Source: a virus
Length of the DNA stretch: 64,000 bases
IMG/VR virus record: IMGVR_UViG_3300004369_000003
Coordinates: 1 to 64,000 of that record
Direction: 5' to 3' (one strand)
Under the pieces are notes generated by a model. That model searched no databases, was not told the origin of the DNA, and saw only the letters and a list, made by a program, of their open reading frames with translations. How positions within the stretch are numbered: the stretch's first letter is position 1; every line of letters begins with the position of its first letter. Positions 1 to 64,000 of this stretch are shown here, in pieces. The position numbers and the translations under genes are program-made.

Positions 1-188
1 GCTCCGAAAAGTTTTTCTTGGTTAGTAACTCTAGACTATCCTGCACTTCTAAAACGCAAAAAAACTCTGACTTTTCTGTTAGTACAGTCCGACAGAACAT
101 GCAGGAAGGTTTAGAAATTTGTCACGAAATCATAACGAAAACAAGAACCAAACAACTATAGACAACTAAAAATTATATCCACAAGTTG

Positions 189-848
189 TCATCGAACATG
201 CAGGTAGGTGCTTTTCAGGTGCTTGACCCTGACCTCTGGCTCCACCCAAATCTGGTAGCCAGCCTCCCTAGCCTTCAGGCAGAAACTGTAGTCCTCGCTC
301 AAATTGACAGGAAAATCTGCCGCCTCAATCTCAATCTGGCGAATCTGGAACCACGGCCTAGGCAGGCTTTCAAAGACCCCCCTCTTCATACAGACAAAGC
401 CAAAACCCACACCGTCCACCTGGACAGCCCCGTCAGCCAAGGAAAAGACCATGGAATCCATCGGCGTTGGCTTCCCCTCCACCAACCTCATGGTGTTGAC
501 CCGTCCAGAGTCCCCGACGGCGTAAAGTCCCGAAACTATGTCAAAGTCAGAATCCAGCAGGAGCTCAAAGTCCCTGATACTCCATGCAATATCGGAGTCA
601 ATCCAGAACACCTTGTCGTAGGTGAACCTTCCTGCACCAATCTCCTTGGCTTTCCAATCCAGACCGTCACCGCCCGTTGCGGTCATTTCGCGAGCGCTTG
701 GTACAAAGGACGAATAGTTGTTCAGAAGAAGGAACTTCAGGTCCTCCTCAACGCACCACTCAACTGTCTTCATCATAGAGTCCAAGTAACCAGCGGTTAT
801 AGAGTCTCCAGGGGTACAGAAGACAACGTGATAGTGGGGAATTTCCAT
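189..848 (-). CDS. Glycosyltransferase (GT-A fold, GT2-like)
   Basis: VFWIDSDI (DxD), VDGVGFGFVCMKRGVFE and SEDYSFC motifs typical of phage GT2-like proteins. Confidence 0.75.
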   Translation of the reverse strand: MEIPHYHVVFCTPGDSITAGYLDSMMKTVEWCVEEDLKFLLLNNYSSFVPSAREMTATGGDGLDWKAKEIGAGRFTYDKVFWIDSDIAWSIRDFELLLDSDFDIVSGLYAVGDSGRVNTMRLVEGKPTPMDSMVFSLADGAVQVDGVGFGFVCMKRGVFESLPRPWFQIRQIEIEAADFPVNLSEDYSFCLKAREAGYQIWVEPEVRVKHLKSTYLHVR

Positions 849-997
849 AATAAAAGGGTACCGAATCGAGCACTTGAGCGCAAGAACTTCTCAGTAGATA
901 CCGCCTAAACCCAGGTAAAACGGCAAAAATAGGACTTTTCATCGTGTTATGGTGGACTAATGGCTCTAGAAAGGTCTAGGGAAAGAGAGGAAGGCTT

Positions 998-1888
998 ATG
1001 GCTTGGAACCCCAACGCCATAGTTAACGCTTGCAAAGCCGCAGGCATTGATTATGAAGTTGACAAGACATGGCTCCAGATTGACCCCTACGGTTCAGGCT
1101 TTCAACCCGTGGGAGTCGTTTGGCACCACACCGCTAGTGGTACCTATTCGCCAGGTGACGCACCGTCTTTGAATTGGTGCCGATTCCCAGGGCAGTACGC
1201 AGGTCAGGCTCGTGGTTGTCACATCGTTGTCGGACGGTCTGGCAAGTTTTATGTCATCGCTGGCAAAGGCGCATACCACGCTGGTGCTGGCGGTCCAATG
1301 AAGGTCAACGGGACGAACATCCCCAAAGACCTCGGAAATCGCTACCTCATCGGAATTGAAATCGAAGCGAGCTCTACAAATCAAATAAACAAGAAGAACC
1401 GAACAACTCCAAAATCTGGACTGAATCCAATTCAGCTAGAAACCGTTGCGAAGTTCTGTGCTTCACTTTTTGACTCACTTGGTTGGTCAACAGAAGCAGC
1501 AATCCGTCATAAGGACTGGGCACCTGGTCGCAAAGTAGATGTAGGTATCCCGCTCAAAGACATCCACAAGGAAATTGACAAGTATCGGAAGAAGTCGCCC
1601 TCTTCTCCGAAACCAATCCCCCCAGTGGTTCAACCCATCACCCCAACTGTCACTCTTGACGACCTTCGCCTAGGTAAGCGGAGCACCTCCGCAATCATCG
1701 TCAAGGATGCGCTCAACAAAGAGTTCGGGACCAAGTTGCCTAAAACCAACGTCTGGGGCAGGGGCGCTATGCGCGTCTATAAGAAGTGGCAAAAGGCCAA
1801 TGGGTTTTACGGCAAAGATGCCGACGGAAACCCAGGACGTTCAACTCTAAGGATGTTGGCTAAGAAGTATCACTTCAAAATCAAGTAA
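998..1888 (+). CDS. N-acetylmuramoyl-L-alanine amidase endolysin with C-terminal peptidoglycan-binding domain
   Basis: VWHHTA, AYHAG, IGIEIE and IRHKDWAPGRKVD zinc-amidase motifs; Pro-rich linker; WQKANG..ADG.PG tail. Confidence 0.88.
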   Translation: MAWNPNAIVNACKAAGIDYEVDKTWLQIDPYGSGFQPVGVVWHHTASGTYSPGDAPSLNWCRFPGQYAGQARGCHIVVGRSGKFYVIAGKGAYHAGAGGPMKVNGTNIPKDLGNRYLIGIEIEASSTNQINKKNRTTPKSGLNPIQLETVAKFCASLFDSLGWSTEAAIRHKDWAPGRKVDVGIPLKDIHKEIDKYRKKSPSSPKPIPPVVQPITPTVTLDDLRLGKRSTSAIIVKDALNKEFGTKLPKTNVWGRGAMRVYKKWQKANGFYGKDADGNPGRSTLRMLAKKYHFKIK

Positions 1889-1891
1889 TAA

Positions 1892-1938
1892 AAAAGAGAA
1901 CCCCGCCCTTCGCCTAGGACGGGGACTCTTTTCTTTTT
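1892..1938. terminator. Intrinsic terminator (possibly bidirectional)
   Basis: Imperfect GC stem (CCCCG/CGGGG) flanked by an A-tract and a T-tract right after the amidase stop. Confidence 0.65.
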
Positions 1939-1966
1939 GTTTCTGCCAAGAAAGAAAGGAATTGCC

Positions 1967-2467
1967 ATGAGATTGAAGGTCACCCTTTTACTCATTTGCA
2001 TGTTAGCACCATTATCAATATCTGTACCCGTTTCTGCGTTGGAATTTCAACTCCCATCTATGAGAGTCATTTACGGCTACAGCCACCCAACCATGCAGGG
2101 CTGGCAGAGTAGTGCCTATAAAGGGAAATACTTCAGTCGCTCCCAAGAGTCGTGGCGCAAGTGTGTCCAGTTTCGAGAGTCTCGGCACCGTTATGGTGCA
2201 GCCAATAAAACTTCCTCCGCGAGAGGGGCGTATCAGTTTCTTGATTCTCAGTGGCGAAAGCCCCTCGCTCATATGGTCTACCCCGAACTCAGAAAGACGC
2301 ATGGAGAGCGTGTTGCAAAAGATATAAAGAATACCCTCTTCGCCAACCCCATCAACAAGTGGTCACGAGACATTCAAGATATGGCCTTTTACACCGTTCT
2401 CAACTATCATGGGAAGTGGTCAGGTAAGAAACATTGGAATGGCTCTTTTGCGGGCTATAAATGTTAG
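1967..2467 (+). CDS. Secreted lytic transglycosylase (SceD/Rpf-like lysozyme fold)
   Basis: AAAGGA RBS before ATG 1967; signal-peptide-like N-terminus; RES...A.NKTSSARGAYQFLDSQW catalytic motif. Confidence 0.7.
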   Translation: MRLKVTLLLICMLAPLSISVPVSALEFQLPSMRVIYGYSHPTMQGWQSSAYKGKYFSRSQESWRKCVQFRESRHRYGAANKTSSARGAYQFLDSQWRKPLAHMVYPELRKTHGERVAKDIKNTLFANPINKWSRDIQDMAFYTVLNYHGKWSGKKHWNGSFAGYKC

Positions 2468-2476
2468 GGTTAATTC

Positions 2477-3316
2477 ATGGAGAGAAACGTCCTTGTTGGC
2501 GGTGAAGTTCTTTTAACTCACCCTTCCTCCGCTTGTGCTGGTCAGTACTGCACCATCCATAACAACTCCAACCACCACATGCGCGACTGGCATCAGCACT
2601 GGCGCGAAGACAGACACATCATTGAGAGAATCTGCCCCCACGGCGTGGGTCACCCAGACCCCGACGAAATAAACACCGACAAGACGCACGGTTGCGACGG
2701 TTGTTGTATCCCACCCGAAAACGAAGAGACCACTATGAAAATCAAAGAAGCAATCACTGACGCTCTGACAGAGCAACTACTACAAAAATCTTCTCCCCGA
2801 GGAAAGCACGCAGGGGACTGGGACGCTGACGATGAGAACAGTCAGTACTCAGTTACCCGAGAACTTGTCGGGCTAATTGTTGACGGAACCTTCCAAGCAA
2901 TTCAAAATTGGGAAGAAACAGAAGACGAGAGCGATACAGAGGAGCCTCAGGAAGACGACCTCTTTGCTACACCTCCCCGCGACAGGTATGGCAAGTATCT
3001 GATGAACAAGTCAGAGGGCGCAGTTGCGTCACATGCAAACTTCTTCATCTTTATGGACGCTGGTCCTGGCGTTTCCCACTACGTCAAAGATGTTCGTGAG
3101 TGGCTTCGTCGAGTAGATGAATTAAAGATTCCAGACGATACGGAAGTAGAAGGAACCCTCCACCTCACTCACGATTTTGACAACACGGTTGTTGAGCGGA
3201 TTGAATGTGGGGAGTGCTACCAATACGACATCATTACCGAAACGCATCACTGCGACAGTCGTTGGTCGGAGCGCTATCAAGCTCTTAAAGAAAAAAAGTC
3301 ACAGCAGGAGACATGA
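2477..3316 (+). CDS. Hypothetical protein with His/Cys-rich N-terminal module
   Basis: 279-aa ORF; CTIH...ERICPHGVGHPDPD...HGCDGCC followed by acidic segments. Confidence 0.65.
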   Translation: MERNVLVGGEVLLTHPSSACAGQYCTIHNNSNHHMRDWHQHWREDRHIIERICPHGVGHPDPDEINTDKTHGCDGCCIPPENEETTMKIKEAITDALTEQLLQKSSPRGKHAGDWDADDENSQYSVTRELVGLIVDGTFQAIQNWEETEDESDTEEPQEDDLFATPPRDRYGKYLMNKSEGAVASHANFFIFMDAGPGVSHYVKDVREWLRRVDELKIPDDTEVEGTLHLTHDFDNTVVERIECGECYQYDIITETHHCDSRWSERYQALKEKKSQQET

Positions 3317-3645
3317 TGATTTATCTATCAGGACCAATGACTGGATATGTCGGTTATAACTACGACACCTTCCATAAGGCAGCAGAGTACCTTCGTAATA
3401 AGGGATATACCGTTTTTAATCCTGCAGAAATTTTCAGTGGTAATACTTCTCTTCCTCGTGAGGACTACATGAGGGAAGACATTCGGGCTCTCCTTGACTG
3501 CGAAACCGTGATGATGCTTGATGGGTGGCAAGACTCCGATGGTGCTAAGTTGGAGTATGAAATCGCAAAAGCAATTGGTCTTCCCGTTTTAGAGTTTCAC
3601 ATAAGTTCTAAGAGTAGTGAAGGAAAGATAAAGGTGTTGAGCTGA
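3313..3645 (+). CDS. DUF4406 / nucleoside 2-deoxyribosyltransferase-like protein
   Basis: IYLSGPMTG, VFNPAE and W.DSDGAKLEYEIA motifs. Confidence 0.8.
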   Translation: MMIYLSGPMTGYVGYNYDTFHKAAEYLRNKGYTVFNPAEIFSGNTSLPREDYMREDIRALLDCETVMMLDGWQDSDGAKLEYEIAKAIGLPVLEFHISSKSSEGKIKVLS

Positions 3646-3881
3646 TGTGCGATGATGCAGCAGTGTTATGGAGCAACTACGAGCAGAACCGACGCCACAT
3701 CCGAGATGAACTACAAAACGAGACACTTCGAACCCTTGACAATCACCTCACCAGATACAAAAATCTTGCGGTAGACAGTCAGTTTCTTGCGGGGTTCGAA
3801 CTGGCGATAGACCTAGTTCGTACTCCTAGAACAGCAGAAATGACGGAACAAAACGAACTGGACGCACCAAGACTTTTTTAG
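3645..3881 (+). CDS. Hypothetical protein
   Basis: Coupled to the upstream stop (TGATG). Confidence 0.6.
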   Translation: MCDDAAVLWSNYEQNRRHIRDELQNETLRTLDNHLTRYKNLAVDSQFLAGFELAIDLVRTPRTAEMTEQNELDAPRLF

Positions 3882-3949
3882 AAACTTGTCATCTTTGATA
3901 GGCTTCCCAGTTCAACCTACGCAAGACCCGCATCTACCATCACGAGGAA

Positions 3950-6013
3950 GTGATTACTTTGGCTATCCCCTTTTCTTTCACCCTGTCCGAAGACTTTGTT
4001 AACGGTTATCGTGACAAGCAAGCACCGTTTGGTTACCGAGATGCGGGCGGTAACTCGGTGGGTGAAATTACATTCCTTCGTACTTACTCACGACTGAAGG
4101 AAGATGGCACCAAGGAGTCTTGGGCTGATGTTTGCGAACGTGTCATCAATGGCATGTACTCACTTCAGAAGGACCACTGCAAAGACAATCGTCTTCCGTG
4201 GATTGACCAGAAGGCTCAAGCATCTGCCAAGGAAGCATTTGACCGTCTCTTCAATCTGAAGTGGACACCTCCTGGTCGTGGACTTTGGGTTATGGGAACC
4301 CCAATCGTTAACGAGCAACGCAACTCTGCTGCACTTCAAAACTGTGCGTTCATCTCTACTTACGACATGCACAAGAGCAATCCAGCAAAGCCATTTGGTT
4401 TTCTCATGGAAGCATCAATGCTTGGCGTTGGTGTTGGTTTTGATGACAAGGGTGCAGATAAAGATTTTGTTATTTACAAGCCAACGAAAGAGATTCAGGA
4501 GTATCACATTCCTGACACCCGCGAGGGTTGGGTTGACTCCACCGTTGCGCTTATCAATTCGTACCTCAAAGAAGGTCAGCCGACTTACGTTTTTGACTAC
4601 TCAGTCATTCGCCCACTTGGCGAACCAATCAAGACTTTCGGCGGTACAGCAGCAGGTCCAGAACCGCTCATCAAACTCCACGAGTACATCAAGAAACTTT
4701 TTGCATCTCGCGCAGGTAAAGGCAAGTTCCTCACTCGCACAGACATTGCTGATATTGGAAACCTCATCGGTGTTTGCGTTGTCTCGGGCAACGTGCGTCG
4801 AAGCGCAGAGCTTCTCATCGGTCGCCTAGATGACGACAACTTCCTCAACTTGAAGAACTCAGAGAAATTCCCAGAGCGCAACTCTTATGACCCAGATGCT
4901 CCAGGTTGGGGTTGGATGTCCAACAACTCTGTAGAGGTTTCTGTTGGTCAGGACCTTTCTCCAATCGTTGAAGGCATCTCTCGCAATGGTGAGCCAGGTG
5001 TTCTCTGGATGGATGTCTCTCGCAAGTACGGGCGTCTTACTGATGGAGTGAACAACAAGGACCACCGAGTCGCTGGTTACAACCCATGCGCTGAGCAGTC
5101 ACTTGAGAGTGGGGAAATGTGCACGCTTGTTGAGACCTACCTCAACCGCCACGACGACCTTGAGGACTACAAGCGCACCCTGAAGTTTGCATATCTCTAT
5201 GCCAAGACCGTCACCCTTCTCCCCACCCACTGGGAAGAGACCAACGCAATCATGCAGCGCAACCGACGCATCGGAACTTCAATGTCAGGTGTTGCAAACT
5301 TTGCAGACCGAAAGGGTCTTCCGACTCTTCGCACTTGGATGGACGAGGGCTATAACACTGTCAAGCGCTATGACAATGTGTACTCAGAGTGGCTAGGTAT
5401 CCGTGAGTCCATCAAGACCACAACCGTGAAGCCTTCTGGCACCGTGTCAATTCTTGCTGGTGAGTCCCCTGGTGTTCACTGGACCCCAGGTGGTAAGTAC
5501 TTCCTTCGCACTATTCGTTTTGCGAACACCGACCCCATGCTTCCGCTCTTCAAGATGGCGAACTACAAGGTTGAAAAGGCGAGCGAGTCTCCCGACACAA
5601 CCTCAGTTGTTTACTTCCCCATCAAGTCTGACGCAGAGCGTGCAGAGCGAGATGTCACTATCTTTGAAAAGATGGCGCTCGCAGCTCAGGCTCAGCGTTA
5701 CTGGTCAGACAACTCCGTTTCCGTCACTATCTCCTTCGACCCCGAAAAAGAGTCGGAGCACATCGGCACTGTCCTTCACATGTATGACGGTCAGATGAAA
5801 ACGGTTTCATTCCTTCCGTCAGGCAACATGACCTACCCACAGATGCCTTACACGCAAATCACGGAGAAGGAATACGAGAAGTACACGATGAAACTATTCC
5901 CCATTGACTTCTCTGGTGTGTACGCAGGAATGGCTGCGGATGCAATTGGCGAGGCTTACTGCACCACAGATGCTTGTGAGATAAAGTTTGTAAAGGACAA
6001 CCAAGCAAACTAG
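3950..6013 (+). CDS. nrdJ: Class II (adenosylcobalamin-dependent) ribonucleotide reductase, monomeric RTPR-like
   Basis: RTYSR, PPGRGLW, NC, GNVRRSA, YNPCAEQ (thiyl Cys), VKPSGT and C-terminal CTTDAC. Confidence 0.93.
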   Translation: MITLAIPFSFTLSEDFVNGYRDKQAPFGYRDAGGNSVGEITFLRTYSRLKEDGTKESWADVCERVINGMYSLQKDHCKDNRLPWIDQKAQASAKEAFDRLFNLKWTPPGRGLWVMGTPIVNEQRNSAALQNCAFISTYDMHKSNPAKPFGFLMEASMLGVGVGFDDKGADKDFVIYKPTKEIQEYHIPDTREGWVDSTVALINSYLKEGQPTYVFDYSVIRPLGEPIKTFGGTAAGPEPLIKLHEYIKKLFASRAGKGKFLTRTDIADIGNLIGVCVVSGNVRRSAELLIGRLDDDNFLNLKNSEKFPERNSYDPDAPGWGWMSNNSVEVSVGQDLSPIVEGISRNGEPGVLWMDVSRKYGRLTDGVNNKDHRVAGYNPCAEQSLESGEMCTLVETYLNRHDDLEDYKRTLKFAYLYAKTVTLLPTHWEETNAIMQRNRRIGTSMSGVANFADRKGLPTLRTWMDEGYNTVKRYDNVYSEWLGIRESIKTTTVKPSGTVSILAGESPGVHWTPGGKYFLRTIRFANTDPMLPLFKMANYKVEKASESPDTTSVVYFPIKSDAERAERDVTIFEKMALAAQAQRYWSDNSVSVTISFDPEKESEHIGTVLHMYDGQMKTVSFLPSGNMTYPQMPYTQITEKEYEKYTMKLFPIDFSGVYAGMAADAIGEAYCTTDACEIKFVKDNQAN

Positions 6014-6022
6014 GGAGTCGTA

Positions 6023-6481
6023 ATGACTTGGGACCTCAATCAGCACCATCTCCCAAAAGACGCTGGAGAGTATGCGGAAGGACTGTCCAAGATTATGGAC
6101 AGAATTCCAGAAGGTTGGGGGCGTTGGATTTCCCACGGTAAGGGTTGGTACAAACTTATCTGCGACACCAACGAGATGCTTTCGTTCATTGACCCTGACT
6201 ACGAGATTCACCAAGTCAAAGAGAAGTTCGGAACTCTTCGCTACTACTACGCAAGTAAGTTTCCTTGGGGCTCAACTCAGGAAAAGATAATGGAAGCAAT
6301 TGTTCGCCACGCAGAAGACCTTTCGGCTGTCACCTGCGAGGAATGCGGCAAGGCTAAATACGGAACTCTTGACAATATTGACAGCACGGTCAAACTCAGA
6401 GCCCACGGCTGGTATCGAACTCTCTGCGACACCCACGCTCTTGAGCAGGGCTATCCAATTGAAGAAACCGAGGAAGAATAG
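6023..6481 (+). CDS. Conserved phage hypothetical protein
   Basis: QVKEKFGTLRYY and CEECG...RTLC pattern common in phage proteins. Confidence 0.7.
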   Translation: MTWDLNQHHLPKDAGEYAEGLSKIMDRIPEGWGRWISHGKGWYKLICDTNEMLSFIDPDYEIHQVKEKFGTLRYYYASKFPWGSTQEKIMEAIVRHAEDLSAVTCEECGKAKYGTLDNIDSTVKLRAHGWYRTLCDTHALEQGYPIEETEEE

Positions 6482-6528
6482 GACCAAATTTATTGGTCTA
6501 AACTACGCTCTTCGACAAGGAGCGTGTT

Positions 6529-7377
6529 ATGGCATTTCCCATCAAGAAAGTAGTTCTACCCCGAGACCTCAAGGGTAGGCAGAACGGAAAGCTTCCCGCA
6601 GAGATTCTTGGAAACATCGGACCCTACGGTCAGATGCACCACCTCGCGGCTAATGCGTGGGAGGCAATGCGTGCTCACGCAGCCAAAGACGGAATCACGC
6701 TCGCTCATGTCGGGGACTATCGTCCCTACGACAAGCAGTACGCACTCTTTATGCAGCGCTATGTCAAGGGTGACTCTGGTGATTCGCGCAGAATCACTCG
6801 CAAGTTCCAAGGCGCTGTTTGGATGCTCAAGCCAAAGATGGCGCAAGCGGCGGTCCCTGGTACCTCCAATCACGGTTGGGGTCTGGCGATTGACTCAGCT
6901 CTGAAGGTAAACGGAAAAGTTGTTTCTATCAGTAGCAACGCTCGCGGAAATACTCACCACAAGACTGGCGTTGACTGGCTTCTTGACTACGCAGACTCCT
7001 ATGGTTTTAGTTGGGAACTTCAGTCAGAACCTTGGCATCTTCGTTACTATCCAGCAGAGTCAGTGCCTCAAGCAGTACAAAACTGGCTTGCTGGAAAACC
7101 ACGGCCTCCTAAGCCAGCAACAACTCCAGCCACCCCCGATAACCCAACCGTGGCTATCAAAACTAAGAAGCCTTGGCCTGGTGGTCGCTCACTTCGTATG
7201 GGTATGCGAAACAACATCCATGTCAAAGCAGTTCAGGCTCGTCTAGGCATCAAGGTAGATGGTCACTTCGGCCCCCAAACAAACCATCATGTGATGGACT
7301 TCCAGAAGAAGAATCCAGCATGTGGCCCAGTTGATGGGATTGTCGGACCAAAAACTTGGAAAGTGATGTTTGGGTAA
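6529..7377 (+). CDS. M15 (VanY-like) peptidase endolysin with peptidoglycan-binding domain
   Basis: YR...Q, PGTSNHGWGLAID and EPWH motifs; C-terminal DG.FGP / DGIVGPKTW PG-binding repeats. Confidence 0.88.
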   Translation: MAFPIKKVVLPRDLKGRQNGKLPAEILGNIGPYGQMHHLAANAWEAMRAHAAKDGITLAHVGDYRPYDKQYALFMQRYVKGDSGDSRRITRKFQGAVWMLKPKMAQAAVPGTSNHGWGLAIDSALKVNGKVVSISSNARGNTHHKTGVDWLLDYADSYGFSWELQSEPWHLRYYPAESVPQAVQNWLAGKPRPPKPATTPATPDNPTVAIKTKKPWPGGRSLRMGMRNNIHVKAVQARLGIKVDGHFGPQTNHHVMDFQKKNPACGPVDGIVGPKTWKVMFG

Positions 7378-7498
7378 TTTCATAAGATTTCTAATTTAAA
7401 TAAACCCATACAACCAAATAACTTTCTGAAGACTAGTATCAACTTTTCTATCTTCTTTTATGATGGGATTACCCCCCGTTTTTAGAGTTAGGTAGAAA

Positions 7499-8434
7499 AT
7501 GTCAAAGATGGTCTGGCCCCTTGACGGGTCGCCTGGTAAGGGGTTTACCGTTAGGTCGCCTTTCGGATGGCGAATCCACCCCATTTCAAAAGTACGCAAA
7601 CACCACAATGGCGCGGACATTATTGGTGGCAAATACATCAAGTCCATCGCTGATGGTGTTGTCATCACCGCTCGTGCTTCTAAATCAAAGAAGTCAAATG
7701 GTGAGCCGAATGGCTACGGCTATTTCGTAGTTGTCCGCCACAAGATTGACGGGCAGTACTACACATCTCTTTATGCCCACATGGTCAAGAACAGTTTCCA
7801 AGTAAAAGAAGGAGACAAGATTCAGGCGGGCAAGATTCTTGGTGAGATGGGAACAACTGGCGCTTCAACAGGCGTCCACCTTCATCTAGAAATCTGGAAA
7901 GGCAAGACCAACGGTTGGTCAGCCGACGGCTCTGGATTCGTTGAACCCATTGCCTTTATCCAGACTCACCTCGACAAAGACGCTGTTATTAGCGTTGCTG
8001 AACTTCCCACCCCAGACCCAGCCAAAGTCTGGACAGCACCCTCTAAGAAGCCAAAATACACAGACGCTATGTCTCGGGGTGGACAAGATGTTGGTCAGGA
8101 TGTTGCATATCTGCAGAAGTTCCTTGGCATCAAAGTAGACGGAATCTTCGGACCATTTACAGAAAAAGCCGTAATCGCTTTCCAGAAAAAGCAGAAAGGC
8201 ATCGTTGCAGATGGTGTGGTTGGTCCCATCACTTGGGGACTTATTCCAGACACCCTTGAGCCACCGAAGCCTAAGGCTCCTAAGGCACCAGCGAAGATTC
8301 ACGTTGTAAAGCGTGGCGATACATTGAGCAAGATTGCGAAAGCGTCTGGTGTGTCAGTTACGAAGCTCAAAGGACTGAACAACATCAAGAACGCAAACCT
8401 GATTAAAGTCGGGCAACAGATTAAACTGGGTTAG
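7499..8434 (+). CDS. M23 peptidase with PG-binding and LysM domains
   Basis: HNGAD, YAH, STGVHLHLE; DGIFGP/DGVVGPITW; HVVKRGDTLSKIA LysM. Confidence 0.9.
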   Translation: MSKMVWPLDGSPGKGFTVRSPFGWRIHPISKVRKHHNGADIIGGKYIKSIADGVVITARASKSKKSNGEPNGYGYFVVVRHKIDGQYYTSLYAHMVKNSFQVKEGDKIQAGKILGEMGTTGASTGVHLHLEIWKGKTNGWSADGSGFVEPIAFIQTHLDKDAVISVAELPTPDPAKVWTAPSKKPKYTDAMSRGGQDVGQDVAYLQKFLGIKVDGIFGPFTEKAVIAFQKKQKGIVADGVVGPITWGLIPDTLEPPKPKAPKAPAKIHVVKRGDTLSKIAKASGVSVTKLKGLNNIKNANLIKVGQQIKLG

Positions 8435-8607
8435 TGCCCACTTACGAATATAAATGCCCTCTGGGTCACCTCTACCAGGAAGAGCGGTCTATGAAAGAAG
8501 ACCAGCGCCTGGTGAGGTGTCCCGAGTGCGATAGACCTCTTATCCGTATTTATAAGCCCGCTGGTATAACATTCAAGGGTAAGGGTTTCTACTCAACAGG
8601 AGGATAG
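8434..8607 (+). CDS. FmdB-family zinc-ribbon protein (57 aa, not in ORF track)
   Basis: GTG start; translates MPTYEYKCPLGH...CPECD...ITFKGKGFYSTGG. Confidence 0.85.
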   Translation: MPTYEYKCPLGHLYQEERSMKEDQRLVRCPECDRPLIRIYKPAGITFKGKGFYSTGG

Positions 8608-8964
8608 ATGTCTGACGAACAAGACGAGATGCTTGCTGCTTATGGAGAAGGCGACTTTGAGATTATTCGAGGCGAGGATGTAGTTGTCTCTCAGGAGGTG
8701 TCTAATCCAGAAGTCGCTGATGACCCTGACGCCCCCGAAACAACAGAGATTTATTACATGCTTTGCTATAACGTCCAGATGGGTAAGTGGTACTCAGCCG
8801 ATGGAATGATTAACGTCTTAACCAATGGTGCTGGAACAGTCCTTGAAGGTAAAGGCTCAAAGGGCCATTGGCGACCTCTTGCAGAGGGGCAAGAAACTGA
8901 CGTAGATTATGACAATGTTGAGTCACTGGGGGAGTTTCTCAGAAGTGTCAATAAAGAAGATTAG
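8608..8964 (+). CDS. Hypothetical acidic protein
   Basis: AGGAGG RBS; abuts the upstream stop. Confidence 0.65.
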   Translation: MSDEQDEMLAAYGEGDFEIIRGEDVVVSQEVSNPEVADDPDAPETTEIYYMLCYNVQMGKWYSADGMINVLTNGAGTVLEGKGSKGHWRPLAEGQETDVDYDNVESLGEFLRSVNKED

Positions 8965-9126
8965 GTTCTGGTGTATCGCTATGCGATACATAGATAGGAA
9001 GTTGATGCGTGGTGAGTACCGTTAAGAACGGTGTTTATGGAACACTTCCAATGCCAGAATGGAAGCATAAAGTCCTGAAGTTCATAGCAAAACTTTTATT
9101 TCTAAGAGACGTATCGGCGGTCATCA

Positions 9127-9525
9127 TTGTCCATGGAGAGAGTGACACCTCGTCCTGATTGGGACGAATACTATTTAGGGATTGCTAAAGCAGTCTCTAT
9201 GCGTGGCGACTGCGCTCGCAGACAGCACGGCGCAATCATTGTCAAAGACCACAAAATTGTTTCTACGGGGTACAACGGTACTCCTCCAGGTGACGAACGT
9301 TCTTGCGGCAAAAGCGGGCAGTGCCCCAGAAACCTTGACCCCAACGCGGTTCATGGTGCTGGCGATTACGACCTTTGCTGGGCAACCCACGCAGAAGCAA
9401 ACGCTCTTCTTCGAGCAAACTGGGAAGAATTAAAAGACTCAACTATTTTTATAACTGGCGCTCCATGCTCTGGTTGTCATAAACTAATTATGTCTGCGGG
9501 GATTAGCAGAGTTGTTCATCTCTAA
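9127..9525 (+). CDS. dCMP deaminase (true start probably a few codons downstream)
   Basis: RPDWDEYY, TGYNG, HAEANAL and PCSGC zinc motifs. Confidence 0.9.
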   Translation: MSMERVTPRPDWDEYYLGIAKAVSMRGDCARRQHGAIIVKDHKIVSTGYNGTPPGDERSCGKSGQCPRNLDPNAVHGAGDYDLCWATHAEANALLRANWEELKDSTIFITGAPCSGCHKLIMSAGISRVVHL

Positions 9526-9549
9526 GCAGACCAGAATGAAAGTAGAGAA

Positions 9550-9807
9550 ATGACGACACAGACAATTAGTGTGAATATGGCAGCAGAGCATTACATGGAT
9601 GGGGCAAGGCGGGGCAGAGAAGCGGGAGCACTTGATGAAAGAAACCGCATCTTGAACCTTCTTTCCGATTGCGATTTCCAAGACGCAGTTGCATACGAGT
9701 GGAAAGAAGATAAGACCATCTACGAAATCATTTCTGAATTGATTATCAGAAGTGAGGGACATCAGTTTGGGTATAATAAATCTCAAGAAGAAGTCAAACT
9801 CTTCTAA
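9550..9807 (+). CDS. Hypothetical protein
   Basis: 85-aa ORF with ERNRI motif common in small phage proteins. Confidence 0.6.
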   Translation: MTTQTISVNMAAEHYMDGARRGREAGALDERNRILNLLSDCDFQDAVAYEWKEDKTIYEIISELIIRSEGHQFGYNKSQEEVKLF

Positions 9808-9830
9808 AGATTTCCTTACCCGACGAAGGA

Positions 9831-9872
9831 AAGCGCGGGGGCCCCTGAATTACGGGGGCCCTCGCTGCTTTT
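9831..9872. terminator. Terminator between convergent genes
   Basis: GC-rich stem GGGCCCC/GGGGCCC followed by GCTTTT. Confidence 0.75.
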
Positions 9873-10683
9873 ATTCGTAGGTAATAGTTGTCTCAACTAT
9901 CTTGAATGTCTCCCCTAAAAACATCCAATCTTTGTGGTCCTCTTCTGCAACCACAACAACTTCGTATGTACCAAGCAAAGGCTGGGGGTCTACATACTCT
10001 CCATTGATAAGGAGCTCAAAATGGAGGTGGGGGCCAGTTGACATACCAGTGTTTCCCACCTCTCCCAACTTCTCTCCTGTTTTTACTACGGAGCCAATCT
10101 TGAGTTCTTTAGGAAAAGAGTTTGTTCTCATGTGGGCGTAGAGAGTCGTCCATTCATCAACTTCACCCTCTGCATTTCCTACAAGATGATTTAGAACTAT
10201 GTAGTTTCCGTAACCACCATTCTCTCCCATCTCAACAACCATTCCGTCTGTGATGGCGTAGATAGGCTCTCCATACCCAGGAACGAAGTCAACACCTCTG
10301 TGGTCGGCACTACACCCGTCGCAAGGAGGAGTTCTCCATCCATAGTCGCTGCTGATTTCTGGGTCATCAACAGGCCATCTGGTGTTTGCAACCTTCATGT
10401 AGTTGATGGTCTTAGTGATTGTAATTCCGTCATCTATGTCTTGCGTCTTTGGCTTAAAGAGTCCCTCTAGTTGCTCTTGAGCAACTTCTGTGATTGTCAT
10501 TGTGTTTGTTGGATACTCGGGTCCTCCTGAGCCGAAGTAGTCGCTCATAAGACTATGAGGGCTTTCCTTCTGAATCAGGACGCTTGTATCTCGAAACTCC
10601 TGACTAGCTTCAGCAGCACTAAAAAGCATTGGAGTAAACAAGTAAAGCGAACTAATAATTACTGCGCTCGTTCTGTGGTGCAT
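9871..10683 (-). CDS. Secreted M23 peptidase
   Basis: Signal peptide ending AEA; HRGVD, YAH and STGPHLHFE motifs. Confidence 0.88.
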   Translation of the reverse strand: MHHRTSAVIISSLYLFTPMLFSAAEASQEFRDTSVLIQKESPHSLMSDYFGSGGPEYPTNTMTITEVAQEQLEGLFKPKTQDIDDGITITKTINYMKVANTRWPVDDPEISSDYGWRTPPCDGCSADHRGVDFVPGYGEPIYAITDGMVVEMGENGGYGNYIVLNHLVGNAEGEVDEWTTLYAHMRTNSFPKELKIGSVVKTGEKLGEVGNTGMSTGPHLHFELLINGEYVDPQPLLGTYEVVVVAEEDHKDWMFLGETFKIVETTITYE

Positions 10684-10938
10684 TTCTGCCCCCTTTTCAT
10701 TACGTCATTCCAGTATAAGCAGAAATTATAATAAACGCCTAATGAAAACTCAAATAAATACAGAAGCACTTTTGAGTTTTTTACATCAGCACAAGTAAGC
10801 CGATGCACTCACATCCCAATAAATAAAAGGGATGTAGCCCCATTGAGTCCATGAGAAAATTTATTTCTAACGTCTTTTCTAGACGTTTTTTCTTTCCCCC
10901 CAAACCGCCCCGTTTTTCTGCATATTTAGGAGAATCTT

Positions 10939-11016
10939 ATGGACCCCGAAATTATTGATGGCTATGCCTGCCCCGTGGACCCCATGGAAGCACTGCAATG
11001 CGAGAGCTGCCAGTAA
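10939..11016 (+). CDS. 25-aa peptide resembling the C-terminal CxxC tail of class I RNR alpha (NrdA)
   Basis: AGGAG RBS; MDPEIIDGYACPVDPMEALQCESCQ*; stop overlaps the nrdB ATG (TAATG). Confidence 0.75.
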   Translation: MDPEIIDGYACPVDPMEALQCESCQ

Positions 11017-11996
11017 TGGGAATTTTAGGTACAGGAATTCAAGAAGGTCTTCTCCTCAAGCCAGTGCGCTATCAGTGGGCCATGGACCTCTACGACCAGG
11101 CTGTTGCTAACACCTGGTTCCCCAACGAGGTTCAACTTGGTGAAGACATCGCTGACTTCAAGAAGATGACGGACGAAGAGCGTCACGCTATTGAGTTTTT
11201 GATGTCTTTCTTCAATCCTTCGGAACTCATTGTCAACAAGGCGCTCGCGTTCGGTGTCTACCCCTACGTCAACGCTCCCGAGGCGCACCTCTACCTCGCG
11301 AAGCAAATGTGGGAAGAAGCCAACCACTGCATGTCGTTTGAGTATGTTCTTGAGACATTCCCACTTGACCGCGAGAAGGCATACGCCCAACATGTTGAGT
11401 CACCGACTATTGCAGCCAAAGAAGCGTTTGAAACCAAGTACATCACTCGCATGACCGAGCACACTCTTGACATCAACACCGTTGAAGGCAAGCAGGATTT
11501 TGTTCGAAACTTGGTGGCATACAACATCATCATGGAGGGCATCTGGTTCTACTCGGGCTTCATGGTTGCTCTGAGTTTCCGTCAGCGCAACCTACTCAGG
11601 AACTACGCATCTCTCATTGATTGGGTTGTTCGTGACGAGAGTCTTCACCTCAAGTTCGGCATCAACCTCATCCTCACCGTTTTGGAGGAGAACCCCGAGA
11701 TTGTGACAGATGAGTTTGTCGCTGAGGTTAGGCAGATGATTCTTGACGCTGTTGAACTGGAGTGCGCTTACAACGAAGAGATGTTCCCTGGTGGCATCTT
11801 GGGTCTTAACCACAAGTACGTCAGTCAGTACACGAAGTACCTCGCAGACCGCCGCTTTGAGGAGTTGGGATTCCCTGCTCACTACAACGTTGGTAACCCT
11901 GCCAAGTGGATGGCGACCGCCAACGACACTCTGCAGTTGGTGAACTTCTTTGAGTCGCTCAACACTTCTTATGAAGTAAATGCAAAGGTGGCTTAA
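11016..11996 (+). CDS. nrdB: Class I ribonucleotide reductase beta subunit
   Basis: W.P.EV.L..D, EEANH, MEGIWFYSGF, RDESLH and NFFE...SYE dimetal/radical-pathway motifs; start placed at MGILG. Confidence 0.92.
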   Translation: MGILGTGIQEGLLLKPVRYQWAMDLYDQAVANTWFPNEVQLGEDIADFKKMTDEERHAIEFLMSFFNPSELIVNKALAFGVYPYVNAPEAHLYLAKQMWEEANHCMSFEYVLETFPLDREKAYAQHVESPTIAAKEAFETKYITRMTEHTLDINTVEGKQDFVRNLVAYNIIMEGIWFYSGFMVALSFRQRNLLRNYASLIDWVVRDESLHLKFGINLILTVLEENPEIVTDEFVAEVRQMILDAVELECAYNEEMFPGGILGLNHKYVSQYTKYLADRRFEELGFPAHYNVGNPAKWMATANDTLQLVNFFESLNTSYEVNAKVA

Positions 11997-12070
11997 AGAT
12001 GACTTGCGGCGACAAGTGCGTCTGTGGTAAGAAATAATAACCACTGTTCGCAACTACAGAAAGAGACAAA

Positions 12071-12217
12071 ATGACACTCCAGGTAATTGAAGTTCAGAGC
12101 AAGGACAAGACTCGGGTCTACAACATTGATGGGCCACAAAGAGAAACAGTTGAGTCCTTCTGGAACTGGCTCAAGACGAACCGAATAATCGAGAGTTTTG
12201 AGATAACTGAAAAGTAG
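12071..12217 (+). CDS. Small hypothetical protein (48 aa)
   Basis: MTLQVIEVQSKDK...FEITEK*, preceded by a purine-rich RBS and followed by a terminator. Confidence 0.5.
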   Translation: MTLQVIEVQSKDKTRVYNIDGPQRETVESFWNWLKTNRIIESFEITEK

Positions 12218-12221
12218 CGTG

Positions 12222-12246
12222 AGCCCCCTCTTCGGAGGGGGTTTTC
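12222..12246 (+). terminator. Intrinsic terminator
   Basis: CCCCCTC-TTCG-GAGGGGG-TTTT (UUCG tetraloop). Confidence 0.85.
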
Positions 12247-12272
12247 GCTTATACTGCCAAAGTAAATTATTC

Positions 12273-12347
12273 GCCCTTGTAGCTCAGTGGTAGAGCAACC
12301 GCCTTGTAAGCGGTAGGTCGTCAGTTCAATCCTGACCGAGGGCTCCA
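12273..12347 (+). tRNA. tRNA-Thr(UGU)
   Basis: Full cloverleaf: GCCCTTG/CGAGGGC acceptor, AGCTCAGTGGTAGAGC D-arm, ACCGC-CTTGTAA-GCGGT anticodon arm, GTTCAATC T-loop, encoded CCA. Confidence 0.95.
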
Positions 12348-12357
12348 ATGGAATAGG

Positions 12358-13131
12358 ATGCTAACTATGTACCCCCAACCATATGTCGCAATCCGAGAAC
12401 AGGTAGTTGAGGTACTTCAGGGTCTAATCAACAAAGACGACCACTACCACTACAAACATGCCAGACGCTTTGCCAGGACTCTGGAAGTCATACTTGACCA
12501 GAAGCCATCTGGAAAACTTTTGGAAGTTGGTACTTCTGGTGTGCTCCCTAAAGCCTTAGAGATTCTTGCCCCCGATGTGGAAGTGCATGTTAGCGAATAC
12601 GCTAACAAAAGTAGCGTCGGTCTCTATGATGAAAAGTATCCGTCTTACCGAGGCAACCTTGAAAAGCACAACCTTCAAGTAGAAGACGAGACTTTTACAT
12701 TCATAATTTGTTCTGAAGTTGTGGAACATATGGAGCAAGACCCAATGGCGATGCTGGCGGAACTTAACAGAGTTGCAAAGCCAAATGCCAAACTTGTTCT
12801 AACCACACCCAACATAACTAGTTCTCGCAACATCTCAAAGATGCTTCGTGGTTTAGACCCTTATTTTTATATGCAGTATCGCAAGTCTGGGTCTACTGAC
12901 CGCCACAATTACGAGTACACCGTTTTTTCTATTGCCAAACTCCTCAACGGCGCTGGCTTCACGGGGTCAGCCTGGACCGAGGACACCTTTGAACTTCCCA
13001 AGAATGAGGACATTCTCAAACTTCGGGGATTGGGCTACCCAATTAAGCATGTAGGAGATAATATTTTCTGTGTAGCCAAAAAAGAGGGGCCTGTAGTAGA
13101 CCGCTATCCATCACCCATCTACGAAGACTGA
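12358..13131 (+). CDS. Class I SAM-dependent methyltransferase (start may be 12367)
   Basis: LLEVGTSG, CSEVVEH and RVAKPNAKLVLTTPN motifs. Confidence 0.8.
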   Translation: MLTMYPQPYVAIREQVVEVLQGLINKDDHYHYKHARRFARTLEVILDQKPSGKLLEVGTSGVLPKALEILAPDVEVHVSEYANKSSVGLYDEKYPSYRGNLEKHNLQVEDETFTFIICSEVVEHMEQDPMAMLAELNRVAKPNAKLVLTTPNITSSRNISKMLRGLDPYFYMQYRKSGSTDRHNYEYTVFSIAKLLNGAGFTGSAWTEDTFELPKNEDILKLRGLGYPIKHVGDNIFCVAKKEGPVVDRYPSPIYED

Positions 13132-13138
13132 GGACGAA

Positions 13139-14089
13139 ATGGAACCATCAAAAATACCCACCATTAAAGAAATGGGCGGGACCATTATTGATGTTCGCCG
13201 TCTAGTCAACCCTGATGACAAGCATTGGTCTTGTACCAACATGTCCATTGGCTACTGGCCCAAGAAGGGCTACGTCGCGGCTTTTCGTTCTAGCAACTAT
13301 GTGATTACCCCTCAAGGCGTCTATCAAGTAGTAGATGGCGGGGCTCACATCAAAAACAAGATTTATTTTGCAGAACTAGACAACGACTTCAAGCCAAAAA
13401 ACCTGAGGCAGATTGACTTCTCAGGAGTTGGAAAATTTGAGCGTGGCTGCGAAGACCCAAAGTTGTTCTATCGTGATGGAGCTTGGCACTTCACCTGCGT
13501 CGTCATGGAATCTCCTCACATTCCTTATGCCCGAATGGCAGTCGCAAAACTTGACTCAAAGTGCACAAAGGTTGTGGATTTCAAAGTCTTACCAGGAAAC
13601 GATTCTCAGCGTCCAGAAAAGAACTGGATGACAACTTATGACAACACCGAGTGCAACTTTGATTTTGTCTATGGTCCTAACCAAGTAATCGTTGGTCGGG
13701 TACTCAATTCGTGGATGACTGACAAGAAAGAAATCTCTCAAATTCGAGGAGGGTCAAACCTCCACTCTCTCAACGATGGAACCTATCTTGGTGTCGTCCA
13801 CAGGACCTTTTTCAAGAACGAGAGTAAGTTTTCGCCAGAGCGCTTCGGGACATTTCAAGTTCAACTTCGCGACTACATTCACTACTTCGCTAGGTATGAC
13901 CAAGACGGATACATCACCCAGTTGTCTCCTGGTTTTAAGTTCTATAGACCTGGTGTAGAGTTTGCGGCTGGTCTTGTCGCTCAGAGGAAAGACCTTCTAA
14001 TTTCTTTCGGAAGGGAAGATGTGTCTAGCCACATTGCTCGTGTCCCACTAGAGACTGTCCTCAAATCACTCAAGCCAGTTGACTACTAG
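13139..14089 (+). CDS. Five-bladed beta-propeller glycosidase/phosphorylase-like protein (GH130/GH43 type)
   Basis: GCEDPKLF, EKNW, IRGGS, VEFAAGL and SFG.ED motifs. Confidence 0.65.
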   Translation: MEPSKIPTIKEMGGTIIDVRRLVNPDDKHWSCTNMSIGYWPKKGYVAAFRSSNYVITPQGVYQVVDGGAHIKNKIYFAELDNDFKPKNLRQIDFSGVGKFERGCEDPKLFYRDGAWHFTCVVMESPHIPYARMAVAKLDSKCTKVVDFKVLPGNDSQRPEKNWMTTYDNTECNFDFVYGPNQVIVGRVLNSWMTDKKEISQIRGGSNLHSLNDGTYLGVVHRTFFKNESKFSPERFGTFQVQLRDYIHYFARYDQDGYITQLSPGFKFYRPGVEFAAGLVAQRKDLLISFGREDVSSHIARVPLETVLKSLKPVDY

Positions 14090-14100
14090 GCTTGACCCCA

Positions 14101-14388
14101 ATGTCAACACATCCTTCAAGGTCAAATCCACCAGAAGACCCAAACGAACTCCACGCGGAGAGGGACAAACTTTCTCGTGAAGTAGAAAAGCCACCCAAGG
14201 AAGAACTTGAATGGCTGACTACAAAAGAACGTTGCGACCAGTGCGGGGCGCAGTCTTATTATTTAGTTTTGTTTGGTGAGGGTAAGGAACTCTACTTTTG
14301 CTACCACCACTACAGGATGCATGAACAAACGTTGTTTGAAGTAGCCGAAGACATCATTGATGAGTCTGAACTACTTACTGGTCGGTAG
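14101..14388 (+). CDS. Small actinobacterial-type zinc-binding protein
   Basis: RCDQCGAQ...LYFCYHH. Confidence 0.6.
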   Translation: MSTHPSRSNPPEDPNELHAERDKLSREVEKPPKEELEWLTTKERCDQCGAQSYYLVLFGEGKELYFCYHHYRMHEQTLFEVAEDIIDESELLTGR

Positions 14389-14776
14389 TTGTTGCTTTCT
14401 TTCGAGGAGCACGCTTTTTAGGTTCAGGCTTAGGCTCTTCTTCAATAGCGTCTTCCTGAGCAATAATCTCTTCCACAGCTTCAGCAAGTTCTTCTGGTGT
14501 TTCAGCAGCCTCAGCCACTGCCTCTAGTTTTGCAGCATCTTTTGCCAGCATCTTTTCAATGGCTGCTACCGATACCTGAGGGCGAACCCAACCAACGTCA
14601 ATAATCTGGTCTGTCTCAGAGGGAACAGCAACAACTTGAAATTCCCCGTCCTTCCAAATAACTGTGGGGTCGGGGAGCATGGTTGAAAGGGGACCGCTCA
14701 CCATACAGTCTTCAATGTGCTTCTTGAGAACAACAGTGTTGTTCGGTGAGTGGCTGTATCCGCATAGACATTTCAT
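14375..14776 (-). CDS. Hypothetical protein
   Basis: 133-aa ORF; TAGAAT-N6-ATG leaderless start. Confidence 0.65.
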   Translation of the reverse strand: MKCLCGYSHSPNNTVVLKKHIEDCMVSGPLSTMLPDPTVIWKDGEFQVVAVPSETDQIIDVGWVRPQVSVAAIEKMLAKDAAKLEAVAEAAETPEELAEAVEEIIAQEDAIEEEPKPEPKKRAPRKKATTTDQ

Positions 14777-14780
14777 AGTT

Positions 14781-15122
14781 TTATTCTACACCTTGTTCTT
14801 TTAGTTCATTCTTCCTCTGCTTCCTTGCGGCGGCGAGGTTGGTTCCAGTTTTGTTCTTCCAGTGCACCGTTTTGATGCGGTCAGTGTGGTAGGACCTGTA
14901 AGAACTGTACCCCTTCTGCCCACCGACGACATCAATCCACTCAGCATCAACCCTCGGGTTGTAGACATGTCTTATGAATCTGAAACGACCTGGAACACCT
15001 TGTATAGACAGTTCTGTGTCCTTGGTGACAATTCGACCGTTAACCTTTAGTTCCTCGGTAATGACCCAATCGTCGTTGGGGCGTGGTTCAACAGGCTTTG
15101 TGTCTTTCCTTCGTCGTGGCAT
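14781..15122 (-). CDS. Hypothetical phage protein
   Basis: GRFRF...EWIDVVG pattern; consensus promoter directly upstream. Confidence 0.7.
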   Translation of the reverse strand: MPRRRKDTKPVEPRPNDDWVITEELKVNGRIVTKDTELSIQGVPGRFRFIRHVYNPRVDAEWIDVVGGQKGYSSYRSYHTDRIKTVHWKNKTGTNLAAARKQRKNELKEQGVE

Positions 15123-15128
15123 TTTTTG

Positions 15129-15157
15129 ATTATACCTCTGTCTATCCTAGAAGTCAA
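15129..15157 (-). promoter_or_regulatory. SigA-type promoter, leaderless
   Basis: TTGACT-N17-TATAAT, 6 nt before the ATG at 15122. Confidence 0.75.
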
Positions 15158-15184
15158 ATCGGCACTTTGGTTTACACTTAGTGT

Positions 15185-16417
15185 ATGGCGACTACTCCAC
15201 GCAGTAATGTTTCAAAACCGTCACGAGACGGGGCCAACGCTTTTCGCGTGGACATGTTCGGGCGTGTCAAGGTTTCCAACCCCCTCACCATTTTTGACTC
15301 TCAGCATCGCTACAAGCGTTCTGGAGATTACAGCGAGATACTGACTGGTGGCGCTACTACCACCTATGACGCAAACAAAAGCATGGTGTCTCTGAACGTC
15401 GGTACGGCTTCAGGTGACAAAGTAGATATGGAAAGCAAGAAGGTCTTTCCTTATCAACCAGGTAAGTCTCTACAAGTGCTTCAGACTTTTGTCTTTGCTC
15501 CTGCTCAGACCAACCTCCGCCAACGTGCTGGCTACTACTCACGCACTAACGGCTACTACCTAGAACTCGACGGAACCCAGCTCTCTTTCGTGCGTCGAAG
15601 CTACGTCACAGGTGAGCTGGTAGAGACCCGAGTGCTTCAGTCCGAGTGGAACGTTGACAAACTTGATGGAACTGGGCCTAGTGACGTAACCCTTGACATC
15701 TCTAAGGCCCAGATTATGTTTTCCGAGTACGAGTGGCTTGGGGCAGGCTCTGTTCGCCTTGGGTTTGCTATTGACGGCAACTTCATCATTGCTCACCAGT
15801 TCAATCACGCAAACTATGTGACCCACCCCTACATCACCACAGCCTCACTCCCACTCCGCTACGAGATTGAGAACACGGGAACGACCGACACCGCTTCATC
15901 TCTTGGTCAAATCTGCGCCAGCGTGATGTCCAACGGTGGCTATGAGAGGCACACGGAAGACTGGACTGCTGCTAGAACCGAAACACAAAACGTCAGTTCA
16001 GACTTTTATCCCATGGTTTCAATTCGCATGGCTGCGGGCAGAACTGACTCAGTAATTATGCCTTCGGGTCTCGACGTTCTTCCAATTGCTCAGGGTAACT
16101 ACGAGTGGGCGCTTATTCGTAATGCAACTATTACTGGTGGTACTTGGGTAAATCACACCCCATCAACAGGAAATGTTGACTACAACATCACTGCCACTGC
16201 TATGACGGGTGGGATTCTCGTTGCTCAGGGGATTATCAACTCCAGCAACCAAGCAACATCATCGGTCCATTTGAATGAGGGCTTCCAGCGCTTTGACCTT
16301 CAGCTCGGACGCACAAACGCAGTTACTCCCGTCAGCGACACGATGACTCTTGCTCTCCGCTCTCTTGGTGGGACTCAATCAGGTATCGCGTCTCTTAGCT
16401 GGGTGGACTTGCTTTAG
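15185..16417 (+). CDS. Putative virion structural protein (beta-rich)
   Basis: D.FGR.KVSNP, F.YQPGKS and EWLGAGSVRLGF motifs shared with the 41933/44462 proteins. Confidence 0.65.
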   Translation: MATTPRSNVSKPSRDGANAFRVDMFGRVKVSNPLTIFDSQHRYKRSGDYSEILTGGATTTYDANKSMVSLNVGTASGDKVDMESKKVFPYQPGKSLQVLQTFVFAPAQTNLRQRAGYYSRTNGYYLELDGTQLSFVRRSYVTGELVETRVLQSEWNVDKLDGTGPSDVTLDISKAQIMFSEYEWLGAGSVRLGFAIDGNFIIAHQFNHANYVTHPYITTASLPLRYEIENTGTTDTASSLGQICASVMSNGGYERHTEDWTAARTETQNVSSDFYPMVSIRMAAGRTDSVIMPSGLDVLPIAQGNYEWALIRNATITGGTWVNHTPSTGNVDYNITATAMTGGILVAQGIINSSNQATSSVHLNEGFQRFDLQLGRTNAVTPVSDTMTLALRSLGGTQSGIASLSWVDLL

Positions 16418-16452
16418 AAATCAACAACTCTTTACTCGTCTAAAATTAAAGA

Positions 16453-16734
16453 ATGAGTGGAGAAGAAAAGCCCGAAGAGGCAGGGGAAGAGAAGATGGCA
16501 GAGCCAACTTTTGATGCCGAGGCATTTGAAGCCGCTGTCGGCACTAGCCCGATGGATGAAGACGCCATGCAGATGCATGAGTTGTTTCTATCTTTGATGA
16601 GAGCTGGCTTCCTAGAGCACCAAGCCCTGAAGTTGGTCGCTTTTCTCATTGACCAAGCAAACCAAGACCAAATCGTTTTTCAGTCTATGATGGACTTAGA
16701 CGACGATGACGATGAAGACGAAGATGACTCCTGA
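16453..16734 (+). CDS. Hypothetical acidic protein
   Basis: MHELFLSLMRAGF..HQAL pattern of small actinophage proteins. Confidence 0.65.
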   Translation: MSGEEKPEEAGEEKMAEPTFDAEAFEAAVGTSPMDEDAMQMHELFLSLMRAGFLEHQALKLVAFLIDQANQDQIVFQSMMDLDDDDDEDEDDS

Positions 16735-17062
16735 AGAAAAAGAGGCAGTCACCGATGAGGTTTGGAAAATCCTCATTGAGACGGGTTGTCTAGTCTTCAA
16801 CGGGTATGACCATCAGGGAGAAGCCACCTACAAAGTAACCGAGAGGTGCCGAGAGTTTTTTCCTGAAATCTTTGAGATGCATCAATCAGATGTAAACTCA
16901 ACTGCCTTTGAACTGTGGCAACTTGGAGTTATTGACATCATGTTCACAGAAAGTTCGGAGAGCATCAGCGTTAGCCCAGCGAACTACGCAAGACTACGAG
17001 AAGTGTCTCACCTTCTTGATGACGACCAGTTGGCGTTTCTTAGAGCGCTACAGAAGGACTAA
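16724..17062 (+). CDS. Hypothetical protein
   Basis: ORF overlapping the end of the upstream gene. Confidence 0.6.
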   Translation: MTPEEKEAVTDEVWKILIETGCLVFNGYDHQGEATYKVTERCREFFPEIFEMHQSDVNSTAFELWQLGVIDIMFTESSESISVSPANYARLREVSHLLDDDQLAFLRALQKD

Positions 17063-18102
17063 ATCCTTCCACCAATCCACTCAATGACGTTCACTGTTAC
17101 AGCGTTGCCCATCTGCTTGTAGCGCGTTGAGTCAGCCTGACCGTCTGTCCAGTTGTCAGGAAAGCCCTGAAGTCTCTCGCACTCGACAGGGGTGAGTCTG
17201 CGAACTCTCGACTTATCCATTATTGCTGGTACGTTTCCGCCACCAGTTCCCCATCTAGAAATCACCGTCTGCATTGTCTGAGACTCAGTGACTCGGACAT
17301 CTCCCACACGGGTTCCGTCCATAATCAAGACCGTTGCTCGTCCTTCTCCGCTGTTGTCAAACGGAGTGAGAGTTGGAGAAACTGACTGGGTTCTCCACAC
17401 TTCAGCGGGAAGATTTCCTTCGCTGTCTCGTGCTCCAGAACGAACTGCCTTGATGTAGGTCGTCAGAGTGTTATCTGACTCGTTAGAGCCTGTTCCAATT
17501 CCTCGGGAAGTGGCTTCCCCCGCCCCGTCGCTCTGCGAATGATTCCCTCGCAGGCTTTCGAACTCAGCGAGTACTTTGCGTCCACCTCGTTCTGGAGTGT
17601 TTGCGACAATAAAGACTCGGCGGCGTCGCTGGGGGACTCCGAAGAATTGCGAATCAAGCACACGCCATTCGATGTCGCTATACCCTGCGTCGGCCAATGT
17701 AGTGAGGACGACTCCGAAATCGCGTCCTCCGTTGCTTGATAGAAGTCCTGCGACATTTTCCAGGATAACAGTTTTGGCTTCAACGTGCGATGCGAAAGAG
17801 ACAGCATCAAAGAAGAGTCCACTTCGTTCTCCAGCGAGCCCAACCCTGCGTCCCGCAACGCTGACATCTTGGCAAGGGAATCCTCCGCAGACAATATCGA
17901 CTCGCCCTTTGAGATTTTCGGCATCAGCCCACTCCTTTGCTGTTACTACATCCGTGTGCTTGGCAACTGTGGGCCAATGCTTTGTAAGTACCTCTAGGCA
18001 CTTCTTATCAATCTCAACTTGACCGACGCAGGTGTGACCAGCCCGTTCCAGCCCAAGGTCAAAGCCTCCGACCCCAGCGAAGAGAGATACAAAAGTTGCC
18101 AT
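17059..18102 (-). CDS. DNA (cytosine-5) methyltransferase
   Basis: SLFAGVGG (I), GGFPCQD (IV), LENV (VI), PQRRRRVF (VIII), RRLTPVECERLQGFP (IX), YKQMGNAV (X). Confidence 0.93.
   Translation of the reverse strand: MATFVSLFAGVGGFDLGLERAGHTCVGQVEIDKKCLEVLTKHWPTVAKHTDVVTAKEWADAENLKGRVDIVCGGFPCQDVSVAGRRVGLAGERSGLFFDAVSFASHVEAKTVILENVAGLLSSNGGRDFGVVLTTLADAGYSDIEWRVLDSQFFGVPQRRRRVFIVANTPERGGRKVLAEFESLRGNHSQSDGAGEATSRGIGTGSNESDNTLTTYIKAVRSGARDSEGNLPAEVWRTQSVSPTLTPFDNSGEGRATVLIMDGTRVGDVRVTESQTMQTVISRWGTGGGNVPAIMDKSRVRRLTPVECERLQGFPDNWTDGQADSTRYKQMGNAVTVNVIEWIGGRI
17463..17924 (-). CDS. Nested alternate-frame protein inside the C5 methyltransferase
   Basis: AAAGGAG 7 nt before the ATG; C-terminus LSQTLQNEVDAKYSLSSKACEGIIRRA..RGKPLP resembles the post-motif-VIII segment of C5 MTases. 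Confidence 0.7.
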   Translation of the reverse strand: MPKISKGESILSAEDSLAKMSALRDAGLGSLENEVDSSLMLSLSHRTLKPKLLSWKMSQDFYQATEDAISESSSLHWPTQGIATSNGVCLIRNSSESPSDAAESLLSQTLQNEVDAKYSLSSKACEGIIRRATGRGKPLPEELEQALTSQITL

Positions 18103-18127
18103 GAGAAAAAGCTTACCCTACCAACCC

Positions 18128-18186
18128 TTGATTGCCAAGAGGACACTACTTATAATCTTGACTCATCAACGGTTTATGCGTAATAT
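18128..18186 (+). promoter_or_regulatory. Tandem SigA-type promoters
   Basis: TTGATT-N17-TATAAT (18128-18156) and TTGACT-N17-TAATAT (18158-18186). Confidence 0.65.
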
Positions 18187-18211
18187 GTTCATAAAGACGG
18201 AGGAGATATAA

Positions 18212-18469
18212 ATGATTTATTGCAAGATGCCCGAATATGACGTAACAGTCATGCGGAACATGCAAGGCCAACTTGGCTGTTACATGTGCAAGTTTGGCGA
18301 CATGATAGAGACCGTCTATCACCCAGAGTCCACTCAAGAAATGTTGGACCACCTGTCAGCGCACGACCGCGCAGGAGACAAAGTTCCCCTCGGCCTCCAC
18401 ACTCAACTGGTGAACGACGACGAAAAGAACTTCCCCCAGAACTTGAAGACGGAGCCGCCTCGTCTCTGA
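18212..18469 (+). CDS. Hypothetical protein
   Basis: GGAGGAG RBS; CxxC...H..H. Confidence 0.65.
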   Translation: MIYCKMPEYDVTVMRNMQGQLGCYMCKFGDMIETVYHPESTQEMLDHLSAHDRAGDKVPLGLHTQLVNDDEKNFPQNLKTEPPRL

Positions 18470-18490
18470 ACGGAACGAGAGCGCGAAAAA

Positions 18491-18676
18491 ATGGATTTCA
18501 ACTACGCATTTGAGGCCATGATGTCAGCCGAAGAACAGATAGAACGTGCTCGAATCAAAGGCAAGATGGATGAGCGCAGGCGCATCTTGGAGAAGTTGGC
18601 TCAACTAGAGCTTCAGGGCGACAAGTTGAAGCGCAGTCCTAAGGAACTTGCACGCTTCTTTTGGGGAACTAACTGA
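18491..18676 (+). CDS. Hypothetical protein
   Basis: Starts directly after a repeat copy; ERRRI motif. Confidence 0.6.
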   Translation: MDFNYAFEAMMSAEEQIERARIKGKMDERRRILEKLAQLELQGDKLKRSPKELARFFWGTN

Positions 18677-18905
18677 AGTTCCTGACCCAACTTGCTACGA
18701 CCTTTTGCCATTCACTGAATGTCTGAGCGTCACCGCCACCTTCAAGCATTCGTTTGACAGGAACCTCAACTTGGTAGACAAGTGCCCCAGTTGAATTCTT
18801 CCAAATCTCAAGGTTGCCTCGGAGCATGTTGTCTCCGATAGGCATGACTTTCATAAAGTAAGCCCGACCGACAGGGCCTTCCCACAGAGGCTGTTCTTCG
18901 TCCAT
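18669..18905 (-). CDS. Hypothetical protein
   Basis: 78-aa ORF co-oriented with the pyruvyltransferase gene. Confidence 0.6.
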   Translation of the reverse strand: MDEEQPLWEGPVGRAYFMKVMPIGDNMLRGNLEIWKNSTGALVYQVEVPVKRMLEGGGDAQTFSEWQKVVASWVRNFS

Positions 18906-18909
18906 CTCT

Positions 18910-19623
18910 TTATCCTATCTGTCTATGCCAGACACGGCCTTGGACAATATTCTCGCAGAAAACGGGCTGTCCGTATCCTTTGGATGCAAACCAGTCCACC
19001 CACTTGGGAACGCAATCAACAAATCCATCGTGCCCCGCGAGGGGGGCCCAAGGCACTCCGTAAGCATCAGCAACCATTGCAGCGTGCATGGCACCAGCCA
19101 GAACAAACCTGGCTCCTGAAATCTTTTGAATAAACTCAATAATGTCAGATGGCTCTTCTACAACTGGACTGAAGATGGCGTCAGCGCCAAGTTCAAAGAT
19201 TGAGTCCTGGTTGTAGTCCGTCGGGTCTTGCATGTGTCGAACAACGAGGGCTAGCGCGTTTGGTGCGCCCTTCGCAACAAGTTTTGGAAGTTGGTACGCG
19301 GGGTCGCCAGTCACCTCAACGTGCACACCGTGTCGGGCTAGTTCGCCCTGGGTATATGGACCGCGAGCGCCGACAAACTCGCACTCGGCAACAAGTTCTG
19401 GGTCTAACTCTTCGCCTCGCCACCCGCAATTGATGAAAACAGGTTTATAACCTAAAGACAAAGATTCCAAGATGACTTGGTTGCAAATAACGCTTCCAAT
19501 AGGAAAATAGATGTGATTCGGGTCCTCCTGGAAGTCTTTATAGACTTTTTCAGGCAGGAGGATTTCGTATAGCGCGTCACCGAAGTTTCGCGTTACACCA
19601 TCCAGTTTCCACTCGTAAATCAC
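18910..19623 (-). CDS. Polysaccharide pyruvyltransferase-family protein
   Basis: NFGDAL, ARGPYT, GDPAY and MHAAMVADAYGVPW motifs. Confidence 0.8.
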   Translation of the reverse strand: MIYEWKLDGVTRNFGDALYEILLPEKVYKDFQEDPNHIYFPIGSVICNQVILESLSLGYKPVFINCGWRGEELDPELVAECEFVGARGPYTQGELARHGVHVEVTGDPAYQLPKLVAKGAPNALALVVRHMQDPTDYNQDSIFELGADAIFSPVVEEPSDIIEFIQKISGARFVLAGAMHAAMVADAYGVPWAPLAGHDGFVDCVPKWVDWFASKGYGQPVFCENIVQGRVWHRQIG

Positions 19624-19661
19624 TGTTTAAAATTACCATTCGACTCGTCTCCCGATGGGAG

Positions 19662-20162
19662 CTAACTGTAGGTGTCTTCTAGAAGAACAGCGGAGAGTAT
19701 TGAAATTTCTGGGTCGTAATGTACGTTCAAATTATCATCCGCGACAATCCTGTGGATTGCTCCGTCCATCGCCACATGGGTTACACACCCCGCGTGACCG
19801 ATTCCAATTTGAGGAGCCCCTGGCAGCAAAATTGCTGTTACGACGGTCTCCTGCGTTACATACAACACTCCGCCTCCAAGTGAAAAAGGTCCAAATGAAG
19901 CTTTGGTTACTTTCTCAAACTCTTGCTTGATAAGCGGAATTTCTACTTCTGCCTTCTTCTCGGGATTAAGTGGGTCATCGAGCAAAGTAAAAAACACGGG
20001 TTTGTAGAACTCATTCATCATGTGCTCCAAAACCCACTGAGCCATAGCAATAGATGAATGCGCCCACTCGAATGCATTGCTCGGTTTACGCCCGACAACG
20101 GAGAATCCCCACATGAGGTTCTCGAACCTCTGGGGCACAATCCGAATTTCTTCCGCACCCAT
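19662..20162 (-). CDS. Hypothetical protein
   Basis: 166-aa ORF; TATAAT-N6-ATG. Confidence 0.65.
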   Translation of the reverse strand: MGAEEIRIVPQRFENLMWGFSVVGRKPSNAFEWAHSSIAMAQWVLEHMMNEFYKPVFFTLLDDPLNPEKKAEVEIPLIKQEFEKVTKASFGPFSLGGGVLYVTQETVVTAILLPGAPQIGIGHAGCVTHVAMDGAIHRIVADDNLNVHYDPEISILSAVLLEDTYS

Positions 20163-20391
20163 AACCTAATTATAGAGACTGCCTCGTCTGCTGATTAGGG
20201 AACGAGAGCGCGAAAAGTTACTTTTCGAAGTCTTGGAGTTCGTCCTCTAACCACTCAAGATGGTCTTCTGCCATTTTTAGTTGGCCTTTTAGGGAGTTGA
20301 CTGTCTGCTTCTGCTTGACAACCTCAATCTCCAAGTACCGCATGTAATTTGTGTTCCCTAGGCTGGTTTTTTCTAGCATATTGAAAACTTA

Positions 20392-20586
20392 CTACTTCTT
20401 GGGGGCCCTGTTTTTTCTTTTGGGTTTACTCTCCTCGACCACGAATGCTTTCTTTTCTGGCAAAGGTGGTTTAGGCTTACCTACATGACACTTGCATTCA
20501 CATTCAATGATGCGGTCGTCCCAGTTTCTGTAATGGACGCGGCATCCTTCATCATGTCCGTCCAAACACCACCCGAACTTTGCCAT
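20392..20586 (-). CDS. Small Cys/His-rich hypothetical protein
   Basis: GWCLDGH..C...CECKCH; TAGGGT-N6-ATG. Confidence 0.55.
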   Translation of the reverse strand: MAKFGWCLDGHDEGCRVHYRNWDDRIIECECKCHVGKPKPPLPEKKAFVVEESKPKRKNRAPKK

Positions 20587-20659
20587 ACCCCTACCCTAAA
20601 CTCCATCGGCGGTCCCGCTGATGATTTCGGAACGAGAGCGCGAAAAGTTGGCTTCTGAC

Positions 20660-21199
20660 ATGAACACACTTATTGGTTACGAAGGCGAAGACGCCAATTA
20701 TGTTTTTGACGCTATAAGGATGCTTGGCGGAGGGCCCAAAGTGGGGCTCACGGCCTCGTGTTTTGACCTTCTTCATGCAGGTCACATCCTTATGTTAGAA
20801 GAGGCAAAGAGCGTTTGCGATTACCTCGTCTGCGCTTTGCAAACTGACCCAAGTATTGACCGTCCAAAAGAAAAGCGCAAGCCTATTCAATCTCTAGTTG
20901 AGCGACAGATTCAACTTCAAGCGGTCTCGTTCGTTGACGAGATTATTGTCTACGAGACGGAAGATGACCTACTCAACATTCTTAAGACTCGTCGTCCCGA
21001 CCTTCGCATCGTCGGGGAAGAGTACATCGGGAGAGACTTCACGGGTCGGGATTGGTGCGAGAAGAACAACATAGAGATTTACTACAACTCCCGAAACCAC
21101 AACTACTCAACCACAGAACTTCTAGACAGAATCTGGCACCGCCAACCAAGCGCTCGCAAAGACGGTTCTGTCCCAAGGAAGCCTGACAGTCTTGCATAG
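20660..21199 (+). CDS. Cytidylyltransferase (TagD-like, HxGH family)
   Basis: CFDLLHAGH, PIQSLVER, VDEII.Y and SRNHNYSTT motifs. Confidence 0.88.
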   Translation: MNTLIGYEGEDANYVFDAIRMLGGGPKVGLTASCFDLLHAGHILMLEEAKSVCDYLVCALQTDPSIDRPKEKRKPIQSLVERQIQLQAVSFVDEIIVYETEDDLLNILKTRRPDLRIVGEEYIGRDFTGRDWCEKNNIEIYYNSRNHNYSTTELLDRIWHRQPSARKDGSVPRKPDSLA

Positions 21200-21488
21200 C
21201 AAACATACGCAATGGATTGTTGCTCTGAAAACTATGGGCAACAAAGAGTACTGGACAAAAGCAAACATCTTTGAGTTTGTAGCTTTTGTTGTGAAGGCAG
21301 TTATCATCGTCCCAGGACTTCTTTTTGACATTCAGTTCTGGTGGCTTTACATCTTTGCAGTCGTCTCTAGTTTGATGCTGATTTGGTCTTCAACGGTAAA
21401 GACCATCCCCACTCTTATTTGGTTCAACATTCTTTGGGTTGTTTTGGCTGTTGCAGCAATAATTCGTCAACTCATAGTGGTACAATAA
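21192..21488 (+). CDS. Small membrane protein
   Basis: Three hydrophobic segments; start uncertain. Confidence 0.65.
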   Translation: MHSKHTQWIVALKTMGNKEYWTKANIFEFVAFVVKAVIIVPGLLFDIQFWWLYIFAVVSSLMLIWSSTVKTIPTLIWFNILWVVLAVAAIIRQLIVVQ

Positions 21489-21496
21489 AAAAGCCA

Positions 21497-21563
21497 ATCG
21501 CGGCCTCTGGGAGGACATCGGTCTCCAAAACCGATTAGCAGGGTTCAATTCCTTGACGCGGTG
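21497..21563 (+). tRNA. Atypical or degenerate tRNA-Trp(CCA)
   Basis: TCGGT-CTCCAAA-ACCGA anticodon arm and CAGGG-TTCAATT-CCTTG T-arm; 6-bp acceptor; shortened D region; no encoded CCA end. Confidence 0.65.
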
Positions 21564-21601
21564 CTCTTGAGAAATGTAATAGTTCGTGTTAGGTTCAATT
21601 C

Positions 21602-21907
21602 ATGGAACTATTAGAAGGACACAGAGACGGTGAGACTTACGAAGAAGACTTTGACTTCGACAGGCTCAACGCTCAAGCAAAGCGCGTATACCTCGTAATG
21701 AAAGATTCTGAGTGGCGAACCCTTTCAGAGATTTCTTTTCACACGGGCGACCCAGAAGCCTCAATCTCTGCCAGACTGCGTGACCTACGAAAAGCCAGGT
21801 TTGGCTCATTCACGGTGGAGCGGAGGCGTCGGACAGAAAACGGTCTCTACGAGTACCGAGTTCTTACCCCCCTCTCCGTGGTGGAGTCCCTCAACCGACT
21901 ATTCTGA
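21602..21907 (+). CDS. Winged helix-turn-helix protein
   Basis: WRTLSEIS..TGDPEASISARLRDLRK. Confidence 0.75.
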   Translation: MELLEGHRDGETYEEDFDFDRLNAQAKRVYLVMKDSEWRTLSEISFHTGDPEASISARLRDLRKARFGSFTVERRRRTENGLYEYRVLTPLSVVESLNRLF

Positions 21908-21930
21908 TTTCGGAAAGGGAGCGCGAAAAA

Positions 21931-22062
21931 ATGGATTCTGAAGCCCGACGCACACAAACAGAGATTGCCAAGAACCTCAAAAGCATCTCTGAACAACTTG
22001 CCGAACAGAACCGTCTTCTTTCGGAAGTCTTGAAATACCTACTTCGCCACGAAGGCAAGTAG
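21931..22062 (+). CDS. Small coiled-coil hypothetical protein (43 aa)
   Basis: MDSEARRTQTEIAKNL...HEGK*; bounded on both sides by repeat copies. Confidence 0.6.
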   Translation: MDSEARRTQTEIAKNLKSISEQLAEQNRLLSEVLKYLLRHEGK

Positions 22063-22081
22063 CGGAACGGGAGCGCGAAAA

Positions 22082-22486
22082 ATGGCATCTGACGGATTCA
22101 ACCCCCACTTTGACATTGACCTCCAAAAGGGCAAGGTCGGTGAAGAGGTTGTCGAGGGATTCCTCCACGGCAGCAAGCACGAAGTCAAAGCCGATGCCAG
22201 GGTTCCCGAAACAGGCAACTTTTATGTAGAGACTTGGCAGTGGCAGGGTGTTGAAGAGAATGCCTACCCCTCAGGTATCAATGTCACAGAGTCTGACTAC
22301 TGGCACTGGTCCAGCCCCACGGGTAAGGGTGGCCTTTGGATTGAAACCGAAACCCTCAAAGAAATCCTTTCGGAAAACGACTATCGGGTGGGCAAGCAGA
22401 CCATTACCAACGAACACACCAACGCCTCCAAGGGCAGACTCGTCCCTCTCACCCACATCCTCCAGAAGCTCGGTTTCGTCAAATAG
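22082..22486 (+). CDS. Hypothetical protein, possible PD-(D/E)XK nuclease-like fold
   Basis: FDIDL..G.VGE, EVK.D, TGNFYVE and SGI...ESDYW. Confidence 0.6.
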   Translation: MASDGFNPHFDIDLQKGKVGEEVVEGFLHGSKHEVKADARVPETGNFYVETWQWQGVEENAYPSGINVTESDYWHWSSPTGKGGLWIETETLKEILSENDYRVGKQTITNEHTNASKGRLVPLTHILQKLGFVK

Positions 22487-22505
22487 CGGAAAGGGAGCGC
22501 GAAAA

Positions 22506-22769
22506 ATGCAATTTCCGCTCAAGGTCACCACAGAAACTGGCTCTGTCTACAAAATCAACGAGAGCGGTGTCTGCGTCAAGACAGATAAAGACGGCAGGGG
22601 TATTGATGCCTTCAAGCCGTTCTGTATAAAACCGATACCCGACGGAGTGCTCACCATGGGAGAGGTTTTTGACCTTCCTGAAGGCGACCCAGTGGTTGGT
22701 CAACGCATGTACATCTCTGGATTGAACACCTGGTGGGTAACCACCCCCGTTGTGTCCGTAGAACCCTAA
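22506..22769 (+). CDS. Hypothetical protein
   Basis: ATG directly after a repeat copy; TETGSVY...TTPV phage motif. Confidence 0.65.
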   Translation: MQFPLKVTTETGSVYKINESGVCVKTDKDGRGIDAFKPFCIKPIPDGVLTMGEVFDLPEGDPVVGQRMYISGLNTWWVTTPVVSVEP

Positions 22770-22935
22770 ACGCAAGAAACGCAACCCCGTAGGGGGGCTA
22801 TTGCGTCTTTTGTGGTTATAATTGTACGAAAATCGCCCCTGGCGTACAATATCTGAACATTATAGATATGGCTTTGGGTGTACACTTTTGAGTCTAAGTC
22901 TGTATACTGTAGAGACCTAAAGAAAGGGAGAAACA

Positions 22936-23154
22936 ATGGATATTGACTGGGTAGCACCGTTCAAGTTTGCTTTTGAGGCTGGGATGTGGTCCCTCGGGAT
23001 TCTTCTCTGCATCTTTGTCGTTCTGCTGGCTGCGTTTGTTGGATACGCCTTGGTCGCAGCATTTGTCGCTGCAATCAAGAACGCACGCAAGCAGAAGAAC
23101 CCTCGCCGTCGCTTTGAGACGGGCAACAAGTTCGACGTTTTCACGAACAAGTAA
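22936..23154 (+). CDS. Small membrane protein
   Basis: GGGAG RBS; long hydrophobic segment and basic tail. Confidence 0.6.
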   Translation: MDIDWVAPFKFAFEAGMWSLGILLCIFVVLLAAFVGYALVAAFVAAIKNARKQKNPRRRFETGNKFDVFTNK

Positions 23155-23159
23155 GCAAA

Positions 23160-23444
23160 GTGGGAAGCCCGTATCGGGAGCCTCGGCCTAAGAGCCCAGA
23201 GCGCCTTGCCGTAAAGAGCATTGACTTTGCTGGGCATGACCCAGAGGATGGTCAAGCCACCGTCACTGTCTCGTTTGTTTACGACCGTTGGTGTTGCAAC
23301 GGCTCGCACGAGATTCTTGATGCAATTACCACTGTTATGGAGACCTTTGAAGCCGCCTCTCAAACGGCAGAGAAAGAGCGACTAGACAACCTAAGTAAAG
23401 AATACGAAGGAATCTTTGATGACCCAGAAGACCCCGACCTATAG
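23160..23444 (+). CDS. Hypothetical protein
   Basis: 94-aa ORF in operon context. Confidence 0.5.
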   Translation: MGSPYREPRPKSPERLAVKSIDFAGHDPEDGQATVTVSFVYDRWCCNGSHEILDAITTVMETFEAASQTAEKERLDNLSKEYEGIFDDPEDPDL

Positions 23445-24162
23445 GTCAGACGTTGAAGTAGAACTGGTCAAGTGCAGTGCAGAAGATTTAGATGTTGTTT
23501 TCTCTGCTCGGGTTAGCACCGAAGGCGAGCGCACTCGGGACCTTGGGTTCTATCTAGAAGATGCAGCCCACGAGCTGTCAGACAAAGACAAAGGTCTCAT
23601 CAACTTCTTGATGCGTGAGCGCCACGGTACTCCGTTTGAGCACTCTTACTTCACGTTCTACGTCAAGGCACCAATTTTCGTGTGGCGAGAGCACATGCGT
23701 CACCGAATCGCCTCCTACAACGAAGAGTCAGGTCGTTATCGAGTTTTAGAGCCAGAGTTCTACATTCCTGGTCGCGACCGCAAACTCGTTCAAGTTGGTA
23801 AGCCTGGTGGTTACACCTTTGAAGAAGGCACTGAGCATCAGCACCAAATCACAGAGATTCATTACAAGATGACTTGTGAACAGGCATACAACGCCTACAT
23901 GGGGATGATTGGAAACAATGTTGCAAGGGAAGTGGCTCGTGGAGTTCTCCCTGTGACCATTTATTCCTCTGCTTATGTCACCATGAATGCTCGCGGTCTT
24001 ATGAACTTCCTGTCTCTTCGTGTCAAGGATGACAATTCCACCTACGCCTCATACCCCCAACGAGAGATTGAAATGGTGGCAGAGAGGTATGAAGAGATTT
24101 TTCAGTACCACATGCCCGTAACGCACGAGGCATTTGTGAAGAACGGAAGGGTGTGTCCATGA
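23419..24162 (+). CDS. thyX: Flavin-dependent thymidylate synthase
   Basis: HGTPFEH, RHRIASYNEESGRY (RHRx7S), AREVAR.VLP and NAR.LMNFLSLR. Confidence 0.95.
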   Translation: MTQKTPTYRSDVEVELVKCSAEDLDVVFSARVSTEGERTRDLGFYLEDAAHELSDKDKGLINFLMRERHGTPFEHSYFTFYVKAPIFVWREHMRHRIASYNEESGRYRVLEPEFYIPGRDRKLVQVGKPGGYTFEEGTEHQHQITEIHYKMTCEQAYNAYMGMIGNNVAREVARGVLPVTIYSSAYVTMNARGLMNFLSLRVKDDNSTYASYPQREIEMVAERYEEIFQYHMPVTHEAFVKNGRVCP

Positions 24163-24362
24163 CTACCAAGAAAGTCAAGCAAGACTGGACCCCTCTAGTT
24201 TCATATGCAGAAGGTTTTCTTGACGGTCTCAAGGCGACTTCTTGGACATGCATTGATTGTGGGAACACTTATCTCCCGATAGTAGAAGAGTGCCCTAATG
24301 TCCTTCTAGACGAGGCATCTGCAAGTCTTCGTCATGCTCAGTACAAGGCAGACAATGAGTGA
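24159..24362 (+). CDS. Small zinc-ribbon hypothetical protein
   Basis: WTCIDCG...ECP; coupled to its neighbours. Confidence 0.55.
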   Translation: MTTKKVKQDWTPLVSYAEGFLDGLKATSWTCIDCGNTYLPIVEECPNVLLDEASASLRHAQYKADNE

Positions 24363-25035
24363 GGGTATTGCTTATTGCTATGCCAGAGTCTCAACTCAAA
24401 TGCAGGTTGAAGACGGCATCAGCCTTGGAGCACAGGAAAAGCAACTTATTGCCGCAGCAGAGGCCGCAGGGTATGAGGCGGTAGTCCTTCGAGAAGAAGG
24501 TCGTTCAGGTAAGAGCATCACAGGTAGGCCAGTTTTAACCAAGGCTCTTTCTGACCTTGATTCAGGGACAGCAAAAGCCCTGTATGTGACCCGTCTTGAC
24601 CGACTTGCTCGTTCAACCCGTGACTTTCTCAGCATCGTAGACCGCTCTCATAAAAACGGATGGCGTCTTGCAATGCTTGACCTCGGTCTTGACACCGCCA
24701 CCTACCAGGGACGTTTCGTTGTGACCGTCATGTCTGCTATGGCAGAGATGGAGCGCGGGATGATTTCTCTGCGCCAAAAGGATGTCCACAAGGACCGAAG
24801 AGACAACGGAAAAGTCTGGGGAGTGGACATTGGCCCTAAGTCAAGGATTGATGGAGCACTTCTGGAAGAAATTCTGTTGTACAGAAGTAAAGGGATGTCC
24901 TACCACAAAATTGCAGAGAAGTTGAACAAAGACATGACTCCCACGCTTAGAAACGCTGAGCAATGGTACGCCTCAACCGTTAGAAACGTCTGTATCAACG
25001 CTTCTAAAACTAAACTTGGCGAGGAAAGTCTTTAG
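24355..25035 (+). CDS. Small serine recombinase (resolvase/invertase family)
   Basis: YARVST (catalytic Ser), SGK...RP, RLDRLARS, AEMER and a C-terminal HTH-like segment. Confidence 0.9.
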   Translation: MSEGIAYCYARVSTQMQVEDGISLGAQEKQLIAAAEAAGYEAVVLREEGRSGKSITGRPVLTKALSDLDSGTAKALYVTRLDRLARSTRDFLSIVDRSHKNGWRLAMLDLGLDTATYQGRFVVTVMSAMAEMERGMISLRQKDVHKDRRDNGKVWGVDIGPKSRIDGALLEEILLYRSKGMSYHKIAEKLNKDMTPTLRNAEQWYASTVRNVCINASKTKLGEESL

Positions 25036-25322
25036 ATATGTAACTTAGTACACCGATTTGTTATAAGAAATCGTCTTTCACAAGTCGCTAACCGATTTAT
25101 AATTTTGCTGTACGGAAAGAGATTTCCATAACTTAATAAGCTTCCAAGACATCATCTGAGGAGGTTCACCCAGAGCAAGCATCAGCTTAGGAAACCAGTC
25201 CAGATGCGTCTGAGGAGGTGGTCCAAAAGCCATAACCCGAGGGTGATACGCAGTCACCCGATGAAGGAGAGGCAACCGCAGCAGCAGCAGCGGTTTATCT
25301 AAAATAGTGACGGAGAGCGACT

Positions 25323-25520
25323 ATGGAACTTCTACGACAGATTTTTACGGCCCTGGGAGTGGCTGTTACTGTCTTCGTCTTCCTTGCAGGTCTAGGGTTC
25401 ATTGCTTTGATGTCTGTTCTTTCTCTTATTGCCAAAATTGAGTCTGAGTCAGAAAAGCAGGAAAATGACTGGCTAGCCGAGCAAGAAGAGAGCATTGAGG
25501 TCTGGGATTTTCGGGATTAA
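25323..25520 (+). CDS. Small membrane protein
   Basis: N-terminal hydrophobic helix, acidic tail. Confidence 0.6.
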   Translation: MELLRQIFTALGVAVTVFVFLAGLGFIALMSVLSLIAKIESESEKQENDWLAEQEESIEVWDFRD

Positions 25521-25622
25521 AAGTAGGAAAGCAACCCCTTTTTGTTTGCTTTTTTAGTTTTTCTATGATAAGTTTACTCATAAGGGACATGAGTTAGGCC
25601 AACGACAAAAATGGAGAGATAC

Positions 25623-26084
25623 ATGAGCCAAGAGCTCGTAGAAGAGTACGCATCCAAGATTGAGCCAATTTTGCCCCTGGCAAAGAAGGCTTATGGACGG
25701 CGCGACCAAGATACAGCAGAGCACAAAGCAAGCAAGCAGTACACGGACCTTCTTCGTGAGTTCCAGGACAAGGGAGGAAGCCTTCCAATGCTTGCCAAGC
25801 GAATCAATGTTGCTTACGCAGGTGTCCGTCGTCGAGTTGCAATGAGCAACATTGCTGTCTCTGACGTAAAGCCAAAGATTCGTCTCAAGGAGCAGAATAT
25901 TGAGGCGGCAGCAGAGCGAGTTCGTTCTGCTAAGGAGAAGGGAACCCTTGAGTACCACGACCAACTTCGGTCGGAGTACATGTCAGGAATTTCTTTGTCC
26001 AATCTTGCCAAGTTTATGGGGCTTAGTTCCGCTGCACCGCTCTATTATGGAGTCCAGAGGAGTCTCCAGAGACAAGCACGATAA
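25623..26084 (+). CDS. Tandem-HTH DNA-binding protein (possible terminase small subunit)
   Basis: Two G.SL..LAK helical motifs; lies immediately upstream of terL; start may be 25611. Confidence 0.55.
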   Translation: MSQELVEEYASKIEPILPLAKKAYGRRDQDTAEHKASKQYTDLLREFQDKGGSLPMLAKRINVAYAGVRRRVAMSNIAVSDVKPKIRLKEQNIEAAAERVRSAKEKGTLEYHDQLRSEYMSGISLSNLAKFMGLSSAAPLYYGVQRSLQRQAR

Positions 26085-26093
26085 GGGAGTTTT

Positions 26094-27503
26094 ATGGGTA
26101 AGAGTTTGATGGAGCAACTTGCTCTCTTACCCGACGACGAACGTCAGGCGGTTCTAGCCGATATTGACATGGACAACCTTGTTTGGGATTGGTCTGCATG
26201 GGCCCGTCCCGAACAACGTCCACCAGATAGCACTGATTGGAGCATCTGGTTGTATCTGGCTGGTCGCGGTTCGGGTAAAACAAGAAGCGCTGCTGAGTGG
26301 GTTCGAGAGAAGGCAAGAGATACTTCTCAAGGACAACTTCGGTTCGCTCTTGTTGCCCGAACCGCCGCCGACGTTCGTGACGTTATCGTTGAAGGTGAGT
26401 CGGGGATTATGAATGTTTCCCCACCATCCGAGCGTCCACACTATGAGCCATCCAAACGTCGCTTAACTTGGCCCAACGGAAACACCGCGACTCTTTTCAC
26501 CGCTGATGAACCAGACGGTCTCCGTGGTCCGCAGTGTCATTACGCCTGGGCAGACGAGTTGGCTGCATGGCGTCAGACCCCCGATGCTGCAGGTATGACA
26601 TCTTGGGACAACTTGCGAGTTTCAGCTCGTCTTGGGGCTAATCCACAAATTATTGCGACCACGACTCCTAAACGAGTTCCAATTCTTTATCAACTTATTG
26701 AAGAAGCAAAGTCGGGTCGAGTTGTTATCTCCAAGGGTTCAACACTTGACAACGCTGGAAACTTGTCAGAGGCATATCTTCAAGCAATTACTGGTGTTTA
26801 TCAGGGAACCAGACTTGCTGCCCAAGAACTTTACGGTGAGATGCTTGACGATGTTGAGGGTGCGCTCTGGACAATTGAGATGATTGAGAAGGCTCGTCAA
26901 GGAGCACTTCCACCTTTAGCGCCCCTTCGTTGCATCGGGGTTGACCCGTCAGTTGCAGAAAATCCACGAGACGAGTGTGGAATCGTGGTCTGTGCTTCTA
27001 CAGCAGACCGAGACCTTTACAAGCGACACGCTTGGGTCATGGAAGACGCGACCATTCATGGCTCACCAGAAGTGTGGGCTAACAAAGTTGTTGAGATGGC
27101 TAGACGCTGGGGAGCTCCAGTTATTGCTGAAGTAAACCAAGGTGGCGCACTTGTTCGTAACGCCATCAATGCAATTGACCCCAACATCAAAGTATTAGAA
27201 GTCCACTCAAAGCATGGCAAGGCTCTTCGAGCAGAGCCAGTTGTTCTTGCTTATGAGCAGGAGCGAGTCCACCATATTGGTTATCTCCCAGACCTTGAGT
27301 CGCAGATGACAGCATGGATTCCAGGAGAAACAAAGAACTCTCCCGACCGAGTAGACGCTTTGGTTCACGCAATGACTGCACTGCTTATCAAACCACCTCC
27401 AGGATTTGTAGGTGGACGACTCACGGCAAAGTCACCAGCGTCAAGACGGCTTCCATCATTCCGCTCTGGCGGTGGTGGAGGAAGAGTATTTACTCCTCGC
27501 TAA
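26094..27503 (+). CDS. terL: Terminase large subunit
   Basis: Walker A AGRGSGKT, Walker B AWADE, ATTTP coupling motif, IGVDP and DRVDA nuclease acidic residues. Confidence 0.92.
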   Translation: MGKSLMEQLALLPDDERQAVLADIDMDNLVWDWSAWARPEQRPPDSTDWSIWLYLAGRGSGKTRSAAEWVREKARDTSQGQLRFALVARTAADVRDVIVEGESGIMNVSPPSERPHYEPSKRRLTWPNGNTATLFTADEPDGLRGPQCHYAWADELAAWRQTPDAAGMTSWDNLRVSARLGANPQIIATTTPKRVPILYQLIEEAKSGRVVISKGSTLDNAGNLSEAYLQAITGVYQGTRLAAQELYGEMLDDVEGALWTIEMIEKARQGALPPLAPLRCIGVDPSVAENPRDECGIVVCASTADRDLYKRHAWVMEDATIHGSPEVWANKVVEMARRWGAPVIAEVNQGGALVRNAINAIDPNIKVLEVHSKHGKALRAEPVVLAYEQERVHHIGYLPDLESQMTAWIPGETKNSPDRVDALVHAMTALLIKPPPGFVGGRLTAKSPASRRLPSFRSGGGGGRVFTPR

Positions 27504-30082
27504 CGAGCAAGTCTTGTTGCAATGCTCCAGTCAATGTCTGACGTTGGAACTGCTCTGGGAAGAATTTGAATGTCGTGAATCAGTGCCTTAGAACCAAGAC
27601 CTTCAACGTCTAGGTTTCGGTCTACCAACTTACGGTGGAAGGCAATCTGAGTCATTGGCCTTTCACCACGGTCTTCCGACCAAACTCTATAGACACCGTA
27701 CAGAGACTTGACGGGAGTATTTGCCCCCTTACTCTCTGTTGTCTCTTCATCAAGGAAGATTCCGATTCGGTCTTCGTTCTTGCGGTAGATGTCAGCGGCT
27801 TCAGCAACCCTTGAACACCAACCAAGAGCGTCTCGTGACGAAGACCCAAGAACTTTGATGGCACCTTCAACTGCCCACGCAAGAACCGCAGGCAGTGCAC
27901 CCTCTGGGTCAAAGATGTAGTCCTTGAGTTCTGGGTCTGGGCTGTCTGGGACCTTTGTGAATGGGATGGGTCGAATACGACGCCACATTGCATCGTCGGT
28001 AATAATGGGTCGGTGGTTAGTTGAAATCCAAAGCTTAGCGCGAGATTGAAAAGTAAATGGCTTCTCGCCAGGTGAACGAGCAGAAATTTCAGAAGAACCA
28101 GTCAACTTCTTTACCGAGTTCTCTTTCATGCGCTCAGTCTCTGGGAGTTCATCAACCCAAACAACACGACGACCACGAAGTTCTGCCCAGTGATACAAGT
28201 CAGAACTACTGGCGCTTCCATCACCTTGAGCAAGAATGCTTGAGTCAAGAGGCCATGCGTATTGTTGAGTACCAAGGCACTTGACCAAAGCCTCAACAAA
28301 TGTGTTCTTACCAGAGCCAGCGGGTCCGTATACCAAGAACAACAGGTCATATTTACTTGAACCAGTAAGCGAGTATCCAGCGGCTCGTTGCAGCCAGTCT
28401 TGAAACTCCTTGTCACCCCCAGTAGCGAACTCAAGGAACTGTTCCCACTTCACGTTCCTGTGACCAGGTGTGTATGTGACTGGTGCACGACGAGTTATGT
28501 GAAGGTCTGGACGACCTTTGAGAAGTTCTCCTGTCCTCAGGTCAATGACACCATTGAGAACCCCAAGAAGATTCTCGTCGTGGTCCCAACGTGCAACAGG
28601 GACTTCAATTCTTGGGTCAGACTTTGCGCTGTCAATAGCGCCACGAAGACGAGCATTTGAGCGAGAAGAGTGCGCCCAAGAAATTACATCGCTCTGTTGC
28701 GCCTCTGGATATTGGTGGACATCTGAAGAGATGATTGGCGGTATGCGCTTTGCAAGTTCTTGGACTTCAAGGTCTTCCATGTCAGGCTTCCAGTAACCCT
28801 CTTTCCATACAAACCAACCGAGACCAGTTGTGTAACGAAGACCAGCGCCGAATACATCAACCAACCGACGACCGTTACCAGTGTCCGATAGCGAACGCTT
28901 TCTCTCGTTTCCACCGTCTTCTTCTCGAAGAGAGTCTGGGTCTTTTGGAATGTCCATGTTGGAGACAGAAGCGGCGTCGTGGATTGAGTCGCCTTCTTCA
29001 ACAGAAGCTCGAACGGCTTCGTGTCCCCATGACGGGAGAGCGCCTTGACTAGCCTTAGGAGCAACAACTCCTGTCATTGCTTTGGGTTGGTCTTCTGTAA
29101 GTCGCTGACCTTGCTTTTTCATCCATTCAGCTGTCTCAGGGCTCATCAATCCAATCTTTGGATTGTCAGCAACGAAATCAATTGCGCGGTGAACGTGGTG
29201 AAGAAGCCCGTTGGTTCCTTCAATGTGAAGCGGTGGACGAATTTTCTCACTGTTGAAACGAATCATCATCGTTTCAATCATCTGACGAGCAACGGCATCA
29301 GTACCGTATTTATTGGCTAATGAACAAGTAACTTTGTAAACATCTACTGCCCGAGAGCCTTCGTCAATTCCATCTTCAAGAATCTTGTCTACGTCAACTG
29401 TCGGCTCGTACTCAAGCCAATCCCAGTTGCCCTCACCTAGCGAGTAGGTGGTTCGCTTTGAGCGCTTACGCAAAGCAGCGAGAAGTTCTTCGGGTGCCTC
29501 AGCCATCTCCGTTTCCCATGGAGCCTTACCAGGAACCCATTCGTAGTCAACGCCAGAAAAGTGGTGACTCGGGGCAATCAGCACATAGCCGTTGTGCTTG
29601 ATGTCAATACCCTTCAACCCCATCTTTGAGAGGTTGCCAACCAGACCCTCTGAGTCATCGCATCGGTAGAAGATGTGGCGACCACGAAGTGCTTGACCTC
29701 GGTCTGAGTTGTAGGTTCCCGTAATTGCTTCAATGGTTGGAGGCAGAGCGCCCTCCACTAACTCTTCAAACTTTGCGAAAGACTCTGGACCACCAGAGCG
29801 AGGGTCAATGTCAATTACGAAGAACCCAGACTTGGAACAGTGAACTCCGATGTTGTAATCGGGATTCTCTTCCCACCAGCGGTTGATGGCGGAGATGTCA
29901 CTCGTGGATTGGACGTTCCACTCGTTCAGGGCTGGGTGCTTGCCGACTTCCTTAGGTTCACCATGGGGTCTGTTACATGTACAGCGACCTCCGACGATTC
30001 CATGACAGGGAAGGATGTTCCATCCGATACTGGAATAGAAAGCAGCCGCCTTCGCCAAACGGCCCGCTTCGTCATTTGCCAC
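27500..30082 (-). CDS. Bifunctional primase-polymerase fused to D5/P4-family SF3 helicase
   Basis: NIG...VIDIDP, GRHIFY, VLIAPS.H; SDTGNG, GPAGSGKNT, VDE and K.LTG. Confidence 0.92.
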   Translation of the reverse strand: MANDEAGRLAKAAAFYSSIGWNILPCHGIVGGRCTCNRPHGEPKEVGKHPALNEWNVQSTSDISAINRWWEENPDYNIGVHCSKSGFFVIDIDPRSGGPESFAKFEELVEGALPPTIEAITGTYNSDRGQALRGRHIFYRCDDSEGLVGNLSKMGLKGIDIKHNGYVLIAPSHHFSGVDYEWVPGKAPWETEMAEAPEELLAALRKRSKRTTYSLGEGNWDWLEYEPTVDVDKILEDGIDEGSRAVDVYKVTCSLANKYGTDAVARQMIETMMIRFNSEKIRPPLHIEGTNGLLHHVHRAIDFVADNPKIGLMSPETAEWMKKQGQRLTEDQPKAMTGVVAPKASQGALPSWGHEAVRASVEEGDSIHDAASVSNMDIPKDPDSLREEDGGNERKRSLSDTGNGRRLVDVFGAGLRYTTGLGWFVWKEGYWKPDMEDLEVQELAKRIPPIISSDVHQYPEAQQSDVISWAHSSRSNARLRGAIDSAKSDPRIEVPVARWDHDENLLGVLNGVIDLRTGELLKGRPDLHITRRAPVTYTPGHRNVKWEQFLEFATGGDKEFQDWLQRAAGYSLTGSSKYDLLFLVYGPAGSGKNTFVEALVKCLGTQQYAWPLDSSILAQGDGSASSSDLYHWAELRGRRVVWVDELPETERMKENSVKKLTGSSEISARSPGEKPFTFQSRAKLWISTNHRPIITDDAMWRRIRPIPFTKVPDSPDPELKDYIFDPEGALPAVLAWAVEGAIKVLGSSSRDALGWCSRVAEAADIYRKNEDRIGIFLDEETTESKGANTPVKSLYGVYRVWSEDRGERPMTQIAFHRKLVDRNLDVEGLGSKALIHDIQILPRAVPTSDIDWSIATRLAR

Positions 30083-30285
30083 TGTGTCGCTCCCTCCGAG
30101 AAGATATGAAAAGTAAACTTACACGCAGGCCGAGGGGGTCGTCAACACTCACTTCGACGTTTTGCGGTACATCGACTATACACCCTCTAGGTGACCCTTT
30201 CGCAAAGGTCGGCGTGTCATAACTCCTGTAAACTATTATTCATTCTTAGAGACACCATCTAACTATTGAGTAAGGAACTAAAATT

Positions 30286-30768
30286 ATGTTCGTTGCTTCG
30301 GGCATGGTGCTCGGGGGCGCTTCCCTGACAGTTGTAGGCATGACTACGGCTAACTGGTGGGAGCCAGGTACCCCTGGGTTTTTTGACATCGGTGACGCCT
30401 CTGCAGTTCTTGGTTTTGTTATCGCGATGTCTGGTGTCATTTTTGGTGTCACCAGGTGGTGGATAAAACTGATGCGAAAAATAATGCGCGAAGAAATTAT
30501 GGAAGCAACAGCACCTATTCATCCTGACGCAAATGGCGGTTTGAGTCTTGCCGACGTAGCCCGCAAGACAGCTAAGTTAGAAGAAGACCTTGACGGTCTT
30601 GGAAAGAAGACGGACAGACTTCAAAAGACGGTCGCTGAGTCAAACACCCTCCTCATCAGATTCCTCAGCGAGACCTCTGGAGCATCGGCTTTTGAAGCCG
30701 TGTTAGAGCAAGAGAAGACTGAAAAGTCTCAAGCAAGTTCTAGAAAAAGAACTTCTCCTAAGAAGTAA
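30286..30768 (+). CDS. Membrane protein with coiled-coil tail
   Basis: Two hydrophobic segments; NGGLSLAD motif seen in actinophage membrane proteins. Confidence 0.6.
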   Translation: MFVASGMVLGGASLTVVGMTTANWWEPGTPGFFDIGDASAVLGFVIAMSGVIFGVTRWWIKLMRKIMREEIMEATAPIHPDANGGLSLADVARKTAKLEEDLDGLGKKTDRLQKTVAESNTLLIRFLSETSGASAFEAVLEQEKTEKSQASSRKRTSPKK

Positions 30769-30822
30769 TCTCGTCTCCTCTTATTTATAGAGGTCATTTA
30801 TAAAAATTTTCGGGCACTTTTT

Positions 30823-30886
30823 TTGACACGCCCAAATTCTTTTCTATCCTGAAATCCCTGACACAGCCACACCAAGGTGGTAAAGT
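30823..30886 (+). promoter_or_regulatory. Tandem SigA-like promoters
   Basis: TTGACA-N16-TATCCT and CTGACA-N17-TAAAGT with extended TG. Confidence 0.5.
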
Positions 30887-30956
30887 TGTTGACTAAGTAA
30901 TTAGAAGACTTATGCGTAGCCTTCTAGTTACACAGACAAACAAGTCAACTGGAGGG

Positions 30957-31250
30957 ATGATGAGTCTGGCTGAAAAGCTATCAACGGCAAAACGCACGGA
31001 GCCTGGTCTCCCCTGCGGAATTTCAAAAGTACTGTCCGAGGTCAAGGGAGAAGACCGAGAGGCACTTGAGATTGTTCTGTCCAGCCCCACTAAAGGTACG
31101 AACATTTCCAATAGGCAAATTCACGAAATTCTTCTTAGCGAAGGGCACGACGTTGCTTATTCGTCCGTGGCTCTTCACAGAAGGCAACAGTGTCGTTGCT
31201 TTGTTGGAAAGAACAGCGAGAGACGGCAAGAAATTACCAAGGGGGCGTAA
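30957..31250 (+). CDS. Hypothetical protein
   Basis: GGAGG RBS; HRRQQCRC motif; coupled to the phosphoesterase. Confidence 0.65.
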   Translation: MMSLAEKLSTAKRTEPGLPCGISKVLSEVKGEDREALEIVLSSPTKGTNISNRQIHEILLSEGHDVAYSSVALHRRQQCRCFVGKNSERRQEITKGA

Positions 31251-32455
31251 TGAGTTCCATCTCAGACCGACTTGCTTCTTTGGTGTCACCAGGACCTTCG
31301 GGTTCCGATACTAGAGTGCACAACACACCTGAGTCCTGGCGTCCTCGTTTAGAGGTTGACCCAGAAGGCGGTTACCTAGTTTCTGTCCCGCGACCAGCGG
31401 GAGAAATTCCCGATGCGGAGCAGTTGCTTCACGAGTTTGACCTTGACCCAATGATGTGGTCTATCACATCGCTTCGTAAGTCAAGATGGCAAAACCATGC
31501 AGGCGAGTGGTTGGAAGCGTATAGAGCCACACTTACTCCGACTCAAACAATTAGTTCAGAACTACGACTAGATGCGGACAAACTAATAGAAGAAGTTTCA
31601 CGATGGAAGCCAACAAAATCTAGGGAAAAAATCTCTGGTGAGTTGGCTTATGTTTTTGCCCCGAGCGACCAGCAACTTGGGAAAAAGCAAGGAGAAGAGG
31701 GAACTCCAGAAACAGTTGCTCGACTTCTTGATTTGACAACCGAGGCGGTTCAAAGACTTAAAGAACTGAGAAAAATTGGTAGAAGTATCGGGACTGTAGT
31801 CATTGCCTTGCCTGGAGACCATGTAGAAGGAACTGTTTCTCAAGCAGGAAAACTGCAAGGTCAGGCAGCTTCAGACCTTGGCTTAACTGAGCAAACCCGA
31901 GTTGCCAGAAGGCTGTTGATGGCTCAAATTAAGGCTTTTGCACCTCTAGCAGACCGAATTATTGTTCCTGTAGTCAATGGTAACCATGATGAGGTCACCA
32001 GACAAGTAATGGCTGACCCCTCAGATGGTTGGAATGTTGAGATTGCTTCATCTGTTCAGGACGCCTGCGCTGAGAACGAAAATCTTAGTCATGTTGAGTT
32101 TAGGTTCCCTGAAAAGTCACATCAAACGCTTGCTCTAGATGTCTGCGGAAGCATGTTGGGGCTGTTTCACGGTCATCAGACTGGTAGCAACGTTCTAAAG
32201 TACCTCCAAGAACAGTCTGCTGGTCAGACGGCCCTCGGAATGTGCGATGTGTGGATTTCGGGGCATTACCACTCGTATAAAAGCATGGACATTGGAGGAA
32301 GATTCTGGGTCCAAGCCCCCACAACCGACCCTGGGAGCGCCTGGTTCAGAGACCGACACGGTTTGGAGTCCCCTCCTGGTGTCCTAACTATGGTGATAGG
32401 TGGTGACTACAATCCCCGTCGGGACATCAGCATCCTTTCAGGCACAAGGGCATAA
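31250..32455 (+). CDS. Calcineurin-like metallophosphoesterase (Mre11/SbcD-like)
   Basis: SDQQ, GD..EG, GNHD, FHGH and SGHYH motifs. Confidence 0.82.
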   Translation: MSSISDRLASLVSPGPSGSDTRVHNTPESWRPRLEVDPEGGYLVSVPRPAGEIPDAEQLLHEFDLDPMMWSITSLRKSRWQNHAGEWLEAYRATLTPTQTISSELRLDADKLIEEVSRWKPTKSREKISGELAYVFAPSDQQLGKKQGEEGTPETVARLLDLTTEAVQRLKELRKIGRSIGTVVIALPGDHVEGTVSQAGKLQGQAASDLGLTEQTRVARRLLMAQIKAFAPLADRIIVPVVNGNHDEVTRQVMADPSDGWNVEIASSVQDACAENENLSHVEFRFPEKSHQTLALDVCGSMLGLFHGHQTGSNVLKYLQEQSAGQTALGMCDVWISGHYHSYKSMDIGGRFWVQAPTTDPGSAWFRDRHGLESPPGVLTMVIGGDYNPRRDISILSGTRA

Positions 32456-32554
32456 TTTTCAGACTAGCCGTCTCCAGGACAGCGTAGAATATAAACGGTT
32501 CTGGAAGCTGTTGCCTGTGCAGCTTTCTGTAATAGACCGCTATGACCTGCTGGA

Positions 32555-37441
<4,887 letters not shown>

Positions 37442-37448
37442 GTGACTA

Positions 37449-38156
37449 ATGGCAGCTATTGATTTTCCGACAAATCCGACCGTAGGTGAAGAATACACAA
37501 ACGGTATTAACGTCTATGTGTGGGACGGAACAGCATGGCGTCTTGTTCGTACTAGCGCAGTTGGACCAACTGGACCAACTGGTCCCGCTGGTCAAGACTC
37601 AACAGTCCCAGGGCCTACTGGCCCAACAGGCCCCGCTGTTACTGGACCAACTGGTGCAGATTCAACGATTCCAGGACCTACAGGTCCAACTGGACCCACT
37701 GGAACATTTTCTATCTCCGCTTGGACAACATATACACCTCAGTGGACTGCTGCTGGTACCAACCCAACAACTGGTGACGCTGTTGTCACTGCTCGTTATG
37801 TTGCTATCGGTGCAACTGTTATTGGTGAGATTAGAATTGTTGGTGGTAGTTCTGCAGGTGGATTTAACAGAGGTTCTGGAATCTACAGTTTCTCTCTGCC
37901 AACAGATGCTGTTGCCGCTGACTATCAACCAGTGGGTCAAGTAGTAATGCGTAACGAAGGACCAGGAAACCAGTTCTTCGGTACAGCAATCTTTACTGGA
38001 GTTATTGGAGGAGTCTCTAACAAAATTCAGTTGTTCATGCACAGCCAGACAGCAACAATTGACGAAGGTGTTGCAGCCACTGAGTCAACTCCGTTCCTTT
38101 TTGATGTGAACGACAAGATTCTCGTCCAATTCATTTACGAAGCGGATTTGACCTAG
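37449..38156 (+). CDS. Short collagen-like fibre protein
   Basis: MAAIDFP N-terminus, GPT run, C-terminal beta domain. Confidence 0.82.
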   Translation: MAAIDFPTNPTVGEEYTNGINVYVWDGTAWRLVRTSAVGPTGPTGPAGQDSTVPGPTGPTGPAVTGPTGADSTIPGPTGPTGPTGTFSISAWTTYTPQWTAAGTNPTTGDAVVTARYVAIGATVIGEIRIVGGSSAGGFNRGSGIYSFSLPTDAVAADYQPVGQVVMRNEGPGNQFFGTAIFTGVIGGVSNKIQLFMHSQTATIDEGVAATESTPFLFDVNDKILVQFIYEADLT

Positions 38157-38165
38157 GGGTAACTG

Positions 38166-40049
38166 ATGGCAGCGATTGATTTTCCTAACTCACCCAACGT
38201 AAACGATACGTTCAGCGCGGCTGGTCAGACTTGGATTTGGACTGGTACAGCCTGGGACCTTGTTATTGCTCAGGTGGTTGGTCCTACAGGTCCTACTGGT
38301 CCTGAGGGTTCTGCTTCAACTGTTGCTGGACCGACTGGTCCAACTGGTGCGTTTACTGTTTCTTCAGACACTCCTCCCTCAAACCCAGATGAGGGAGACG
38401 CATGGTTCAACTCAACAACTGGTCAAATTTACGTTTACTACGACAGCTACTGGGTCGAGTCCGCTTCTAGCAATGTTGGTCCCGCTGGTCCCACTGGTGC
38501 GACAGGAGCAACAGGTCCACAAAATACAACTCCTGGACCTACAGGCTCAACTGGTGCGACAGGTGCTACAGGTCCTCAAGGAAACACTGGACCTACTGGA
38601 CCTCAGGGTCTTTATGTTGAAGGTCCTACTGGACCTCAAGGTCCCACGGGGGTTGCTGGACCTACAGGCGCAGAAGGCGACCGTGGCCCCACAGGTCCGA
38701 TTGGTCCAATTGGCCCAACGGGTCCTTTAGGGCCAACTGGTGCTGATGGTCTACTCGGTGCAACAGGTTCACCTGGCCCTACAGGTCCGACTGGACCTCG
38801 CGGTTTTCAAGGCGCAACTGGTGCTCAAGGAGCGACAGGACCGACTGGTGCTTCCGTAACTGGTGCTACAGGTTCAACAGGACCTACTGGTCCTTCAGGT
38901 GGACCGACTGGTGCAACAGGTCCAACTGGTCCGACTGGTGCTACTGGTGCTCAGGGTGAGTTGGGTCTTCGTGGTTCTACTGGACCTACGGGTGCAACTG
39001 GAGCTGCTTCAACTGAGCCTGGTCCTACAGGTCCGACTGGTGCGTCTATTACGGGTCCTCAGGGACCAACTGGTCCCCAAGGTCCTCAAGGTCCTACTGG
39101 TCCAGAAGTAACTGGTCCAACTGGTGCAACTGGTGAGCCTGGAGTTGGTTATGACGGAATCACTAGCACAACAAACCTAATCATCGGTGCTGGTAACAAG
39201 ACTTTTACCGTAAATAAGATTGGTGCTCTACAAGTCGGAACACGAATTCGTTTTTCTGCCGCCCTTCAACCTCAAGAGTTTGTTGAAGGTGTTGTAGCAG
39301 GAATTAACGGTCTACTTGTAACAATTACTTCTGATGTTTTCAATGGAACTGGTAACACATACTCGTCATGGTATGTGAGCGTTGGTGGAGGCCCTGTTGG
39401 TCCTCAAGGACCTGTCGGTCCTCAGGGCACAGCCGTAAACCTCAAGGGTAGTGTTGCAAACTTTGCGGCTCTTCCTTCGTCAGGAAACGTAGTAAATGAT
39501 GCTTACATTCTTTCTGACACAGGAAATCTTGCTGTATGGACAGCTCAAAGCACTTGGGTTGACGTAGGAAGAATTGTTGGCCCGACAGGTGCAACTGGTT
39601 CAACTGGTCCGTCAGTTACAGGACCTACAGGTCCCGCTGGTCAAGACTCAACAGTCCCAGGACCAACAGGTCCAACTGGACCTTCGGTCACTGGTCCTAC
39701 AGGGGCAATTGGTCCTACAGGCCCTGCTTACTACGAACTTGTTGGAAACCAATACCTGCAAAATGTTGTTCTTGTTGAGGAAGACGGTGCAAGTATTGTC
39801 AAAATCAACAGTTCAATTGCAACAACTGTAACTGTCCCAGCAGACGGAACAAATGGTTACACATTCCCAACTGGAACTCAGATTGTTCTAACTCAATTGG
39901 GTGTCGGTCAGGTCATTATTGAAGGTGACACGGGAGTAACTGTTCTCAGCGAGGGAAGCAGATTCACTACCAAAGCACGGTATGCGGTCGCCTCTCTTAT
40001 CAAGTTGTCTAGCAACTCCTGGCTTCTTAGCGGAAACTTAGTGGCCTAA
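38166..40049 (+). CDS. Collagen-like fibre protein
   Basis: MAAIDFP N-terminus, GPT runs, C-terminal FPTGTQI...WLLSGNL domain. Confidence 0.85.
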
Positions 40050-40051
40050 AC

Positions 40052-40966
40052 ATGCTTATCTCTACTCATGCGATGCACGCAACACTCCCAACACCGTATG
40101 TAGCGGCTGGTTGGCAGCTTGTTGATGAGTCATCGTTTGGCACTACAAACATCAACACAATTACTTCAAATGACAGTGGTCTATATGTTGTTGCTGGAGG
40201 TTCTGGAAAACTGGCTACCTCAGTAGACGGTCTTTCTTGGGTTCAGAGAGAGTCAGGTTTCTCGACCAGTAATATTTATTCGTCTGCCTACGGAGATGGT
40301 CAGTTTATAGTTGGCGGTAGTTCTGGAAAATTAGCTACATCTCCAGATGGAATTACTTGGACTCAACGGGCTTCAGGTTTTGGTGCGAGTGCCGTCTTAG
40401 GAATAACTTGGGCACCTTCTGCGTCTGCATGGGTTGCTGTGGGCGGTTCAGGAAAACTTGCCACATCAATTGATGGCGTTGAGTGGACTTTAAGAACTTC
40501 TTCTTTTGGAATTAGCTTTATCAACGATGTGTATGCAACAGAAAATTTAATTATCGCTGTTGGGTATGACGGTAAACTTGCTACATCAACAAACAGCATT
40601 TCTTGGACTCAACGGGCTTCGTCTTTTGCTTTTGACACGATAAACGGCATAGTGGCTAACCCGTCTAGAACTCAATACGTTGCTGTTGGAGATTCAGGAA
40701 AAATTGCCACATCTCCTAACGGAACTGTTTGGACTCAAGTTTTTCCATCTCCATCTTTTGGTTCTTCAAGGGTTGTTTCTGTTGCTTCTAACATTGACAG
40801 TTACGTTGCTGTAGGAACAACAGGGAAAGTTGCTACATCTGTAGGTGGTCTGAACTGGAAGCAAAGAGTTTCCAATTTTGGACTTGACAACATCAATGAT
40901 GTTTTACTTGAAGAAAATTTTGCCCTAATTGTCGGTAACTCTGGCAAGATTGCGTACTCGGTATAG
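40052..40966 (+). CDS. Beta-propeller (BNR/Asp-box-like) virion protein
   Basis: About six repeats of VG.SGKLATS.DG..WTQR.S.F. Confidence 0.8.
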   Translation: MLISTHAMHATLPTPYVAAGWQLVDESSFGTTNINTITSNDSGLYVVAGGSGKLATSVDGLSWVQRESGFSTSNIYSSAYGDGQFIVGGSSGKLATSPDGITWTQRASGFGASAVLGITWAPSASAWVAVGGSGKLATSIDGVEWTLRTSSFGISFINDVYATENLIIAVGYDGKLATSTNSISWTQRASSFAFDTINGIVANPSRTQYVAVGDSGKIATSPNGTVWTQVFPSPSFGSSRVVSVASNIDSYVAVGTTGKVATSVGGLNWKQRVSNFGLDNINDVLLEENFALIVGNSGKIAYSV

Positions 40967-40975
40967 GAGTTATGA

Positions 40976-41143
40976 ATGTTTAGTTACAGAATTATTCAAG
41001 AAGGACCTATGGTCCAGGTTCTATACGGAGACAACGTAATTGATGAATGCGGTCCTTGGGAAAGCCTTACCGCAGCAATTAACTGGGCAGAAAGTTACAT
41101 TGCATTTAAAAATTCTGGTCTGCCAGAGCCAAACATCGCGTAG
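40976..41143 (+). CDS. Small hypothetical protein (55 aa)
   Basis: AGGAG RBS; MFSYRIIQEG...GPWES..AAINWA. Confidence 0.6.
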   Translation: MFSYRIIQEGPMVQVLYGDNVIDECGPWESLTAAINWAESYIAFKNSGLPEPNIA

Positions 41144-41188
41144 TACAGCAAAGTACAATAACTATTAGAGGAAGAAAGGAGGCACACA

Positions 41189-41839
41189 GTGGCAGCAATT
41201 GATTTCCCCACACCCGTTGTGGTTGGTGAAGAGTTCACAGCTGGTAACAGCACTTGGGTGTGGACAGGCACTGTTTGGGAGCTCCTGCGTACCGCTCCTA
41301 CTGGCCCCCAAGGTCCTCAAGGTATTCAGGGTCCTACAGGTCCGACTGGTGCGGTAGGTGACACTGGCCCGCAAGGTATCGTCGGTCCTACTGGTCCAGT
41401 TTCAGATGTTGCTGGCCCTCAGGGTCCTACTGGACCCACAGGTCCACAAGGTCCTACAGGTCCACAAGGTCTTCAGGGTATTCAAGGTGAGCGTGGTAAT
41501 ACAGGACCTACTGGTGCTGACTCCAACGTCACTGGTCCTCAGGGTCCTACTGGACCTCGTGGTCAAACTGGTCCTACTGGTTCAACTGGTCCTCAGTCTG
41601 AGGTTCCTGGACCAACAGGACCTACGGGTCCTGCAGGTAAATTCGTAGCTAGCCCAAATCAGCCAGACCCCACATTTGCCACAGACGGGGACACTTGGTT
41701 TGACACAGGAACAGGAACAACATACGTTTTCTATAACGGAGTTTTTGTTCGCACTCAGGGCGGTCAAACTGGTCCTACTGGTCCCAGAGGTCTACAGAGT
41801 TCTTTTGCAGTCTCTGCCTCATGGTGGTTAGGTGTCTAA
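41189..41839 (+). CDS. Short collagen-like fibre protein
   Basis: MAAIDFP N-terminus, GPT/GPQ run. Confidence 0.82.
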
Positions 41840-41932
41840 TATGCAAAACTTTGAAATTTCGTCCGAATCACACAGTCACGCTGGTGTTATCCTACTAGTT
41901 GGGCTGTCTTGTGGTGAAAGAGGTAATGAATA

Positions 41933-44413
41933 ATGCCTGGTTTTCTTGGCGGTAGTTCTGGCGGTACTGGTGGTACTGGCGGAGAAATCTCCTTTCCTAA
42001 AGAATTTATTGACCCAGTAACTAAACTTCGGGTTTCCACGCCCGAAAACCTCATTGACACCGACTTTGAGTACGGTCTCCAGCCCACCAAGTGGGAAACA
42101 GTTGAACTAATCAACAACACCCCTTCGTTTTTCTCAAAATCGGGTGACACAACCATCCCCAACATCACCTCAATCAACACGATTCAGGGTTCTCGGGAAA
42201 TTACCGTTTCTACAAAACTAGACCACGGTCTATCTGTTGGTATCCCTATCAACGTAAACGGTACAAAGTCTTTGACCGCAGACGGTGCCTACATTATTAA
42301 CTCAGTTCCAACAGCCAGGACATTTACATATCTAGCCAAAGAGAATCAGTTTTTAACAGCATCTATCGAGGACCTCTACACCTCTATCGTTACTGGTGAG
42401 TTCTTTCAAGGCTCTCAGATTCGGATTGCAGACTCTCACGGTCTGGTAACCGATGGTCAAACCCCGTCAACTCTAACTGTTACTACAGATAGTCCTCACG
42501 GGTTTGGTCCAAACACTCCTTTCTACTTCCTAAATTTGAACTCCACAATTTCTCAGGAGTTTGATTCAACTAACACCGAAGCCCAGACATTTGATTCAAG
42601 CAACAACTCAACTGCTAGAACTTTTGACTCTTCTAACTCAGATGTTTCGGTCAACTATGACTTCTCCAATCAAGCAGCAAGCCTGCCCTCTTCTGCGGTA
42701 GGTAGCCCTATCGCTGGGGTAAGTATTGAGAGTGACACCATTACGGTTGGTCATACAGCAGAAAACTTTGACGGTCTTCCCGTTGGAACTCCTCTGTATT
42801 ACAACGTAGTTGCTTCTACTGGTTATTTTTCAACAAGCCCTCGTGGCGTTGTCTACCTCAAAACAACAAACTCTCTTGGACCATCTCTTTCCACATTCCA
42901 AGTAAGCGCTATCCCCAACGGGACACCTATTGATATCACCTCTCAGATGACTGGAACCTTCCAGAAAGCTGACTTGGTGGCGTTTTTTGCTGGCAACAAC
43001 GAAGACCCAGAAAACCAAATTTCTGTAAATATTTTCAGAAGTAGCGCTTATGAATTTGACGGTGACAACTCAGAAGGCTCTACATACAACATCAACAGCA
43101 TTACTGGTCTTGGGAATATTGCTCTAAATGGGGACAGTAACTGGGCCGCTGGTCAGATGGTTTTCTACAGCACCACTGGAGCCCCCGCTACTGGTCTCAC
43201 CAACAACACCACATACTGGGTGACAGCAACAAACCCATCTGCAAGCGTTATTAACATTTCTTCTGAGCCAGGTGGAGCAACTCTTACAGCAATTTCTGGT
43301 GGAACTGGAACTCAAACACTTCAGGCCATTTCTGTTTCTGTTGACAGAAACATTCTTGCAGTTCCAGGCCACGACTTCCAGGAAGCTGACATGGTGAAGT
43401 ACAGCTATCCAGAAGGTGCTGCTTTTACAACCTCAGAGACTGCCCAAGATTATTACTACATTCAAGATGTATACCCAGACGGAACACACATCCGTTTGAC
43501 AACTCAAAAAGGATTTGTCTACGACGGAAGCACGGAGGCCCGCGCAGCAGCAAGTGCTGCCGACATCCTTGCAGCCAATCCAAGTGCCCCAGACGGAGCT
43601 TACTGGATTAAGCCAGAAGGTTCAAGCACAGCACATCTCACCTACTGCCTTAACTCAGTTGAGGGTGGCGGTTGGACTCAGATGATGAAAATTTCCACCA
43701 ATACTCTTCTCAATCCGTACAACGGTCGAATTGGTGGTTGGCCTAACACCAACATTTCATACCGATTCGGAGCAGTATGGGATGGCTGGGCATGGAACAG
43801 CGATAGCGCTTGGGACCCCCACACTGGAACGCTTCCCGACTCAGCTAATGAAGATTTCAGTGACATTGATTCCTTCTCCAAGCTGTTCCACAAGATGCCA
43901 TTCAATGATGTGATGATTGTGTCAATTGGTGACACTTCTAAGCGTCTTGGGTGGAGGCACAACGCTCAAATCGCAAACATGCGGGCTGTTACTGGTGGAA
44001 CAAACCTGACCACCTACGGCGACCAATGGCTATTCCCTGCGGTAAACCAACTTGAATACGCATGGCATCGTCAGCTTCTGGCTTACGCAGGTAACTACAA
44101 CTACCAGACCCAGACACCAACAGTCTTCGGATTCAAGATTCTGTCTGACCGAGCCAACAACTACGGCTCAATCAACAGTTATATCACTGGCGGTTATAGC
44201 ACTTTTACTTCCGCAAACGTCACTGGTCACGGTGTCGCCATGATTGGTACGGGTGGTACAGGAGCTAGCGGTGGTCGTTGGGGTGGCGGTATCGGCTTCA
44301 ACTACACCGCCAACTATGACTTCAAAGTTGGAAGCCACTTCTATAACTACGGATTTGGCACCAACATCACTAACTACCGACTCCTATACGGAATCGCCGT
44401 ATTCGTAAGGTAG
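41933..44413 (+). CDS. Virion protein with repeated beta modules and a C-terminal fibrinogen-like domain
   Basis: KLRVSTPENLIDTDFEYG N-terminus; HG-containing repeats; DGAYWIKP..YC...EGGGWT. Confidence 0.75.
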   Translation: MPGFLGGSSGGTGGTGGEISFPKEFIDPVTKLRVSTPENLIDTDFEYGLQPTKWETVELINNTPSFFSKSGDTTIPNITSINTIQGSREITVSTKLDHGLSVGIPINVNGTKSLTADGAYIINSVPTARTFTYLAKENQFLTASIEDLYTSIVTGEFFQGSQIRIADSHGLVTDGQTPSTLTVTTDSPHGFGPNTPFYFLNLNSTISQEFDSTNTEAQTFDSSNNSTARTFDSSNSDVSVNYDFSNQAASLPSSAVGSPIAGVSIESDTITVGHTAENFDGLPVGTPLYYNVVASTGYFSTSPRGVVYLKTTNSLGPSLSTFQVSAIPNGTPIDITSQMTGTFQKADLVAFFAGNNEDPENQISVNIFRSSAYEFDGDNSEGSTYNINSITGLGNIALNGDSNWAAGQMVFYSTTGAPATGLTNNTTYWVTATNPSASVINISSEPGGATLTAISGGTGTQTLQAISVSVDRNILAVPGHDFQEADMVKYSYPEGAAFTTSETAQDYYYIQDVYPDGTHIRLTTQKGFVYDGSTEARAAASAADILAANPSAPDGAYWIKPEGSSTAHLTYCLNSVEGGGWTQMMKISTNTLLNPYNGRIGGWPNTNISYRFGAVWDGWAWNSDSAWDPHTGTLPDSANEDFSDIDSFSKLFHKMPFNDVMIVSIGDTSKRLGWRHNAQIANMRAVTGGTNLTTYGDQWLFPAVNQLEYAWHRQLLAYAGNYNYQTQTPTVFGFKILSDRANNYGSINSYITGGYSTFTSANVTGHGVAMIGTGGTGASGGRWGGGIGFNYTANYDFKVGSHFYNYGFGTNITNYRLLYGIAVFVR

Positions 44414-44461
44414 TCGCAGATGTATAATAACGAGAGAACCAACCTAAGGAGTCGCTAGCAA

Positions 44462-47400
44462 ATGGCAGTGCTCGACATCACCGCTGTAGGCGGCGCAGGA
44501 ACACACACGCTCCAGAAGACAAACGTCAACCTGGATGAAGATTTTGTGTACTTCCCTGGTCGCGATGCTTCAACGACCCTATCTTCAGAAGTAACTGATG
44601 ACAGCGCCTGGGTTTTCCGTGAAGGAACTGGTGACCTAGTAGGTGCGACCAGCAACACCGTCTACTTTGTCAACTCTGATGGTTTCTCCGTCGGTCTATC
44701 CACCACCTCGGGTGGAAGCAATATTGACCTTACAAACTTTGCTCCTGGCTCTATCACTCTCAACTTCCCGTTTGTTTACAACAACAACTTCAACATTTCT
44801 TCAGTCAAGTTTGATGACCTTCAGGCTGTCAAGTACCTAACAGACGATGCAGCTATCACTGGCCTCACTTCTGGAAGTGTTTACTACGTCAAAAACCTTC
44901 TTGAGGGTCTTGGCGGAAACTCTCTATACACCTTTACCACGCATGACTTCACCACAGGTGGCTCAACAGGTCGTTACGGCCCAACAATCACGCAACTTCG
45001 GGACGAATACGTCGCTGGAGGAGCCGCTTGGGCGTCAACCTATCTCAATCAAGGTGACTTCCAGGGCTACCAAGACTGGACAGTTCCAACTGATGGGCTT
45101 TATGAGTTCACAGTAAAAGGCGCTTCTGGTCGCCAAGGAAGTTCACTTGCTGGTCAGGGAGCTGCAATTCGCGCTAGGGTTCGCCTAAATAAGGGCGAAA
45201 CTATCACGTTCCTTATCGGTCAAAGAGGTGAACTTCCACCAAATAACACCTCATGGCCTGGTTCTTCTGGTGGAACATTTGTTGTTCGTAAGTCTGGAAA
45301 TGTTCCTCTCTTCGTTGCTGGTGGTGGTTCTTCATCATCTGCAGCAACCTCCTCTCGCGGAGACACTCGCGGTAACGGTGAGCTAACCAACCGTGGTGGT
45401 ACTTCGCAGAACGGCTACGGCGGAGGCGTTGACGGATTTGGTGCTGGTGGAATTTCCACTGGTGGAGCTGGCGGTGGTTTCTACTCAAATGGTGGAAACT
45501 CCGAGCGTGGTGGCGGTGGGCAAGCCTTCATCAACGGCGGTATTGGTGGCTACCCAGCTGGTGGCTCGTCTGGTGCTGGTGGTTTCGGTGGTGGCGGTGG
45601 AGCCGACGGTGAGACCTGGGGTGGTCCTGGCGGTGCTGGTGGCTACTCAGGTGGTGCTACAAACAACCGTTCTGGCTCTCGTTGGTGCGGTGGTGGCGGT
45701 TCCTGGATTATTTCTACCGCTACAGATGTCTTTACATCCGAGGGAACATACAATGGTTCAACTCAACTTGTTGGTCGAAACATTGGAACAATTGACTGGA
45801 CCGAGCCAAATGTTGACGGTTCTGTAACTGTCACCCTTGTTGAGAGTTCTGTCTTCGGTTTCAACCTACACACAACTCCTGCTGACGCACTCAGTGATAC
45901 AGACCCAATTGCTGTTGCTCCTTCTGGAAGTTCTTATCACGCACTTGTTCCTCTTACAGTAGATGTTGATACGGACATCATCCATTTCAAGACTCCGCAC
46001 GGGTTCTTTGATGGCAAAGCAGTCAACTACTTCTTCACAGGAACACCTGTATCAACACTTAACGGCACTTCTGTTTACTACATTGATGCTCTTGACGATT
46101 ACACATTCCGTCTAAGCACCACCCCAGACCCGAATTTTACAAATATCAACCTGACTGCTCCTTCAGCTGCAACGTCTGAAGGTTTCCGAAATGTCATTGT
46201 AAACCTAGATACCAACGCAATTACGATTCCTAATCACGGATTTCTTGCCAATCAGCCAGTTAGATATCGAACAGGTGAGAATTCACCGATTACACCACTA
46301 CAGAACAACGCAACCTACTACATCAAGGAAGTTATTGATGCCAACAGGTTCACTCTAAGTCAGTCTCTTAATGGGCCAGCCCTTGACTTGACAGAACTAG
46401 GAGTCGGTGAGCACAGTTTTATCTTTATCGTCGTTAACGACCTTGAAGACAGCATCTACATTCCTAGCCACGGTTTTGTAACTGGTCAAACTATTCAGTA
46501 CGCCAAATCCCGAGACTTTGCAATCAAGCGTCTCTACTCTAGTGGTGTCTACAAGTATGTGGACACTGATGTCAACGGTGGGTTTGATGCAAACCAGTTC
46601 GTTCTTTTTGACAACGTTCAGCGTCCTGCAAGAACAGCGGCTTTCCCGACTCTAGGTATTACTAGTTACCGAAGCTCTGGAACAACTCGTTACATCACAA
46701 CTGATGCAAACCACAACTACTCGACAAACATGTTTGTCAAAATTAGTGGTCTGCCTTCAGACACCGTTGCTAATGACCGTCGCTGGAATGGTTTCTGGAG
46801 AATTACTGGTATTCAGTCTGGAAACGAATTCTCATTTACGGCTGAAGAAAGTTTTAACCAAAGCCCAACTAATGCACCAGAAGGTGCTCAAGTTGAGCGC
46901 GACCTAGATTACGAGTTCTTCCTCGGTGAGCGCAAACTTCGTATTCGAGCAATTCAGTCTTCAAGTCGTACCCGCTACATCTACTGCGACCGTCCTCACT
47001 ACCACGACAATGGCTACCTCGTAAAGATTGAGGGTATTCCAGAGCCATACGCACGTTACTTCAACGGAGAGTGGTTTAAGACCGCAGACTGGGCTGGAAA
47101 CGGTGGCTCAGGTGAGTATGGTTTCTACTGGAACGATGCGTCTGAAAGTGGCGACACAGAGGTAGACGAGTATTACACACTCCCTTACACGGACATCTGG
47201 GAGTTTGAGGCTACCGTTGTTGGCTTCGCTCGAATTGACAACATTGAAACTGGTATCAACGGTGGTGGTACTCGTCTTCGTTACCGCAACAACTATGCCT
47301 CCCTCACTCAAAGCGAAGAACTTGATGTAAGTGGTTTCGTCTCCAAGCGAAGCATGTACATCCAGAACCGCAGACTTGACAAGCGAACTCGCGTATACCT

Positions 47401-50400
47401 AGACCTTGACGTTGCACATGACCGTCAGGTCGGTGACCGAATCACTGTTGGAAGCATGGAAGACCGCTTCCGCTATGTCTTCAACAAGGAGTTCCGCGTC
47501 AATCAAGTTATTGGTGCTGACACTCTGTACTGCCAACTTGATGAGCCAGACACGAAAGAAATTGAAAGCATTCGTTTCTTTGGCGCAAACGACATGTTCA
47601 TCAACTTCACAGAACCTCACGGTTGGAGTGATGGTGGTGATGCTTGGTTTGAGGTCCGCGACCTTCCTGGCGCACCTGACCGACTCTTTTCTGGCGAATG
47701 CAACATTGTAAACCGCTACAGCACGGGAACTCGTCGTTATATTACGACAGACAATCCGCACAGGCTTGCTGCTGGTTATAGGGTTCGCGTTTATGAGTTT
47801 GACGATGGTGACGACAACAACACCTCCGAGTTCGTTGGAGACTGGGTTGTTGCTGGCATCAACAATGCAACTACTTTCTACTACGACGTAGACACTGGAA
47901 CAAACCTAACTCTAACCACAGAGAACCCAGGGGTTGTGTCTGGTCGTATGCGTCGCGCTTACTTCCTTGACACTGTTTATGGTGTCGGAATTGCATGGCG
48001 TCGCCGTGATGGAAATGTTGTCACGATGTATCTTGATAGCAACCACGATATGGTTCCTGGCGAGAAGGTTCGTATCACTCGTCTGTCAGGAAGTCAGCCA
48101 GAAGAGTTTCAAGGCTTCTTCACAATTACTGGAACTCCTGACAACCGTCAGATTCAGTATGTAACCGACAACAGTTTCTCTATTGCACAACAAAACATTG
48201 ACGGTTACGTCTACGCTAGCCACCAGATTCGTGCATATGACGAGCCTTTCTACGACTTTGCTATTGCTGGTCGTGAGCTTCTTTCGCACAACCTTGGTCA
48301 AATTACCACTCAGTATGAGCACGGATTTGATGAAGGTATGCAAGTTGTTCTCAGCAGCCTGACAGGCAACAACACTGGCGTGTTCAACGGAACATGGACA
48401 GTAGTTGAGTCTGTAAGTCCGACCCAGTTCACCTTTACAAGAACGTCTCAAGCGAACGTCACGACCTTTACGGTTACGAACCGAAGCAGGACTTCTTTCC
48501 TCTGCGACGTAACCCTAAACACAACTCACAACTTCCGAGCTGGCGACTCCGTAACTATCTCAAACATGAGTGGTACAAATATTGAGTCGTTCCAAGGAAC
48601 ACATATCATTACCTCCGTACCAGCAGCCAACAGAATTCAATTTGTTGACCCGAACAATGATTCTGGAACAATCTCTGCTGCTTCTGTTAGCGGTACCTGT
48701 GTTCTTGAAGCTGTTCCATTCGCAGCGTCTACTGGAAACATTCGACTTAACGCATACACATCTGGAACAGACATTGGTGGTGTTGTTGACCTAGTTGAAA
48801 CCTCAAACGAGGGCTTCAACGGATTTATGAACGTTGATACGTCAATTCTTGGTCTTAAGAACCGCGACACCTACTTTATTCAGAAAGTTGATGACAACAC
48901 AATTCGTCTTTCTGAAGACTCTGCCTTTACAGAAATTGCAGACATCCAAGGTGTTGGTGTGGGTAACCACTCTATTATTAACAAGTCTGTTGATTACATT
49001 CTTGACACCATCACAATTCCTAATCACGGCTTCTCTCTAGCAGAGTTGGTTGAATACGACACTGGTGGAGGAACCGCGCTAGGTGGTCTAACTACGGCAA
49101 CTCCGTACTATGTAATTCCAGTTGACGGAAACACTCTGCAGTTGGCTACTTCTGCAAACAATGCAAATAATGGTGTTGCTATTGACCTTCTAGACAATGT
49201 GACACCGACTGGTCGTCATACTCTGAAGTCTCTCATCAGAACCCCAGATGGAACTTACGCAATTAGCGATGTTCCAAGCGCCACGACGTTTGAGGTAATT
49301 GCAAACGGTTCTGTCCCATTCATTGAGAAGTCTTTTGACCCTCAATTCACTGTTGACCTTGACCTAAACGTCATTAAGGTTCCATCTCACGGTTTCTTGA
49401 CTGGAACAAAGGTTACATACGGAGACGGAGGCGGAACTGCTCTAGGTGGTCTAACAGATGGAACCATTTACTATGCAATTGCCATTAACAAGGACTATTT
49501 GAAACTTGCTGTAAGCGCTGAAGCAGCTGCTTCTGGTCAACCTCTTACCATCACCACTACTGGTGCAGGAAGCGGTCACACCTTTACATCTTCCCAAATT
49601 AACGGTCAGATTACTGGTTCAGGTACGGTTTCAACAGAAGTTGACTCGGTACTTGTAAATGGTAGCGGTACAACCTTCTCCAAGATTCTCAAGGTTGGCG
49701 ACTACTTCAGACTCTTCCCCGCTGATGCACACGAGAAGTACTACTTTGAGGCTTCAGATGTTGACTCCGCGACTACTGACCAAATTCTTGTGGCAAACCA
49801 CAACTACACCACGGGCGAGTCAGTTCTATTCAACGCTGGTTCTGGTGGTCGTCGGGTTGGAATTGCAAGAATTCAGAGCTCTGGAACAACTCGCTACATC
49901 TATACCAGTGAAAACCATGGCTACCAAAACGGTGATACGGTTACCGTCTCTGGTCTAAGTAGTGATTCTGCTTCTGACTTTGAGGGAACATACGTCATCA
50001 ACTTTGTGTCGGCTCAAGAGTTCCGCTACATAGGAGTTGAGAGTTTCACTCTTGGTGTAGAGAATCAAGCCTGGGGAGCAACGGCTTTTACCAATGGTCC
50101 TGCAGGTGTGGCTCCTGCTCCACTTGTCAACGACAAGTACTACTACGTCAGGAGAATTGACGACTCAACTGTTCGCAACATCTCTTCTCGTTATCGCACA
50201 AGCAACGTGGTTCGCATTACAACTTCAGCAAGCCACGGCCTACAGCCAGGAAACGTTGTAACTATTGAAAACATTACTGGCGTAAACCCAGAGGTGTTTA
50301 ATGGAACGCACACAATTATTGCCGTTCCTTCAGCCACGACTTTTGAGTTCAACTCAGTAGGAACAAACATTGGTAGTGCAAGTGCTAGTGGAACCATTAC

Positions 50401-53092
50401 CACAACAAGTAGCAACCTTGTAACTCTTCACCCAACCAAGACGGATGCTGTTGCAAATACAAACGCAGTTGACCTTGCTACTCAGGGTTCTGGTTCCGCT
50501 ATGTTCCTTAACCATGTAACTCCAACAGCCCCAATCGTTCGTCGAATTGCCGCTATTGGTTCAGATGAACAGGTAACAGTCACTCGTCCATACACAACGG
50601 CTTACGACGGAGTTTCTTACTCCTACCCAACCTTTGTGTATGTCCGACCTCAGGGCTACTCGTTGCACCGTCCGTTTGACGGCGGTGTTGAAATGTCTAC
50701 TGGTGCACAGACTTGGTATGGCTCAATTGTTAGGCAGACTCGTAAGTACTTCCGTTACCAGTCAGGTAAGGGTATTCAGACTTCTGCCGCTGTTAACTTC
50801 AAGCCAAGCATTGACATTGAGACAATGTACCGAGTGGGAACTTCAAATGTTATCCAGGTTCGCACCCGTCGTCCTCACGGTCTTATCAATGGCCTATTCA
50901 TCAGAATTGATGATGCTAAGGACCAGTACGGAGTTGATAGCAATGTCTACAACGGAATTTTCCAAGTAACAGTTGTTGACTCATTTAACTTAACAGTAAT
51001 TGCTGCTAACCCTATTGTTGAGCCAACTGTCTACGGATACCCAAGACTCCACGTTACGGCTTGGCAAAACGGTGCTATCCGCGCAGGTATGTTTGACTTC
51101 CAGAACGGAATGTTCTTTGAGTTTGATGGTCAAAAACTTTACGCAGTGCGTCGCTCCTCCACACAGCAGATTGCTGGAACGTTCGCTTGTTTGAACGGCT
51201 CGGAGCGCGTCTTTGGTACTAACACGGCTTTCACAACTCAGTTGAATGTCGGAGATTACATCGTTCTTCGCGGTCAGTCTTATCGTGTTGCAGACATTGA
51301 GTCCGACTCAAGAATGACAATTAAGCCAGAGTACAAAGGTTCATCTGGTAACGAGCGTGAGTTTGACCCAACTACTGTTGTCAACACAACTGCAGACACT
51401 TTCACCATCTTGAGTCACGGCTACACCCAAGACCTACCAGTTGTCTACAACTCAATTGATGGCGAGCCAATCGGTGGCCTAGTAAATGGTCGTACTTACT
51501 ATGTTGATGTTGTTACTAGTAACATCTTCAAACTAAAAGCTGCACCAGGGTCACAAGTCAATGTAAACCTGTCAACTCAGGGGACTACAACAGTTCACTC
51601 CTTTACACCAGCTAAGACTGGCATCATTGGAACATTGACTGTTGACACCAGAATTCCTCAAGAAGATTGGAGTCTAGACCCAGCCAATGGGACTGGACCA
51701 ACTGGTTACAACCTAGACCTGTCCAAGATTCAGATGATTTACATGGACTACTCCTGGTATGGTGCAGGTAAGATTCGCTTCGGATTCAAGACTGTAGACG
51801 GACAAGTTCGCTACACCCATGAGTTCACTCACAACAACCAGTTGTTTGAGTCATACTTCCGCTCTGGTAACTTGCCAGCTCGCTACGAAGTAGCTACCTA
51901 TGCAAATCCGACATACATCCCATCTCTATTCCACTGGGGTACCTCGGTCATCATGGATGGTCGATTTGACGATGACAAGGCGTACTTGTTCACCAAGTCA
52001 AGTCAGACTCTAAACATTGGTGGAACCACCGCCAAGACTTTTGGCTCTAGCGCAATTAGCTCCATCACTGACCAAATAAACATTCCGTCTCATGGTTTTG
52101 CTAACGGTGACGCAGTTCAATTTGTTGGCCTTGGCACGAATGGTCTACCGCAAAACAACAATCAAAACCCAAGAACTAGGTTCCTATCAAGCAACCCATA
52201 TGACTATCTCATAAACGAGAACACCTACTACATTCGGGCACTAGATTCGAACAACATTGCTCTAACAAACAGTCTGGCAAATGCTACGCAGACTTCTGTT
52301 CAGATTACAACTCTCAACAAGAGCAACTACCTGGTAACTGCCGACACAAACGGTAACCACAACCTTGTTCAAGGCCAGTGGGTGTTTGTCTACGTCAATC
52401 CAAGCAACACTAACTATCTTGCATATTCTGGCGTTGTTCAGGTTCAAAGCATTGTGGATGCAAACACGTTCCGCTACTATCAGTTCAGCCAGTTCAGAAG
52501 CACAGGAACCCTGACTAACCAGGCTTACGTTCTTCGCGACATGATTGACTTTTTCAATGGAGGAAACTCTCAGTCCAGCTACAGGCTGTCTCCTCAGGGG
52601 TCACTAAACAACAGTTCTGGCGCTAACTACCAGCCACTCATTTCTATCCGTCTGAGCCCTTCAGTATCTGAAGGTCTTACGGGTGCTCTGGGTGACCGAG
52701 ACGTTATTAACCGAATGCAGCTACGTCTGCAGGAAATCGGTGTTCAGACAACTCAGTTGGTTGATGTGAAGGTTCTTCTAAATGCTCGACTCAACAACTT
52801 GAACTTCATTGGTGTGGAAAACCCATCACTCGTTCAGGTAATTGAGCACACCTCTAACGACACTGTTTCTGGTGGTATCCAGGTGTACAACTTCAAGGCA
52901 TCTGGTAACCAAGGTGAAGAGCAGACCACAACTGTGGACGTAGGAGACCTGTTCGAGCTTTCTAACTCCATTCTCGGTGGTGACTCCGTGTTCCCTGACG
53001 GACCAGACATCATCACCGTGGCAGTTGCTCGTCTGACTGGTCAAGAAACATTGGCCTCAGCGAAACTGTCATGGGGCGAGGCTCAGGCGTAA
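44462..53092 (+). CDS. Giant (2876 aa) virion/tail-associated protein
   Basis: Gly-rich domain, many HG[FY]..G..V.Y repeats, C-terminal YQSGKG / YSWYGAGKIRFGF domain. Confidence 0.82.
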   Translation: MAVLDITAVGGAGTHTLQKTNVNLDEDFVYFPGRDASTTLSSEVTDDSAWVFREGTGDLVGATSNTVYFVNSDGFSVGLSTTSGGSNIDLTNFAPGSITLNFPFVYNNNFNISSVKFDDLQAVKYLTDDAAITGLTSGSVYYVKNLLEGLGGNSLYTFTTHDFTTGGSTGRYGPTITQLRDEYVAGGAAWASTYLNQGDFQGYQDWTVPTDGLYEFTVKGASGRQGSSLAGQGAAIRARVRLNKGETITFLIGQRGELPPNNTSWPGSSGGTFVVRKSGNVPLFVAGGGSSSSAATSSRGDTRGNGELTNRGGTSQNGYGGGVDGFGAGGISTGGAGGGFYSNGGNSERGGGGQAFINGGIGGYPAGGSSGAGGFGGGGGADGETWGGPGGAGGYSGGATNNRSGSRWCGGGGSWIISTATDVFTSEGTYNGSTQLVGRNIGTIDWTEPNVDGSVTVTLVESSVFGFNLHTTPADALSDTDPIAVAPSGSSYHALVPLTVDVDTDIIHFKTPHGFFDGKAVNYFFTGTPVSTLNGTSVYYIDALDDYTFRLSTTPDPNFTNINLTAPSAATSEGFRNVIVNLDTNAITIPNHGFLANQPVRYRTGENSPITPLQNNATYYIKEVIDANRFTLSQSLNGPALDLTELGVGEHSFIFIVVNDLEDSIYIPSHGFVTGQTIQYAKSRDFAIKRLYSSGVYKYVDTDVNGGFDANQFVLFDNVQRPARTAAFPTLGITSYRSSGTTRYITTDANHNYSTNMFVKISGLPSDTVANDRRWNGFWRITGIQSGNEFSFTAEESFNQSPTNAPEGAQVERDLDYEFFLGERKLRIRAIQSSSRTRYIYCDRPHYHDNGYLVKIEGIPEPYARYFNGEWFKTADWAGNGGSGEYGFYWNDASESGDTEVDEYYTLPYTDIWEFEATVVGFARIDNIETGINGGGTRLRYRNNYASLTQSEELDVSGFVSKRSMYIQNRRLDKRTRVYLDLDVAHDRQVGDRITVGSMEDRFRYVFNKEFRVNQVIGADTLYCQLDEPDTKEIESIRFFGANDMFINFTEPHGWSDGGDAWFEVRDLPGAPDRLFSGECNIVNRYSTGTRRYITTDNPHRLAAGYRVRVYEFDDGDDNNTSEFVGDWVVAGINNATTFYYDVDTGTNLTLTTENPGVVSGRMRRAYFLDTVYGVGIAWRRRDGNVVTMYLDSNHDMVPGEKVRITRLSGSQPEEFQGFFTITGTPDNRQIQYVTDNSFSIAQQNIDGYVYASHQIRAYDEPFYDFAIAGRELLSHNLGQITTQYEHGFDEGMQVVLSSLTGNNTGVFNGTWTVVESVSPTQFTFTRTSQANVTTFTVTNRSRTSFLCDVTLNTTHNFRAGDSVTISNMSGTNIESFQGTHIITSVPAANRIQFVDPNNDSGTISAASVSGTCVLEAVPFAASTGNIRLNAYTSGTDIGGVVDLVETSNEGFNGFMNVDTSILGLKNRDTYFIQKVDDNTIRLSEDSAFTEIADIQGVGVGNHSIINKSVDYILDTITIPNHGFSLAELVEYDTGGGTALGGLTTATPYYVIPVDGNTLQLATSANNANNGVAIDLLDNVTPTGRHTLKSLIRTPDGTYAISDVPSATTFEVIANGSVPFIEKSFDPQFTVDLDLNVIKVPSHGFLTGTKVTYGDGGGTALGGLTDGTIYYAIAINKDYLKLAVSAEAAASGQPLTITTTGAGSGHTFTSSQINGQITGSGTVSTEVDSVLVNGSGTTFSKILKVGDYFRLFPADAHEKYYFEASDVDSATTDQILVANHNYTTGESVLFNAGSGGRRVGIARIQSSGTTRYIYTSENHGYQNGDTVTVSGLSSDSASDFEGTYVINFVSAQEFRYIGVESFTLGVENQAWGATAFTNGPAGVAPAPLVNDKYYYVRRIDDSTVRNISSRYRTSNVVRITTSASHGLQPGNVVTIENITGVNPEVFNGTHTIIAVPSATTFEFNSVGTNIGSASASGTITTTSSNLVTLHPTKTDAVANTNAVDLATQGSGSAMFLNHVTPTAPIVRRIAAIGSDEQVTVTRPYTTAYDGVSYSYPTFVYVRPQGYSLHRPFDGGVEMSTGAQTWYGSIVRQTRKYFRYQSGKGIQTSAAVNFKPSIDIETMYRVGTSNVIQVRTRRPHGLINGLFIRIDDAKDQYGVDSNVYNGIFQVTVVDSFNLTVIAANPIVEPTVYGYPRLHVTAWQNGAIRAGMFDFQNGMFFEFDGQKLYAVRRSSTQQIAGTFACLNGSERVFGTNTAFTTQLNVGDYIVLRGQSYRVADIESDSRMTIKPEYKGSSGNEREFDPTTVVNTTADTFTILSHGYTQDLPVVYNSIDGEPIGGLVNGRTYYVDVVTSNIFKLKAAPGSQVNVNLSTQGTTTVHSFTPAKTGIIGTLTVDTRIPQEDWSLDPANGTGPTGYNLDLSKIQMIYMDYSWYGAGKIRFGFKTVDGQVRYTHEFTHNNQLFESYFRSGNLPARYEVATYANPTYIPSLFHWGTSVIMDGRFDDDKAYLFTKSSQTLNIGGTTAKTFGSSAISSITDQINIPSHGFANGDAVQFVGLGTNGLPQNNNQNPRTRFLSSNPYDYLINENTYYIRALDSNNIALTNSLANATQTSVQITTLNKSNYLVTADTNGNHNLVQGQWVFVYVNPSNTNYLAYSGVVQVQSIVDANTFRYYQFSQFRSTGTLTNQAYVLRDMIDFFNGGNSQSSYRLSPQGSLNNSSGANYQPLISIRLSPSVSEGLTGALGDRDVINRMQLRLQEIGVQTTQLVDVKVLLNARLNNLNFIGVENPSLVQVIEHTSNDTVSGGIQVYNFKASGNQGEEQTTTVDVGDLFELSNSILGGDSVFPDGPDIITVAVARLTGQETLASAKLSWGEAQA

Positions 53093-53104
53093 GGGAGGCC
53101 GCAT

Positions 53105-54192
<1,088 letters not shown>

Positions 54193-54193
<1 letters not shown>

Positions 54194-55761
54194 TGTCTGA
54201 CGAGTTGCGGGAGTACACAGTTACCGCACCAGACATGGAAACTACAGACTCCATCTGGGACGACTTACTTACTGATGAGCCCACTCCTGACACAATCCCC
54301 GACCGAGTTGTAGAGGTCGCTAACGAGCGAACAAACAACCCAAGAAATACTTCCTACTTTCTTACAGATGCAGAGGCAGAAGCCCTAAGACAAGACCCAC
54401 GGGTTGAGGCTGTTGAGAATGTAAACGAAATTCCCATTCGTAAGCGTGCTTTTCAAGATGGGACTTTTGACAAATTAACGACTCAGACGGGGGAAAAGTT
54501 TAACTGGGGACTTCTTCGTCACATCAGCGCTACAAACAATTTTGGAACATCTACGACCGACCCTGGTGGAACATACGATTACGTTTTAGACGGAACTGGT
54601 GTTGATGTTGTAATTGTTGACAGCGGAATTCAAGCAGACCACCCAGAGTTTGAGGACGCAGAGGGCAATAGTCGAGTACAGCAAATTGACTGGTTCACCG
54701 AGAGCGGTGTTTCAGGAACTATGCCTTCTGGTTTTTATGTTGACTATGACGGGCACGGAACTCATGTTGCTGGAATCGTCGCTGGAAAAACTTTTGGCTG
54801 GGCTAAAAACGCAAACATTTATTCAATAAAACTTTCTGGTTTAGAGGGCCCATCTGACCCAGTTCAAGGTATCAGTGTTGCAAATGCCTTTGACTGCATT
54901 GTCGGTTGGCATAACAACAAAACAAATGGGAACCCAACTGTTGTCGTAAACAGCTGGTCATACATCATATATTGGGATGAGGCATCGGACGAGTTGACTT
55001 TTAACGAAGTCACTTATTATCCAGTAACGGGAGGCTCTTATCAGGGAACGCCTCACAGTGACACCACAAAAGACCCAGCAAAGGGCCTAACTGGTCAACA
55101 GGTTGACACGACTCTTTATGTTTTTAACTACAGAGTTTCCTCCGTTGACGCAGATGTTCAGACGATGATTAACTCTGGAATAGCTATCTGTAATGCTGCT
55201 GGTAATGGTGGAATTAAGCAAGACATCTCTGGCGGTCAGGATTACGACAACTATGTAACCGCAACTGGTCTTTCAAATTATTACTACCATCGAGGTAGTT
55301 CTCCGCACTGCAATTCAAGCCCTGGTTTTGAAGTTGGCTCATTTGGAACAAACTTTATCTCAGGAACTGAAGCAAAGTCTGTATACAGTGATGCTGGCCC
55401 AGGAGTAAATATTTACGCTGCAGGTGACAGGATTATGAGCGCCATGAGCATTACAAATATTGACGCTAGTGCCTATGACTACCACGCAGACGCTGGGTAT
55501 AAACAACAACTACTAAGTGGCACTTCTATGGCTGCTCCCCAAATTGCTGGAATGTGCGCTCTCCTTCTCCAGGCCCACAGAGACTGGACCCCCCCTCAAG
55601 TCGTGGGCTGGATGCAAGATAAGGCTCGCCCAGTTCTACATTCAACTGGTCAGAGTACGGACTACGCGGTTACCTCAAGTCTGTACGGAGGGCCAAATCG
55701 TCTTGCCTGGATGCCCATGAACGGGCAAAAAGTTTATTCTATCTCTGAAGTGGCTGTTTGA
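54193..55761 (+). CDS. Subtilisin-like S8 serine protease
   Basis: VIVDSG, HGTHVAG, AAGN and GTSMAAP catalytic motifs; N-terminal prodomain. Confidence 0.92.
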
Positions 55762-55834
55762 GCGGGGTCTTGGTGAAAATGTTCTGTAGTAAACTAGATA
55801 ATAGATTTCCTGAGAAAGTGACGGTGACTCGCAA

Positions 55835-57261
55835 ATGGCTGTAACTCGCGTAGGTTCGGCAAAGCCTCTTGCCAACGTTGATACTGCCCTGCCCGCAGTT
55901 ACGACCACGGGCGTTGCTTCTGTCATTGCGGCAAACACCGAATTCAGTACTTCTCTAGCGACTATCTACCTCCAACCAGCAAATACGATTGATGAGGGAA
56001 GTCGAGTCTACTTAGCATCAAACCTTTCAATCACTGCTGGTCAGTCCTTTGAGACTTTCCGTTTTGCCGTGCAGTCTGGAGATGCTGTCCACGTTTTGGC
56101 TGACACAGACAATGTAGTTTTTTCAATGTCTTTGGTCTACGAAATTATTGGACCAAACAAAGTCTTCTATCAACTAGTTGAGCCACAGTACCCAGAAGTC
56201 GGCCACATTTGGGTAAAGAGTTCAACTGGTCAAGTCTTCTTCTATAACAACGACACCCAATGGGATGAACTTGCTTATATTGGCGACGGTCCAACTGGAC
56301 CCACTGGGCCTCAGGGACCAGTTGGCGCTCAAGGAGTTACTGGACCTCAAGGGTCTGGTGTAAACATCCTTGGAACATACGCAACTCTTGAACTTCTTCA
56401 AGCCGATACTCCTGTTGGAAATATTGGTGATGGTTACATCATTCAGGGCGACCTCTACATTTGGTCAGACCTAAACCAAGAGTGGTCAAACGTTGGTGCT
56501 ATTCAAGGCCCGACAGGTGCAACAGGCCCGACAGGTGCGGTAGGACCTACAGGTGCAGATTCGACTGTTGAAGGTCCAACTGGTCCAACGGGACCTTCTG
56601 GAGGTCCAACAGGGCCAACGGGGCCTACAGGTCCCACGGGTGCAACTGGTGCAACTGGAGCAGATAGTCAGGTCCAAGGACCCATTGGGCCGACTGGTCC
56701 TACTGGTCCCACGGGACCAGACGGTCAACTAGGGGCAACTGGCCCTGTAGGGGCTACAGGTGCTTCAGGAGTTATAGTTTCTGCTACGGCCCCAGAAGAC
56801 ACAGATGTTGTTTGGGTGGATACAAGTGTTGCTGGTGGGTATTCGGTATTTCAGCCCCACATTCAGGTTTTCTTTTCCAACGCTCTCGCTGATTCAAGCG
56901 GTGTTTGGACCGTAACCCCGAGCGCTAGTGCCATTTTTGGTGGAACTATTATTAGCTCTGGTCTGCAAGACGAATATGCAGAGTGGAACATCTCCGTAGT
57001 CCCTGGAACTTATGAACTTACGCTTTTGCATACAGAGGCAAACAACCGAGGAATTTATACTGTTTCAATTGATGGAACCACTGTTGGAACAATTGACGGA
57101 TATTCAGCCTCTGTTGCTGGAACTTTCGACAGAATTAGTTCAATCGCAATCACCGCAGCGGGGTACGTCCCCATCAGGTTCACCATGGCAACAAGAAACG
57201 GGAGTAGTGCCAACTACTACGCCAGCATTTCTGGATTCACTCTGACAAGGACGGGCGACTA

Positions 57262-57262
<1 letters not shown>
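55835..57262 (+). CDS. Collagen-containing fibre protein with C-terminal beta-sandwich (CBM-like)
   Basis: [10 protein letters not shown]-domain, GPT runs, GTYELTL...[10 protein letters not shown]. Confidence 0.8.
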
Positions 57263-58377
<1,115 letters not shown>

Positions 58378-58434
58378 CCATAACCTCCTCCCAACTGTTA
58401 TAGTGGTGTTTGCCACTACAGATGGAGAGAAATA

Positions 58435-59010
58435 ATGACTCAGGTTCCGAATTGGTTCGCCAATGACGGTCAAAAAAATTTTTCTGAGTTTTTGGTTGAG
58501 TACCAAGACAAACCTTTTCGAGCTTTGCAGATAGGCGCGTACACTGGTGATGCAAGTGTGTGGCTTTATCACAACATCTTAAAAAATCCAGAGTCCGTAC
58601 TTATAGACGTAGACACTTGGGGTGGCTCCGACGAACCTGCCCACCACCAACTCAACTGGTCAAGCATTGAGACGCTTTACGACCACAAGACCGCATCAGG
58701 TCGCGAACAGAGAAAAATTATTAAGTACAAAGGAACCAGTGACTCGTTCTTTCGAAACAACCGAGAGATGTACGACTTCATCTACATTGACGGTGACCAC
58801 ACTGCTTACGGCGTCATAAAAGATGCTGTCAGTGCCTATGAATGTCTCAAAGTCGGTGGAGTCCTGGCTTTTGACGACTACCAGTGGTCTGCTGGTTTAG
58901 GAGCAACTAAAGAGCCAAAACCAGCGATTGATGCTTTTTACACTATCTATATGGATAGAATAAAGGTTCTAGTAAACGGATATCAGTTCTGGGTCAGAAA
59001 GACGGTGTAG
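58435..59010 (+). CDS. SAM-dependent methyltransferase (Methyltransf_24-like)
   Basis: LQIGAYTG, VDTW.GS, DFIYIDGDH and LKVGG..AFDDY. Confidence 0.85.
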   Translation: MTQVPNWFANDGQKNFSEFLVEYQDKPFRALQIGAYTGDASVWLYHNILKNPESVLIDVDTWGGSDEPAHHQLNWSSIETLYDHKTASGREQRKIIKYKGTSDSFFRNNREMYDFIYIDGDHTAYGVIKDAVSAYECLKVGGVLAFDDYQWSAGLGATKEPKPAIDAFYTIYMDRIKVLVNGYQFWVRKTV

Positions 59011-59014
59011 ACAG

Positions 59015-60592
59015 ATGAGTGACGAAGACAGAGCTAGATTTGTAGTTGTTGGTGGTGGGACTGCTGGATGGCTTTCAGCTCTTTACGTTAGATACAAGAT
59101 GCCATCTGCCAAAGTTATTCTTGTTGAGTCAGACTCCATTGGCATTCTAGGCGCTGGCGAGGGGACAACTCCTTCTTTTCTTTCTCTCATTGAAGAACTA
59201 AAAATTCCTCTATCTAGACTGGTCAAAGAAACAAGCACGACCATTAAAAATGGAATCAAGTTTACTAACTGGACTGGAGATGGAAGCCACTACTACCACG
59301 GTTTTTCTGCAAGTTCAGAAGTCGGGTTTAGCGCTTTTGACAATCCGCAGTTTCTCAGTGACACGAGTCTTTTGTTCGGTTATGGAATCTCGCAGAATAA
59401 ACCTTTTGAAGATTTTAGTTTTTCGGAAAAGTTGAGTGAAAGCAACAAGGTTCCGTTTCATGTTCATCCAGAGTACGAGAATCAACTAATCCCAGACCCT
59501 ATATTCAAATACATGTACGACGCTAATTATGCCGTTCATTTTGATGCAATCGCTCTAGCAGAGTTTCTAAAGACCATTGCAATAGATGAAAGAAACATTG
59601 TTCGAGTTGAGGGCAAGGTCGTTTCTTACGAAAAAGACTCTGCTGGAGATATCAAGTCAATAACTTTAGATAGTGGTGAAGAGATTGAAGCCGACTTTCT
59701 TCTAGATTGCACTGGATTTGCAAAAAAATTTATAGGTGAGTCTTATGAATCAGAGTGGAACAGCCACTCAAAGAGCCTCACTGTCAACTCTGCTTTCCCT
59801 TTCTTTCTTCCCTCTGATGACAGTATCCCTGCTTACACAGAGTCAATAGCAATGAAGTACGGGTGGGTGTGGAAGATTCCTCTTCAGCACAGGTACGGCT
59901 GTGGCTACGTTTTTGACTCTAACTATCTAAACGATGAGGATGCAAAGCAAGAAATAGTAGAAATGCTCGGGTTTGAGCCGAAGTGGCCTCGGGAAAGTTC
60001 TTTCAAGTTTGAGCCTGGTTATTTCAAAACTCCTTGGGTGAACAACTGCCTAGCGGTAGGGTTGTCTAGCGGTTTTATTGAACCTCTTGAAGCGACATCT
60101 ATCTGGGCAACCATTATTTCTTTACGAGAAGCATTCAAAGACATCAACAGAGTTCTCAATAGAAACGACCAATACGTTGAGGATTTCAATAACAAGATGT
60201 GTGGGGTTGCAGAAGAGATTTTTGAGTTTGTCTACTTCCACTACATGGGCGGAAGAAGCGACACGGAGTTTTGGAAGCACTACCAAGACCAAAACAACAT
60301 TCCCGAAAGAGTAGAAAAGATGCTCAAGGTCTGGGAGTACAGAACTCCTAGATATTCAGACTTCTCAAAGTTGTTCCTTCTTGAGAGCTGGCTTTCCGTC
60401 GGTTACGGACTCGGAAAAACAAACGAAGCCCTCTATAAAGAAGTATTTGAGGTCAACAAAGTCCCTGAGTTTGTCAACGAAGACTACGGTCATCTTAAGA
60501 ATCAACAAGAACTAGTAATTGATAAGTCAATGGACCATAAAGAGTTCCTTGAAGACTTGAAGTCATCTAACCTAGGGCTTCAGCCACTGTAA
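59015..60592 (+). CDS. Flavin-dependent (tryptophan halogenase-like) halogenase
   Basis: GGGTAG, GAGEGT, catalytic-Lys region TIKNGIKF, WVWKIP (WxWxIP) and FIEPLEAT. Confidence 0.9.
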   Translation: MSDEDRARFVVVGGGTAGWLSALYVRYKMPSAKVILVESDSIGILGAGEGTTPSFLSLIEELKIPLSRLVKETSTTIKNGIKFTNWTGDGSHYYHGFSASSEVGFSAFDNPQFLSDTSLLFGYGISQNKPFEDFSFSEKLSESNKVPFHVHPEYENQLIPDPIFKYMYDANYAVHFDAIALAEFLKTIAIDERNIVRVEGKVVSYEKDSAGDIKSITLDSGEEIEADFLLDCTGFAKKFIGESYESEWNSHSKSLTVNSAFPFFLPSDDSIPAYTESIAMKYGWVWKIPLQHRYGCGYVFDSNYLNDEDAKQEIVEMLGFEPKWPRESSFKFEPGYFKTPWVNNCLAVGLSSGFIEPLEATSIWATIISLREAFKDINRVLNRNDQYVEDFNNKMCGVAEEIFEFVYFHYMGGRSDTEFWKHYQDQNNIPERVEKMLKVWEYRTPRYSDFSKLFLLESWLSVGYGLGKTNEALYKEVFEVNKVPEFVNEDYGHLKNQQELVIDKSMDHKEFLEDLKSSNLGLQPL

Positions 60593-60604
60593 GGGAGAAG
60601 AACT

Positions 60605-61675
60605 GTGAAAGTAGCTGTTTACACGATTGCTCTTAACGAACTTCAGTTTGTTGAGAAGTGGTTTGAGTCAGCAAAAGATGCTGATTACTTGCTCATTGCT
60701 GATACTGGGTCTACAGATGGAACGGTGGAGAAGGCTCGTGAGTTGGGCATCAATGTTGTCGATGTGCGTGTTAGCCCTTGGCGATTTGACGACGCACGCA
60801 ATGCGGCGCTCGCGGCACTTCCTCTTGACATCGACATGTGCGTGTCCCTTGACATGGATGAAGTCATCACTCCAGGGTGGAGACAAGTTCTAGAAGAAGC
60901 TTGGGACAAGGGAATCAACCGACCTCGGTACAAGCACATCTGGTCGTGGAACGAAGATGGTACGCCTGGTCTTGAGTTCTCCTACGACCACATCCACGCT
61001 CGCAAGGGGTTTCGTTGGCGTCACCCAGTACACGAGTGCATCTACTCCTACGGCATTGAAGAGGTTCAGGGTTGGATTGACGGCCTAGAAACGCACCACC
61101 ACCCCGACAATACCAAGAGCAGGTCTCAGTACCTGCCACTTCTCGCGCTTTCCGTGAAAGAAGACCCCTACAACGACCGCAATGCCTTTTACTACGGTCG
61201 TGAGTTGTACTTCTACGGTCGCTACATGGAGGCTGCAGCTGAACTTAAGCGCCACCTAGAGCTTCCTACGGCTCAGTGGGCCCCAGAGCGAGCAGCATCA
61301 ATGCGATTCATCGCCAAGTCACTTCCAGACGAGGCTGAAGTGTGGCTTAGAAGAGCAATTGAGCAAGCACCAGGTCGTCGTGAGCCATTTGTTGACCTGG
61401 CTAAGGTCTACTACGGTCGTCAGCAGTGGAGGCAGTGTTTAGAAGCCGCTGAGAGCGCCTTAGAGATTAAAGAGAAGCCTCTTGAGTATCTTTGTGAGGC
61501 AGAATCGTGGGGAGCAGCACCTTGGGACTATGCAGCAATTGCCGCTTACAACTTAGGTGAGTACGAAAAAGCCGCTGAGTACGCCAGAAATGCCGTAGAG
61601 ATTGAGCCCGACAACGAAAGACTTCGTTCAAACGTTCAATACTGCGAACTAGCAGCCGCTAAGTCTGCTTCTTAG
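60605..61675 (+). CDS. GT2 glycosyltransferase with C-terminal TPR repeats
   Basis: ADTGSTDGT, FDDARN, SLDMDE, W.HPVHE; TPR helices. Confidence 0.88.
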   Translation: MKVAVYTIALNELQFVEKWFESAKDADYLLIADTGSTDGTVEKARELGINVVDVRVSPWRFDDARNAALAALPLDIDMCVSLDMDEVITPGWRQVLEEAWDKGINRPRYKHIWSWNEDGTPGLEFSYDHIHARKGFRWRHPVHECIYSYGIEEVQGWIDGLETHHHPDNTKSRSQYLPLLALSVKEDPYNDRNAFYYGRELYFYGRYMEAAAELKRHLELPTAQWAPERAASMRFIAKSLPDEAEVWLRRAIEQAPGRREPFVDLAKVYYGRQQWRQCLEAAESALEIKEKPLEYLCEAESWGAAPWDYAAIAAYNLGEYEKAAEYARNAVEIEPDNERLRSNVQYCELAAAKSAS

Positions 61676-62207
61676 TCTTAGCTTTTGCGCGAGCCTTCTC
61701 TCGTTCACGAATCCTGGCTCGGCGTTCACGTTCCTTCTGCTTCTTTTCTTCTTTTTGCTGACGCTCAATTTGATAAGCAAGGACCGCATTCGCGCTTGTT
61801 CGACTACGCCATGCAAATCCGCAAACTGTACATGTAACAATTTTTGCTGTAGTCCACCGACCACCACCAGACATTTCTTGACTACTTGTTTCTAGTTTTG
61901 ATGGTCGTGCACTGCAGTAAGGACAGTGTGGGAACCTACGTCTGCGTGTTTCTTCTCCTTTGTAGGAGACAGATAGAGCGCGTCGTATCTCTACTTCGTC
62001 CTTTCCCCCCCAGATTCCCCAAATTTGGCGATGCTCCAGCGCCCATTGAATACATTGTTTTCTGACGGGGCAGCCATAACAGAGGTTTTTAGCCTCATAT
62101 CGTTCTTTGGGGTCCTTTGAGAAGAACCAGTCTCTGTTGTCTCTATGCTCTGGCTTGGAGCATGAAGCATCCACTTGCCATGTCAAGTTGTCTGCTGGTT
62201 CCCACAC
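61659..62207 (-). CDS. whiB: WhiB-family regulator fused to a zinc ribbon and basic tail
   Basis: C...C..CPV...C and GIWGG; then CPYC...CTVC. Confidence 0.88.
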   Translation of the reverse strand: MWEPADNLTWQVDASCSKPEHRDNRDWFFSKDPKERYEAKNLCYGCPVRKQCIQWALEHRQIWGIWGGKDEVEIRRALSVSYKGEETRRRRFPHCPYCSARPSKLETSSQEMSGGGRWTTAKIVTCTVCGFAWRSRTSANAVLAYQIERQQKEEKKQKERERRARIREREKARAKAKTKKQT

Positions 62208-62251
62208 GCAACCATACTACCTTATCGACTATAAAGTATGCGACTATTTTA

Positions 62252-62599
62252 CTATTTTTTGATGGAAATTTCAACCCAGGTCATTGGCAGTGGGTCGTCT
62301 ACATAGTCCCCATATTCGGTCTCAGCGTGTTCGTCACAGACCGTATATTCGGATTCCTGGTCCAAGAATCCAGCCCACCCAAACTCATAATGGGCGTCTT
62401 CAAACATCCTGAAACCATCTGAAAGAGAGTCTGCAACCCCATCTCGCTGGAGCGTGGAGGCGAGAGCCCTCCTGACAATTTCGTTATCTGTGTCTATGTG
62501 CTCAATGGTGTAATAGATAAGGTCGGCTTTTGTCTCTGGTTCATAACCATTGCCTTCCCACTCTCTCCAGAGCGACTCTCCCAATCTAATGTCTTTCAT
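62252..62599 (-). CDS. Hypothetical acidic protein
   Basis: 115-aa ORF in the minus-strand operon. Confidence 0.65.
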   Translation of the reverse strand: MKDIRLGESLWREWEGNGYEPETKADLIYYTIEHIDTDNEIVRRALASTLQRDGVADSLSDGFRMFEDAHYEFGWAGFLDQESEYTVCDEHAETEYGDYVDDPLPMTWVEISIKK

Positions 62600-62600
62600 G

Positions 62601-62912
62601 TCAGTCTTCTTCTTCTCTCTCCCAAAGTTCTAATTCAGAGAAGGTTGACGGACTACCACTTGTGATTTTGTGGTTTGTGAACATGTCTAGTTCTGGGTCC
62701 CTAAGTTCAAAAATTCCGCTGACTGTAATCTTCCCGCACTGGGAGCAAATTTCAACAGTTTGGGTGTTGTATTTATTGGGCACATCAACGCCTATGAGAC
62801 GAAGTTTGACATTACCTTCGTCATCAACACTTTCTGGTTCCCAGCGGGCGTGGTCTTTGAGCCAACAGGCTTCACATGTCGGCTGTGGCGTTAAGACTCG
62901 CTCTGCGCTCAT
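62601..62912 (-). CDS. Hypothetical zinc-binding protein
   Basis: CEAC and CSQC pairs. Confidence 0.65.
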   Translation of the reverse strand: MSAERVLTPQPTCEACWLKDHARWEPESVDDEGNVKLRLIGVDVPNKYNTQTVEICSQCGKITVSGIFELRDPELDMFTNHKITSGSPSTFSELELWEREEED

Positions 62913-63210
62913 ACAGATATTCTACCTCTTCAGGGAGAGCCGTATCTGGAACAAACCGCGATTTTCCTTGCCTTTTAATGAGTTTTCGCTCATTAGGAGT
63001 GAGACCTCCCCATACACCGTGAGTCTCGTTTTTTAATCCCCAAATAGCGCAATCAGTTTTGTATTCGCAAGTAGAGCAAACTTTTTTAGCGTCCCCATAC
63101 ATAGAGTCGTTTGTGCCATTTGATTCTGGGTCGTCTTTGTCTTGAGCAAAGAAGACGTTAACTCCGACTTCAGTACATGGTGCGTTTTGAAACTCCCAAG
63201 GACCTCTCAT
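62872..63210 (-). CDS. whiB: WhiB-family transcriptional regulator
   Basis: C...FF...AKKVCSTC....C and GVWGGLTPNER. Confidence 0.9.
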   Translation of the reverse strand: MRGPWEFQNAPCTEVGVNVFFAQDKDDPESNGTNDSMYGDAKKVCSTCEYKTDCAIWGLKNETHGVWGGLTPNERKLIKRQGKSRFVPDTALPEEVEYLYERRASLNATADM

Positions 63211-63215
63211 TTAGG

Positions 63216-63551
63216 TCAGTCGTTCCTATGGTTTTGTCCGACCTCATAACCACAACCAGCATAGCCAGCAATGTCAATCCAGGTATCTGGTTGAAAGCCA
63301 GCTTTAGAAACAAATCGAGCGAGCTTCACTCCGACCATAGCCATTGCTACTTCTTCGGGTGTGAACTCTCGCTCAAAGATGACTTCCCAAATCTTTGCAA
63401 TGTTGGTGAAGTTTTCCTCGGGACCCCCGTACTGCTTGTTCCTATCTCCGTTGATAATCCTTGCGGCTTCTCGGAGCGCTTGGACCCTTACGGGGGCATC
63501 ATCTGTAATTGGGACAGTCACCTGTGGTGTTGTCGTTTCGTCAGTTGACAT
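63216..63551 (-). CDS. DUF6378-like phage protein
   Basis: I.GDR..QYG.P..NF..IA..W, VKLAR and D.WIDIAGYA. Confidence 0.8.
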   Translation of the reverse strand: MSTDETTTPQVTVPITDDAPVRVQALREAARIINGDRNKQYGGPEENFTNIAKIWEVIFEREFTPEEVAMAMVGVKLARFVSKAGFQPDTWIDIAGYAGCGYEVGQNHRND

Positions 63552-63789
63552 CTTTCAACCTCGCAATCACTTCGGCGGTATATTCAAATTCACTAGAAAC
63601 GTCTTTTGTCTTTCTGACGATGAGTTCATAGTTAATCTTCGGTCTAGAGGTCTCTTCTTCGTCTTCCTCAAACTCGTCGTCTGGGTCGGACTCAGAAAGA
63701 AACTTATAGATGGCGGCTTCAGCGTTTGCTTTCAGTTCCGAATAACTATCTCCGCCAACTTCAAAATGAACAGTTGTCGTTGTTGACAT
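63541..63789 (-). CDS. Hypothetical protein
   Basis: Overlaps neighbours in the operon. Confidence 0.6.
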   Translation of the reverse strand: MSTTTTVHFEVGGDSYSELKANAEAAIYKFLSESDPDDEFEEDEEETSRPKINYELIVRKTKDVSSEFEYTAEVIARLKDVN

Positions 63790-64000
63790 TATGAAACCAA
63801 CTTTTCCAGTTTGTCTGGCGGATAGTGCGCTCCATCAAGAACTGGTTCTTTTCCATCTGTTGTTTTGATGATTACATCTCCGTAACGGACACCGACAACA
63901 ACACCGACGCGACCATTGTGGATTGTTCCAAGTTCGCCACCGAAAGCGTCAAACCTAACTCGAACTCTTTCGGCAACTCTGATGTCTCCTGGTCTTACTG
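63789..64000 (-). CDS. Partial hypothetical protein (start lies outside the window)
   Basis: Open frame ...RVRVRFDAF...HNGRVGVVVGVRYGDVII...KLVS*; stop overlaps the next ATG. Confidence 0.6.
   Translation of the reverse strand, partial: VRPGDIRVAERVRVRFDAFGGELGTIHNGRVGVVVGVRYGDVIIKTTDGKEPVLDGAHYPPDKLEKLVS

Follow-up and report, generated by a model that had tools for sequence, protein, structure and literature searches.

Background

In class I ribonucleotide reductases (RNRs), the active site is regenerated by a cysteine pair located on the large subunit's own tail, as with C754/C759 of E. coli NrdA or the CxxC of eukaryotic R1. The locus described here raises the question of whether such a tail may exist as a gene of its own, and for which enzyme it would then work. 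The window (i.e., the whole stretch of DNA analysed, 64,000 nucleotides) corresponds to positions 1 to 64,000 of the virus record IMGVR_UViG_3300004369_000003, which is 102.5 kb long and 78% complete. In this window, a first-pass annotation made from the letters alone had noticed a 25-codon ORF (hereafter mini-ORF) in front of nrdB, had likened its product to the C-terminal tail of NrdA, and had proposed that the phage kept only the electron shuttle of this protein and gave it a start codon.

Organization of the mini-ORF locus

Table 1. Features of the mini-ORF locus and of the RNR genes in the window.
Feature	Position	Strand	Description
RTPR	3950..6013	+	Monomeric B12-type (class II) RNR, 687 aa; TIGR02505 366 bits (cut-off 340); PDB 1l1l 1.6e-99
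M23 peptidase gene	9871-10683	minus	Pfam M23; divergent from the mini-ORF
Intergenic region	10684..10938	.	Non-coding, from the divergent M23 peptidase gene to the mini-ORF; ~255 nt, ~40% GC
Shine-Dalgarno AGGAG	10928..10932	+	6 nt 5' of the mini-ORF ATG (10939); read directly
Mini-ORF	10939..11016	+	25 codons + stop; stand-alone gene homologous to the C-terminal redox tail of class Ic NrdA
nrdB	11016..11996	+	Class Ic (R2c-type) RNR beta; PF00268 Ribonuc_red_sm 7e-75; NF007186 372 bits
Terminator-like hairpin	12226..12241	+	After the 48-aa ORF 12071-12217, before tRNA-Thr; consensus scan only

The signals could be read directly as first described: AGGAG-N6-ATG opens the 25 codons, and the last A of the TAA stop (11014-11016) is also the first letter of the nrdB ATG (TAATG). 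For nrdB, alignments with the proteins of relatives begin at the ATG at 11016, leaving aside an in-frame ATG further upstream (10998). The upstream in-frame stop of the mini-ORF is a TAG at 10927-10929, and the stop-to-stop frame contains only 29 codons, which means that the mini-ORF is not the end of a longer protein. Its product is an acidic peptide with three cysteines, ending in ...DPMEALQCESCQ (C-terminal residues P-V-D-P-M-E-A-L-Q-C-E-S-C-Q), and a cysteine pair (CxxC) lies within the final ~10 residues, as in class I tails; having its own Shine-Dalgarno sequence and ATG, it is not covalently attached to an alpha polypeptide. At 25 aa, it is also not a thioredoxin-fold redoxin (NrdH, Grx, Trx), since these have ~75-110 aa and a CxxC at the start of helix 1. 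No family was found for the peptide in Pfam, NCBIfam or PHROGs, and no PDB entry was matched by a profile made from aligned members (E up to 10). The expectation that gene callers would miss such a frame was borne out, as there is no recorded copy of the exact peptide.

The DNA upstream of the mini-ORF proved to be non-coding and AT-rich, as had been stated. It contains a hairpin followed by a T-run (10869-10887). Inverted repeats are present in addition at 10745-10785 and 10810-10840, neither of which is an NrdR box; one intergenic inverted repeat reads AAAACTCAAA...TTTGAGTTTT and then Ts, and the other ACATCCC-N11-GGGATGT. The Rfam scan of the locus returned tRNA only, with no Rfam element in the intergenic region, and the promoter scan found no plus-strand sigma-70-like site 5' of the mini-ORF. 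Downstream, the terminator-like hairpin of Table 1 probably ends the mini-ORF/nrdB transcription unit. DNA contigs from two other studies span the mini-ORF, and among the differences listed G10975A (V13M, at a family-variable site) is the only one within it, the intergenic region 5' of it showing 11 substitutions and 1 indel; as the list omits 3 differences of that contig, the contrast is taken as a soft hint. In one metatranscriptome run (X20), contigs covered conserved nrdB segments only, with flanks unlike those of the window, which is neutral as to transcription of the mini-ORF.

Note that genes of cell-wall hydrolase type, three or four in number, are found within 10 kb of sequence (998-1888, 6529-7377, 7499-8434 and 9871-10683). 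The first is assigned to Amidase_2 by Pfam, and reading the translation of 7499-8434 suggests M23, LysM-like and PG-binding-like segments. A 57-aa ORF with two CxxC pairs (8434-8607) presumably resembles an FmdB-type zinc-ribbon protein.

RNR genes of the phage record

The nearest solved structures to the phage NrdB are those of C. trachomatis R2c (1syy/4d8f), and the alignment with 1syy places a Glu at the first metal ligand and a Phe at the radical-Tyr site (aligned segments ...E-E-A-N-H-C-M-S-F... and ...N-P-S-E-L...); the protein is therefore of class Ic. It is 77-90% identical to actinobacterial (host) NrdBs. The RTPR is the sole RNR alpha in the 102.5-kb record (78% complete). No class I NrdA core was found in this record at its 78% completeness, and the proposed client of the peptide is consequently a host protein, although a phage nrdA could sit in the missing part. 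The record also contains no second copy of the tail peptide and no thioredoxin or glutaredoxin gene. In this one phage, a complete class II RTPR stands beside an ‘orphan’ class Ic NrdB, with no class I alpha in the record.

The peptide might supply additional reducing power to the B12-dependent RTPR of the phage itself, which is the phage NrdJ role offered by the first-pass annotation, and indeed both genes occur in one phage, 5 kb apart. However, this enzyme bears its own Cx4C pair (Y-C-T-T-D-A-C) at its C-terminus, as does the L. leichmannii RTPR (1l1l) that it matches; moreover, the peptide family tracks class Ic NrdA/NrdB and not RTPR, and relatives without any alpha retain the peptide, so that we regard this role as very unlikely. 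The possibility that the mini-ORF is a 3' exon or an intein-split part of the RTPR was rejected as well, because the RTPR has its own tail and belongs to a different family.

Homology to the tails of complete NrdA proteins

The resemblance to an NrdA C-terminus was confirmed with a Demequina protein, which is a class I NrdA (NF005101, 1498 bits; nearest structure P. aeruginosa NrdA, 5im3) ending in ...VACPVDPMERLQCESCQ. Its last 19 residues share 16 identical positions with the mini-ORF peptide. When this NrdA was used as query against the phage record, the mini-ORF was the only region found (10900-11013, E 2.5e-7), the match extending a few codons 5' of the mini-ORF through the TAG. The same protein bears out the statement, part of the first description, that actinobacterial NrdA ends in a CxxCQ-type sequence. 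In Demequina, in some CPR bacteria and in one gammaproteobacterial MAG, a protein of 900-1100 aa has the motif at its very C-terminus, and these NF005101-type fused tails present the same P-x-D-P-M-[DE]-x-[LMF]-x-C-[DE]-[SG]-C-Q at the very end. As far as protein comparison can establish it, the mini-ORF peptide is shown to be homologous to a genuine NrdA C-terminal redox tail. Among the matches listed, the subtype of the window (three cysteines; ...C-P-x-D-P-M-E-A-L...) is free only in viruses and fused in Demequina.

A pattern search at the DNA level with the core motif P-x-D-P-M-[DE]-x3-C-[DE]-x-C-Q-stop gave at least 120 matches in the viral and at least 120 in the cellular genome collection. 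As the chance expectation in the viral collection is estimated at ~0.001, the occurrence of the mini-ORF is far beyond chance.

Conservation among related phages

The standing of the mini-ORF as a gene was examined across 33 IMG/VR loci with an NrdB at 67-94% identity, many of which contain it (e.g., L002-L006 and L010-L016, and others), each time as a short frame. Its position relative to nrdB varies considerably: the tail ORF overlaps the nrdB start in L002-L005, lies 17 nt 5' of it in L006, 70-80 nt 5' in L011 and L014 and ~1 kb 5' in L010, L012, L031 and L033, and is found directly 3' of nrdB in L016, L025 and L026. As had been anticipated for a translated gene, the ORF is kept across phage genomes and its copies in relatives are preceded by a Shine-Dalgarno-like sequence or overlap the preceding stop codon. 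Compared with L005, the last 18 codons of the mini-ORF display 12 synonymous differences and 1 non-synonymous difference. This pattern of substitution shows, at the level of codons, a real gene under purifying selection.

The cysteines are conserved in part: the terminal C-x-x-C-Q is conserved, being invariant in 19 aligned members (partly by ascertainment), and the first cysteine, that of Y-A-C-P, is variable across the family. In L025 and L026, which have the most divergent NrdB of the phage loci (67% identity), a ~47-aa frame just 3' of nrdB (~4120-4264) ends in ...N-D-P-S-T-D-F-V-C-D-S-C-Q; as this frame is without the D-P-M core, the tail family must be wider than the search pattern.

These observations bear on another explanation of the locus, namely that the mini-ORF is a mere translational coupler or leader for nrdB, or else what is left, in decay, of an nrdA that was deleted. 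In its favour are the overlap of stop and nrdB start (TAATG) and the match of the Demequina NrdA, which runs a few codons upstream through the TAG. Nevertheless, synonymous changes dominate when closest relatives are compared, the peptide is also encoded at a distance from nrdB, 3' of it or where the genome has no nrdB at all, and many phage nrdB genes have their own Shine-Dalgarno sequence with no mini-ORF upstream. Since the gene shifts position yet keeps its amino-acid sequence, it is neither a deletion scar nor a mere coupler, the latter role having been suggested by the first-pass annotation, and we consider this explanation hardly tenable.

Split nrdA and detached tails in host genomes

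Almost all the cellular matches to the core motif that are listed belong to Actinomycetota, mainly Microbacteriaceae. Among them, 54 nrdA-nrdB loci contain both the nrdA 3' end and the tail motif, and the tail is separate from nrdA in 42 of these actinobacterial loci and fused in 12. In the fused loci of this set, the tail is joined by a 70-200-aa low-complexity linker. In the 42 split loci, a ...[RK][RK]GFG... sequence free of cysteines is the last part of NrdA, with 0 Cys in its last 120 aa, and the tail is encoded by an ORF of 22-47 aa, whose start overlaps the nrdA stop (ATGA/GTGA/TAATG) or lies 2-9 nt beyond it; nrdB then follows within 148 nt of the tail ORF or overlaps its stop by one base (all among the matches listed). 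The C-terminal extension of this NrdA clade contains two or three [RK][RK]GFG(F/G) repeats (e.g., L177:176-2647 and L194:3941-7012), which are present in split and fused NrdA and also in phage NrdA (...KKGFGF...); these repeats could be a docking site for the tail, beta or the redoxin.

Judging from these operons, the split was not invented by the phage, as had been proposed, but is already present in the likely hosts (Microbacteriaceae and neighbouring Actinomycetota), with the tail as a separate, coupled ORF in 42/54 actinobacterial operons among the matches listed; in addition, it circulates as an independent gene in many actinophages. The idea that the mini-ORF is one half of a split nrdA consequently holds for the hosts, whose genomes encode the tail-less class I NrdA beside it, and not for the phage record, which has no NrdA core. 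A tail-less nrdA encoded elsewhere, which this idea calls for, was indeed found in those 42/54 loci (matches listed) and in two phages (G009 and G010). We consider the host-side split as the main discovery, to which the window adds a phage with beta and tail for which the matching alpha is absent.

Existing annotations of these peptides need correction. Host copies of 25-28 aa are labelled ‘ribonucleotide-diphosphate reductase subunit beta’ by PGAP (GenBank ANF32687.1, QNE37869.1, MBT4909326.1 and others), which is wrong, as the peptides are homologues of the alpha tail; for the copy of Clavibacter, the entry reads ‘Ribonucleotide reductase, alpha 2 subunit’, and phage copies, those of CMP1 and phiPsal1 included, are unannotated.

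About half of the cellular matches listed sit away from RNR genes, the orphan host copy being located ~125 nt 5' of a MaoC-type dehydratase gene and murB. Examples are L155:678-758, L161:4185-4268 and ~60 other cellular loci, with a MaoC/FAS1-type neighbour; an identity as ribosomal protein L33 was also considered for the orphan copy and rejected, there being no similarity to L33. Among the matches listed, an NF005101 NrdA is present in 24/26 genomes with the orphan copy, and in 6/6 genomes checked the orphan coexists with a distinct operon copy, giving two paralogues. Using a threshold of at least 11/12 core positions, a 16-bp NrdR box was detected at 48 of the 61 orphan copies (matches listed), compared to 0.1 in shuffles and 0/56 in the downstream control. 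Positions C4, A6, A8, T9, T11 and G13 are highly conserved in NrdR boxes (PMC13584703), and the typical box of the orphan copy, ACACTACATGTAGTGG, has all six. A second box occurs 33 bp off in 23 orphan loci (among the matches listed), and the nrdA genes of the same clade have NrdR boxes in 25/35 loci, with a spacing of 31-33 bp; NrdR itself is encoded in 5/5 genomes checked. To the extent that operator boxes reveal it, the host orphan copy is shown to be under NrdR control, and, because the orphan copies carry NrdR operators, the free peptide is tied to ribonucleotide reduction independently of synteny. On the viral side, none of the 115 tail copies (among the matches listed) has an NrdR box, and the intergenic region of the window has none matching at least 10/16 positions.

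Distribution in phages and origin

Five phage genomes (G002, G003, G006, G007 and G008) contain nrdB, no PF02867 alpha of any class and one tail gene each; the first four have terminal repeats, with a CheckV completeness of 100% for G006/G007 and ~70% for G002/G003, and G008 is 96% complete. The two phages that retain a tail-less nrdA, G009 and G010, also belong to this set of RNR-bearing genomes, the tail gene of G010 being placed 5' of nrdA. In a quick NrdB tree, 22 actinophage-type phage sequences and one MAG group together (SH-aLRT 87) beside a Microbacteriaceae/Demequina clade with modest support, and the nrdA-bearing phages are nested among the alpha-less ones. This topology, at its modest support, is compatible with an nrdA-tail-nrdB unit having been captured once and nrdA having been lost several times thereafter. 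For the phage of the window, the most likely origin would be the same, i.e., capture of a host-type nrdA-tail-nrdB unit from which nrdA was later lost. Note that the NrdB of an Actinomycetota MAG (L256) falls inside the phage clade, where it joins four phages with an SH-aLRT of 96; the sequence may come from a prophage, from faulty binning or from a lineage near the true donor.

The tail gene is also found without nrdB or alpha, in 22/22 smaller phage or prophage genomes among the matches listed (11 of them at least 90% complete). It lies between terL and portal in 31 viral loci (among the matches listed), and another position in smaller phages is after an M23 peptidase gene and small ORFs. 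Two cultured phages are carriers, and in both the start of the tail mini-ORF overlaps the holin stop: Clavibacter phage CMP1 (L289, GQ241246 ~36704-36772), through TAATG, and Pontimonas phage phiPsal1 (L288, MG835450 ~18371-18463), through ATGAGTGA, the copy of the latter ending in C-T-S-C-Q. Their hosts, Clavibacter and Pontimonas, are genera having the split-tail system.

The positions at terL/portal and at holin suggest late expression of the tail gene, which fits a dNTP-supply role poorly and keeps alive a different reading, already offered in the first-pass annotation as a decoy for host redoxins. According to this reading, the phage peptide would act as a redox decoy or modulator that ties up or redirects the host thioredoxin-type reductant, or that occupies host NrdA; it would agree with the many phages that carry the peptide without any RNR gene, with the frequent coupling of the peptide gene to late or lysis genes, and with phage copies being outside NrdR control. 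Nevertheless, the window and its five alpha-less relatives pair the peptide with an intact, conserved nrdB, which is sensible only if host RNR activity is wanted, and the peptide retains, unchanged from the functional copies of the hosts, the two cysteines and the entire docking motif. We thus hold a decoy to be unlikely.

A proposed diffusible dithiol shuttle for a tail-less NrdA

In class I RNR, the C-terminal cysteine pair re-reduces the active-site disulfide and is itself reduced by a redoxin (PMC9669993; PMC4078304). A tail-less NrdA must receive this re-reduction in trans, and the detached, coupled and NrdR-controlled peptide is the obvious provider. We therefore propose, with a probability of about 60%, that the mini-ORF encodes a detached class Ic NrdA tail and that this peptide, as a diffusible dithiol shuttle, works for the tail-less NrdA of the host, an enzyme that the phage NrdB would serve as well. 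Of the roles that had been suggested, a trans-acting reductant for host NrdA is the best supported. From the genomic evidence we infer three parts of this proposal: redox shuttling in trans, pairing with host NrdA, and benefit to the phage.

The proposed mechanism would run as follows. In the host clade, NrdA has lost its own cysteine pair, and the tail would be made as a separate peptide of ~25 aa from one copy between nrdA and nrdB and from a second copy elsewhere under NrdR. The reduced peptide (C-x-x-C) would enter the active site of the tail-less NrdA and re-reduce the disulfide formed at each turnover, and the oxidised peptide would then be re-reduced by a host thioredoxin-type system. 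In an infected cell, the phage NrdB (as radical generator) and the phage tail peptide (as reductant shuttle) might both serve host NrdA, with the phage RTPR presumably running separately on its own tail. Such a division of labour would also explain the ‘orphan’ nrdB of alpha-less phages, for which the phage would supply beta and tail and the host alpha.

A complex prediction for host NrdA with its 33-aa peptide gave a median ipSAE of 0.54, compared to 0.00 for the best control, with a partner pLDDT of at least 51 and at least 56% of contacts shared between runs. The mark used here is passed by 58/80 solved complexes and 2/110 mismatched pairs; an ipSAE of 0.60 or less is rare among the solved complexes (7 of 80), whereas the two mismatched pairs above the mark both have one. 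The prediction lends weak support to the pairing, and the score may reflect the model's memory of RNR tails.

The peptide could instead have a role other than shuttling, either in Mn/Fe or Zn handling for the class Ic beta or as a small regulatory subunit permanently bound to NrdA/NrdB. The location of its gene directly 5' of nrdB with overlapping stop and start, the three cysteines of the window subtype and the Mn/Fe R2c type of the NrdB would all be compatible with such a role; nevertheless, it appears rather improbable to us, since the first cysteine is not conserved, in the fused forms the motif closes the alpha polypeptide after a long flexible linker (i.e., the classical redox-tail architecture), and the split NrdAs have no other C-terminal cysteine pair, so that the job of the tail must be taken over.

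What can be stated beyond any functional reading is that the tail is a separate gene product across a bacterial clade, with an NrdR-controlled paralogue, and that many phages have it too. Should the peptide be a shuttle, RNR turnover would be tunable by the amount of a 25-residue peptide, and an auxiliary gene that is among the smallest known could allow a phage to boost or hijack dNTP synthesis in its host. On a more tentative level, at somewhat less than even odds, the genes for free RNR tail peptides may form a class of their own among phage auxiliary genes, minimal and mobile, in which a gene of ~80 nt lets an actinophage plug into, or control, the tail-less class Ic RNR of its host, alone or together with a phage NrdB. 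The ‘tail’ would then be in effect a diffusible, NrdR-regulated redox cofactor peptide and not an enzyme part.

Comparison with known systems

In the literature searched, we found no class I tail described as having a gene of its own. In the operon, the detached tail takes the position of the covalent alpha tails, with the alpha core before it and nrdB after it; the chemistry is presumably shared, the active-site disulfide being re-reduced first and the tail then by a redoxin. In contrast, the free peptide is unattached, with its own start codon and ~25 aa, has host paralogues, and also occurs in phages without alpha or any RNR gene. The NrdH redoxin and the glutaredoxin domain fused to NrdB (PMC6187632) are likewise small dithiol partners in or near the RNR operon that deliver electrons. 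However, they are thioredoxin-fold proteins that reduce the tail, whereas the mini-ORF peptide is the tail itself, 25 aa long, without a fold or a Pfam family. Among RNRs whose catalytic subunit is divided, NrdJb is a second piece that carries the C-terminal cysteines. The nearest precedents are the class II NrdJa/NrdJb of P. aeruginosa (PMC4520616) and the nrdA of Aeromonas phage Aeh1, which is split by a mobile endonuclease (PMC3045599); here, too, the catalytic subunit is encoded in two pieces. In both of these cases, the second piece is a folded domain of more than 200 aa that adjoins the first, whereas in the system described here only the disordered tail is detached, it belongs to class Ic, and it has become an independently mobile gene.

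What the first reader, a model, noticed from the sequence alone, without database searches (positions are those of the whole stretch)
17463..17938. Dual-coding DNA methyltransferase with a nested out-of-frame partner
Seen: a 153-aa same-strand ORF lies wholly inside the C5 MTase and has AAAGGAG 7 nt before its ATG. It stays open across motifs IV-VIII. Its end (LSQTLQNEVDAKYSLSSKACEGIIRRA) resembles the L.DIL..EVD.KY.LS segment that normally follows motif VIII in frame, while the main frame has low-complexity sequence there. Established precedent: M.EcoHK31I needs a beta polypeptide encoded in an alternative frame within alpha. Inference: a two-chain enzyme whose small-domain piece is overprinted on the catalytic motifs.
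Basis: partly seen in the sequence, partly recalled or inferred. Interest (0 to 1): 0.7.

Follow-up and report, generated by a model that had tools for sequence, protein, structure and literature searches.

The report
Hidden gene inside phage cytosine methyltransferase
A phage DNA cytosine methyltransferase gene carries a second, conserved protein-coding gene one base out of step, which most likely makes a small detachable piece of the same enzyme; the same hidden gene is present in many phage methyltransferases, including that of phage P1.

Summary
The 347-aa C5 methyltransferase (17059-18102, minus strand) holds a 153-aa ORF in its +1 frame (17463-17924), with AAAGGAG 7 nt before the ATG.

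This is not chance. In all 70 viral relatives that have both the catalytic core and the conserved C-terminal "tail", the tail lies in the +1 frame. Stops in the +1 frame are almost absent across the nested ORF (20 seen, about 335 expected) but are not depleted in the flanks. Over the last ~45 codons the +1 frame is far more conserved than the main frame (51% against 30% identity). Main-frame synonymous sites are frozen there. In a ~95% identical natural relative, both listed tail changes alter the main frame and are silent in the nested frame.

Modelling shows a disordered N-terminal ~100 aa and a confident helical tail. The tail is predicted to dock on motif IX of the methyltransferase (ipSAE 0.71, best control 0.00).

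Some relatives have the published M.EcoHK31I layout, with motif IX inside the nested ORF. Others are M.AquI-like splits. Here motif IX stays in the main chain, so this is a new variant of a known kind.

Translation, binding and requirement for activity are all untested. Earlier follow-ups of this scan reached the same reading on other DNA.

The parts
17059..18102 (-). Main ORF: a complete single-chain C5 DNA methyltransferase of 347 aa, carrying motifs I, IV, VI, VIII, IX and X.
   Evidence: ORF; PF00145, E 9e-68, profile positions 2-322 of 324; motifs invariant in the alignment of homologues.
17463..17924 (-). Nested ORF in the +1 frame, 153 aa plus stop: the candidate small (beta-like) subunit.
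   Evidence: Conserved in 70 of 70 relatives that have both core and tail. Depletion of +1 stops. 2673 cluster representatives match it among predicted proteins. Matches phrog_16143.
17932..17938 (-). Shine-Dalgarno-like AAAGGAG, 7 nt upstream of the nested ATG (17922-17924). It lies inside the main-frame codons for A-K-E-W.
   Evidence: Read directly. Most relatives have ATG, GTG or TTG with an SD-like motif 29-50 nt upstream of motif IV.
17736..17924 (-). Nested residues 1-63: the overprinted N-terminal part. It is kept open, but its sequence is no more conserved than a by-product frame, and it is predicted disordered.
   Evidence: core identity +1 0.31 against +2 0.31. (synonymous codon identity mostly near baseline, 0.30-0.51). 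(16 stops against 120 expected). (pLDDT below 55).
17466..17735 (-). Nested residues 64-153: the part under sequence constraint. Residues ~100-153 form the conserved tail (pattern SLS.VLE..V..KY.LS.KA..GI.RRA..RGK.LP..L..AL).
   Evidence: synonymous codon identity 0.48-0.58, rising to 0.74-0.87. (tail identity +1 0.51 against main 0.30). (pLDDT 91-98; helices 106-109, 122-135, 141-152). (predicted interface).
17464..17556 (-). Main-frame residues 183-213: a G/S-rich linker that overlaps the tail. It is predicted disordered and poorly conserved in the main frame.
   Evidence: pLDDT below 50 for residues 183-213; variable columns.
17617..17631 (-). Motif VIII (QRRRR). The conserved tail begins in the +1 frame 4-34 nt after its first base, so the same bases encode the motif VIII strand and the start of the tail.
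17161..17211 (-). Motif IX in the main frame (residues 298-314). It is the predicted docking site of the tail strand K-Y-S-L-S (nested residues 117-121).
   Evidence: invariant R301, R302, P305, E307. (closest pairs are main 300-304 with nested 118-120).

Best explanation
The methyltransferase gene is dual-coding. The main frame makes a C5 methyltransferase with all catalytic motifs. Ribosomes that start at the internal AAAGGAG-N7-ATG read the +1 frame and make a 153-aa protein. Its first ~60-100 residues are an overprinted, largely disordered leader. Its last ~50-90 residues are a conserved small helical module. That module most likely binds the methyltransferase's small (DNA-recognition) domain, with the K-Y-S-L-S strand pairing with the motif IX strand and the preceding segment lying against the residues just before motif VIII. 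It would thus supply in trans the segment that follows motif VIII in frame in ordinary enzymes such as Dcm.

The first tail codons share their bases with the motif VIII strand, so one chain cannot hold both. The enzyme would therefore be a heterodimer of the M.EcoHK31I kind, except that motif IX has stayed in (or returned to) the large chain.

Shown: the ORF, its conservation, and selection on its frame. Inferred: translation from the internal start, binding, and a contribution to activity.
For: (1) Conservation. The tail lies in frame +1 in 70 of 70 viral loci that have both core and tail. The nested ORF is also open in Rctr41k, Pseudanabaena phage Pan4 and low-GC Streptococcus phage Javan105, in Vibrio phage CP-T1 and mycobacteriophage Dove, and as a 162-aa ATG ORF in phage P1 dmt.

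(2) Depletion of +1 stops is confined to the nested ORF: 20 seen against about 335 expected, while the flanks show 392 against 323. The median P(open) per locus is about 0.001. ORFs in the +2 frame are short.

(3) Frame-specific selection. Identity over the tail among distant pairs is 0.51 in frame +1, 0.30 in the main frame and 0.27 in +2, and +1 exceeds the main frame in 96.5% of 2057 pairs. Main-frame synonymous codon identity rises from 0.3-0.4 to 0.74-0.87 under the tail and falls back to 0.34 just after the nested stop.

(4) Micro-evolution. In a ~95% identical relative from lagoon metagenomes, both listed changes in the tail are non-synonymous in the main frame (I202T, S191G) and silent in the nested frame. 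Ten of eleven listed changes downstream of the nested ORF are silent in the main frame.

(5) Start signal. AAAGGAG-N7-ATG is present here, and relatives have start codons with SD-like motifs at the equivalent place.

(6) Structure. The tail has pLDDT 91-98 and the leader below 55. The main chain alone has a confident large domain, but residues 183-213 are disordered and the small domain has low confidence.

(7) Complex model. ipSAE is 0.71 (median of three runs) against a best control of 0.00. That mark was reached by 58 of 80 solved complexes and 2 of 110 mismatched pairs. The runs share at least 88% of their contacts and the partner's pLDDT is at least 79. My own alignments were used, so the calibration counts hold only roughly. 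The interface is main residues 147-157, 180 and 297-311 with nested 95-150.

(8) Relatives L075, L076, L079, L027 and L070 carry motif IX inside the nested ORF while the main ORF lacks it. This is the published M.EcoHK31I layout, where both chains are required (PMC2836561, PMC3404938).

(9) hhalign places the tail on Dcm residues 270-338, which are motif VIII plus the following segment. This was the only hit.
Against: - There is no direct evidence of translation: no proteomics or ribosome profiling. The one RNA run holds only small pieces at 90-95% likeness.
- The main chain already has every canonical motif including IX, so it may be active alone.
- The similarity to Dcm is weak (E 0.003, probability 10%).
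- No solved structure or fold match was found for the tail.
- The complex score is a model's confidence. It may reflect memory of intrachain packing in solved single-chain methyltransferases.
- The nested N-terminal ~60 residues show no sequence constraint beyond staying open.
- The micro-evolution signal in the tail rests on two substitutions from a truncated table.
Confidence: 0.62

Rival explanations
1. The nested ORF is a real, selected protein, but it is not part of the enzyme. Its helical tail would act separately, for example as a regulator of methyltransferase expression or timing, a DNA-binding factor or an anti-restriction factor. It would be carried inside the gene only for compact co-expression.
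For: Selection on the frame does not say what the protein does. The tail is a small helix-loop-helix with a basic R-R-A..R-G-K stretch. The main chain has all motifs. No fold match assigns a function.
Against: In relatives the same ORF carries motif IX, a structural element of the methyltransferase itself. The docking prediction is specific: 0.71 against 0.00 in controls, with strand pairing to motif IX. The tail aligns to the canonical post-motif VIII segment of Dcm. The ORF is found only inside this methyltransferase family.
Confidence: 0.18
2. The nested ORF is a leftover in this lineage. It is essential in the split and EcoHK31I-like relatives, but became redundant here when the C-terminal half with motif IX was fused into the main frame, and it has simply not decayed yet.
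For: The window and L006 form a single-chain pair nested within a clade of split enzymes, with supports 100/97 and 100/99. The main chain has all motifs.
Against: Single-chain enzymes with an intact nested ORF occur on many separate branches; the tree needs at least 7 changes for the single-chain label. They include very distant ones such as Rctr41k, Pan4, Javan105 and P1. In the ~95% relative the tail changes are silent in the nested frame and non-synonymous in the main frame. The strong SD and ATG are retained.
Confidence: 0.1
3. The tail is reached by programmed +1 ribosomal frameshifting at or after the run of arginine codons in motif VIII, giving a fusion of the catalytic core to the tail rather than a separate protein.
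For: The tail begins 4-34 nt after the first base of QRRRR. Runs of Arg codons can stall ribosomes (general knowledge).
Against: A fusion would need no open +1 frame upstream, yet the ~100 upstream codons are cleared of stops (16 and 0 seen against 120 and 126 expected). They start at a conserved start codon with an SD. The first tail codons use the same bases as the motif VIII beta-strand (R-V-F-I-V), so a shifted chain would lose that strand. The product would also lack the TRD and motifs IX and X.
Confidence: 0.05
4. The +1 frame is not translated. Its openness and similarity would be side effects of main-frame conservation, codon usage or a nucleic-acid-level constraint.
For: Across motifs IV-VIII the +1 identity (0.31) equals that of the +2 control frame (0.31).
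Against: Shuffles that keep protein and codon usage do not reproduce the open frame. The tail is more conserved in +1 than in the main frame. The pattern holds from 30%-GC Streptococcus phages to high-GC actinophages. The tail folds with pLDDT above 90.
Confidence: 0.03

Closest known systems
M.EcoHK31I (E. coli HK31, YGGCCR), a heterodimeric alpha/beta C5 methyltransferase
   Same: A second polypeptide is encoded entirely inside the large-subunit gene in another reading frame. The N-terminal part of beta is dispensable: 42 residues can be removed in vitro (PMC2836561), which matches the unconstrained, disordered leader seen here. Relatives of the window gene (L075, L076, L079, L027, L070) have exactly the published layout: the large chain carries I-VIII, TRD and X, and the nested chain carries motif IX.
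   Different: In the window the nested ORF ends before any motif IX, and the main chain keeps motif IX (residues 298-314). The nested product could therefore only supply the post-motif VIII segment.
M.AquI (Agmenellum quadruplicatum, CYCGRG), a two-subunit C5 methyltransferase
   Same: It is a naturally split enzyme: alpha carries I-VIII plus part of the variable region, and beta carries the rest plus IX-X (PMC3404938). About half of the relatives are split in this way, for example L056 and mycobacteriophage Dove gp107/gp108. They also keep the nested ORF.
   Different: The window enzyme is not split at that point. The nested ORF is an additional chain that is not described for M.AquI.
E. coli Dcm / EcoRII-type single-chain C5 methyltransferases
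   Same: They share the catalytic motifs. The Dcm segment after motif VIII (L..LL.P.V.AKY.LTP...YL.RYAKK) is the only place where the nested-ORF profile aligns.
   Different: In Dcm that segment is in frame with the core. Here it is in frame +1 and overlaps motif VIII. The similarity is weak (E 0.003, probability 10%).
Overprinted (overlapping) genes of viruses in general
   Same: It is a same-strand +1 overlap. One partner is disordered where the other is strongly constrained, and synonymous sites are suppressed (PMC8227390 and bioRxiv 10.1101/229690 for the general pattern).
   Different: The better-conserved part of the nested protein is probably not de novo. It looks like an old piece of the host enzyme itself, displaced into another frame.

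Membership tests
C5 DNA methyltransferase (Pfam PF00145) | Motifs I (FxGxGG), IV (PCQ), VI (ENV), VIII (QxRxR), IX (RxLTxxE) and X (GNAV) in one frame | tested here: met
   (E 9e-68, near full-length match). (all motif residues invariant in the homologue alignment). (all motifs in frame 0 in the window).
M.EcoHK31I-type heterodimeric C5 methyltransferase | Small subunit encoded wholly inside the large-subunit gene in another reading frame | tested here: met
   17463-17924 lies within 17059-18102, in frame +1. Selection on that frame.
M.EcoHK31I-type heterodimeric C5 methyltransferase | Small subunit carries motif IX and the large subunit lacks it | tested here: not met
   The window's nested ORF has no motif IX, and the main ORF has it at residues 298-314. 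The feature is met in relatives L075, L076, L079, L027 and L070.
M.EcoHK31I-type heterodimeric C5 methyltransferase | Both polypeptides associate and are required for methylation | not testable with these tools
   Only a model is available: ipSAE 0.71 against a best control of 0.00. Activity needs an experiment.
M.EcoHK31I-type heterodimeric C5 methyltransferase | Sequence homology of the nested protein to M.EcoHK31I beta | not tested
PMC306636 is not held and no supplements are held.
M.AquI-type split C5 methyltransferase | Enzyme split within the variable region into alpha (I-VIII) and beta (IX-X) genes | tested here: not met
   The window's main ORF is continuous from motif I to X. The feature is met in 34 of 69 relatives.
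Functional overlapping (dual-coding) gene | ORF conserved beyond what the overlapped frame forces: stop depletion, suppressed synonymous change, frame-specific conservation, own start signal | tested here: met
Functional overlapping (dual-coding) gene | Protein product detected | not testable with these tools
   No proteomic or ribosome-profiling data are available. RNA contigs cover only 17052-17265 and 17714-17863 at 90-95% likeness.

The most novel reading that the evidence does not exclude
The nested +1 protein is an obligatory subunit of a very large family of phage and mobile-element C5 methyltransferases, whether single-chain, AquI-like split or EcoHK31I-like, and including phage P1 Dmt. 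The annotated 'complete' enzymes would then be inactive or mis-targeted without it. The family would have been locked into dual coding since an ancient frameshift displaced the post-motif VIII segment onto the bases that encode motif VIII.
Probability: 0.4. Interest if true: 0.82.

Novelty: new variant of a known kind. Interest (0 to 1): 0.7.

Why it matters
If the nested protein is a working subunit, several things follow.

- Thousands of phage cytosine methyltransferases, including the classical P1 dmt, are annotated one gene short. Attempts to express them from recoded synthetic genes would silently destroy the partner.
- It would be one of the most widespread and deeply conserved same-strand overlapping genes in bacterial viruses.
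- It would be a clear case where the overlap holds an old piece of the host enzyme rather than a de novo protein.
- M.EcoHK31I, known since 1995 as an oddity, would become the tip of a large family.
- It would offer natural heterodimeric scaffolds for split-methyltransferase engineering.
- It bears on how phages evade restriction, because these enzymes protect phage DNA.

Tried and rejected
- **Simple frameshift or sequencing error:** rejected. The main frame after motif VIII (VL.E.E...) is conserved in homologues, and the same frame relation holds in 70 of 70 loci.
- **Programmed +1 frameshift:** judged unlikely; it is kept as a 0.05 rival (see Rival explanations).
- **Pfam scan of the nested ORF:** no family found.
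- **PDB sequence search with the nested profile:** no match at E up to 10.
- **Foldseek of the nested model against the PDB:** nothing with E at or below 0.001.
- **Word-based search for longer proteins that hold the tail in frame:** none found, which is weak evidence.
- **ESM Atlas:** only unnamed viral 'hypothetical protein' clusters of about 100-120 aa.
- **Lee et al. 1995 (PMC306636):** not held. Supplements of PMC2836561 are not held either. Homology to the real M.EcoHK31I beta is therefore untested.
- **Dcm family profile:** the homologues returned were all at least 71% identical, so the profile-profile test gained little.
- **Metatranscriptome run X24:** it holds two short contigs at 90-95% likeness. 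This is not evidence of transcription of this phage.
- **Joints listed in run X4** (skips of 99-476 bases): they are at low likeness with short sides and probably come from other organisms. They were not used.

Full report
**1. What is there**

The window is part of a 102.5-kb viral record, estimated about 78% complete. DNA near-identical to this stretch occurs in aquatic metagenome runs, and a ~95% identical relative in lagoon metagenome runs.

On the minus strand, 17059-18102 encodes a 347-aa C5 DNA methyltransferase. It matches PF00145 at E 9e-68, and motifs I, IV, VI, VIII, IX and X are all in one frame.

Inside it, 17463-17924 is a 153-aa ORF in frame +1. On the coding strand, AAAGGAG is followed by 7 nt and then the ATG.

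**2. It is not a frameshift error**

The main frame after motif VIII (V-L-x-E-x-E...) is conserved in homologues that are 50-84% identical. The main reading is therefore genuine.

**3. The nested frame is conserved far beyond this phage**

- tblastn with the nested protein hits the +1 frame of annotated C5 methyltransferase genes in 238 phage records at E up to 1e-3. Hosts include Streptococcus, Vibrio, Mycobacterium, Escherichia and a Methanobacterium virus.
- I checked the frame by hand and found +1 each time in Rctr41k, Javan105, Pan4, phage P1 dmt, CP-T1 and mycobacteriophage Dove.
- In P1 the nested ORF is 162 aa, starts with ATG and is not annotated.
- A full HMMER scan of 1.84 billion cluster representatives finds 2673 predicted proteins at E up to 1e-3.
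- PHROG 16143, labelled 'DNA methyltransferase', is this nested family.
- Among 80 viral contigs fetched with the main protein, all 70 loci with both a recognisable core and a tail-HMM hit carry the tail in frame +1. It starts 4-34 nt after the first base of QRRxR.

**4. Tests against chance and against hitch-hiking**

I shuffled synonymous codons within each gene, which keeps the protein and its codon usage fixed.

- About 5 +1 stops are expected in the 153 codons, with a median P(open) of about 0.001. Of 69 loci, 53 are fully open, and the rest have stops only at the variable edges.
- ORFs in the +2 frame at the same place are mostly 9-80 codons long.

| Region | +1 stops seen | +1 stops expected |
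|---|---|---|
| Nested ORF, first third | 16 | 120 |
| Nested ORF, second third | 0 | 126 |
| Nested ORF, tail | 4 | 88 |
| N-terminal control | 217 | 161 |
| C-terminal control | 175 | 162 |

All figures in the table are summed over loci.

Amino-acid identity among 2057 distant pairs:

| Region | Main frame | +1 frame | +2 frame |
|---|---|---|---|
| Motifs IV-VIII | 0.575 | 0.31 | 0.31 |
| 40 codons after motif VIII | 0.30 | 0.51 | 0.27 |

In the tail region the +1 frame beats the main frame in 96.5% of pairs.

Main-frame synonymous codon identity changes along the gene:

- 0.3-0.4 at baseline;
- 0.48-0.58 over main residues 123-179;
- 0.74-0.87 over residues 180-207;
- 0.34 straight after the nested stop.

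So the last ~90 nested codons are under sequence constraint. The first ~60 are only kept open.

**5. Micro-evolution**

Contigs of a ~95% identical relative were laid on the region.

- Of the listed differences downstream of the nested ORF, 10 of 11 are silent third-position changes in the main frame.
- The two differences inside the tail are non-synonymous in the main frame (I202T, S191G) and silent in the nested frame (L143, R131).
- Two differences in the core are silent in the main frame and change the nested leader.
- In run X7, pieces covering 17347-17949 show 8 differences in about 600 bases. The flanks show 40 in 473 and 25 in 190.

The difference table was truncated, so this is supporting evidence only.

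**6. Anatomy of the nested protein**

AlphaFold2 with a 74-row alignment gives pLDDT 43-57 for residues 1-100 and 91-98 from residue 111 onward. Helices lie at 106-109, 122-135 and 141-152.

The main chain alone has a confident catalytic domain. Residues 183-213, the stretch overlapped by the tail, are disordered, and the small domain has low confidence.

**7. Partner test**

The methyltransferase (81-row alignment) was folded with nested residues 95-153.

- The ipSAE scores were 0.73, 0.71 and 0.70, against 0.00 in all three controls.
- That mark was reached by 58 of 80 solved complexes and 2 of 110 mismatched pairs.
- The runs share at least 88% of their contacts, and the partner's pLDDT is at least 79.
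- My own alignments were used, so the calibration holds only roughly.
- The tightest contacts pair nested 118-120 (Y-S-L) with main 300-304 (the motif IX strand). Nested 105-111 lies against P157 and the motif IX helix. E180 and residues 147-157 also touch.
- The pLDDT of the methyltransferase chain was 76-77 with the tail and 68 with unrelated partners.

The model may be recalling how single-chain methyltransferases pack this region. That would show likeness to the canonical arrangement, not binding.

**8. Is the tail the canonical post-motif VIII segment?**

The only hhalign hit of the nested profile on E. coli Dcm is residues 270-338, which are motif VIII and the following segment.

- Against the single Dcm sequence: E 0.02.
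- Against a 16-row Dcm profile: E 0.003, probability 10%.

The hit is in the right place but weak. I treat it as suggestive.

**9. Architectures in the family**

Among 69 loci:

| Layout | Loci |
|---|---|
| M.AquI-like split, with motifs IX-X in a separate downstream ORF (example L056) | 34 |
| Motif IX in the main ORF, like the window | about 16 |
| Motif IX inside the nested ORF and absent from the main ORF (L076) | 5 |
| Undetermined | 14 |

The third layout is the one published for M.EcoHK31I: alpha carries I-VIII, TRD and X, beta lies in another frame of alpha and carries IX, and both are needed (PMC2836561, PMC3404938).

A maximum-likelihood tree of the core shows the layouts interspersed, needing 18 changes in all. 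The window plus L006 form a single-chain pair inside a clade of split enzymes. The nested ORF survives all these rearrangements.

**10. Mechanism**

The first tail codons use the same bases as the motif VIII strand. One chain cannot hold both, which argues for a separate polypeptide and against a frameshift fusion. The stop-free leader that begins at a start codon with an SD points to internal initiation.

My best reading, at about 0.6, is a heterodimer in which the nested protein's tail completes or stabilises the small domain next to motif IX. Other readings remain open:

- a separate function for a real protein;
- a redundant leftover in this lineage;
- a frameshift fusion;
- a non-translated by-product.

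**11. Novelty**

The principle is known from M.EcoHK31I. What differs here is that the main chain keeps motif IX, so the nested protein supplies only the post-motif VIII module.

I found no paper describing this nested ORF as a family-wide feature, or in P1 dmt. The library is incomplete, so this is not proof of absence.

Earlier follow-up reports of this scan reached the same reading on other genomes. I saw them only after my own tests, and they agree with my results.

Noticed in passing
L085:2219-2707 (phage P1, NC_005856.1, inside dmt at 66412-68676): P1 dmt holds an unannotated 162-aa ATG ORF in frame +1 that ends in the same conserved tail. P1 would be a convenient system for testing the nested gene.
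   Followed up: partly
L076:1652-2257 and main ORF L076:1489-2688; also L075, L079, L027, L070: Relatives with the published M.EcoHK31I layout: the nested ORF carries the tail plus motif IX (RRLTPTECERL), and the main ORF has motif X but no motif IX.
   Followed up: partly
L056:1492-2593; L087:1128-2246 (mycobacteriophage Dove gp107/gp108); proteins P0094-P0120: About half of the relatives are split into an alpha gene of ~246-273 aa (motifs I-VIII) and a short beta gene (motifs IX-X), like M.AquI. They still keep the nested ORF, so the enzyme could have three chains.
   Followed up: partly
Proteins P0190, P0210, P0226, P0237, P0246, P0270, P0127, P0232, P0165: Predicted proteins in which motif I, motif IV or motif IX lie in the same frame as the nested sequence, with the switch point differing between them. 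They may be natural frameshift variants, pseudogenes or another layout.
   Followed up: no
Protein P0007 (298 aa): A close relative of the window enzyme lacks everything between motif IV and the post-motif VIII segment. This may be an internal deletion or an assembly artefact.
   Followed up: no
window 16900-17062 (3' end of the 118-aa gene at 16706-17062, plus strand): In the ~95% relative this neighbouring gene carries about 24 differences in 160 bases. This is far more than the methyltransferase next to it, so it is a fast-evolving small gene of unknown function.
   Followed up: no
window 18103-18125 compared with 17925-17938: The nested ORF has a much better Shine-Dalgarno sequence (AAAGGAG, 7-nt spacing) than the main methyltransferase ORF, which has no clear one upstream.
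   Followed up: no
phrog_16143: This PHROG family, labelled 'DNA methyltransferase' with a 139-position profile, is really the nested +1-frame protein and not a methyltransferase domain.
   Followed up: partly
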